Assembly (NCBI GenBank): GCA_001785615.1
Contig: MFUG01000017.1
Coordinates: 1-40,379 of the forward strand
DNA length: 40,379 bases
Direction: 5' to 3'
Source: Candidatus Nomurabacteria bacterium RIFCSPHIGHO2_02_FULL_42_19
GTDB taxonomy: Bacteria; Patescibacteriota; Minisyncoccia; Phycocordibacterales; UBA9973
Shown: positions 1 through 40,379 of the stretch, in pieces
How positions within the stretch are numbered: position 1 is the first letter of the stretch
How the letters are laid out: each line of letters begins with the position of its first letter
Notes under the pieces: model-generated
What the model was told of the DNA's origin: nothing
The model's database searches: none
Seen by the model: only the letters and a program-made list of their open reading frames with translations
Position numbers and translations under genes: made by a program

Positions 1-269
1 AAATAAGACAGACAGCGATAGCCAATGCAAAAAGATTAGAGCATGCGGCCCTGGTAGCTGTTGTCCGTTCCTATGTAAAATCCCTCAATTTTGCCAAAGA
101 TCAATACGGTAAATTGAAGGCCAAAATTAAGGAGTTACAGAACAAAAACGGAAATGGAACAATGGCGGAGACAGGCGAGGTTTCCAAATTCCTGAAAATG
201 ATCTCGGACTATAAACACAAGATACGGGAAATAAAACACAAGATACGAGAAGAGGAAAAAAATTCGTAA
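1..269 (+). CDS. 3' end of a hypothetical helical/coiled-coil protein (partial)
   Basis: Frame open from base 3 to TAA at 267-269: IRQTAIANAKRLEHAALV...YKHKIREIKHKIREEEKNS*. Not in the ORF track. Confidence 0.7.
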   Translation, partial: IRQTAIANAKRLEHAALVAVVRSYVKSLNFAKDQYGKLKAKIKELQNKNGNGTMAETGEVSKFLKMISDYKHKIREIKHKIREEEKNS

Positions 270-291
270 ATATGGTAGATTGGTTAGTGTT

Positions 292-364
292 GCCGGAATA
301 GCTCAGTTGGTAGAGCGGCTCTTTTGTAAAGAGCGGGTCGTGGGTTCGAGTCCCTCTTCCGGCT
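292..364 (+). tRNA. tRNA-Thr(UGU)
   Basis: Acceptor GCCGGAA/TTCCGGC, D arm GCTC-AGTTGGTA-GAGC, anticodon arm GCTCT-TT TGT AA-AGAGC, T loop TTCGAGT. CCA not encoded. Confidence 0.97.
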
Positions 365-369
365 CCGCA

Positions 370-405
370 ATTAAAATCAGCTAGAACCTATTTTATCAAA
401 AATTT
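370..405 (+). repeat. Left inverted repeat ATTAAAATCAGCTAGAACCTATTTTATCAAAAATTT
   Basis: Read directly; pairs with 1755-1790. Confidence 0.9.
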
Positions 406-470
406 CGACGATTGAACACAGTGTCGCGCAAAGCGTGGCAATCAATCAGAGTTCTACTCAAAAAAATTCA

Positions 471-492
471 GGTGTGGTTGTAAAACCGCACC
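471..492 (-). terminator. Probable intrinsic terminator of the RTX gene
   Basis: GGTGTGGTT-GTAA-AACCGCACC hairpin with an A-run on its left, giving a U-tract on the minus strand. Confidence 0.5.
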
Positions 493-545
493 AGCGAGGA
501 TCAAAAGCAACCACCAGCTCAATAAATGACATTGAACAATTAATA

Positions 546-1622
546 CTATAGTGGCATTATTTCTTCTTCTATCCCTTCTGCTGGACAGGATGTAAATTCT
601 ATGGGAGCCGGCCCGTCTAAAATTACCTCGGCGCCGCGGATCTTCACGTCAAGACCAATATCGCGATAGACAGTGTCGTTACCGAGACGAGCAGAAACAT
701 CAGAATCAGCCGCGCCATTAAAAATATTTAAGATATCGCTGCCGTTCCCGCTGTAAACTGCTTTGGCGCCATCCTCGCCGCTAATGATTAAATTATTACC
801 AACGCCTTCGGCCTTGACATAAGTATCATAACCGGGGCCACCATTCACGCAGTTACCTTCAAATATTGAGCCATAATCATACACTGCGTCATTACCTTCC
901 CCGCCAAGAACAGTGTCGCTTCCGCTACGACCGTCAACACGATCGTCGCCAGGACCCCCATCTATAAAATCATCACCATCTCCCCCGCTCACATCATAGT
1001 CATTGCCCGAACCAGCGATTAAAAGGTCATTGCCCTTTTTTCCGTAAATAACATCATTGCCGTCCTGACCTTGTAGATTATCATTGCCCTGTTCGCCATT
1101 TAAGCGATCATTACCGCTAAACGACTCTGCCCAGTCAAGAGCTATTACAACACCCGTTAAAGAACCTGTGCCTTCTGAAACTATCAGGTTCCCACCGATT
1201 AATATATCATTACCTGCGCCTCCGCTTATTTCGTCATTACCTTCCCCGCCAATTCCAACATCATCTCCACTTCCTAAATATATCTTGTCGTCTCCAGCTT
1301 TGCCCCAAACAAAATCATCGCCGCTACCTGCGTAAATCCTATCATTGTTGTTGGTTCCCACAATCCAGTCATTGTCAGCCGTGCCGCGGCAATCACCTTT
1401 TGGCGGAGAAGGACAATAGATGACATTGTAGCCGGGCAATGGACTGTCAATATTCCAATCATTGAGAACCGGAACAACAGGTTTTGCTAGAGGCCAACTG
1501 AGACTGCCCAACACTGGCTTTGGCAGAATTAAAGTAAAATAAACTGCCATACCAACTGCGATGAATAATATACTGACGGTAACCAGATTTAATTTGACTA
1601 TTTTTTTTCTTTGAGTATTCAT
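546..1622 (-). CDS. Membrane-anchored hemolysin-type (RTX) calcium-binding repeat protein
   Basis: N-terminal hydrophobic segment; many GGxGxD nonapeptides (AGSGDD, GGEGND, GGAGND, GGDGDD, GGPGDD). Confidence 0.9.
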   Translation of the reverse strand: MNTQRKKIVKLNLVTVSILFIAVGMAVYFTLILPKPVLGSLSWPLAKPVVPVLNDWNIDSPLPGYNVIYCPSPPKGDCRGTADNDWIVGTNNNDRIYAGSGDDFVWGKAGDDKIYLGSGDDVGIGGEGNDEISGGAGNDILIGGNLIVSEGTGSLTGVVIALDWAESFSGNDRLNGEQGNDNLQGQDGNDVIYGKKGNDLLIAGSGNDYDVSGGDGDDFIDGGPGDDRVDGRSGSDTVLGGEGNDAVYDYGSIFEGNCVNGGPGYDTYVKAEGVGNNLIISGEDGAKAVYSGNGSDILNIFNGAADSDVSARLGNDTVYRDIGLDVKIRGAEVILDGPAPIEFTSCPAEGIEEEIMPL

Positions 1623-1754
1623 TGTTTAAAGTTTTTCTAAAAACAGACTTTTTGACCTTCGGAAATCATATTTTAATTATAGATCGAGAAGTTGCATAAT
1701 GCAAGATGAAGAACTTTGGTTGATTGCCGCGCAAGTGACGCTTCCCCTTCTCAC

Positions 1755-1790
1755 AAATTTCTGATAAAATAGGTTCTAGCTGATTTTAAT
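1755..1790 (-). repeat. Right inverted repeat
   Basis: AAATTTCTGATAAAATAGGTTCTAGCTGATTTTAAT is the reverse complement of 370-405 with 1 mismatch. Confidence 0.9.
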
Positions 1791-1802
1791 AAGGACTCCA
1801 GT

Positions 1803-2492
1803 TTAAGAATTCTTTTCGCTATCCTTCTCCGGCACTTTTTCTTGAAGCTTGAAAGATTCTTTTATGCGCTCTTCTAGTTCTTCCAGGGAATGAAATCCGG
1901 TTAATACGTCGTCAGCCACCACTAAGGCCGGCAATAAAGTGTCCTTTATTTTATAAATCTGAAGCATGGCTTTCACCGCCGAGAGGTCCGTACTGTAATC
2001 AAATGAGTAGACCCGCAGTTCCGGGTATTTTTCCCGGAGCGCGGTGAGCACCAGTTCTTCCCTTTCGCATTCGCTACAATTCTCCGCCGTGGTATAAAAA
2101 TAAAGAATAAAAGCGGATTTTACTTTACAGCGGTCGGATATTTTCTTCATTAAAAGATAATCCTTGATTTGAAGCAGAGAATAGTATTTCCTTAAATAGG
2201 AAACCTCTTCCGTGGCCCCTAAATTTTCCTGCCCCCACTCTAGTTTGCTCCCAAGTTCACCAAGCTCCCCCGAGAGCGCAGAATCAGAAATATTTTTACA
2301 AGAAAGCTCGGAAAGCAGAGAGAATTGTGTTTCCGAGGAAAGGATGTCAATGGATATTTTGTCCTGAATTGATTTTAATTGATCAATTTTTCGGTTACCG
2401 AAATAATTACTCACATAGCTCGCGGTAAGGAATAAGCTGATAGTAATCAAAAAAACAATCAAATATTTTTTCCAATCAATGTTGTTGTTCAT
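1803..2492 (-). CDS. Membrane-anchored hypothetical protein with C-terminal thioredoxin-like CxxC domain
   Basis: N-terminal TM segment; ILYFY..CSEC; LRVYSFD; LPALVV. Confidence 0.7.
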   Translation of the reverse strand: MNNNIDWKKYLIVFLITISLFLTASYVSNYFGNRKIDQLKSIQDKISIDILSSETQFSLLSELSCKNISDSALSGELGELGSKLEWGQENLGATEEVSYLRKYYSLLQIKDYLLMKKISDRCKVKSAFILYFYTTAENCSECEREELVLTALREKYPELRVYSFDYSTDLSAVKAMLQIYKIKDTLLPALVVADDVLTGFHSLEELEERIKESFKLQEKVPEKDSEKNS

Positions 2493-2502
2493 AATCTAGT
2501 AT

Positions 2503-3747
2503 TTACCGCCAGGCCGGCCTTCTGGATATAATAGTGTTGTAAATCGCCTTCAGAAGCCAAAAGGGTGCGAGAATACGAAAAACGAACAGAAAGTAAAACA
2601 TGTTAAGGGAGAATGTCCATTTCCCTTCGGCCATTCTCTGCCCAAAAATTATGGCAAAAATAACTAAAGAGTAAACAAAAACAACTAAAAGTAGCGAGGA
2701 TTGTACATTTATAAAAAATGAATCAAAATTAGAAAACGAAGGCGTAAGGCCCCATCCCACGGTCTGCAAAACCAAGATTTTCGAGGACAAAAAATTAAAT
2801 AAACTATAAGCTACCCGAAAAAAAAGATAACTGACGGTCAGGATAGAAATAATACCGGTGGGTAAAGTAAAAAGGGAAAAGTTCCCATATTTTTTTCTAA
2901 ACAAAACACCGCGATAATCAATAGTATTATTAATAAAACCATAAATCCAGCGTAAGCGTTGTCGGTAAAGCTTTCTAATGGTGGTTGGGGTGTTAGTATA
3001 AACATAGGCATCATTGCAATGTTCTATTTTATAATCATTTTTCTGCATGCGATAAGCAATCTCCATGTCTTCCGTATTGTGCCCGTGTCTATATGGGCCT
3101 AAGTCGTCAAAGACCTTCTTGCGAAAAATCGTAAAAGGCCCGGGAGTAACATTGATCGCTCCTAAAAAACTAAGCATTTTTTTAAAATAAATACCCATAT
3201 GATATTCGGCTGTTTGGGCATTTTGAAGGATATTTTGGGGACTATGCACAGCGACAGAAGGAACTACGGCCATAATCCCAGGGTCCTTCTCATAATAACT
3301 CATGATGCGGATAAGCGACTCCGGAGCGACAAAAGAGTCAGCGTCCAGCCCGCCAAAAAAATCCGTTTCTAAGTATTGCAACCCTAGATTGAGCGCAGTG
3401 TATTTACCACCATTTTCTTTGCGGAAAATTTGGATGTTCGGATACTTGGTAAATTTATTTATAATACTCCAAGTGCTGTCAGTCGAGCCGTCGTCCACCA
3501 GGAAAATTTTTAATTTATCTTTCGGGTAATTCAAATCAAGTAGCGAACGGACTGTCTTGTAAACAGTTCTTTCTTCATTCCAACACGGTACCACAATAGT
3601 TACGGCAGGATATTTAGCGAGTTTCATTTTTTCGCTTCGAATAATTATTTTTTTCCTATTTTCCAGAAAGGTAACGAGAAAAAATATCTGCACGTAAACA
3701 GACAAAAAGATTAACATATAAAACACGGTACTTGAAATAAAAGCCAT
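2503..3747 (-). CDS. Processive GT2 glycosyltransferase (PgaC/IcaA/cellulose synthase-like)
   Basis: VPCWNE, VDDGSTD, GGK..ALN, DAD, TED, QRLRW and flanking TM helices. Start moved to ATG 3747 to avoid overlap with the upstream gene. Confidence 0.9.
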   Translation of the reverse strand: MAFISSTVFYMLIFLSVYVQIFFLVTFLENRKKIIIRSEKMKLAKYPAVTIVVPCWNEERTVYKTVRSLLDLNYPKDKLKIFLVDDGSTDSTWSIINKFTKYPNIQIFRKENGGKYTALNLGLQYLETDFFGGLDADSFVAPESLIRIMSYYEKDPGIMAVVPSVAVHSPQNILQNAQTAEYHMGIYFKKMLSFLGAINVTPGPFTIFRKKVFDDLGPYRHGHNTEDMEIAYRMQKNDYKIEHCNDAYVYTNTPTTIRKLYRQRLRWIYGFINNTIDYRGVLFRKKYGNFSLFTLPTGIISILTVSYLFFRVAYSLFNFLSSKILVLQTVGWGLTPSFSNFDSFFINVQSSLLLVVFVYSLVIFAIIFGQRMAEGKWTFSLNMFYFLFVFRILAPFWLLKAIYNTIISRRPAWR

Positions 3748-3751
3748 CAAA

Positions 3752-4057
3752 TTACATATTTCCTTCCGTCTTACTGCCATCCGGCGCACAAGCCGAACAA
3801 ACACCCTCTCTGCATTTTTTGCATTTACAACCAAATAGTTTCATAACGCCCGCCACACCTACTAGGATATATACCGTCGCTTCAACCACCGGCACTCCTC
3901 CTAGAAACATATAAATGACATTCCAGTCCATGTCGCCTAAAAGCATCCCCAGGCCCACCAGACCCCAGTTGACTGCTCCTACGATTAATAAAATCTTTAT
4001 AACCAGAGACGTATTACATCCACCTTCATGACAACAACCGCAATTTGATCCACACAT
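3752..4057 (-). CDS. DUF378-like small membrane protein with Cys-rich termini
   Basis: LLIVGAVNWGLVG...YILVGVAG motif. Confidence 0.85.
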   Translation of the reverse strand: MCGSNCGCCHEGGCNTSLVIKILLIVGAVNWGLVGLGMLLGDMDWNVIYMFLGGVPVVEATVYILVGVAGVMKLFGCKCKKCREGVCSACAPDGSKTEGNM

Positions 4058-4157
4058 ATTGTTTTTAATTGGGTTAGTTTATAAATAATTCTGCCGGAAC
4101 GACCAAGCCCTGACAGTTTTAACGCTAATGTTATTAGTATACCATATTCTAAAAAAA

Positions 4158-4166
4158 TGCTATAAT
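4158..4166 (+). promoter_or_regulatory. Extended -10 promoter (TGcTATAAT) for the dsbA-like gene
   Basis: Consensus match 18 nt upstream of ATG 4185. Confidence 0.6.
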
Positions 4167-4184
4167 CGAGAAGTGGAAGAGAAC

Positions 4185-4907
4185 ATGCAAGAAAACAAGG
4201 ATGAAATTGGCGACAGCGTTAAGCAAAATAATAACCAACTCCAGATAGCCGGCGCCATAGTCCTGACTGGGCTAATTGTGGCGGGAGCAATTTTACTTAA
4301 AGGAGGCACCCCGCCGCCCGCCGCCCCGCAAGCCGACAACACCGGAACGACGCCTGTGGCTCTAGAAGCTAGGCCAATTTCTAAAGAGGACCATATAACA
4401 GGCAACACTAACGCGAAGATAGTCATACTAGAATACTCGGATCTTGAATGCCCTTATTGTAAAGTATTCCACGCTACGATGCATCGGGTAATAGAAAATA
4501 ATAAAAATGTTGCTTGGGTTTACAGACATTATCCGATTCCACAGCTTCACTCCAAGGCCCCTCACGAAGCGGAAGCCACCGAGTGCGCTTGGGAACAAGG
4601 GGGCAATGATGCTTTCTGGAAATATACAGACAGGGTCTTTGAAGTAACAACGTCCAACGATCGGCTGGATTCATCGGAACTGCCAAAAATTGCGGAGTAT
4701 GTAGGACTCAATGTTGCGTCTTTCAATACCTGCCTAGCGAGTGGAAAATATAAAGCAAAAGTTCAAGCGGACGTTGATGACGGAGTCACCATGGGCGTAA
4801 ACGGAACTCCTTCCTCTTTCATACTAGTGAATGGTAAAGTGGTAGGCACTATTCCCGGCGCTCAACCCTACGAGACGGTAATACAAAAGCTAAATGCGAT
4901 AAAATAA
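4185..4907 (+). CDS. DsbA/BdbD-family thiol-disulfide oxidoreductase
   Basis: EYSDLECPYC, YRHYP, GVNGTP, GAQP; N-terminal TM. Likely start ATG 4185. Confidence 0.92.
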   Translation: MQENKDEIGDSVKQNNNQLQIAGAIVLTGLIVAGAILLKGGTPPPAAPQADNTGTTPVALEARPISKEDHITGNTNAKIVILEYSDLECPYCKVFHATMHRVIENNKNVAWVYRHYPIPQLHSKAPHEAEATECAWEQGGNDAFWKYTDRVFEVTTSNDRLDSSELPKIAEYVGLNVASFNTCLASGKYKAKVQADVDDGVTMGVNGTPSSFILVNGKVVGTIPGAQPYETVIQKLNAIK

Positions 4908-5000
4908 CCACCTCCCCGATAAGGACGGTACTCCTCCTAAATTAGGAGGAGAGGATTCATGATTCTTCCCCTCCTTCCGAAGGAGGGGCTGGGGGTGAGG
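4908..5000. repeat. REP-like double hairpin (CCCCTCCTT...AAGGAGGGG family) between convergent genes
   Basis: CTCCTCCTAA-A-TTAGGAGGAG at 4931-4951 and CCCCTCCTTC-C-GAAGGAGGGG at 4968-4988; related copy inside rnr. Confidence 0.8.
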
Positions 5001-6188
5001 TTAATCAAAATAATTTTTTAGACGAGAAATTTTATCGTGCTGGCGGAGTTTTTCGTGTACCTTCGCTTCTATTTGGCGGATACGTTCGCGGGTAACTCCG
5101 AATTCCTCCCCTACTCGCTCTAGCGTGTGCTGGATACCGTCTAGAAGTCCATAGCGCATTTCTAGGATTTTACGTTCTTTCGGACTAAGTTCATTTAGCA
5201 CTTCGCGAATCTGATCAGAGAGAATGCGGCGAGACGACTCTTGGTCTGGACGCAAAATTTTATCATCCGGAATAAAGTTCTCCAGCGTTGACTTATCGTC
5301 ATCGTCCCCTACCGGCTGTTCGAGCGACACTGTTTCCTGCGAGATATTTTCAATCACGTGAATTTTTTCAACCGGAATACCCATTTCAGTGGCGATTTCC
5401 TCTGCTAGCGGTTCCCGACCCAAGTCCTGACTCAATCTTCGGTGGGTCTGCTTATATTTTGAAATCGTTTCTACCATGTGCACCGGTATGCGGATAGTAC
5501 GGGACTGGTCAGCCAGGGCGCGCGTAATGGACTGACGTATCCACCAGGTAGCGTAAGTAGAAAACTTAAATCCCCTATTCCAATCAAACTTTTCAACGGC
5601 TTTGAATAATCCCAAATTTCCTTCCTGAATCAGGTCGAGTAGAGTCAAGTTGGCGGACCTCCCTACATATTTCTTGGCAATGGAAACAACTAGGCGCAGG
5701 TTAGCCCGGGCTAGCAGATTTTTCGCTTCTAGGTCGCCCTTTTCTATCCGCTTGGCAAGATCTTTCTCATCAGTCGCTCGAATCAGCGGATACTGTCCTA
5801 TTTCTTTTAGATACATTTGGATAGAATCATAAAGCCCTGATTTGTTTAAGTCCTTATCCGCGGAATCAATATCAAGGTTCAGTAAATTCCCGCCCTCCAG
5901 CACATCTATCCCCGCCGCGGCCAACTTTTCATAAAGTTCGTCCAGAAAAAAAATATTATTTTCAATGTCCGGGAAGGTTTTCAATATCTCGTCATAAGTG
6001 ACAAAACGTCTTTTGCGCCCCTTTTCTATAAGTCCGCTGGAGAGCTGATCTAAGTTTTCTTTTTTTCTTTCAGTCGAAGTTAATTTCTTTATTTTCCCAG
6101 ATCTCTTTGGGCGTCGGGACTTTTTTATTTTTTTGATTTTCTTCTTTAGCTTTCGGTGCTTCTTGTGGGTCTTTGGTTTTTTGGCCAT
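5001..6188 (-). CDS. rpoD: Primary sigma factor RpoD/SigA
   Basis: [52 protein letters not shown]. Confidence 0.97.
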
Positions 6189-6189
6189 A

Positions 6190-7890
6190 TTATTTTTTTA
6201 TGCGGTTATTTTTAATATTCTGGATCAAATCATTTATTTCTTTTATCTCTTTCAAAATCTGCGATGGCTTTGTTTGATTCTTATTCTCTTCCGCTAAATA
6301 TAATTCCCGCATCTTGCGCCCTAATTCTTCTCGCAGGGATTCTTCTTTCAAGTTAAGCAGGAGCTCCTCCACATCTTTGTCTAAATTCCCTCCTTCTCCA
6401 TAGAACACCTCGGCTTCAAAAATTAAATCTTCTTTCGTGTCTTTATATTTATTTAGTACTTCCCCTAATATATTTTCTAATTCTTTATCCTTTTTCCAAA
6501 AAGCAATACCAGCCAATCTGCGCTCGATGTAATCCTTTCGATGCATACTGTTTTCTACATCGGCCGTAATTTTAATTTCCTTCTTTTTAAATTTTAACTC
6601 TTGTTCCACTTTTTTCAAATCGTCTTGCAGGGCACTCTCCGGAATGGACGACAATTGGCTTATTTTTTTTAAGAAGTGCATTTTCTCAATAGAGCTTGAA
6701 AGCGCGTCCACGTAAGGCAGGATTTTTTCTCTAACTTCCCGACCGGCTTTTCTCTGGTCACTCCCAGTACTTTTTAGAACTTTATCTAGAAGAAATTCTA
6801 TAATGTGTTTAGATTTACGCACTGCTTCCTTCCACGCCGGGACACCCTGCTTTGAAATCAAGTCCGCCGGGTCAACTCTCGGGGGCATGTCCGCCACTTT
6901 CACATCCATGCCTAAGGAAAGAGCAATTCTTCCAGCTCGCTCGGACGCATGGAGCCCGGCCTTGTCTCCGTCAAAAGCCAGCACCAAGTTCTCCGAAAGG
7001 CGACGGATGAGCCCCAGATTACTTACCACGTTTTCTTTGGTCTCGGTGGACTCAGATAAAGCAGTGCCAGAAGTCGCCACGGTATTCCGGTAACCCGCCT
7101 GATGTGATAAAAGAAGGTCCATTTGGCCTTCAACTAAAATAGAAAAGTTATTTTTGCGAATTGACTCCTTGGCGCGGTCGAGTCCGTAAAGCACCGAAGA
7201 CTTGCTAAAGATAGGTGTTTCGGGGCTGTTTATATATTTAGCTGATTTTTTATCACCATTAAACACCCTCCCCGAGAAAGCGATTATTCTTCCGCTTGAG
7301 TCCGATATTGGGAACATAATACGCCCGCGAAAACGGTCATAAAACCCCTTTTCACTTTTTATAACAAGTCCTGCGCGTTCAAGTTCAGGATCGCTATAGC
7401 CCTCTTTTTTCAAATAATTATATAACTCCCGCCAGTCATCTTTCGCAAAACCGACCCTAAAATCCTTAATGGTATCCTCGGACAATCCGCGGGACTTCAA
7501 ATATTCCAGCACTTTTTTATTTTCTTTCAGATTATTTGAAAAATATAACGTCGACTCTTCCAGCGCTTTGTATAATTTTTCTTTTTCACTTTCCTCCTCT
7601 TTATTCTGGTACTCTAAAACAATGCCGGCTCGCGCGGCCAAGAGTTTAAGCGCTCCCTTAAAATCAAGCCCTTCAAACTCTTCTACAAAAGTAAAAATGT
7701 CTCCGGAAGCCCCACAGCCAAAGCAATAATAACTCTCCCTCGAAGGAGAAACGAAAAACGAGGGCGTTTTTTCGTTGTGAAATGGGCATTTGGCTTTCAA
7801 GTTTGCCCCTGCTCTTTCTAGCTTTATGTAAGAAGAAACCACGTCTTCAATGGATAATCTCTCCTTTATTTTGGCAACGGGAGAATTCAT
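6190..7890 (-). CDS. dnaG: DNA primase
   Basis: [15 protein letters not shown] zinc finger, [32 protein letters not shown]. Confidence 0.98.
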
Positions 7891-7910
7891 AAATTATATA
7901 TAATATCAAT

Positions 7911-8114
7911 TTAGACTTGTTTTAAGAGCTTATCTATAAATTTTTCAAGCGGTGTGCGCCAGTCTGTTTCAAGTTGAGTGTAGAGAAATTTTACCAATTT
8001 TTCTTTTTCCTTTGAAAGTTTTTGTTTCTGAAATTGCGCTAACTTTGCAAAAATACATTGGTCTTGCTTTTTATCAAGTATATATTGCATTTTCGGCTTT
8101 GGGGAGAATTTCAT
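7911..8114 (-). CDS. Small basic hypothetical protein (~67 aa)
   Basis: ORF MKFSPKPK...QLETDWRTPLEKFIDKLLKQV. The longer track ORF runs over a promoter and hairpin, so the start was trimmed. Confidence 0.6.
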   Translation of the reverse strand: MKFSPKPKMQYILDKKQDQCIFAKLAQFQKQKLSKEKEKLVKFLYTQLETDWRTPLEKFIDKLLKQV

Positions 8115-8170
8115 ATTATTTTTAGTTAAATGATTAATAATAAGCTTATAAATTAAGGACAATTTTCTGC

Positions 8171-8198
8171 TTGACATATTTTTTGTGTTTGCTATCAT
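8171..8198 (+). promoter_or_regulatory. Sigma70 promoter firing antisense toward the NYN gene 3' end
   Basis: TTGACA (8171-8176), 16 nt, TATCAT (8193-8198) with extended TG. Confidence 0.6.
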
Positions 8199-8204
8199 GT
8201 TTAG

Positions 8205-8266
8205 TATATCACCAACAGAAGAGACCACCCCTTAAGGTTTCGTCCTTATGGGGTCTTTTCTTTTTT
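8205..8266 (+). ncRNA. Candidate ~60-nt antisense sRNA
   Basis: Promoter followed by hairpin AAGAGA-cca-CCCC-t-TAAGG/CCTTA-t-GGGG-TCTTTT and a U-tract; overlaps the last NYN codons. Confidence 0.4.
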
Positions 8267-8752
8267 ATAGGCTAATTTTCCTTCTAGCTCATTCAGAAAT
8301 CGTAAATATGGACGACAAATTCTGAATTTAAGTAAAGCTGAAAATTTAAGACGATTCGGAATAATAATTGCTTCTAATTTTTTCTGTTCAATCAGATACT
8401 TAACCAAACAATAAAAATCTCCGTCGCCTGTTACAATAACAGCTTTTTCATAATTTATATACTCTATCATTACCTGCAAAACCAACTCCGTATCACAGTT
8501 GCCTTTAGTGGTTCCATCTTTATATTTCAGCGTAGGTTTAAAAATGCAAATAAAACCAGCTTCTTGTAGAGATTTATAAAGATCGTTATTTCCTTCTATA
8601 AAACCTATGAAAAGAAAAGCTTTTGTGATATTATATTTATCTTTGAGATATACGCGAAAATGCTTGAAATTCAAAACCCAGCCTAATTGACGAATGCTTA
8701 AATTAAGGTTTTGGCTATCTATGAAAGCGAAGTTTGTTTGATTATTTTTCAT
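8246..8752 (-). CDS. NYN (LabA/DUF88, PIN-like) domain putative RNase
   Basis: AFIDSQNL, KGNCDTELV, IVTGDGDF, SALL. Confidence 0.9.
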   Translation of the reverse strand: MKNNQTNFAFIDSQNLNLSIRQLGWVLNFKHFRVYLKDKYNITKAFLFIGFIEGNNDLYKSLQEAGFICIFKPTLKYKDGTTKGNCDTELVLQVMIEYINYEKAVIVTGDGDFYCLVKYLIEQKKLEAIIIPNRLKFSALLKFRICRPYLRFLNELEGKLAYKKEKTP

Positions 8753-8776
8753 ATTTTTACTACAATACAGGTATTG

Positions 8777-8878
8777 ATTTGTAAATAAAAGGGGGTGAGG
8801 ATGCGATAGTCCAAGATAGGTTGCTATTGCGTATCGTCAAAACATAGCGTAAATCCTAGACCCCTTTTGTTTATAAAT
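8777..8878. other. ~100-nt structured element immediately downstream of rpoC
   Basis: 18-bp outer stem 8777-8794/8861-8878, AGGAT/ATCCT stem, inner stem 8803-8810/8823-8830. Confidence 0.6.
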
Positions 8879-8879
8879 T

Positions 8880-11800
8880 TTATTTTTCTTCTACTTCAGG
8901 AACAATTTTACTTTTGAACCCAGTTCCGGCGGGGATCAGGCGGCCGATAATGACATTTTCCTTCAATCCGCGAAGATTGTCCACTCCGCCCTTGATGGCG
9001 TTTTCAATCAAAATTCGGTTGGTATTTTGGAACGAGGCCGCAGAGAGCCAGCTTTTGGTTCGCAGTGATACTTCCGTAATGCCGAGCACTACTGTTTCCG
9101 CTTTGGCCTCTTTGCCGTCAATTTTAGCCACTCTTTGGTTCTCTTCTATGAACGCAGTGTTTTCAACAATGTCCCCGATGGAAAAGTTTGTTTCGCCCGC
9201 ATCTTTAATTTTCCTTCGGGAAAACATTTGACGAACAATTATTTCTATGTGTTTTCTGGAAATTGAAGCGCTTTGCAGTTCGTAGACCTTGTTGATTTCC
9301 CCAATTATATATTCTTCAACTAATTCCTTGCCGCCAAACTTGAAAATAAGCGCAATGTCGGCTGAACCGTCGGTTAAGAGTTGCCCGGATTTTACTTTGT
9401 CCCCGGTTTTGACCAGCGGCATACGACGAAAGGCCACAACATATTCTATTTCATTTGGCTTGCCGTCCAGCTTCGTGTCAGAAAGCACTTTAAGTATTTT
9501 TTCTTTGCCGTCTCTGTCTTTAACTTCTGTGATAACGCCCTCTGTTTCAGATACAATAGCCGGATTTTTAGGAATTCTCCTTTCAAATATTTCTTCAACT
9601 CGAGGCAAGCCTGTGGTAATGTCGGTACCGGCAACTCCGCCCGAGTGGAAAGTACGAAGCGTAAGTTGAGTACCCGGTTCTCCGATCGCTTGAGCGGCGA
9701 TGATTCCGACTGCTTCTCCCTGTTTTACTAAGTGATTACGCCCAAGGTCAAGACCATAGCACATCACGCAGATACCATGAACAGTGTGACAGGTTAAAGG
9801 GGAGCGTACAAAGACCTCGGTAAAGCCATTTTTTTCAATATTAATCGCTTCTTCTTTAGTAACTAAAAATCCTTTTTTGTAAGCAACTTTACTGTCTTTA
9901 TCTTTAAGATCGGCGGCCAGTACTCTCCCGCGGATATTTTTTGAAAGCGAGATTTCTATGCCAGAAATATTTTCGTGTTTTACCATCTTGCCTTCTTTCG
10001 TACCGCAATCTTCCTCGGTGACCACCACGTCTTGAGCCACATCCACCAATCTACGGGTTAGATAACCGGCCTTAGCGGTATTAAGCGCCGTGTCTGAGGC
10101 GCCTTTACGGGCACCGTGAGTAGAAATAAAATACTCAATCGGCGAAAAACCTTCTTGGTAAGAAGATATGATGGGAAATTCCAAAGTCCTACCTTGGTTA
10201 TTCTGGATTAGTCCTTTCATTCCTATCATCTGAATCAGGGAGGTCATCGTGCCGCGGGCACCGGAGGTAAACAAATCATAGGTGGAACCATTTTTATCAA
10301 GCGCGCCGGGTAAAACTTTTTCCAGATCTTTCTTGGCGTGGGTCCATATCTCAATAATTTTTTGGTACCTTTCCTCCAGCGAAAGTAAACCATCGCGCCA
10401 TTCCGATATTACTTGGGCTTCTAGTTTTCTGGCTTGACTGATAATTTTTGGTTTTTCTGCCGGCACCGACACGTTGTCCAGTCCCCAAGTCGTACCGGAG
10501 ACCGTAGAATATTTGAAACCGAATTCTTTTATTTTATCTAAGATGGGAGGAGTGTGGTCAATGCCATAAGACATGATAAGTTCATCAACCAGGGCAGACA
10601 TTCTTTTTTGGTTCATCTCATCATTCACGTAAGAAAAATCGTGGGGCAGAATACTGTTGAAAAGAAGTTTGCCAACAGAAGTATCAAAAACATTTTCTTT
10701 AAACTTTTTATATTTAGATGAATCGGTTGCAAGAACTTTTATTTTCGCGCGAAGAGATACAACCCCATAATCATAAGCTGTAATGGCCGTGTTCGGACTA
10801 GAAAAATATTTTCCCTCGCCTAATTCTCCGTCAACTGCTTTGGTCATCCAGTAAGCACCGAGCACCATGTCCATGCGAGGATTCACAATGGGCTCGCCAT
10901 TTTGCGGTTTTAGAAGATTTTTGTTTGAAGCCATTAACTCCTTGGCCTCTGCCTGGGCCTCTTCCAAAAGCGGAACATACACGGCCATCTGGTCTCCGTC
11001 AAAGTCGGCGTTAAAGGCCTGGCATACTAGCGGGTGTACCTGAACGGCATTGCCCTCAACCAAGATAGGATTAAAGGCCTGAATACCCAAACGGTGCAGA
11101 GTCGGCGCCCGATTTAAGAGTACGTACTTCCCTTCAATCACTTCTTCCAGCATGGCCCAAACCTCGCTGGTTCGCTCTTCAATCAATTTATTGGCTCCGC
11201 GAATATTAAAGGCGAGTTCTGCTTGCAGAATTTTTGAAATCACAAACGGCCGGAAAAGTTCCAGAGCCATGTGCTTCGGAAGTCCGCACTGATTGAGTTT
11301 AAGCTGAGGCCCAACCACGATAACACTGCGGCCGGAATAATCCACGCGCTTACCGAGCAAGTTCTGGCGGAAAAGTCCTTGTTTTGATTTCAAATTGTCC
11401 GAAAGTGATTTAAGCGGGCGTTTTTGCGACTGGCTCATGGCCGCGGAATCGTTTTGCTTGGCAATGGAGTTATCAATCAGCGCGTCCACCGCTTCTTGAA
11501 TAATTCTTTTTTCATTTCGCAGAATCACATCCGGTGCATTGATTTCCTTCAATTTTTTAAGACGATTATTGCGATTTATGACGCGGCGGTACAAATCGTT
11601 CAGGTCTGAAGTGGCGTGACGTCCGCCATCAAGCGCCACCATCGGACGAAGCACTGGCGGAATAACTGGAATAACTGTGAGAAACATCCATTCCGGCCGG
11701 ATCCCAGCGTAAGTCATCGCCCGAATGAGGGAGAGGCGTTTCTGTAGTTTTTCTCTTTCTACCGCGCTCGACTTTACGAGCATTGCTTCGGTAAGGGTCT

Positions 11801-12491
11801 TTAACTTATTTAGGTCCAGATTTTTGAAAATGGAATAAATGGCCTCGGCTCCAATGTTCGCCTCAAAACAAGTGCCGTATTTGAGCGAGTAGTGATGAAA
11901 AGAAATTTCATTCAGTACTTTGCCTTCATAAATTTCTCCAATTTCTTTCTTGGTGACGGAAAGTAAAATTTTTAATTTTTCTCGCGTCTCTTCGTCCGGT
12001 ACATTTTTAAGTTTGGCTTTATACTCTTTGTCCAAATTAGTTATAACATTTTCTTTTTCGTCTTCGTGCACTTTAGTGATGATATAGCCGGCGAAGTATA
12101 TCACCTTTTCTAGGTCCGATACAGAGATATTCAAGAGAATGCTCATACGAGAAGGCACCCCGCGCAAGAACCAAATATGCGAAACGGGAGTAGAGAGTTC
12201 AATATGCCCCATCCGCTCCCGACGCACGATCGAACGGGTCACTTCCACGCCACATTTTTCGCAAATGATATCTTTGTAGCGGATGCGGCGATATTTACCG
12301 CAATAACATTCATAATCCTTTTCCGGTCCGAATATTTTTTCGTCAAAAAGTCCTCCGCGTTCGCTTCGGCCAGTACGATAATTTATCGTTTCCGGCTTGG
12401 TCACTTCCCCATAGGACCACTCCTTTATCTGCTCTGGAGAGGCCAGGCAGAGAGTGATGTGGTCAAATTCAGTTATATTTAGAGTTTTCAT
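8880..12491 (-). CDS. rpoC: RNA polymerase beta' subunit
   Basis: NADFDGD, LLGKRVDYSGR, Zn finger CYCGKY..CEKCG, GEPGTQLTLRTFH. Confidence 0.99.
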   Translation of the reverse strand: MKTLNITEFDHITLCLASPEQIKEWSYGEVTKPETINYRTGRSERGGLFDEKIFGPEKDYECYCGKYRRIRYKDIICEKCGVEVTRSIVRRERMGHIELSTPVSHIWFLRGVPSRMSILLNISVSDLEKVIYFAGYIITKVHEDEKENVITNLDKEYKAKLKNVPDEETREKLKILLSVTKKEIGEIYEGKVLNEISFHHYSLKYGTCFEANIGAEAIYSIFKNLDLNKLKTLTEAMLVKSSAVEREKLQKRLSLIRAMTYAGIRPEWMFLTVIPVIPPVLRPMVALDGGRHATSDLNDLYRRVINRNNRLKKLKEINAPDVILRNEKRIIQEAVDALIDNSIAKQNDSAAMSQSQKRPLKSLSDNLKSKQGLFRQNLLGKRVDYSGRSVIVVGPQLKLNQCGLPKHMALELFRPFVISKILQAELAFNIRGANKLIEERTSEVWAMLEEVIEGKYVLLNRAPTLHRLGIQAFNPILVEGNAVQVHPLVCQAFNADFDGDQMAVYVPLLEEAQAEAKELMASNKNLLKPQNGEPIVNPRMDMVLGAYWMTKAVDGELGEGKYFSSPNTAITAYDYGVVSLRAKIKVLATDSSKYKKFKENVFDTSVGKLLFNSILPHDFSYVNDEMNQKRMSALVDELIMSYGIDHTPPILDKIKEFGFKYSTVSGTTWGLDNVSVPAEKPKIISQARKLEAQVISEWRDGLLSLEERYQKIIEIWTHAKKDLEKVLPGALDKNGSTYDLFTSGARGTMTSLIQMIGMKGLIQNNQGRTLEFPIISSYQEGFSPIEYFISTHGARKGASDTALNTAKAGYLTRRLVDVAQDVVVTEEDCGTKEGKMVKHENISGIEISLSKNIRGRVLAADLKDKDSKVAYKKGFLVTKEEAINIEKNGFTEVFVRSPLTCHTVHGICVMCYGLDLGRNHLVKQGEAVGIIAAQAIGEPGTQLTLRTFHSGGVAGTDITTGLPRVEEIFERRIPKNPAIVSETEGVITEVKDRDGKEKILKVLSDTKLDGKPNEIEYVVAFRRMPLVKTGDKVKSGQLLTDGSADIALIFKFGGKELVEEYIIGEINKVYELQSASISRKHIEIIVRQMFSRRKIKDAGETNFSIGDIVENTAFIEENQRVAKIDGKEAKAETVVLGITEVSLRTKSWLSAASFQNTNRILIENAIKGGVDNLRGLKENVIIGRLIPAGTGFKSKIVPEVEEK

Positions 12492-12510
12492 AATGTTTTT
12501 TGTAATATAG

Positions 12511-15500
12511 TTAATTTTCTTCTAACTCTTTAGCCGAATATTTTTTCAAGTTCACATCAAGCGCCAGTCCTCGAAGATAATTGAGGAGCACGTTAAACGA
12601 TGCGGGAGAATTCGGCGACCGAATCTTTTCATTTTTAATTATTGAGTCAAAGGTAGCCGACCGACCCAAAATATCGTCGGACTTAATAGTAAGCATTTCG
12701 CGCAGGGTATAAGACGCGCCATAGCCCTCGAGCGCCCAGACCTCCATTTCACCGAATCTCTGTCCCCCGCCCTGGGCCTTACCGCCGAGAGGTTGCTGTG
12801 TAATAAGCGAGTATGGGCCGATTGAACGCATGTGAATTTTATCCTCCACCATGTGATGCAGTTTCAAGATGTACATATAGCCAACGGAAATATCCTGCTC
12901 AAAGCTCTCCCCGGTACGTCCATCAAAAAGTTTCATTTTGCCACTCTCCGGCAATCCGGCTTTCTTCAACTCTTCTTTTATTTCTTCGTGGCGAGCGCCT
13001 AAAAACGGCGGAACGATGGCCTGATAGCCAAGGGTATTGGCCGCCATGCCGAGATGAATTTCAAAAATTTGCCCCAAGTTCATACGCGACGGCACGCCCA
13101 AGGGTGAGAGAATAATATCAATCGGGGTACCATCCGCCATGTAGGGCATATCTTCTTCCGGCAAGATGGTAGAAATGACACCCTTGTTTCCATGGCGACC
13201 TGATAATTTGTCTCCAACCGAAATATTGCGGATTTGAGCCACTTCAATAACTATTTTCTTAATAATACCGGCCTCGAGCGAGTGCCCCAAGTCGCGAGAA
13301 AAGATTTTAACCCCGATGATGCGTCCGCGCTTACCGTGTTCCATACGAAGCGAGGTGTCCTTAACATCGCGCGCCTTTTCCGCGAAGATTGAGCGGAGTA
13401 ATCGCTCTTCCGGCGTAAGTTCGGTTTCACCTTTGGGTGTAATTTTCCCGACTAGAATATCATTCTCGCGAACCTCCGCTCCGATACGCACGATCCCGTC
13501 CTCGTCCAAGTCCTTCAGCTTAAGTTCCCCGACATTCGGGATGTCTCGAGTGGTGATTTCCGGACCGAGTTTCGTATCCCGAACCGTACAGATAAACTCT
13601 TCAACGTAAACAGAGGTAAATTTACTATTTTTCACCAAGCGTTCGGAAATAATTATGGCGTCTTCATAAGTTGACCCGGACCAGGATAAAAATGCCACTA
13701 AGATATTCTGCCCGATGGAGATTTGTCCACCCACGGTGCTGGAGGTGTCAGCCAATACTCCGCCCTTCTTCACCTTGTCGCCCACATTTACCGCTGGACG
13801 TTGGTGAAATACAGAGAAATTATTATTTCTTAAAAAATTAACCAGGGAATAGGTCTTTTCATTTTTTCCTTTTACCACTACTTTTTTTGAATCAAGATAC
13901 GAGACAACCCCCTCCTCGAAAGCTACGACTAGACGGCCCGAGTCGCGAGAGGCCAATTCTTCCACTCCGGTAGCCACCAGTGGCGCCTCCGGCAAAACGC
14001 AAGGCACTGCCTGTTTCTGCATGTTCGAGCCCATCAGCGCGCGATTGGCGTCGTTGTGTTCCAAAAATGGAATCAGAGAAGTGGCGACAGAGAAGGCCTG
14101 ATTCGCCGCGACGTCAATGAAGTCAACGGCCTCACGAGATACCGTGCCTGGTTCTGTTTTTATTCTGGCCTCTACTCGCTCTTCCGTGATTTTACCGTTT
14201 TCGTCATAAGGAATACCGGCGTGCGCAATGTTATATTTCTCTTCTTCAAGAGCATTTAGATAAACCACTTCACCGGTAATCTTGCCTTTGGTAACTTTTA
14301 CATAGGGCGTTTCAATAATACCAAATTCATTTATTTTGGCGTAAGTAGAAAGGTGTAAAATGAGTCCAATGTTCGGACCTTCCGGGGTATGAATCGGACA
14401 CACTCTGCCGTAATGCGATGGATGCACGTCGCGCACTTCCAAGCCCGCTCTCTCACGAGTAAGCCCGCCGGGACCGAGCGCCGAGAGCGTACGCAAGTGC
14501 TCTATTTCGTAAAGCACGTTTTCTTGCGCCATAAATTGCGAGAGTTGGTTGGTAGTGAAAAATTCTTTAATGCGCGCTTGCAGTGGCCGCTGGTTGATAA
14601 TCTGGATCGGCATGGCGGTCTGAACATCAATGATAGACATTCGGTCCTGAATATTTCTTTTTATTTGCATCATGCCGGTACGAATTTTTTGCTGGAGAAT
14701 TTCCCCCACAAAACGCACTCGCCTCTGACCCAAGTGGTCTATGTCGTCGCTCTTGGCTCCGAATGTATTGTTCAGAAGAATAATATTTGTAATTACGGTC
14801 AGTAAGTCCTCCTTAGAAATGGTTCGGCGCGCCAGTTCTTCTTCCGTCATGGCTTTGTTAAATCTTTGATTAAACCGGAATCGGCCGACTGGAGAAAGGT
14901 CGTAGCGCTCCGCGGTAAATAGAGAATTAATAAATTCTTTGGCATTTTCTGGAGTAGCCATGTCGCCGTCCCGCAGACGTTTATAAATTTCAATATAGGT
15001 ATCGGCCAGGGTTTTGACTCCGTCTTTGGCTAAACACACTTTTATTACTTCCTCACCCAGAGGATTTTTGGCGAAGGCCTTAATAATCATTTCGTTGGTC
15101 TCATAACCCATAACCCGGAGCAAAGAGGTAGCGGGAAATTTTCTTTTCTTGTCTATTCTTATGTAAATCACCCCGTCTGGTTCTGATTCTATTTCAATCC
15201 AGACTCCTCGTGCCGGAATAATTTTCGCGCCAAAATATTTTTTACCTTTATTTTCCGCTTCCGTAAAGAAAACCCCAAAGCTCCTAGCGAGCTGTGGCAC
15301 AATGACACGCTCTACGCCATTGATAATAAAAGTTCCGTGGGAAGTCATTAGCGGAAGGTCCGACATGAAAATCTCTTGCTCCTTTACGATTCCCAGAATT
15401 TTATTGGTCAGCTTCACGCGCGCTTTTAGCGCTCCCTGATAGGAGAGCTTGTTTACTTTAGCATCACTTTCATCGCTCTTTGACTCACCTAACGAAAAGG

Positions 15501-15693
15501 AGGTAAATTCTAGCTGAAACTTTTTCCCGGAATAATCCGCAATGGGAGAGAATTCCCTGAAGACCTCTTTAATGCCCTGCTCTACCAACCACTTAAAACT
15601 TTTTACTTGGGCTTCTATTAAATTAGGGAAGTCCACCAGGGGCTTTTTATACCTGGAAAAATACTTTTTCGGGCGCTTAAGTTCTGTTTGCAT
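12511..15693 (-). CDS. rpoB: RNA polymerase beta subunit
   Basis: GDKLSGRHGNKG, TPEGPNIGL, NRALMGSNMQ, GQRFGEME. Start ATG 15693, or TTG 15705. Confidence 0.99.
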   Translation of the reverse strand: MQTELKRPKKYFSRYKKPLVDFPNLIEAQVKSFKWLVEQGIKEVFREFSPIADYSGKKFQLEFTSFSLGESKSDESDAKVNKLSYQGALKARVKLTNKILGIVKEQEIFMSDLPLMTSHGTFIINGVERVIVPQLARSFGVFFTEAENKGKKYFGAKIIPARGVWIEIESEPDGVIYIRIDKKRKFPATSLLRVMGYETNEMIIKAFAKNPLGEEVIKVCLAKDGVKTLADTYIEIYKRLRDGDMATPENAKEFINSLFTAERYDLSPVGRFRFNQRFNKAMTEEELARRTISKEDLLTVITNIILLNNTFGAKSDDIDHLGQRRVRFVGEILQQKIRTGMMQIKRNIQDRMSIIDVQTAMPIQIINQRPLQARIKEFFTTNQLSQFMAQENVLYEIEHLRTLSALGPGGLTRERAGLEVRDVHPSHYGRVCPIHTPEGPNIGLILHLSTYAKINEFGIIETPYVKVTKGKITGEVVYLNALEEEKYNIAHAGIPYDENGKITEERVEARIKTEPGTVSREAVDFIDVAANQAFSVATSLIPFLEHNDANRALMGSNMQKQAVPCVLPEAPLVATGVEELASRDSGRLVVAFEEGVVSYLDSKKVVVKGKNEKTYSLVNFLRNNNFSVFHQRPAVNVGDKVKKGGVLADTSSTVGGQISIGQNILVAFLSWSGSTYEDAIIISERLVKNSKFTSVYVEEFICTVRDTKLGPEITTRDIPNVGELKLKDLDEDGIVRIGAEVRENDILVGKITPKGETELTPEERLLRSIFAEKARDVKDTSLRMEHGKRGRIIGVKIFSRDLGHSLEAGIIKKIVIEVAQIRNISVGDKLSGRHGNKGVISTILPEEDMPYMADGTPIDIILSPLGVPSRMNLGQIFEIHLGMAANTLGYQAIVPPFLGARHEEIKEELKKAGLPESGKMKLFDGRTGESFEQDISVGYMYILKLHHMVEDKIHMRSIGPYSLITQQPLGGKAQGGGQRFGEMEVWALEGYGASYTLREMLTIKSDDILGRSATFDSIIKNEKIRSPNSPASFNVLLNYLRGLALDVNLKKYSAKELEEN

Positions 15694-15710
15694 GATTACA
15701 TTCAAGTAAA

Positions 15711-15759
15711 CCCCGACACTAAAAAAGAAAAAGGGTCGGGGCTCCGACTTTACGTCGGA
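15711..15759. repeat. REP-like CCGAC...GTCGG double hairpin in the rpoB leader
   Basis: CCCCGAC..GTCGGGG followed by TCCGAC-TTTAC-GTCGGA; same family in nusB and gyrB. Confidence 0.75.
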
Positions 15760-15823
15760 ATTAAAAAACGCCTAGAACAGGCCTAATAATTGGAGAAATG
15801 CGTCATTACTCAATCGTGGTGCT

Positions 15824-15851
15824 AGTATACTCATATCCGATTTTTTGTCAA
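15824..15851 (-). promoter_or_regulatory. Sigma70 promoter of rpoBC
   Basis: Minus strand TTGACA-16 nt-TATACT. Confidence 0.65.
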
Positions 15852-15913
15852 ATGTATTTTGGGGATTAAAACGTCTGTAATGAATATAACTTTTAACGTC
15901 TTTGACTTATTTA

Positions 15914-15949
15914 TATGAGTAATTCTAGCATATGCGGATTTTACTCACA
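15914..15949. repeat. 36-bp palindromic site, downstream of PaaX/Cas2-like gene 1
   Basis: Minus strand TGTGAGTA-aaatcc-GCATATGC-tagaat-TACTCATA. Confidence 0.85.
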
Positions 15950-15969
15950 TAAATTTGGTAAAGTTCAGA

Positions 15970-16587
15970 TTAACAGTACCCCATCAATCTAAAATGTCTT
16001 TCAACTTTTTCTTCTCTTGAAATACTTTCTACTGTTAAAATTTCTACATACTTCCCTACTCCAAAGAAGTCAGCGATGAAAATAATTTCATCCTCACAGG
16101 GATAAGGATAAATCCAGGCGGATTTTTGGAATTGGAAAAAATCTAGTTCTTTCAAGTGATACCGCAAGGCCTCTCTGCCTTTGGTAAATCTCATGGGTAT
16201 GTCAAACATTACCAGTCGCCACTTCCCGTCCCATTTTTTGGGTTTCTTTATTTCCATAAGATCAATAGAAAAAGCTCGTAATCTTGTTTCCCCCTTTGTG
16301 GTAATTTTTACTATTGTTTTGCCATTTTTGTCGGATATGTATTCAATAAGTTTTTGATGGCGGAGATAGTTGATTGAATCTTTAATCTGTCTATCACTAA
16401 ATCGTTTGGAGGTCTTAAACTGCTTAAAAACTTGCACGGCATTGCCCATAGAAGCCGCTATAAAAATAAGAGCTGGTGCCGAAGCAACGGCTAATACACA
16501 AAGTGCGACTTTTGTGATTTTCGCTTTTGGTGTTCCGGAGTCCAAAAATTCTTTTAATCTAGAAAAATATTTATTCTCGTTACTCAT
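15970..16587 (-). CDS. PaaX-C/Cas2-like protein with wHTH (copy 1)
   Basis: ITTKG wing; WDGKWRLVMFDIP, REALRYHLKELDFFQFQKSAWIYPYPC. Confidence 0.85.
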   Translation of the reverse strand: MSNENKYFSRLKEFLDSGTPKAKITKVALCVLAVASAPALIFIAASMGNAVQVFKQFKTSKRFSDRQIKDSINYLRHQKLIEYISDKNGKTIVKITTKGETRLRAFSIDLMEIKKPKKWDGKWRLVMFDIPMRFTKGREALRYHLKELDFFQFQKSAWIYPYPCEDEIIFIADFFGVGKYVEILTVESISREEKVERHFRLMGYC

Positions 16588-16589
16588 AT

Positions 16590-16625
16590 TACTAGTAATT
16601 CTAGCATATGCGTAAATTACTCACA
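16590..16625. repeat. 36-bp palindromic site, upstream of PaaX/Cas2-like gene 1
   Basis: Minus strand TGTGAGTA-atttac-GCATATGC-tagaat-TACTAGTA; 16594-16625 matches 15918-15949 at 29/32. Confidence 0.85.
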
Positions 16626-16647
16626 AGAGAAAAAATAAACTAAAAAG

Positions 16648-16699
16648 AAAGAGAAACGGCCGGAGAGCGTTGGCACGTCCTCCGGCCGATCGATTGGCC
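16648..16699. repeat. 52-bp direct repeat copy A, containing a terminator-like hairpin
   Basis: Identical to 17169-17220; stem CGGCCGGAG/CTCCGGCCG with a U-rich tail on the minus strand. Confidence 0.92.
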
Positions 16700-16706
16700 C
16701 CTCACT

Positions 16707-17084
16707 TCACCACCCTACCAGATTTCTAACGAAAAGGCTGACTTCGAACTCTTTTTCAGGAGACAGCCGTTCTTCCTCGACTTCCCTCTTGTCCATCGCA
16801 ATCTTGCACGTATCGCGATACGAAACAACCGCCACGATACATTCTTCGATCAGCGCTGCACATTCGCTGTTCGTGAACCCTGCGTTAGATGCAGCGCGAC
16901 GAACGCACTGAGTAAGCCCACTCCTGATCTCTTGATTTTGAGATCCATCGCGAGCGTAGCGCGTAGCTTCGATGAAAAGGTTGGCTCTTAGGAACCCTTG
17001 GTAGGGTACCTTCTTTCCAACCCTGGAAAGAGCAGCATCTATTGCCGCCCTCATTTCAGTCGCTTCTCTGTCGTTGAATTGCAT
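16707..17084 (-). CDS. Hypothetical protein (~125 aa)
   Basis: ATG 17084 with GGAG SD; visibly GC-richer than its flanks; no recognisable family. Confidence 0.65.
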   Translation of the reverse strand: MQFNDREATEMRAAIDAALSRVGKKVPYQGFLRANLFIEATRYARDGSQNQEIRSGLTQCVRRAASNAGFTNSECAALIEECIVAVVSYRDTCKIAMDKREVEEERLSPEKEFEVSLFVRNLVGW

Positions 17085-17168
17085 CGGGGCACTCCGTCTT
17101 TCACAATACACAACGCTCTTTTGGTAGTCAATCTTGGGTAATGTGATAAATGTATTCCTGGGGATTAA

Positions 17169-17220
17169 AAAGAGAAACGGCCGGAGAGCGTTGGCACGTC
17201 CTCCGGCCGATCGATTGGCC
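17169..17220. repeat. 52-bp direct repeat copy B
   Basis: Identical to 16648-16699. Confidence 0.92.
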
Positions 17221-17260
17221 AACACGCTCCTGCCTTATATAATTATAGCAAAATTATTTT

Positions 17261-17941
17261 TTATTTTCTCTGCTTCCACTCCTCTATCTTTTTATGATTC
17301 CCGGAAAGCAAAACTTTCGGAACTTTATAATTTTTTGTTTTCTTGCCCCGTCCTCTAGGGGTGTATTTTAGAATTTCTGGCCTAGTATAGACCTCGCTAG
17401 AGGACACTCTTTCTTCTTCCAAGGACTCATATTTCCCCAAGACGCCTGGGATTTGGCGAGAAATAGAGTCGAGGAGAACCATAGCCGGAAGTTCTCCGCC
17501 TGTGAGCACATAATCCCCTATTGAAATGTCTTCCGCTTTAAATATTTTTTTCACCCTGGCGTCTATGCCTTCATATCGTCCGGAAATTAGAATGATATCG
17601 GTATATTTTTTTGCAGCTTGTTTAGCGTAAAGAGTTGTGAACTTTTTGCCGGAGGGAGAAAAGATGATAGTTTTTAGCTTAACTAGCTTTTTAGCTTTTA
17701 GCTTTGATAGAACAGATTCAACTGCTTTCAAAATAGGTTCGGCTCGCATTACCATGCCCGGACCACCACCATAGGGTTTGTCATCCACGGGTCTGTAGTT
17801 ATTTTGGGGTGTTTTAATAAAATCCCGTGGATTGTAAAATTTTATAGAAATATGTTTATTCTTTATCGCCCGCCCGATAATGGACTCATTTAAGTATGAA
17901 TCAAAAATGTCTGGGAAAATTGTAATTATATGAAAACGCAC
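17261..17941 (-). CDS. trmD: tRNA (guanine-N1)-methyltransferase
   Basis: VDDKPYGGGPGMV, GRYEGID, SIGDYVLTGGE, YTRP. Confidence 0.98.
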   Translation of the reverse strand: MRFHIITIFPDIFDSYLNESIIGRAIKNKHISIKFYNPRDFIKTPQNNYRPVDDKPYGGGPGMVMRAEPILKAVESVLSKLKAKKLVKLKTIIFSPSGKKFTTLYAKQAAKKYTDIILISGRYEGIDARVKKIFKAEDISIGDYVLTGGELPAMVLLDSISRQIPGVLGKYESLEEERVSSSEVYTRPEILKYTPRGRGKKTKNYKVPKVLLSGNHKKIEEWKQRK

Positions 17942-18292
17942 TTAGATCCCTTTCAAGTCCTCCATTGCTTGGTCTACGGTCTTCAGCGAGCTGGGGGCAG
18001 AGGATGCTGATCTGTCTCCCTCCACTCTCTCCGGGCGCATGCTTCCTTCTGGTTCGTTTATTTTCAAATTCACGCGGGCACTGTTCTTCATGCCAATAAT
18101 GCGCAACAGGGTGCGGATGGCCTTCGCCGTATTGCCCATTCTTCCGATAATCTTACCCATATCGGCTGGATTCACGGTGAGCGTAATAAGCACCCCCATT
18201 TCGTCGACAGTGCGATCAATCTTTACATCATTCGGACTGTCCACCAAGGCCTTCACTACATATTCTAGAAATACCTTATCAGCGTCTTGCAT
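17942..18292 (-). CDS. khpA: KH-domain RNA-binding protein KhpA
   Basis: DMGKIIGRMGNTAKAIRTLL; position after rpsP. Confidence 0.9.
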   Translation of the reverse strand: MQDADKVFLEYVVKALVDSPNDVKIDRTVDEMGVLITLTVNPADMGKIIGRMGNTAKAIRTLLRIIGMKNSARVNLKINEPEGSMRPERVEGDRSASSAPSSLKTVDQAMEDLKGI

Positions 18293-18389
18293 ATATTTTC
18301 GTTGTTAATCTTTTAATCTTCTAAGCGTTGCAGTATCACGACATAACTGCCTATGGGAATTATACTTCACCCCGCCGGGGCGGGGCAAG

Positions 18390-18710
18390 TTATTTTTTCG
18401 CCTTCAACTCCTTTCTTTTCTTGGTCGGCTTTTTCTTTGGCAAGACGTTTATATACTTCCCTTCTATGGCCTTCTGGCGTACCAGGAAATTGTGCATGGT
18501 ATCGGAAAGTTTAGCGCCTTTTGACATCCAGTATTTCATTCGCTCCGTCTCAAAATGCGTTTCCCTATCTTTCTCTTTCGCTTTTGGATTATAGGTGCCG
18601 AGTATTTCTAAAAACTTGCCGCTCTTGGTGCTGTTTTTAGAATCAGTCAAAACGGCTCTAAATGAGGGGTCGTTTTTCCTGCCAATTCTTTGCAGTCGTA
18701 TTTTTAACAT
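18390..18710 (-). CDS. rpsP: 30S ribosomal protein S16
   Basis: MLKIRLQRIGRK, EILGTYNP, YWMSKGA. Confidence 0.97.
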   Translation of the reverse strand: MLKIRLQRIGRKNDPSFRAVLTDSKNSTKSGKFLEILGTYNPKAKEKDRETHFETERMKYWMSKGAKLSDTMHNFLVRQKAIEGKYINVLPKKKPTKKRKELKAKK

Positions 18711-18771
18711 TGTAAAAAGAGTTTAACATAAAAAATTAAAAAGGCAAATTAAATGTTATAGTTATAAAGTA

Positions 18772-20796
18772 ATGAAAAAAGCCGACAAACAAACTAATAA
18801 ATTAACGGGCATTATCTCCATCTCCTCCAAAGGCACAGGATACGTCGCAGTCGGAGCGGATAAAAACAAGGGTCAGGATCCGGAAGTTGATTTCAAGCAC
18901 TTGAATACAGCTCTACACGGAGACATGGTAGAAATAGTTCTACACCCAAAAGGAAAGGGGCGGCAAACGGCTGAGGTTTCAAGAATAATCAATAGGGTTA
19001 AAGATAGCTTCGTTGGGATCCTGGAGCTCGAAAATAATATATTTTTCTTCAAACCAGATGATACGAAAATGTACACCGATATCATCGTGCCGGAAAGTGC
19101 GCTAAATGGAGCAAATGCCGGAGACAAGGTCTTTGTAAAAATTGTTTCCTGGAAAGATCCCCGCAAAGCGCCTGAAGGAAAAGTAGAAAAGGTCCTGGGC
19201 CGACCCGGCGACAACAACGTAGAGATGGAGTCCATCGCGCTCGAGAAGGGTTTTGGCGCGAAACTTCCCACCCAAGTAGAAGAAGAAGCGATAAAAATAA
19301 AAGCGTTGGGAATTGAAGAGTCGGACTATGCGGGTCGGCGGGATTTCAGAGGCACTCTTACTTTTACTATTGATCCCGATACCGCCAAGGACTTTGACGA
19401 CGCAATATCTTTCTGTGAGCTCCCCTCCTTAAATAAGGAGGGGGCTGGGAGTGGTAAAAAGCACCACCCCGCCTACGGCACCCCTCCTTCAAAAGGAGGG
19501 GAACTTTACGAAATAGGAATTCACATTGCGGACGTATCGCACTATGTGAAAATAGGCAGTGGAATTGACGTGGAGGCGCGCGAGCGAGGAACTTCGGTAT
19601 ATTTGGTGGACCGAACCATCCCCATGTTGCCGGAAATTTTATCGAACGATTTGTGCAGCTTAATGCCCGACCAAGATCGCCTCACCATGAGCGCTGTTTT
19701 TGTTATAGATAAAAATGCACAGGTGAAAAGTGAATGGTTCGGGAAGACAGTAATCCATTCACGAAAACGACTCACTTATGAAGGGGCCGAGAACTCAATA
19801 AAAAAAGCAAACGCGCCCTTCCATAAAGAGCTTGTGGTTTTGAATAATTTAGCGAAGAAATTAACCAAGGAGAGATTTGCTCAAGGCGCAATATCGCTGG
19901 ATCAGGAAGAAGTGCAATTTGTATTGGACTCCGACGGAACACCGCTAAAAGTAATCAAGAAAGAACGAGGCGATTCAAATAGATTAATTGAGGAATTTAT
20001 GCTTTTGGCGAATAAAAAAGTAGCAGAAGTAATTTCACCGAAAAATATCAAGGGGGTAAAAAGCGGAATGAAAAGTGAAGGGGTATCAATATATAGAGTG
20101 CATGATTTGCCGAGTAAAGAAAAAATGGCTGATCTGGCTTTTTTCTTGCGAGGGCTAGGATACAAGATTACTCTTAGAGACGGACTTATCCCATCTCATG
20201 AAATAAACAAACTGCTAGAGGGCCTGGAGGGCAAAGATGAGAAAGATACAGTGCATCGCGCCGTCATCCGCTCCATGGCCAAAGCGATTTATTCTACTAA
20301 AAATATCGGGCACTATGGGCTCGCCTTTTCATATTACACCCACTTCACTTCCCCGATTAGACGGTACCCGGACATAATAGTACACCGTCTACTAGATGAT
20401 TACTTAAAAGGTAAAAAAATTAGTCAGGAAAAGTTTCACCTTTACGAAGAAATGTCTTTGCGCGCATCAGACCAGGAAAAGCGCGCCTCGGATGCAGAAC
20501 GGGCCTCGATAAAATATAAACAAGTAGAATACATGAGTAAACGCTTGGGTTCATCTTTCGCAGGGGTTATCAGCGGCATAACCGAATGGGGGCTGTATGT
20601 TGAAGAAAAGGAGACGAAGTGCGAGGGCCTGGTGCGAGTGCGCGATATGAATGATGATTTTTATATTTTCAATGAAAAGAAATTTGAGTTGGTCGGACAA
20701 AAGAAGAAAAAGAGGTATCGTCTGGGCGATCGTGTTAAAATAAAAGTAAAAGGAGTTGATTTGGAACGGAAAACGATTGATTATGTTTTAGTATGA
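18772..20796 (+). CDS. rnr: Ribonuclease R
   Basis: FTIDPDTAKDFDDA, HIADVSHYV, IEEFMLLAN, YTHFTSPIRRYPD, C-terminal S1. Confidence 0.96.
   Translation: MKKADKQTNKLTGIISISSKGTGYVAVGADKNKGQDPEVDFKHLNTALHGDMVEIVLHPKGKGRQTAEVSRIINRVKDSFVGILELENNIFFFKPDDTKMYTDIIVPESALNGANAGDKVFVKIVSWKDPRKAPEGKVEKVLGRPGDNNVEMESIALEKGFGAKLPTQVEEEAIKIKALGIEESDYAGRRDFRGTLTFTIDPDTAKDFDDAISFCELPSLNKEGAGSGKKHHPAYGTPPSKGGELYEIGIHIADVSHYVKIGSGIDVEARERGTSVYLVDRTIPMLPEILSNDLCSLMPDQDRLTMSAVFVIDKNAQVKSEWFGKTVIHSRKRLTYEGAENSIKKANAPFHKELVVLNNLAKKLTKERFAQGAISLDQEEVQFVLDSDGTPLKVIKKERGDSNRLIEEFMLLANKKVAEVISPKNIKGVKSGMKSEGVSIYRVHDLPSKEKMADLAFFLRGLGYKITLRDGLIPSHEINKLLEGLEGKDEKDTVHRAVIRSMAKAIYSTKNIGHYGLAFSYYTHFTSPIRRYPDIIVHRLLDDYLKGKKISQEKFHLYEEMSLRASDQEKRASDAERASIKYKQVEYMSKRLGSSFAGVISGITEWGLYVEEKETKCEGLVRVRDMNDDFYIFNEKKFELVGQKKKKRYRLGDRVKIKVKGVDLERKTIDYVLV
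19420..19502. repeat. REP-like double hairpin inserted in frame in rnr
   Basis: CCCCTCCTT-AAAT-AAGGAGGGG ... CCCCTCCTT-CAA-AAGGAGGGG; same family as 4908-5000. Confidence 0.85.
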
Positions 20797-22727
20797 GATC
20801 CACTTTAAGCACTAAGATGAAATGGGCGGTTGGGGCGATATTCACTATTGCCAGCTTGGTTTTTATCATTTTTCTGGGGTCTTCTGTATTAAAAAATATT
20901 GCCTATAACGAAGAAGGAGTTCTTCAGTTGGCGAGCGTGAGTGAAGCGCCGCTTGGAGTAGCAGCGGAAGTAGCTCCTAAATATTTTTATTTCAATAAGG
21001 GTTCAAATGTCGGGCCAAATGTCTCGGCGCTCTCGTACCTGGTCGGCGACCTGGATACAGGAGAAATTGTGCTAGTAAAAAATAAAGACCAAAGAATGTC
21101 CATCGCTTCAGTTACCAAACTCATGACGGCGTTGGTGGCTCGGGAGATAAGCGATGCGGAAGACGTCGCTTTAGTAAGTAAAAAGGCGCTTTCCACTTAT
21201 GGCGGAAATGGTAGTTTTAGTGTGGGAGAAAAAGTAAAAATAAGCGATCTCTTTTATCCCCTACTGTTAGAGTCAAGTAACGACGCCGCGGAAATATTGG
21301 CGGAACATTTCGGACGAGACATTTTTATTGAAAAAATGAACCGGGAAGCAGAAATATTGCGGATGTCCGCGACTTCCTATGAAGATCCCAGCGGATTATC
21401 CGTGAACAATCAGTCAACTGTTTACGATATTTTCAAACTAGTAGGATACATAAAAAAAGAAAAACGGGACTTATTGCAAATTACCACCGCAAGAAGTTAT
21501 TCAAGTAAAAGTCATAACTGGTCAAGCAACAACCAATTTTTGCGTGAAATAGGATACTTGGGCGGAAAAAGTGGCTACACCGACCCCGCCAAACAAACCG
21601 TCGTCTCTCTTTTCTCACTACCCTTGGGCGAAAATGGAAACAGATCGCTCGCTATTACCCTTCTAGGGAGCAAAGATCGCTATAAAGATGTGGAAAATAT
21701 CGTAAAATATTTGCAGAAATATATATATTACGGCGGAGAAGTGGGGGCTAACAACGCCTGGGTTAAACAACAAAACGGCATACCAGAAATTAAAGATCCG
21801 GATTTTGTGACCTTCACCTTCTTGGGAGACATCATGCTTGACCGGGGAGTAAAAAATTCGGTAATAAAAAATTTCGCTGGCGACTATTCGGCTTTGTTTG
21901 AAAGATTAGAAACATTGAAAAAGTCCGACATTGTTTTCGCCAACTTAGAAGGCACCGCGTCCGACAAGGGTAAAGACAGCAGAAATTTATATTCTTTTAG
22001 AATGGACCCTTCTATCTTACCCGCGCTCAGGGGTGCAGGGATAAGTATTTTATCCGTTGCCAACAACCACATTGGCGATTTCGGTCATGAGGCCTATGTT
22101 GATACTCTGGCGCGTTTGCAGGAAAATGAAATACTCTATACGGGTGGAGGAATAACTAGCGATGAGGCAGAAAGGCCACAGATTATTGAAAAGTATGGAA
22201 TGAAAATCGGCTTCATTGGATTTTCCGACCAAGGGCCGGACTGGATGAGAGCCAAAGAGGGTCAGGCGGGAATCCTGCTTGCCAGCAATCCGCGTTTTGA
22301 AGAAATAATTCAAAATGCTTCACGGCAAGTGGACTATTTAGTGGTATCGTTTCATTTTGGCGAAGAATATCAGACCGAACATGATGATAGACAGGAATCT
22401 TTGGCTCATCGGGCCATAGACAACGGCGCGAAAATTGTAGTGGGCCATCACCCGCATGTGATGCAGGATACCGAGGTCTATAGCTCAAAAGATTGCACTC
22501 AAAGTTCGTGCGTGGGCTATATCATTTATTCGCTTGGTAATTTTATTTTTGATCAAGGATTTAGCGAGGACACCATGCAGGGGCTAATGCTGGGGTTGAA
22601 GTTATGGAGGGATGGCAGTATTTCCGTCACAAAAAATATTTTAAAGTTAAATAGGGTCTTCCAGCCAGATACAATAATTAAAGGCAAGGAGGAGAAACTA
22701 AAATTCGCAGAGACATTGATTCCGTAG
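20793..22727 (+). CDS. Fusion of D-Ala-D-Ala carboxypeptidase (peptidase S11) and CapA/PGA_cap metallophosphatase-like domain
   Basis: SVTK, SSN, KSG penicillin-binding motifs; GDIMLDR, NLEG, ANNH, HFGEEY, GHHPHV, YSLGNF. Confidence 0.9.
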   Translation: MRSTLSTKMKWAVGAIFTIASLVFIIFLGSSVLKNIAYNEEGVLQLASVSEAPLGVAAEVAPKYFYFNKGSNVGPNVSALSYLVGDLDTGEIVLVKNKDQRMSIASVTKLMTALVAREISDAEDVALVSKKALSTYGGNGSFSVGEKVKISDLFYPLLLESSNDAAEILAEHFGRDIFIEKMNREAEILRMSATSYEDPSGLSVNNQSTVYDIFKLVGYIKKEKRDLLQITTARSYSSKSHNWSSNNQFLREIGYLGGKSGYTDPAKQTVVSLFSLPLGENGNRSLAITLLGSKDRYKDVENIVKYLQKYIYYGGEVGANNAWVKQQNGIPEIKDPDFVTFTFLGDIMLDRGVKNSVIKNFAGDYSALFERLETLKKSDIVFANLEGTASDKGKDSRNLYSFRMDPSILPALRGAGISILSVANNHIGDFGHEAYVDTLARLQENEILYTGGGITSDEAERPQIIEKYGMKIGFIGFSDQGPDWMRAKEGQAGILLASNPRFEEIIQNASRQVDYLVVSFHFGEEYQTEHDDRQESLAHRAIDNGAKIVVGHHPHVMQDTEVYSSKDCTQSSCVGYIIYSLGNFIFDQGFSEDTMQGLMLGLKLWRDGSISVTKNILKLNRVFQPDTIIKGKEEKLKFAETLIP

Positions 22728-22779
22728 GGGCGTGTCCGCCGGCAAACTCGTTTAAGGATAGATTGTAGAATAAAAAATT

Positions 22780-22815
22780 TGTTGTTAAATTATGCATATG
22801 CTAGAATTAACAACA
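22780..22815. repeat. 36-bp palindromic site, upstream of PaaX/Cas2-like gene 2
   Basis: TGTTGTTA-aattat-GCATATGC-tagaat-TAACAACA. Confidence 0.88.
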
Positions 22816-22816
22816 T

Positions 22817-23350
22817 ATGGTTGAAAGAAAGCATATAGTAAAATTCAAAAGATTTATTGATTCAGGAAGTAAAGGTTTAGATTTAACAAAAACTCTCCTA
22901 TTCTCTGTCGCCTTGGGTGAAAAACTATCGCCTGACCTCTATAATAAAAGAAAGGTGACACAAGCGTTTAGTGGTCTTAGACGTTACAAGTTCATAAAAA
23001 AGAATAAAAACCGTGACATTTACTCGCTCACTACTAAAGGCGAGAATCGATTGCGTCATATTGTCATAGACGATATTGAAATAAAGAAAGCTAGAAACTG
23101 GGATGGTAAGTGGCGTTTAGTGATGTATGATCTTCCTATAAGATTCAAAAAAGCTAGAAATGCTTTCAGGTGGAAGCTTAAGGATTTGGGATTTTTTCAA
23201 TTTCAAAAAAGTGTTTGGATTTATCCTTATCCCTGTGAAGGAGAAGTGGTGTTTGTTGCTGACTTTTTCGGAGTTCGTAAGTATGTAGAGATATTAGGAG
23301 TGAATGAACTTTCTGACGATAGAAAAATAAGATACCACTTCGGCCTATGA
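22817..23350 (+). CDS. PaaX-C/Cas2-like protein with wHTH (copy 2)
   Basis: LTTKG; WDGKWRLVMYDLP, RNAFRWKLKDLGFFQFQKSVWIYPYPC. Confidence 0.85.
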   Translation: MVERKHIVKFKRFIDSGSKGLDLTKTLLFSVALGEKLSPDLYNKRKVTQAFSGLRRYKFIKKNKNRDIYSLTTKGENRLRHIVIDDIEIKKARNWDGKWRLVMYDLPIRFKKARNAFRWKLKDLGFFQFQKSVWIYPYPCEGEVVFVADFFGVRKYVEILGVNELSDDRKIRYHFGL

Positions 23351-23354
23351 CCAG

Positions 23355-23390
23355 TGTTGTTATTTTGTGCATATGCTAAATTTAACAACA
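23355..23390. repeat. 36-bp palindromic site, downstream of PaaX/Cas2-like gene 2
   Basis: TGTTGTTA-ttttgt-GCATATGC-taaatt-TAACAACA; 31/36 to the upstream copy. Confidence 0.88.
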
Positions 23391-23434
23391 TAGATTATGT
23401 ATAAATAATAACTGTGGATAGCGTATATAATTCC

Positions 23435-25591
23435 TTATTTCGCAATAGCGACGGCTTCGTCGAATTTTACGGAGAGAAGTTTGGAGGCAGAGTCGAAACC
23501 GATAGTAACACCATAGAGCATGCTTGCGCGAGACATGGTCTCGCGGTTATGCGTCACCACAACGAGCTGTGAATGTTTGGAGAGTTTTTCTAGCATATCG
23601 CCGTATTTGCGCGAGTTGGCTTCGTCCAGCGCCGCATCCGTCTCGTCGAGCACCAAAAACGGCGGCGGGTTTACCTGCGACATGGCAAAGAGGAGCGCGA
23701 TAGAAGTAAGCGACCGCTCCCCGCCGGATAGCGCCTGCAATTCTTTAACTTTTTTGTGCGGAAGCGAAACATTTATATCTATCCCCTGCTCTGGAGTGGT
23801 TTCATCTTCTTCAAAAGGCACTTCGCCCTCTTCTTCCATAGCTTCATCTCTTTTTTTCTTTTTATTTTCAACTATTACCGAGAGGGATCCTGAACCTCCT
23901 CCGAACATTAGGGTGAAAAATTCCTTAAACTCTATATTTATTTTCTTAATACCTTCCTTGAATTCAACATCTACTTTCTCTTTCAAGTCAGCCATGATTT
24001 TTTCCAGCGATTTGACGCTCTCCGCCAGATCTTCCATTTCTTTGGTTAAAAATTTATCCCGCTCCGAGACCTCATTGAATTCTTTTAATATTTCGCTTCC
24101 CCCGCCTACCCCCGCATCTTCTAATTTTATTTTAATGCGTTCTATTTTTTTCCTTAATTCCTCTTGTTCTTCTGGATTGATCAATACCTGCCCGCCAGGG
24201 ACGGATCCGTCTTGGGCGGAAAAAGTTTTATAAGAAAGAATTTCCTCGCCAATAAGTGCTCGTCCTTCTCGGACTTCATTTTGAAATGTTTCCTCCCCTT
24301 TTGACACGTTGGCTTCTTTAATATTTATGAGCTCTAAATTTGAAGAGAGTTCCTGGTATTTCACCTTCCAGGCAAATTTCTCCCGCTCTTTATCACGAAG
24401 CGACTCCATTTCTTTATTGATTGCCTGCTTGAGTGTTTCAATTGACTGAACCCCCTTTTTCTCGGCAGCTTCCAAATTTTTCATTTCAGCTAAAATACTG
24501 GTGTGCGAATTCTTTAGTGCCTGTAGTTCTTTTTCTTCATTCTGCCTTTTTTCTATCTGTTCCGGATGCATCTCTTTTATTTCATTCCCGCAGAGCGGAC
24601 AGCGGCCGGCAATTTTAACCTTATTTTCTTTCGCTTCCAGTATGCCTTCAATCCGCCCTAGTTGGCGTCCCTTCTCGTTCTTTTCATTTCGAATTTCATT
24701 TACTTTTTCTTCCACCTCACGAAGCTCCTCGATTTTTTTATTGCCTGTCCTGGAGGTTTCATCCGGAATATCGGAAATTTTGGCATCAATACCTTTTAGC
24801 TCATTTAGTATTTTGCTTTTTTCTTTGGCTAAATGACTTTTTTCATTTTCAAGAAATATGCTTTCTTTTTTCAAATACTCGCGGTATAAAATAGCGAGCT
24901 CGGCGCTCATCTTCTTGGCCTTTTCAAATTTTTCTACTTGCCTCTCTAGGAATTTAAGGTGTGGGGCATTCTCCCTGCGCAAGAGCACAACTTCTTTCAT
25001 GTTTTCGCGGGTTCGCTCCAGCTTACGCTCGGACTCCTTTATTTTATATTGATAAATTTTGAGTCCGAGCGCGTCTTCTATCATTTCTTTTCTATCCTTG
25101 GGCGATGCATTTAAGATTCTATCCGCTTCGCCCTGAGAGATGATGTGGTGCCCGGAAGAGCCCACGTTTACTGAGGCCAAAAGGTTGTTTATGTCTTTGA
25201 GTCGTACTTCCGAACCGTTTAAGATATATTTATTGAGCCCATCGGTATAAACCTCTCGAGCAATTGAAATGGTATCGTAATTTAAATTTATGTCTTCTCC
25301 CCCATCGTTCGTTAGTTTGAAAATTTTATCCGAGTTATCAAAATAAATTGCCACACTTGCTCTGTTTCCTTTCGGCAATTGCTTAGATCCTTTGAAAATT
25401 AAATCGGTTCCGGCCTTTCCACGCATGGACTTCATGGACTGCTCACCTAAAACATAACGGATCGCCTCCACTACGTTTGATTTCCCGGAACCATTGGGCC
25501 CCACAATGCAGACGATGGGATGAGTGAATTCCAGAACCGTTTTTTTAGAAAAGGACTTAAAACCATTGAGTTCGATGCTTTTCAGTCGCAT
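23435..25591 (-). CDS. smc: Short SMC-family ATPase with no hinge and a central CPLC
   Basis: GFKSF, GPNGSGKSN, Q-loop ISQG, LSGGE, LDETDAALD, VVTH; follows rnc as smc usually does. Confidence 0.85.
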   Translation of the reverse strand: MRLKSIELNGFKSFSKKTVLEFTHPIVCIVGPNGSGKSNVVEAIRYVLGEQSMKSMRGKAGTDLIFKGSKQLPKGNRASVAIYFDNSDKIFKLTNDGGEDINLNYDTISIAREVYTDGLNKYILNGSEVRLKDINNLLASVNVGSSGHHIISQGEADRILNASPKDRKEMIEDALGLKIYQYKIKESERKLERTRENMKEVVLLRRENAPHLKFLERQVEKFEKAKKMSAELAILYREYLKKESIFLENEKSHLAKEKSKILNELKGIDAKISDIPDETSRTGNKKIEELREVEEKVNEIRNEKNEKGRQLGRIEGILEAKENKVKIAGRCPLCGNEIKEMHPEQIEKRQNEEKELQALKNSHTSILAEMKNLEAAEKKGVQSIETLKQAINKEMESLRDKEREKFAWKVKYQELSSNLELINIKEANVSKGEETFQNEVREGRALIGEEILSYKTFSAQDGSVPGGQVLINPEEQEELRKKIERIKIKLEDAGVGGGSEILKEFNEVSERDKFLTKEMEDLAESVKSLEKIMADLKEKVDVEFKEGIKKINIEFKEFFTLMFGGGSGSLSVIVENKKKKRDEAMEEEGEVPFEEDETTPEQGIDINVSLPHKKVKELQALSGGERSLTSIALLFAMSQVNPPPFLVLDETDAALDEANSRKYGDMLEKLSKHSQLVVVTHNRETMSRASMLYGVTIGFDSASKLLSVKFDEAVAIAK
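24186..24220. repeat. REP-like hairpin in frame in smc
   Basis: CCGCC-aggGACGGATCCGTCttg-GGCGG. Confidence 0.65.
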
Positions 25592-25600
25592 ATTGTTTAA

Positions 25601-26296
25601 TTATTCCAGCCAGTTTTTTACTTTTAATGCCGCCTCCGCTGCTTTCTGCTCGGCCTCCTGCTTGCTTTTACCTTTACCTTCAGCAATCATTGTATTTCCA
25701 AATAAAATTCCAACCGTAAAATGCTTATCATGGTCCGGGCCCGATTCATTTAAGACCTTATAAGCGGGTGTAACCAGGGCGAATTCTTGCGCTTTTTCCT
25801 GTACCAAACTTTTCGCGTCGCGCCAGAGTTTCTTATTCACTATCTCTTCGGTCTCTCCGAGCAATGACGCCGTAACAAATTTATTCGCCACTTCGTAACT
25901 CTGATCTAAATAAATAGCTCCCACATATGCTTCGTAGGTGTTGGCCAGAATATATTGCCGCGCTTTACCGTTGTCCTTGGCCTCGCCCTTGGATAATAAT
26001 AAATAGTCATTTAGGCCTATTTTGGAAGCAATTTCAGAAATTATCACCGCGTTCACTAGGGCGCTCCGGACAGCCGTCAGGTCTCCCTCTGTATAATTAG
26101 GATATTTTTTATAAAGGAAATCAGTAACGATGAGTTCCAGCACCGCATCACCCAAGAATTCCAAGCGCTCGTTGTGTGACAGCCCTTCACTAGGATTTTC
26201 ATTTATATAAGAACGATGAATAAAGGCCTGTCGGAGCAAGTTCTTGTCCTTAAAAATTATTTTGGTCTTTTTCTCAAAGTCCGCAAAGTTGATCAT
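25601..26296 (-). CDS. rnc: Ribonuclease III
   Basis: NERLEFLGDAVL; dsRBD with GPDHDK..G.GKSKQEAEQ. Confidence 0.98.
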   Translation of the reverse strand: MINFADFEKKTKIIFKDKNLLRQAFIHRSYINENPSEGLSHNERLEFLGDAVLELIVTDFLYKKYPNYTEGDLTAVRSALVNAVIISEIASKIGLNDYLLLSKGEAKDNGKARQYILANTYEAYVGAIYLDQSYEVANKFVTASLLGETEEIVNKKLWRDAKSLVQEKAQEFALVTPAYKVLNESGPDHDKHFTVGILFGNTMIAEGKGKSKQEAEQKAAEAALKVKNWLE

Positions 26297-26300
26297 ATAT

Positions 26301-27263
26301 TTATTTTTTGTCCCGACCTATGTCGGGATTTCGACTTTGGTCGGAACTAATAATTTCAATAGCTTTAGTAATAAGCGGAATAATGTCATTGTAAATATGT
26401 AAGTCCGGAATTTCTTTCAATTTAAACCACCTAGCGTCGTCCAAGCCGCCTGAGACCTCAAGATTTAACTTTTGGTATTCGGTCTCGGCCAGAAAATACG
26501 AGACCTTTTTCAAAATTTTACCCTTCTCTGGATGCGAAGCCACGTATTGATTCTCTCCCAGTTTTTCTTTTATTTTTATATCTAGACCTATTTCTTCTTT
26601 TATCTCTCTTATTGTTGCTTCTTCTTCTTCCCCGTTTTCAATACTACCTTTTGATAACGTCCAGTATCCGAACACATCATGCACTAAGGCAAAGTAAACA
26701 TCATTGTCTACTCTGGCATAAACCAATGCCCCGCCCTTTTTCTCCACTGGTAATTTACTGGTATCCACTGGTCCCTCGTCTCTCTTTTCTTTTTTCTTCT
26801 TGCTTACTTCGTCTTTGCCGGGCTCGCCAATTTCTTTATAAACCGCGCCCAATACGCCGTTCACAAATTTGCCGGAGTTTTCCCCGCCAAATGTTTTGGC
26901 CAACTCTATGGCTTCATTGATAGCCACTTTCGGAGGTACTTGGGTCCTGTCGCCGAAGAGGAGCTCGGTCAGCCCTATGCGCAAAATATTTCTATCTACT
27001 ACAGAAATTTTATCTAAGGGCCAGTCCGGCGCGGCTTTTTCTATGATTTCATCCACCACGCTTCGTTTCTTTAATATCTGCTCGGTGAGCAAAAATACAA
27101 AATTGTCGTCCTCTAGTCCGGGGGCAAATTCTTTAAGATTTCTAGAGAGAATCTCTTTAATTTTTTCATCCACGGAATCATTTTCGGATTTTTCAGGGGA
27201 CAAGAAGTCCCACTCAAAAAGGGTCTGAAGTACTATTGATCTGGAAAGGTGCCTGTTTGCCAT
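26301..27263 (-). CDS. nusB: NusB fused to a C-terminal NUDIX-like domain
   Basis: RHLSRSIVLQ, DRNILR, VAINEAIELAK, FVNGVLG; then WTLSKG..REIKEEIGL. Start ATG 27263. Confidence 0.92.
   Translation of the reverse strand: MANRHLSRSIVLQTLFEWDFLSPEKSENDSVDEKIKEILSRNLKEFAPGLEDDNFVFLLTEQILKKRSVVDEIIEKAAPDWPLDKISVVDRNILRIGLTELLFGDRTQVPPKVAINEAIELAKTFGGENSGKFVNGVLGAVYKEIGEPGKDEVSKKKKEKRDEGPVDTSKLPVEKKGGALVYARVDNDVYFALVHDVFGYWTLSKGSIENGEEEEATIREIKEEIGLDIKIKEKLGENQYVASHPEKGKILKKVSYFLAETEYQKLNLEVSGGLDDARWFKLKEIPDLHIYNDIIPLITKAIEIISSDQSRNPDIGRDKK
26311..26346. repeat. CCGAC/GTCGG double hairpin forming the nusB C-terminal tail
   Basis: TCCCGAC-CTAT-GTCGGGA then TTCGAC-TTTG-GTCGGA. Confidence 0.7.
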
Positions 27264-27282
27264 AAGTTTCAAAAAACAAGAA

Positions 27283-27510
27283 CTATTTTGCCTGGGCCTG
27301 CTTTGCCTTCTCTTTCTTTTGCTTCTTTTCGGCTTTCTTCACTAAATCCACTACCTTCATCCCGCGATAAAATCCGCAGGAAGCGCACACTGTGTGATTC
27401 CTCTTTAATTCCTTGCAGTTTTCGCACTTAACGAAATTGGTGCTAGCGAGCGCGTGGTGTGAGCGTCTGTTTTTCGTATGCGATTTTGTGCTCCTCATTC
27501 GTACTACCAT
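27283..27510 (-). CDS. rpmF: 50S ribosomal protein L32
   Basis: RRSHHAL, CENC..HTVCASCGFYRG. Confidence 0.96.
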   Translation of the reverse strand: MVVRMRSTKSHTKNRRSHHALASTNFVKCENCKELKRNHTVCASCGFYRGMKVVDLVKKAEKKQKKEKAKQAQAK

Positions 27511-27601
27511 AATGTGGTCTATCCTAACACATTAAGGCCGAAAAGCAAACAAAAAGAAAATAACGGCTGGCAAAAAATATAAAAAATGTTATCATTGACA
27601 C

Positions 27602-28849
27602 ATGGAAAAAGACGACAAAAAAGACGATGCTCGAGACCATAAGAGAATCGGTAGAGAATTGGAGCTTTTTACCTTTAGCGATGTGGTGGGCAAGGGTCTG
27701 CCTCTTTGGCTTCCCAAGGGTGCAACTATCCGCCGAGAACTTGAGCGTTTTATCGTGGATGAAGAGATTCGCCGGGGATACCTGCATGTTCGTACGCCCG
27801 ATATCGCCAAGCTTGATTTATACAAAAAGTCCGGGCATTACCCGCATTACAAGGACTCCATGTATGCCCCGATTATTGTTGAGGACGAGGAGTTTATGTT
27901 GCGCCCAATGACCTGTCCACACCACTTTGAACTCTACCTTTCAAAACCACATAGTTATAGAGAACTTCCCATTCGCATCGCTGAGCTTGCTCAACTTTAC
28001 CGTTATGAACAGTCCGGAGAACTCATGGGTCTGCAACGGGTTCGCACTTTCTGTCTGTCAGACGCTCATATAATTTGTGCCACTGAGGAACAAGCAGTTG
28101 AAGAAATCGGTAAAGCTCTCGACCTCATTGAGTATGTAACTTCCGTGTTTAACTTAAAGCTTGACGTGGATTACCGATACCGCCTCTCTTTGGGTGACAG
28201 AAAAAATACAGAAAAATATTTTAAGAACGATGGAGCGTGGGAAAAGGGTGAAGACCTCTTGCGTAAACTGATGAAAAAAAGAGGTTCTAAATTCGAGGAA
28301 GCTAAAGACGAAGCGGCTTTCTACGGACCAAAGATAGATATCCAAATGAAAAATGCCAATGGCAAAGAAGATACCGCTTTCACCGTGCAGTACGACTTCT
28401 GCATGCCGGGAAAATTTAATTTAAATTATATCGGAGAAGACAGCAAAGAACACTTGGCCTTTGTGGTACACCGTTCCTCCATCGGCGCCATAGAACGCAT
28501 CGTGGCCCTCCTAATAGAGAAATACGTTGGCGCCTTCCCTCTGTGGCTCTCTCCAATACAGGTGAAAATCATACCGGTCCGCACGAATCATAATGCATAC
28601 GCCAAGGAAGTTTTTGAAATGCTGATGGAAAATAATATTCGGGTGGAATTGGACGACAGTGATGAAAACCTTGGCAAAAAAGTTCGCGACGCTAAAACAA
28701 ATAAAACATTTTACTGGGTCGTAATCGGCGACAAAGAAGTGGAAGCAAAAAACGTTACCCTAGAATCCCGCGACTCTGGCCAGCTCGGCCAAATGTCAAA
28801 AGAAGAGTTACTGAAAAAACTCTTGGAGGAAATAAAGAATAAAAAATAA
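27602..28849 (+). CDS. thrS: Threonine--tRNA ligase lacking the N-terminal TGS/editing domains
   Basis: Begins at RDHKRIG; RPMTCPHH, YRYEQSG, AAFYGPKID, HRSSIGAIER. Confidence 0.96.
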   Translation: MEKDDKKDDARDHKRIGRELELFTFSDVVGKGLPLWLPKGATIRRELERFIVDEEIRRGYLHVRTPDIAKLDLYKKSGHYPHYKDSMYAPIIVEDEEFMLRPMTCPHHFELYLSKPHSYRELPIRIAELAQLYRYEQSGELMGLQRVRTFCLSDAHIICATEEQAVEEIGKALDLIEYVTSVFNLKLDVDYRYRLSLGDRKNTEKYFKNDGAWEKGEDLLRKLMKKRGSKFEEAKDEAAFYGPKIDIQMKNANGKEDTAFTVQYDFCMPGKFNLNYIGEDSKEHLAFVVHRSSIGAIERIVALLIEKYVGAFPLWLSPIQVKIIPVRTNHNAYAKEVFEMLMENNIRVELDDSDENLGKKVRDAKTNKTFYWVVIGDKEVEAKNVTLESRDSGQLGQMSKEELLKKLLEEIKNKK

Positions 28850-28853
28850 ACCC

Positions 28854-29060
28854 ATGAAAAGATTATATAAAAGTAATACAAATAAAATTTTCTTCGGGGT
28901 TATCGGCGGAGTAGGAGAATATTTTAACATGGACCCTACCCTGCTCCGATTGGCTTACCTTCTGCTCGCTATCCTCACAGCTTTTGTCCCAGCTGTCATA
29001 GCGTACTTAGTCGCCGGCTTAGTAGTGCCAAGCAGGCCTAAAGAACTGGAAAATAAATAG
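28854..29060 (+). CDS. PspC domain protein
   Basis: KRLYKS..GVIGGVGEYFNMDPTLLRL..AYL. Confidence 0.9.
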   Translation: MKRLYKSNTNKIFFGVIGGVGEYFNMDPTLLRLAYLLLAILTAFVPAVIAYLVAGLVVPSRPKELENK

Positions 29061-29085
29061 TTTACTCTCCCCATTTTCATTTTCA

Positions 29086-29111
29086 TTACACTATCATATA
29101 TGATATACTAA
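29086..29111. repeat. Palindromic site upstream of the TrpR-like gene
   Basis: TTA-cac-TATCATATATGATA-tac-TAA. Confidence 0.8.
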
Positions 29112-29125
29112 TAAATAAAAATTAA

Positions 29126-29524
29126 ATGCCACACATATCGTCCAAAAAGCTTAAAAAAGAACATTTGCAAAAACTTTATAATGAATTTAGTGTTGCCCTT
29201 GAGAAGTCAGCTAGGAAATCTTGGGTAAAAATTTTCTTAAATGACTTTCTAACTCGCACTGAGAAAATAATGCTCGCGAAAAGATTCGCAGTCATCTATC
29301 TTTTATCAAAAGACGTTCCCGCCTCGTATATTGCCGAGGCTCTTTATATGAGCCCAGCTACTATTTTTAGAATGTCACTCAAATACGATATTGGTAAGTA
29401 CTCCTCACTTCTAAAGGCAATCAGGGAAGAAAACAAAGATATCTGGAGAATTTTAGAGAAAATTTTAAGGGCAAGATTGCCTCCCCGCGCCGGAAGAGGT
29501 AGGTGGAAATTTTTATATAAATAA
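29126..29524 (+). CDS. TrpR/YerC-YecD-like HTH protein
   Basis: FLTRTEKIMLAKR..LL..SYIAEALYMSPATI. Confidence 0.8.
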   Translation: MPHISSKKLKKEHLQKLYNEFSVALEKSARKSWVKIFLNDFLTRTEKIMLAKRFAVIYLLSKDVPASYIAEALYMSPATIFRMSLKYDIGKYSSLLKAIREENKDIWRILEKILRARLPPRAGRGRWKFLYK

Positions 29525-29547
29525 ACCATATTCGTACTCCTATTTTC

Positions 29548-29573
29548 TTAAGTTATCATATATGATAGGTTAA
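29548..29573. repeat. Palindromic site downstream of the TrpR-like gene
   Basis: TTA-agt-TATCATATATGATA-ggt-TAA. Confidence 0.8.
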
Positions 29574-29611
29574 GAGGACGTGATGTGGGGGAAAAGTAAT
29601 TAAATAATAAT

Positions 29612-30166
29612 TTATTTACTTTCTTTTTTCAGTATCTCTAAGAGATTTCTTATTGCTTTGCCACGATGTGAAAACTTATTTCTCTCTTCGTCTGAGAGTT
29701 CGAGCATGGGTTTGTTTGTGCCATCCAGCTCCACAAATAATTCAAACCATCTACCTTTATGCTTGTTATCTTTTGGAGCAAAAATATTTCCATAATAAGT
29801 ACCCTCCGCGAGAGTAATATCTCCCTCCCCATGGCAGAGTCCAAGCCGGCAGGTAGCGCTTATGCGCGAGCCAGCAAATTTATTTCCCATCTCGTACGGA
29901 GTCATAACATTAAAAAAATCCTTCATGTATGGGCCCGGGAAGCCATTTAGCGCTTCGAAGGATACTGAGACATCATCTACCAGCACTGGATATTTGAATT
30001 TATCGTAAGCGCTTTTAAGCTTGTGCTTTATTATCTCTTCCGGGCTCCCCTGAATTTCCGGTTCATCCCAATTTTTCCGCTCGCAATTAAAAAATTCACT
30101 GAGTTTATAGGATAAATCCTTAAACTTAAAATCCGCCCCCGTAACAATAAAAAGTTTTGGTTTCAT
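29612..30166 (-). CDS. Ham1/RdgB-family non-canonical purine NTP pyrophosphatase
   Basis: PEIQG, VLVDD, ALNGFPGPYMK, SHRGKA. Confidence 0.9.
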   Translation of the reverse strand: MKPKLFIVTGADFKFKDLSYKLSEFFNCERKNWDEPEIQGSPEEIIKHKLKSAYDKFKYPVLVDDVSVSFEALNGFPGPYMKDFFNVMTPYEMGNKFAGSRISATCRLGLCHGEGDITLAEGTYYGNIFAPKDNKHKGRWFELFVELDGTNKPMLELSDEERNKFSHRGKAIRNLLEILKKESK

Positions 30167-30172
30167 TTTTTA

Positions 30173-30616
30173 TTATTTGTCTGGATCATAATCTTCTATA
30201 TTATTTTCAATAAATAAATTGATTGCTTTCATAATATTAGCCATTTCTTCTGGCTTGCTTTCAGTAACTTCACAGGCAAATTCGTAAATATCTTGATTAG
30301 ATATAGACAGCCACTTGCCATTTTGCACAAGAAAGAATATGAGGGTTGTAACTGCTATTCTTTTATTACCATTCTGGAATGGATGGTTTTTTACCATTAA
30401 ATAAAAAAGTATTGCTGACTTCTGTATAAGCCCTTGGTATAAACTCCTCCTGTCAAAAGTTTGGAATGGTGTTTCAATGCAACTTTCTAATTTATCTGGG
30501 AAGCGTGTTTCAAAATCCGGGATCGGTTCATTCCATTCCATGAACTTTTTAGCAAGTTGAAAGGCAATATATTCTACATCTGCAAGACCAATGCGTTTAA
30601 TGGTTTGACGCGCCAT
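30173..30616 (-). CDS. Doc/Fic-family toxin
   Basis: HPFQNGNKRIA; the K in the motif is Doc-type. Confidence 0.9.
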   Translation of the reverse strand: MARQTIKRIGLADVEYIAFQLAKKFMEWNEPIPDFETRFPDKLESCIETPFQTFDRRSLYQGLIQKSAILFYLMVKNHPFQNGNKRIAVTTLIFFLVQNGKWLSISNQDIYEFACEVTESKPEEMANIMKAINLFIENNIEDYDPDK

Positions 30617-30625
30617 ATAATTTTA

Positions 30626-30910
30626 TTATTCCTTACCAAGTTTACGTAATGCATCGCCATATTTCTTTACAACACGGTCAACTGTATTTTCTATGTCTTT
30701 CTTTCTTCTGTCGGGAACAAAAATACCCAAGATAGTTGCATATTCTTCTCTGGGAATTATATAGTTTCTGCCAATCTTTTCGGCATGTATTTGGCCGGAC
30801 TTAATCTTCTTAAAAATAGCGGTACGCGAAACGCCGAGCAATTTGGCTATTTCTGGGGCAGAAAAATATCTTTTGTTGTCTTTTTCTAAAATAGGCTTAT
30901 TTTTCAACAT
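30626..30910 (-). CDS. HTH_17 (excisionase-like) DNA-binding protein, probable antitoxin
   Basis: SAPEIAKLLGVSRTAIFKKIKSGQIHAEKIGRNY; C-terminal KKYGDALRKLG. Confidence 0.8.
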   Translation of the reverse strand: MLKNKPILEKDNKRYFSAPEIAKLLGVSRTAIFKKIKSGQIHAEKIGRNYIIPREEYATILGIFVPDRRKKDIENTVDRVVKKYGDALRKLGKE

Positions 30911-30913
30911 ATA

Positions 30914-30939
30914 TATAGGTTAACATATGTTAACTTATA
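30914..30939. promoter_or_regulatory. Palindromic operator upstream of the HTH-Doc operon
   Basis: TATAg-GTTAACATATGTTAAC-tTATA. Confidence 0.7.
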
Positions 30940-30941
30940 AA

Positions 30942-31853
30942 TCAAATCACTTTTGTTTGTTCTTTTAAAAATTCCCAAAATTGTGGCCAGCTTTTATTTA
31001 CGGCTTTCCGAGCGTCTGGGGTAAAATTTAATTCCTTTTTATTCACCACTCCCCACATGGCCATTGCCTGTACCACTCGATGATCTCTAGAATCAATCGG
31101 TTCGTCAGCTTCCGCTTGAACTATTACTTTTTCCATCTCGTCTAAACGGGGAGTTTCGTGTCCTTGAAGTTTAGACCATTTCACTTTTCCTTCTTCTTTA
31201 GTCATATAGCCAAATACTCTAGCGAAACAATAATCTTCTGAGTGTACAGGAATAAAAGATGCTTTTATTCCGCTTTGAAGTTCTAAAAAGGCCTTGGCTT
31301 GATTTTGTAACGTCTCATCATACTTGGCTTGCCATACTAGCCCACCTTCTCTCTGTTTTTTCCAATGTTTTAATGCCTCTACGGTAGTTATTTTTACTTC
31401 GTAATCAATATTTTCTGGAATTGGTTCTTCGCTTCCTGAAAGTAACGCGGCGGTCACTCGTTGGGAGGTGTCATCAGGTAATGCCCGTAATTCTCGTAAA
31501 TTCAAATTAACTATATTAGGGTTATTGGGCATATTTTTTACTCTTTCTGTAAGAGTGCCTCTTGTTATGAATTTTTTATCACGACCCATTTTCCAGGATA
31601 TGAATTGCAAAATTCTATATAGGGTTCCGGACTCACCAACGTCTATCGGTTCATCTGTATTCCATACGGCCACGACCCTTTTCAAAGCTAGAAGATCGTC
31701 CCCGAGGTCAGTTTGTTGGTCTAAGAAATCTTTAATGTCGTTGCGGCCATTGACCAAATCTAACACGCCCATGCGAATAATCCAAGATTTATCTAGCGGA
31801 ATAAATTTTTCCCAATCTTTGTGCTCAATATTTTGTCCAGGCGTATCTTCCAT
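30942..31853 (-). CDS. Shortened EPSP synthase (AroA)-like enolpyruvyl transferase
   Basis: DKSWIIR, GESGT..R, TSQ..AALL, HETPR, DHR, VNKSWPQF in AroA order; 303 aa. Confidence 0.7.
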   Translation of the reverse strand: MEDTPGQNIEHKDWEKFIPLDKSWIIRMGVLDLVNGRNDIKDFLDQQTDLGDDLLALKRVVAVWNTDEPIDVGESGTLYRILQFISWKMGRDKKFITRGTLTERVKNMPNNPNIVNLNLRELRALPDDTSQRVTAALLSGSEEPIPENIDYEVKITTVEALKHWKKQREGGLVWQAKYDETLQNQAKAFLELQSGIKASFIPVHSEDYCFARVFGYMTKEEGKVKWSKLQGHETPRLDEMEKVIVQAEADEPIDSRDHRVVQAMAMWGVVNKKELNFTPDARKAVNKSWPQFWEFLKEQTKVI

Positions 31854-31856
31854 GAA

Positions 31857-34016
<2,160 letters not shown>

Positions 34017-34050
34017 TTACTTTTACGCCCTTTTTATATAAACTGAGAGA

Positions 34051-35181
34051 ATGTTAAATTTCGATATAAGTTCCCCGGAAGAACAAACCATAAAGAAGAT
34101 CCTTGAGTCAAAAAACGATGCCCAAAGTATCCGCCTAAAGCGTTATCTAGCCATGCCTGACCTCTCCCGCACCCCGGGCAGTCCACTGGAAGAAGTTGTA
34201 AGGAGGGCAAAGGAAGTTCCATCACTTAAAAATTTTGACGACATAAAAATTCCAGAAGTCGTCCCGACAAAAATTCTCTTTGACTTATTTAACATGCCCC
34301 CAGGACATGGAGCTCGAAGTAAATCCGACACTTACTATGTTGATGAAAATAACGTCCTGCGAACCCACGATACAGTGTTCTGGTATTATTATTTAAATCA
34401 TCCAGAAATCAAAAAACGGATTGAAAATAAGGAAACTCTCGGAGCCATTTGTTATGGTAAGGTTTACCGCAAGGATGAAATTGACCGTCGGCACATGAAT
34501 GTTTTCCATCAATTTGGTGGGTGGTTAATAGCGCCGGACGATAAAAAAAAGATTACACCGGAAGACCTAAAAAATACCCTCTCAGAAATAGCCATAAGTA
34601 TATTTGGAAATATTAATTTTCGTTTCTATGACCATAATTTTCCTTATACAGACCCCTCTTTCGAAATGGAAGCGGAAATTAATAGGGAGTGGATGGAGAT
34701 GTTGGGCTCTGGGATGGTAAGAAAAAGTGTCTTGACTAATTTAGGTCTAACCGGCTACCACGGCTGGGCGTTTGGTTTTGGTTTAGAACGTTTGGCCATA
34801 GCTTCTATGTCTCTCCCGGATATTCGTTTACTCTGGAGTGAAGACCCTAGAGTAAAAAAACAGTTAAAGCTCGGGCAGAAATTTGTAGAGGTGAGTAAGT
34901 ACCCACCAATTGTCCGAGATATTTCTTTCGTAGTAAAAAACGATTTCGTGCCAAATGATTATTTTGATTTTGTGAGAGAAACCGCTCCTGGCATTGTGGA
35001 ACAGGTAGAGCTTTTGGATAAATATAAAAATACGGAAAAATTCGGCATTGGGAAAATAAGTTACGCTTACAGAATCACCTATCGATCGCTAGAACGAACC
35101 CTAATCTCTCAAGAGGTAGATACGCTGCATAAAAAACTAGAAACCGAGACCGCTAAAATTTTTGAGGCAGTAGTACGTTAA
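34051..35181 (+). CDS. Single-chain phenylalanine--tRNA ligase (alpha catalytic domain plus FDX-ACB)
   Basis: LRTH, GKVYRKDEIDRRH..FHQ, FPYTDPSFE, GWAFGFGLERLA, DIRLLW; then SKYPPIVRDISF..YRSLERTL. Confidence 0.9.
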   Translation: MLNFDISSPEEQTIKKILESKNDAQSIRLKRYLAMPDLSRTPGSPLEEVVRRAKEVPSLKNFDDIKIPEVVPTKILFDLFNMPPGHGARSKSDTYYVDENNVLRTHDTVFWYYYLNHPEIKKRIENKETLGAICYGKVYRKDEIDRRHMNVFHQFGGWLIAPDDKKKITPEDLKNTLSEIAISIFGNINFRFYDHNFPYTDPSFEMEAEINREWMEMLGSGMVRKSVLTNLGLTGYHGWAFGFGLERLAIASMSLPDIRLLWSEDPRVKKQLKLGQKFVEVSKYPPIVRDISFVVKNDFVPNDYFDFVRETAPGIVEQVELLDKYKNTEKFGIGKISYAYRITYRSLERTLISQEVDTLHKKLETETAKIFEAVVR

Positions 35182-35196
35182 TTTCTTTCAGCTTCT

Positions 35197-35427
35197 TTAA
35201 TGACCGGCATAATGGATAGAAAATTTATCCCTATCTCCCTCTCCTTTTTCATGCCTTATCTCATACCTATAGTTATTAGCATAGATAAAAGTTTTACCAT
35301 GCTCTTTGGCTTCATCTAAATAAGTTTTTGCCGCATGAAAATTATTGCTATGCCTCAGAAAACTCTCGGCGTGGTGAGTGTCACTATGAAAGTCAACGTC
35401 ATGTCCATTAATTGTGTGTATAGCCAT
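35197..35427 (-). CDS. Small His-rich hypothetical protein
   Basis: 76-aa ORF with an upstream TGgTATAAT. Confidence 0.65.
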   Translation of the reverse strand: MAIHTINGHDVDFHSDTHHAESFLRHSNNFHAAKTYLDEAKEHGKTFIYANNYRYEIRHEKGEGDRDKFSIHYAGH

Positions 35428-35616
35428 AAAATAAGTTAGTTAATCTAATAATTATGAATTATACCAAATTCGCCTCAACTGGGCTAATTCGTCTGCCGTG
35501 GCGAGAAAGAACACAGCCACCGGGGCAGAAGGCCTTTCCTCCTCCGTATTATTCATTACTTATCATCTTAATACAAAAAAACAAAATTACAAGATTTCGT
35601 TTAAGTAAAACACTCT

Positions 35617-35652
35617 TTGTTAGAAACCCTGCGATAGCAGAAAGTATAACAA
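35617..35652. repeat. 36-bp palindromic site, downstream of PaaX/Cas2-like gene 3
   Basis: TTGTTAGA-aaccct-GCGATAGC-agaaag-TATAACAA. Confidence 0.82.
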
Positions 35653-35654
35653 AT

Positions 35655-36146
35655 CTACAGTTTTTTGTTTTTGAAATCATACCCTTTTACAAGCTTAAAT
35701 GTCTTGAGGTCTTCCTTTAGACCGATACTTTTTATATAATCTAAAAATTCTTTCGGAAGAGGTGATGGGCCGACCCAGACACTTTTCTGTATCATTAAAT
35801 AATTAAACTTTTTTAGATGCCAACGTAACCATTCCCTTTCCGCCTTCTTGGGCTCCGGAATATCGAACATAACTATTAAATCTCTTGGTGCATTTTTGTC
35901 AAACTTAAAATCAAATTGTTTTAGTGAATCAATTTTCTTCTTGATATAATTTATGCCTTTTGGGGTAATATAAAGTCCATCACAATCTTCTATAAACCCT
36001 TCTCTTACTAAAGAGGACATCGTTCCCCGTAAAGAATTGGACGGATAACTTTTAAACTTCGGCAGGCCTAAAAAATTTACACGGCTACCCTTATAATTAA
36101 AAGATTTACTGTTGAGCTCTTTCAAGATATCATATATAATTGTCAC
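35655..36146 (-). CDS. PaaX-C/Cas2-like protein with wHTH (copy 3)
   Basis: ITPKG; IVMFDIPE..REWLRWHLKKFNYLMIQKSVWVGP. Confidence 0.82.
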   Translation of the reverse strand: MTIIYDILKELNSKSFNYKGSRVNFLGLPKFKSYPSNSLRGTMSSLVREGFIEDCDGLYITPKGINYIKKKIDSLKQFDFKFDKNAPRDLIVMFDIPEPKKAEREWLRWHLKKFNYLMIQKSVWVGPSPLPKEFLDYIKSIGLKEDLKTFKLVKGYDFKNKKL

Positions 36147-36163
36147 ATAAAGAGTATAGCAAA

Positions 36164-36199
36164 TTGTTATAAATTCTGCTATCGCAGAAAATCTAACAA
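36164..36199. repeat. 36-bp palindromic site, upstream of PaaX/Cas2-like gene 3
   Basis: TTGTTATA-aattct-GCTATCGC-agaaaa-TCTAACAA; 30/36 inverted and 29/36 direct to 35617-35652. Confidence 0.82.
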
Positions 36200-36333
36200 T
36201 ATAAATTAATAGACTTAACTATCCTAGAAGTAGAAAACCGCCCTCCAGACGATTTTCGTTTGAAAGACGGATGTGTTTAGAAACCAACAACGTAGATCTC
36301 CGTTGACCGGGTACTCTGTTTCTCCATTTAATT

Positions 36334-39192
36334 TTATGTAAAAATTTCCGCCATTTTGCAATACTCGCATTCTGTGTTTTTGCCATATGAATTATAATTG
36401 CAGGGGCGCGATACCCACTCCCCGCTTTTTACTAATTCATCATAATCCATAATATCTTTAACCAGCAGCTTAATTTCTTCTGGAGTTATGGTTCTGTCGT
36501 AGATTGTCTCTTTCTCGTTTTTCGCTTCCAGGAACTCCAGCCGGCTCTCGCGCACATCAACCTTGGACTTGGAATTATTTTCCAACAAATAAGAATACAT
36601 CGCAAGCTGACGCAAATAACTACTCATCCTGCTTTCTTCGTCAATTTTCTCTATATCGCTCTTTTTCCTAACACTTCCGGTTTTAAAATCAGTCACCCGC
36701 AACTCATTGGCAGATAAATATTCCACTAGATCAATCTTACCGTAAATATTTAGGTGTGGGAATTTACTATCCTTCACTGAAACACTCTTTTCATTCTCAC
36801 GCTTCTCCGCTATATCTTTGAGTCGGCGCTTTGCCCAGTTTGAAACTATCCTCCCTACTTCAGCGTCTTTCGGTAAAATCACTTTTTTTAATTTTAAGAT
36901 CTTGTCTATGGCCTCGTGCACCGCACCTCCAAACTTCAAGCTCTCACTTTTCGCTTCCGGCAACTGAAGCAAATTTCTGAAATACCATTTCCAGGGACAT
37001 TCAAAAAAATTATTGAGGAGTGAGACAGAAATATATCTATCTTTATATTTCTCCTTTACAAGTTTGGCGAGCTCTGGCATTTTGGAGTTTTTTACTTTTC
37101 CGACTTTTTTATCCATATGTCCCACCTTCCGTTTCTCAAGGACTTCGGGTGGTAAATCCGCTATAGCTCGCGCGAGTTCTTGCTCGGATTCGCGGGAAGA
37201 GAAGCGCGCATAGGAGAGTGTGCAGAACCTCTTGGCGCGAGTTATGGCTACATAGAGTTTGCGCTTTACGGCATCTATATCCCGCTCCAGAACCTTCCCG
37301 GCAATTGCCTCCGGCAGAACAAAAGCCATCTTTTTACCAGAGTTAAGAGAGCGCTCATCCATGTGGGCAATCCATACATAATCAAATTCCAACCCCTTCG
37401 AAGAGTGGAGAGTCAGGACTTTTACTCCTTTCTTCTCGCCCATAACAAGTGGTATCTGTTCGCCATATGATTTTAAGCGATCCAGAAACGAAACAAGCCC
37501 CGTAAGAGTAAACTCTTTATTTTTCTCTACTTCTTTTGCCGTTAAAGCAAGTATGGTGTCAACAATTTCCTTCCCAGAAACTAATTTATCGCTATTTTTT
37601 TCATCCGAGAATAGTTCTTTACCGACGATTTGGATAAGTTCCAATACACTATTATCTTGAGCGTCCTTACACCATTTAGAAAGCTTCCCGATCCATTTCT
37701 CTGCGGCATTACCATCGCCCCAAAGTTTTTGCGCTTTACCACCTGTTATGGTATCGAGAGAAAATTCACGCATATTCTGGCTCGCAAGATATGTATGCGC
37801 TTTGAGTGGAGCAATGCCTGCGAGTTCATCAAAAAAGGAATGCGCCAGAGAAGGTGTGTCCTTCGGGTCGCTAATTATTTTCAAGACCCGTAGAAATGCT
37901 TGCGCTTCTTCTTGATCAAAAAGATTTAAGGCATCAAGCGATGATACAGTTAGGCCTTCTTCGTGTAATATTTTTAACGCATTGCGTACTTGGGCATTTT
38001 TGGGAACTAAAATCGCGCAAGCATTCGGTTTAACTCCTTTTTTTATTTTCTCTTTTATGTCAATTGCAGCGACAACGATCTCATCATTCGGATACTCTGC
38101 CTCAAGAAGCGTTATGGGGTAATGTTCCTTGCTTTGACTTATCAATTTTTCATCAGTCATAGTACTTTTAAGAAGTGCGTGTGAGGCATCGAGAATCACT
38201 TGGGTTGAGCGGTAATTATCCACTAAAGTTATTAGTTTAGAGTCCTTGAAAGTTTTTTTAAAACCTTGAAAGTGATCAATGGAAGCGCCGCTAAAACCAT
38301 AGATGAGCTGCCGGTCATCGCCAACCACAAAAATATTCGGGCCCTCCACGCCACCCCAGACATTCTGTAAAAATTCATTTTGCACTCTACTTGAGTCCTG
38401 ATGTTCGTCCACTAAAACATATAAATACTTTTCTCGTAGGTCCGATACTGCGTCGGTGGATGTTTCTACTATACGCACTAGATTCTCCAGCACATCGTCA
38501 TAGTCCAGCACATTTCTGCTCTTCTTTTCTTCCTCATATAGGTCGAAGAACTTGGCTACCTCTCGGTTACGCTTCAGCCCTTCGACTTTAGTTAATACTT
38601 CTTTTTTAAATTTTCCTTTACTTTCCCCCCTACTGGAAATATTTTCCGGGTCATTCTCTGTGGATTTTATATCACGCTCGACTTCTGATAAAAAATATTT
38701 AGAGGTAATACGTTCACGCTTAAGAAGCGAGATAAGTGTTCGCAGGTCCGAGAAATATCTGGACCGGTCTGCGCGTGGCCGTAAATATTCCCAATCATTA
38801 CTACGGAGCAAATCGTCAAGAAGTATCGCTGTATCAGCGTCATCTAAAAGTGCGGGTGGAGTAGAGAGTCCTAGTTCCTTGTAATATTCCTCAATAATTT
38901 TCATGCCAAAACTATGGAAGGTAAAAATATTTACTTTTTCTCCGGCCTCACCTATGTATTGTACGAGGCGCCCTTTCATGGCCTCCACCGCAGAGTTAGT
39001 GAAGGTGAGCCCTAGCACTCCATCCGCCTTAATATCCGTCTTTTTTAAGATGTTCGCGATGCGGAGCGCCAAAATCTGGGTCTTGCCCGTACCCGGACCC
39101 GCCACCACCATTACTGGCCCATCTATAGTGTCAACCGCTTCTTTCTGCGCTTTGTTTAATTTTTTGTACTCTTCGTTGAATCCAACTTCCAT
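36334..39192 (-). CDS. UvrD/PcrA-family helicase with C-terminal PD-(D/E)XK nuclease
   Basis: AGPGTGKT, DEHQD, VGDDRQ, NYRS, TLHSSKGLEF, YVAITRA; GKID..DFKTG, QLAMY. Confidence 0.92.
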   Translation of the reverse strand: MEVGFNEEYKKLNKAQKEAVDTIDGPVMVVAGPGTGKTQILALRIANILKKTDIKADGVLGLTFTNSAVEAMKGRLVQYIGEAGEKVNIFTFHSFGMKIIEEYYKELGLSTPPALLDDADTAILLDDLLRSNDWEYLRPRADRSRYFSDLRTLISLLKRERITSKYFLSEVERDIKSTENDPENISSRGESKGKFKKEVLTKVEGLKRNREVAKFFDLYEEEKKSRNVLDYDDVLENLVRIVETSTDAVSDLREKYLYVLVDEHQDSSRVQNEFLQNVWGGVEGPNIFVVGDDRQLIYGFSGASIDHFQGFKKTFKDSKLITLVDNYRSTQVILDASHALLKSTMTDEKLISQSKEHYPITLLEAEYPNDEIVVAAIDIKEKIKKGVKPNACAILVPKNAQVRNALKILHEEGLTVSSLDALNLFDQEEAQAFLRVLKIISDPKDTPSLAHSFFDELAGIAPLKAHTYLASQNMREFSLDTITGGKAQKLWGDGNAAEKWIGKLSKWCKDAQDNSVLELIQIVGKELFSDEKNSDKLVSGKEIVDTILALTAKEVEKNKEFTLTGLVSFLDRLKSYGEQIPLVMGEKKGVKVLTLHSSKGLEFDYVWIAHMDERSLNSGKKMAFVLPEAIAGKVLERDIDAVKRKLYVAITRAKRFCTLSYARFSSRESEQELARAIADLPPEVLEKRKVGHMDKKVGKVKNSKMPELAKLVKEKYKDRYISVSLLNNFFECPWKWYFRNLLQLPEAKSESLKFGGAVHEAIDKILKLKKVILPKDAEVGRIVSNWAKRRLKDIAEKRENEKSVSVKDSKFPHLNIYGKIDLVEYLSANELRVTDFKTGSVRKKSDIEKIDEESRMSSYLRQLAMYSYLLENNSKSKVDVRESRLEFLEAKNEKETIYDRTITPEEIKLLVKDIMDYDELVKSGEWVSRPCNYNSYGKNTECEYCKMAEIFT

Positions 39193-39197
39193 AAATT

Positions 39198-40112
39198 TTA
39201 TTGGAAATTAAGCGCCACTTTTGATTTCCAGAAGAAAAAACCGATAATCAAAAAAGTGGCAAGTGGAGAGAGATATTCCGGTATATTCCAACCAAAACTG
39301 TGCAAAATCATAATGACGCCTAAGACCAAAATGGAATACATCGCGCCATTTTTCAGATAAACATATCTTTTAATCCGCTCAATGTTGCGGATTGTTAGCT
39401 CTCTGACTAAAAACGCGCCCAAGCCGTTGCCAAGCAAAATAAGCGGCACGGAGAGAGTAAAAGCAAAAGCGCCGAGTACGCCATCAATGGAGAAAGTGGT
39501 GTCAATTATTTCCAAAAAGAAAAGTTTGCTTAAATCTGAGTGCGTGCTACCGAGAAGTTTCCTTTCCTGTTCTTCGGCATTTTGTTTGAAACCGTGGGTG
39601 ATGAAAAACAAACTAGACCCGACTACCGCGCCGAAACCCATAAGGTTGTTCACCCCTAAGGCAAACCAGGCAATAACTGAAAGTAAAACGGAGACCACGG
39701 CATAAAACCAGACGCCACGCGCCATAAAAAACTTTTCCGTTCTCGGCAGACCAAGTTTCTTCTCTTCCAGGAAAAGCCAATGCAAAAAAAGAAAAAGTAA
39801 AAATACTCCACCGGCTACAAGCAGGATGGGAGCGGATTTTTCTATAGATTCTAAGACAATCGGATCGCTGGACCAAGCAGCGGAAAAAATTTGAAACGGG
39901 GAAAGGGATGGGTTAAAAGTCCAGATTATTCCAAAAGGAAGAAGCCCCCGCACTAGAAAGACCGCAATAAACATGCCCCAGGTTAGGAACCAGCGCCGGG
40001 CGCGGGCCCCCATGGTGTTTAGGACTTCGGCATTGATAATGGCGTTATCAACAGACGAAACTGCCTCAAAAAGCGAAAGGCCGAGGACTGTAATGATGGC
40101 ACTCCAGAGCAT
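39198..40112 (-). CDS. DUF475 (TerC-related) integral membrane protein
   Basis: EAVSSVDNAIINA, LEIIDTTFSIDGVLGAFA, YLKNGAMYS. Confidence 0.88.
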   Translation of the reverse strand: MLWSAIITVLGLSLFEAVSSVDNAIINAEVLNTMGARARRWFLTWGMFIAVFLVRGLLPFGIIWTFNPSLSPFQIFSAAWSSDPIVLESIEKSAPILLVAGGVFLLFLFLHWLFLEEKKLGLPRTEKFFMARGVWFYAVVSVLLSVIAWFALGVNNLMGFGAVVGSSLFFITHGFKQNAEEQERKLLGSTHSDLSKLFFLEIIDTTFSIDGVLGAFAFTLSVPLILLGNGLGAFLVRELTIRNIERIKRYVYLKNGAMYSILVLGVIMILHSFGWNIPEYLSPLATFLIIGFFFWKSKVALNFQ

Positions 40113-40165
40113 TATTGTATTTTACTCTACTTGTTCGTACTTTCCAATTAAATTCTTCTGATGCT

Positions 40166-40379
40166 TTATCTCCACAAGGCAAAAACAAGAGTCATTAAAA
40201 ATAGGGCGACTAATTGCTCGGCGGCGTTTAGTAAAAATAGTTTGAAGGGCTTACCTTCCCAAATGAAACTGCCGGCAGTGGTGGTAGCAAAAAAGCCGAG
40301 CCAAAGCCAAAAGGCCAATTCCCAAGCCCGGCCGACATCCGTTACTCCCTCGAACACTACGAAATGCCCTAAAACATAA
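40166..40379 (-). CDS. DUF1761-like membrane protein (partial, runs off the window)
   Basis: AFWLWLGF...IWEGKPFKLFLLNA. Confidence 0.7.
   Translation of the reverse strand, partial: YVLGHFVVFEGVTDVGRAWELAFWLWLGFFATTTAGSFIWEGKPFKLFLLNAAEQLVALFLMTLVFALWR

Follow-up and report, generated by a model that had tools for sequence, protein, structure and literature searches.

The smc gene and its neighbour rnc

The window, i.e. the whole stretch of DNA that was analysed (40,379 nucleotides of contig MFUG01000017.1 from Candidatus Nomurabacteria bacterium RIFCSPHIGHO2_02_FULL_42_19), contains an intact 718-codon open reading frame with an ATG start; rnc lies nine bases upstream on the shared minus strand, so that the rnc-smc order named in the original prediction was confirmed (Table 1). 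The host, an ultra-small bacterium, belongs to the Patescibacteria and has a strongly reduced genome (614 kb, 92.5% complete), in which a profile search returned only one SMC_N match above the cut-off. Translation placed the motif GRCPLCGNEI, with C331 and C334, where it had been predicted. All motifs of a split ABC-type head are present, the last of them being an H-loop (VVTHN, residues 678–682), and most ATPase motif residues were invariant when 144 sequences were aligned.

Table 1. Positions of rnc, smc and the parts of the encoded Smc protein within the window.
Feature	Residues	Position	Strand	Basis
rnc (RNase III)		25601-26296	-	Ribonucleas_3_3 E 9.6e-38; dsrm E 1.1e-14; 9 bases upstream of smc
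smc (short, hinge-less Smc; 718 aa + stop)		23435..25591	-	ORF list and translation; SMC_N E 2.3e-55; TIGR02168 499 bits
Head, N-terminal half	1-177	25061..25591	-	motif positions, secondary structure, invariant residues (144 sequences)
Walker A GPNGSGKS	31-38	25478-25501	-	motif position in N-terminal ATPase head half
Q-loop region IISQGE	150-155	25127-25144	-	motif position in N-terminal head half
Outgoing arm helix (kink 275-279)	178-328	24608..25060	-	AlphaFold2 model: helices 178-274, 280-328
Tip loop with GRCPLCGNEI (329-338)	329-342	24566..24607	-	translation, model, conservation, PDB matches
CPLC (C331-P-L-C334)	331-334	24590-24601	-	translation
Returning arm	343-563	23903..24565	-	AlphaFold2 model
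Variable non-helical loop, returning arm	456-472	24176-24226	-	model; variable gap-rich columns of alignment A1
Break in returning arm	494-497	within 23903..24565	-	AlphaFold2 model
Head, C-terminal half	564-718	23438..23902	-	motif positions, invariant columns
Signature LSGGE	621-625	23717-23731	-	motif position in C-terminal head half
Walker B LVLDE	646-650	23642-23656	-	motif position in C-terminal head half
D-loop TDAALD	651-656	23624-23641	-	motif position in C-terminal head half

The AlphaFold2 model of the protein (mean pLDDT 88.3, pTM 0.72) has a long antiparallel intramolecular coiled coil of about half the canonical length, formed by helices 178–328 and 343–563. Helix 280–328 leads into the loop 329–342 that holds CPLC, and helices 343–447 onward return to the head; the loop itself was modelled with low confidence (pLDDT 49–66). 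The protein is about 470 residues short of the 1181-position Smc model and its score falls under the equivalog cut-off of TIGR02168, which, in a strongly reduced 614-kb genome, might be read as a decaying or truncated smc or as an assembly artefact without function. This reading has next to no chance of being correct and is contradicted by more than 120 homologue clusters that match it in length and derive from many contigs and sources, by retention of the gene in 40/41 relatives and by the invariant ATPase motifs; the intact frame and the confident model (mean pLDDT 88) also stand against it.

Heads and predicted partners of a bacterial Smc

The heads of the 718-aa protein belong with bacterial Smc. 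Among the NCBIfam models, SMC_prok_B (TIGR02168) gave 499.3 bits over the full length (cut-off 567.35 bits), in two stretches of which the best spans model positions 1–424 of 1181, against 77.6 bits for Rad50, 48.2 for SbcC, 46.4 for RecN (TIGR00634) and 42.5 for ASRP (NF045487), whose cut-offs are 700–1087, 478.5, 407.85 and 300 bits, respectively. In a phmmer search of PDB sequences the bacterial Smc heads 3zgx and 5xg3 scored 255 bits, Rad50 50 bits and SbcC 30 bits. Smc heads were also the top matches of a Foldseek search against the PDB (best 5xei, which comprises head, coiled coil and joint, 1.3e-30), with the first Rad50 at rank 15. The condensin-Smc assignment that had originally been made from the head motifs is thus borne out by profile, sequence and fold comparison. 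In Pfam, SMC_N (E 2.3e-55) was accompanied by otherwise generic P-loop families. A relationship to archaeal ASRP/ClsN was rejected on the NF045487 score (42.5 bits versus 300).

A CxxC at the tip of a coiled coil is a hallmark of Rad50/SbcC, 718 aa is nearer to the length of Rad50 than to that of canonical Smc, and a weak match to the Pfam family SbcC_Walker_B was seen below cut-off (E 0.011); a Rad50/SbcC-type or RecN-type repair ATPase mistaken for Smc is nonetheless very improbable. Such an identity was rejected on the NCBIfam and PDB scores together with the search for partner and sister genes: sbcD (TIGR00619) had no match in the 92.5% complete genome, mre11 was likewise not found there, and recN was not found in the genome, the RecN search matching the smc gene alone with 34.8 bits. 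The rnc-smc synteny and the presence of scpA and scpB argue in the same direction. These two genes (52.2 and 111.5 bits) adjoin each other on contig C3, separate from the smc contig, and the window contains neither scpAB nor sbcD/mre11, as had been noted from the sequence. ParB gave two matches in the genome, both on other contigs than smc. Searches of 41 relatives detected Smc in 40 genomes, ScpA in 37 and ScpB in 36; neither ScpA nor ScpB is present in G038 (97% complete), the sole relative that has no Smc.

A CPxCG loop at the coiled-coil tip

SMC proteins are defined in part by their hinge, a domain considered important for function, for which roles in DNA binding and in loading have been proposed. 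No hinge had been visible in the sequence, and none was found by profile or model: SMC_hinge (PF06470) was not among the 18 Pfam families reported for the protein at E ≤ 1, nor did it match elsewhere in the genome, and the coiled coil of the AlphaFold2 model ends without a globular domain. The CxxC lies at the apex, as predicted, with CPLC in the loop between the two arm helices. A short, hinge-less Smc is the norm across the sampled phylum and not a peculiarity of this gene, since just 8 of the 301 Patescibacteria genomes sampled had a Pfam hinge (the phylum sample included 115 Smc-bearing genomes). This scarcity suggests a major lineage-wide trait masked by annotation; database labels of the homologues include 'AAA family ATPase' and 'hypothetical protein'.

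Within the loop the wording G-[RK]-C-P-x-C-G is invariant. Each of C, P, C and G was conserved in 120/120 of the nearest homologue clusters listed (69–80% identity), which fits a metal knuckle, and the CxxC was kept in all ten hook-type congeners fetched. The hook cysteines are the only cysteines of the protein in 57 of the 120 listed clusters, and His342, near the motif, occurs in just 39. With two conserved cysteines only and His342 in 39/120, four ligands cannot come from one chain; the cysteine count is compatible with one Zn2+ held by four cysteines of two chains.

The proposed match to the CPxCG zinc hook of Rad50/SbcC was seen at marginal strength in the PDB searches and was not seen in Pfam. 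When residues 300–365 were searched with phmmer against 177,635 PDB sequences, the P. furiosus Rad50 hook structures 1l8d (E 0.0062) and 6zff (E 0.012) ranked first and second, aligned over the pattern G-K/R-C-P-V/L-C-G-x-E-L/I, and a profile built from 11 hook tips gave 4.1e-4 and 6.2e-4 for the same two entries. With E values of 0.006 to 4e-4 these matches are marginal, and generic CPxCG zinc knuckles fall in a similar range: in the profile search a consensus zinc finger reached 3.9e-4 through the sum of three weak repeats, with LysW, Nop10 and others next. The best single-stretch matches were the Rad50 hooks, coiled-coil flanks included. Rad50_zn_hook (PF04423) had no match in the protein or the genome; this model is insensitive, as it matched just 3 of the 14 control genomes. 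A complex prediction with two copies of residues 281–392 and one zinc, based on alignment A1 and run without controls, scored 0.30 (mark 0.42) and carries no weight in either direction as regards binding.

Two tip types and the proposed zinc-joined dimer

Congeners carry either the hook or, alternatively, a cysteine-free helical hairpin that is about 40 residues longer. SMC_hinge was found in 0/26 cysteine-free tips (Pfam, E ≤ 1; coiled-coil noise only), and a Foldseek search of the hairpin tip model against the PDB returned nothing at E ≤ 0.001, only coiled-coil look-alikes. On a tree of the remainder of the gene (concatenated flanks) the two tip types are interleaved, and the AU test rejects the grouping of all hooks in one clade (p 9e-5). 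Only the concatenated flanks give this rejection; when the N-terminal and C-terminal halves were analysed separately, each tree was weakly resolved and required no more than 1–2 tip-type changes. In a second lineage the tip is worded differently, as C-x-Y-C-G-Q: among the 120 best relatives of P0151 it was seen in 46, which measure 689–738 aa, whereas the 74 without it measure 727–791 aa.

The absence of tip cysteines from close congeners means that Smc of this group can function without the hook. It also gives some weight to a different view of the cysteines, namely that the protein is a true Smc whose Cys pair forms a structural turn, a redox or disulfide CPxC or a ligand of another cofactor (e.g. 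a bridging Fe-S cluster), dimers being made via the arms, the ATP-engaged heads or ScpA alone. The sister proteins of the same genus presumably still work, the tip loop was modelled with low confidence, generic zinc knuckles score much as the marginal Rad50 matches do, and C-P-x-C can also be found in the active sites of thiol-disulfide oxidoreductases. Near this motif, however, there is no thioredoxin-like fold, and it is flanked by two long helices; C, P, C and G are strictly invariant in the 120 listed clusters, and Rad50 hooks with their coiled-coil flanks remain the best single-stretch PDB matches. Moreover, since hook forms lack the ~40-residue hairpin of their sisters, their tips must be held together by something else. 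A role of the cysteines other than as an intermolecular zinc site is on balance unlikely, though it has a better claim than either a repair ATPase or a decayed gene.

The reading favoured here, with reasonable though not high confidence, is that the sole Smc of this ~0.6-Mb genome is the ATPase subunit of a Smc-ScpAB condensin in which a zinc-hook tip replaces the hinge. The Smc identity of the heads, the synteny, the presence of ScpA, ScpB and ParB, the missing hinge, and the CxxC at the tip with its strict conservation are shown by the analysis; zinc binding, hook-mediated dimerisation and condensin activity are what we infer from them. The 14-residue tip loop with G-[RK]-C-P-x-C-G would take the place of the globular hinge, and two cysteines from each of two chains would together bind one tetrahedral Zn2+, as in the zinc hook of Rad50/SbcC. 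By this analogy, the Cys-Pro-x-Cys knuckle probably joins two Smc molecules via a single zinc ion. Zinc-joined chains would form a constitutive dimer, which ScpA would then close at the heads, and the condensin probably acts together with the ParB encoded in the genome. The original idea of a miniature Smc condensin with a hook is supported by the analysis, with the phylum-wide shortness and the two alternative tips as refinements.

Compared with Smc-ScpAB of the B. subtilis type, the protein is alike in head sequence and fold, in its ATPase motifs, in an antiparallel arm that is broken close to the head, in the rnc-smc order and in the encoded ScpA, ScpB and ParB. It differs in having a CPxCG loop instead of a hinge at the tip and in an outgoing arm of ~150 residues, versus 344 in B. 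subtilis Smc (PMC5344682). With the zinc hook of Rad50/SbcC it shares an antiparallel coiled coil that carries CxxC at its tip and the pattern G-K/R-C-P-x-C-G-x-E-L/I, whereas its heads are not Rad50-like, Mre11/SbcD was not found in the genome and its predicted partners are ScpA and ScpB rather than a nuclease. An engineered counterpart is Smc(Zh) (Buermann et al. 2017, PMC5344682), a B. subtilis Smc in which the hinge was swapped for the P. furiosus Rad50 zinc hook; the authors call the chimera functional and report short-armed variants. Smc heads and arms would be joined by a zinc hook in both, but Smc(Zh) is laboratory-made, whereas the present design is natural and conserved across over 120 clusters, with a second natural tip as its alternative. 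A related paper bears the title 'Rad50 zinc hook functions as a constitutive dimerization module interchangeable with SMC hinge' (PMC6969161). Archaeal ClsN/ASRP proteins (Yoshinaga et al. 2022, PMC9389158) are likewise members of the SMC superfamily whose tip bears a zinc-hook motif, and ClsN is described as acting in chromosome compartment formation; they are a separate, Archaea-specific family, whereas the protein described here is a bacterial Smc orthologue. A 'hinge-less' SMC clade from ocean metagenomes differs from the present protein in that it reportedly branches within the Actinobacteria and is without CXXC (Sussfeld et al. 2025, PMC12153180). No description of a natural zinc-hook Smc was found in the literature.

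Given the alternation of hook and hairpin within one genus, the tip acts like a dimerisation module that can be exchanged. It is conceivable, although we hold this only tentatively, that in most of the phylum Smc-ScpAB is hinge-less with an exchangeable 'knot' at the tip, hook and hairpin having been swapped at least three times in one genus, with recombination that carried a short cassette from one lineage to another as the likeliest route. In that case the hinge roles of DNA binding and DNA gate would be dispensable for a natural condensin, and the knot type of each lineage may track an external pressure, for instance the supply of zinc. The short arms (~150 residues) and two tips in near-identical backgrounds make a compact pair for the biochemistry and structure of loop extrusion. 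If the proposed zinc hook is real, a natural, conserved Smc would carry a ten-residue zinc knuckle for a hinge while retaining ScpA, ScpB and ParB, and a swap reported to date only as an engineered construct (PMC5344682) would occur in nature; constitutive dimerisation would then be the sole indispensable job of the Smc tip.

The smc gene, its product and partner genes

The 718-aa protein encoded by smc contained the complete set of ABC/SMC head motifs (table), and bases 24590–24601 translated to CPLC exactly as the original prediction had placed them. In a Pfam scan of the protein, SMC_N was matched across residues 3–697 (E 2.3e-55) together with generic P-loop families, while SMC_hinge and Rad50_zn_hook were absent from the list of 18 families with E ≤ 1. 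Among NCBIfam models, SMC_prok_B (TIGR02168) was the top match by far with 499.3 bits; lower scores were obtained for archaeal-type Smc (272), Rad50 (77.6), RecF (54), SbcC (48.2), RecN (46.4) and archaeal ASRP (42.5). The TIGR02168 score lies under the curated cut-off (567.35), a shortfall to be expected of a protein that lacks the hinge and half of each arm. In PDB sequence comparisons, bacterial Smc heads (3zgx, 5xg3) were matched best at about 255 bits (Rad50 50, SbcC 30). Foldseek comparison of the AlphaFold2 model returned 5xei, which comprises an Smc head plus coiled coil and joint, as the top entry (E 1.3e-30), and the first Rad50 entry only at rank 15. Membership of the Rad50 family was rejected, since NCBIfam, PDB sequence and Foldseek comparisons all favoured Smc. 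The heads are those of a condensin Smc, as had been proposed, and the protein constitutes a new, naturally occurring Smc variant outside the Rad50 family.

Coordinates of the smc gene, of motifs and predicted segments of its product, and of other ORFs in the window
Feature	Window position	Strand	Residues	Remarks
smc ORF	23435–25591	minus		intact, ATG start, 718 aa
CPLC (C331 to C334)	24590–24601	minus	331–334	within GRCPLCGNEI, residues 329–338
Walker A			31–38	head motif
Q-loop			150–155	head motif
Signature LSGGE			621–625	head motif
Walker B			646–650	head motif
D-loop			651–656	head motif
H-loop			678–682	head motif
Outgoing arm helices			178–274, 280–328	after N-terminal head; AlphaFold2 model
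Tip loop with CPLC			329–342	AlphaFold2 model, block pLDDT 49–66
Returning helices			343–447, 449–455	AlphaFold2 model
Variable loop			456–472	AlphaFold2 model
Further helices			473–493, 498–563	followed by C-terminal head; AlphaFold2 model
rnc (RNase III)	25601–26296	minus		9 bases upstream of smc, same strand
NusB–NUDIX fusion	26301–27272	minus		323 aa; NusB domain 10–146, NUDIX hydrolase domain 202–289
PaaX central, Cas2-like domain	22817–23350	plus		small ORF
PaaX central, Cas2-like domain	15970–16587	minus		small ORF
Peptidase_S11–PGA_cap fusion	20793–22727	plus		644 aa; D-Ala-D-Ala carboxypeptidase 75–272, capsule-synthesis domain 340–588
Class II PheRS core with FDX-ACB	34051–35181	plus		376 aa; tRNA-synt_2d 44–271, FDX-ACB 282–376

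Farther upstream of smc than rnc were genes for a NusB–NUDIX fusion and ribosomal protein L32, the fusion being located between the L32 gene and rnc. The two PaaX-domain ORFs were matched with E of about 1e-19 to 6e-20, and one of them, encoded on the strand opposite to smc, is immediately downstream of it. The single-chain PheRS has a layout that we take to be of the mitochondrial type and not the bacterial alpha2-beta2.

The genome assembly (613,937 bases, 18 contigs, 92.5% complete) contained no SMC_N match over cut-off other than smc; in the same assembly SMC_hinge and Rad50_zn_hook were unmatched, sbcD was not found, and neither was recN apart from a weak match to smc itself. Genes for ScpA (52 bits) and ScpB (111 bits), sought elsewhere in the genome, are present next to each other on another contig (C3), and two ParB-family proteins are encoded. 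Homologues carry the source names Nomurabacteria, Parcubacteria or Paceibacterota, which puts the organism in one of these groups. Across the window's genome and its relatives (n = 41), Smc was found in 40, ScpA in 37 and ScpB in 36. The sole genome without Smc (G038; same order, 97% complete), in which ScpA and ScpB were also not found, looks to have lost the entire Smc–ScpA–ScpB complex; this joint absence links the short Smc to the kleisin complex.

The arm tip and its cysteine pair

The full-length AlphaFold2 model (144-sequence alignment; mean pLDDT 88.3, pTM 0.72) had no globular domain at the coiled-coil tip, which, with SMC_hinge unmatched in protein and genome, bears out the predicted lack of a hinge. 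The outgoing arm was modelled with ~150 residues (about 22 nm, computed from the usual helix rise per residue), compared with the 344-residue arm of B. subtilis Smc and the SMC arm length of about 47 nm given by Buermann et al. (PMC5344682).

The CxxC proved to be conserved in orthologues: in the 120 homologue clusters among the matches listed (69–80% identical, 706–740 aa), C, P, C and G of C-P-x-C-G were each kept in 120/120, with the tip consensus K-V-K-[LI]-[SA]-G-[RK]-C-P-[LT]-C-G-x-E-[IL]. The two hook cysteines were the only ones in 57 of these listed homologues, one extra cysteine was located at a non-conserved head position in the other 63, and His342 near the hook was found in 39/120; a single chain therefore cannot supply four ligands. 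The simplest reading of the alignment is a site to which each chain of a dimer would contribute two ligands.

Residues 300–365 were searched with phmmer against all 177,635 distinct PDB sequences, and ranks 1 and 2 were zinc-hook structures of P. furiosus Rad50 (1l8d, E 0.0062; 6zff, E 0.012), aligned over G-K/R-C-P-V/L-C-G-x-E-L/I. With a profile from 11 hook tips, 1l8d was matched at 4.1e-4 and 6zff at 6.2e-4; a consensus zinc finger reached 3.9e-4 (three weak repeats summed), and other CPxCG zinc knuckles scored similarly. We read the tip as a probable zinc-knuckle motif in a coiled-coil setting, closest in likeness to the Rad50 hook, the match being too short for common descent to be shown. 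The observation behind the original prediction was confirmed, and its interpretation as a miniature condensin dimerising through zinc is supported overall.

Alternative tips and the distribution of the hinge

The smc gene was fetched from 22 of 24 same-genus genomes, the remaining two being fragments that were left out. The hook is one of two alternative tips among these congeners: G-[RK]-C-P-x-C-G was present in 10 genes (699–724 aa once trimmed to the start), and no CxxC in 12 (738–770 aa; 0–1 cysteine in six counted). CxxC was also missing from all 14 genes obtained from further families within the order. The distance from the conserved LGRxEG motif to the returning arm was 74–120 residues in cysteine-free forms versus 53–71 in hook forms. 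The cysteine-free tip was predicted to fold as two ~20-residue helices, forming a hairpin between the arm helices (AlphaFold2, 26-sequence alignment, pLDDT 84.4); SMC_hinge (Pfam) was matched in 0/26 of these sequences, and the hairpin model gave no significant match to PDB folds. A second hook lineage, C-x-Y-C-G-Q, accounted for 46 of the best 120 relatives of the homologous protein P0151; these forms (689–738 aa, versus 727–791 aa in the other 74, all cysteine-free) were interspersed with the cysteine-free ones in the hit list (P0151, P0271–P0387). Some records of P0151 relatives were labelled Vogelbacteria or Paceibacterota.

When a tree was built without the tip columns (38 sequences, genus-level plus outgroup; IQ-TREE quick search, LG+G4, 654 columns), hook and hairpin forms were interleaved; five changes of tip type were needed, at least three of them forced by starred branches. 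A single clade of 20 hook forms cost 95 log-likelihood units (AU p 9e-5, for a group named after the first tree had been seen). One hairpin-type sequence (L010) was nearest to hook forms in both gene halves (80% and 78% identity) and one hook-type sequence (L032) nearest to hairpin forms (76% and 75%); trees of each half alone were weakly resolved. Nine changes, counted on topology alone, were needed in a larger FastTree tree (197 sequences) for which four Patescibacteria Smc proteins with a hinge served as root. Repeated de novo origin is unlikely because the nested forms share a homologous hairpin with the outgroups and the hooks of the genus have common flanking wording. These sequence patterns would be best explained by exchange of a short tip cassette through recombination.

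In 301 Patescibacteria genomes of at least 80% completeness, SMC_hinge was matched in 8 (7 over cut-off); TIGR02168 was matched at E ≤ 1e-20 in 115 (one of them, G190, flagged unpublished) and unmatched at that threshold in 186. Smc frames listed from this sample measured 672–1105 aa, mostly about 720–910 aa, with a few shorter ones (366–620 aa) apparently partial. The best 150 representatives of the query protein at 50% identity were nearly all 643–782 aa long, 6 of them with a central CxxC. A hinge-less Smc appears to be the rule in the sampled phylum. Frames of ~1080–1105 aa were seen in some families of the phylum (genomes G076, G101, G129, G167, G235, G250 and G333), yet in none of these genomes was the Pfam hinge matched.

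Precedents and proposed mode of action

In the full-text literature, most subscription journals lying outside the search, no report was found of an Smc orthologue that naturally carries a zinc hook, or of Patescibacteria lacking the hinge across the phylum. The closest precedent is B. subtilis Smc engineered with the P. furiosus Rad50 zinc hook, called a "functional chimera" in a figure legend (PMC5344682), whereas the present design is natural. Another paper is titled 'Rad50 zinc hook functions as a constitutive dimerization module interchangeable with SMC hinge' (PMC6969161), and zinc hooks are described for the archaeal ClsN/ASRP family (PMC9389158). A hinge-less SMC clade from ocean metagenomes is described as being without CXXC (PMC12153180), unlike the present protein with CPLC at its tip.

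We infer that the hook would bind zinc and serve for dimerisation, two chains being joined at the arm tips through a single zinc ion with four cysteine ligands. ScpA would span the heads and bind ScpB, ParB would probably direct the complex to the origin region, and head engagement driven by ATP would act on DNA, as in other Smc–ScpAB complexes; this short Smc may work as a condensin.
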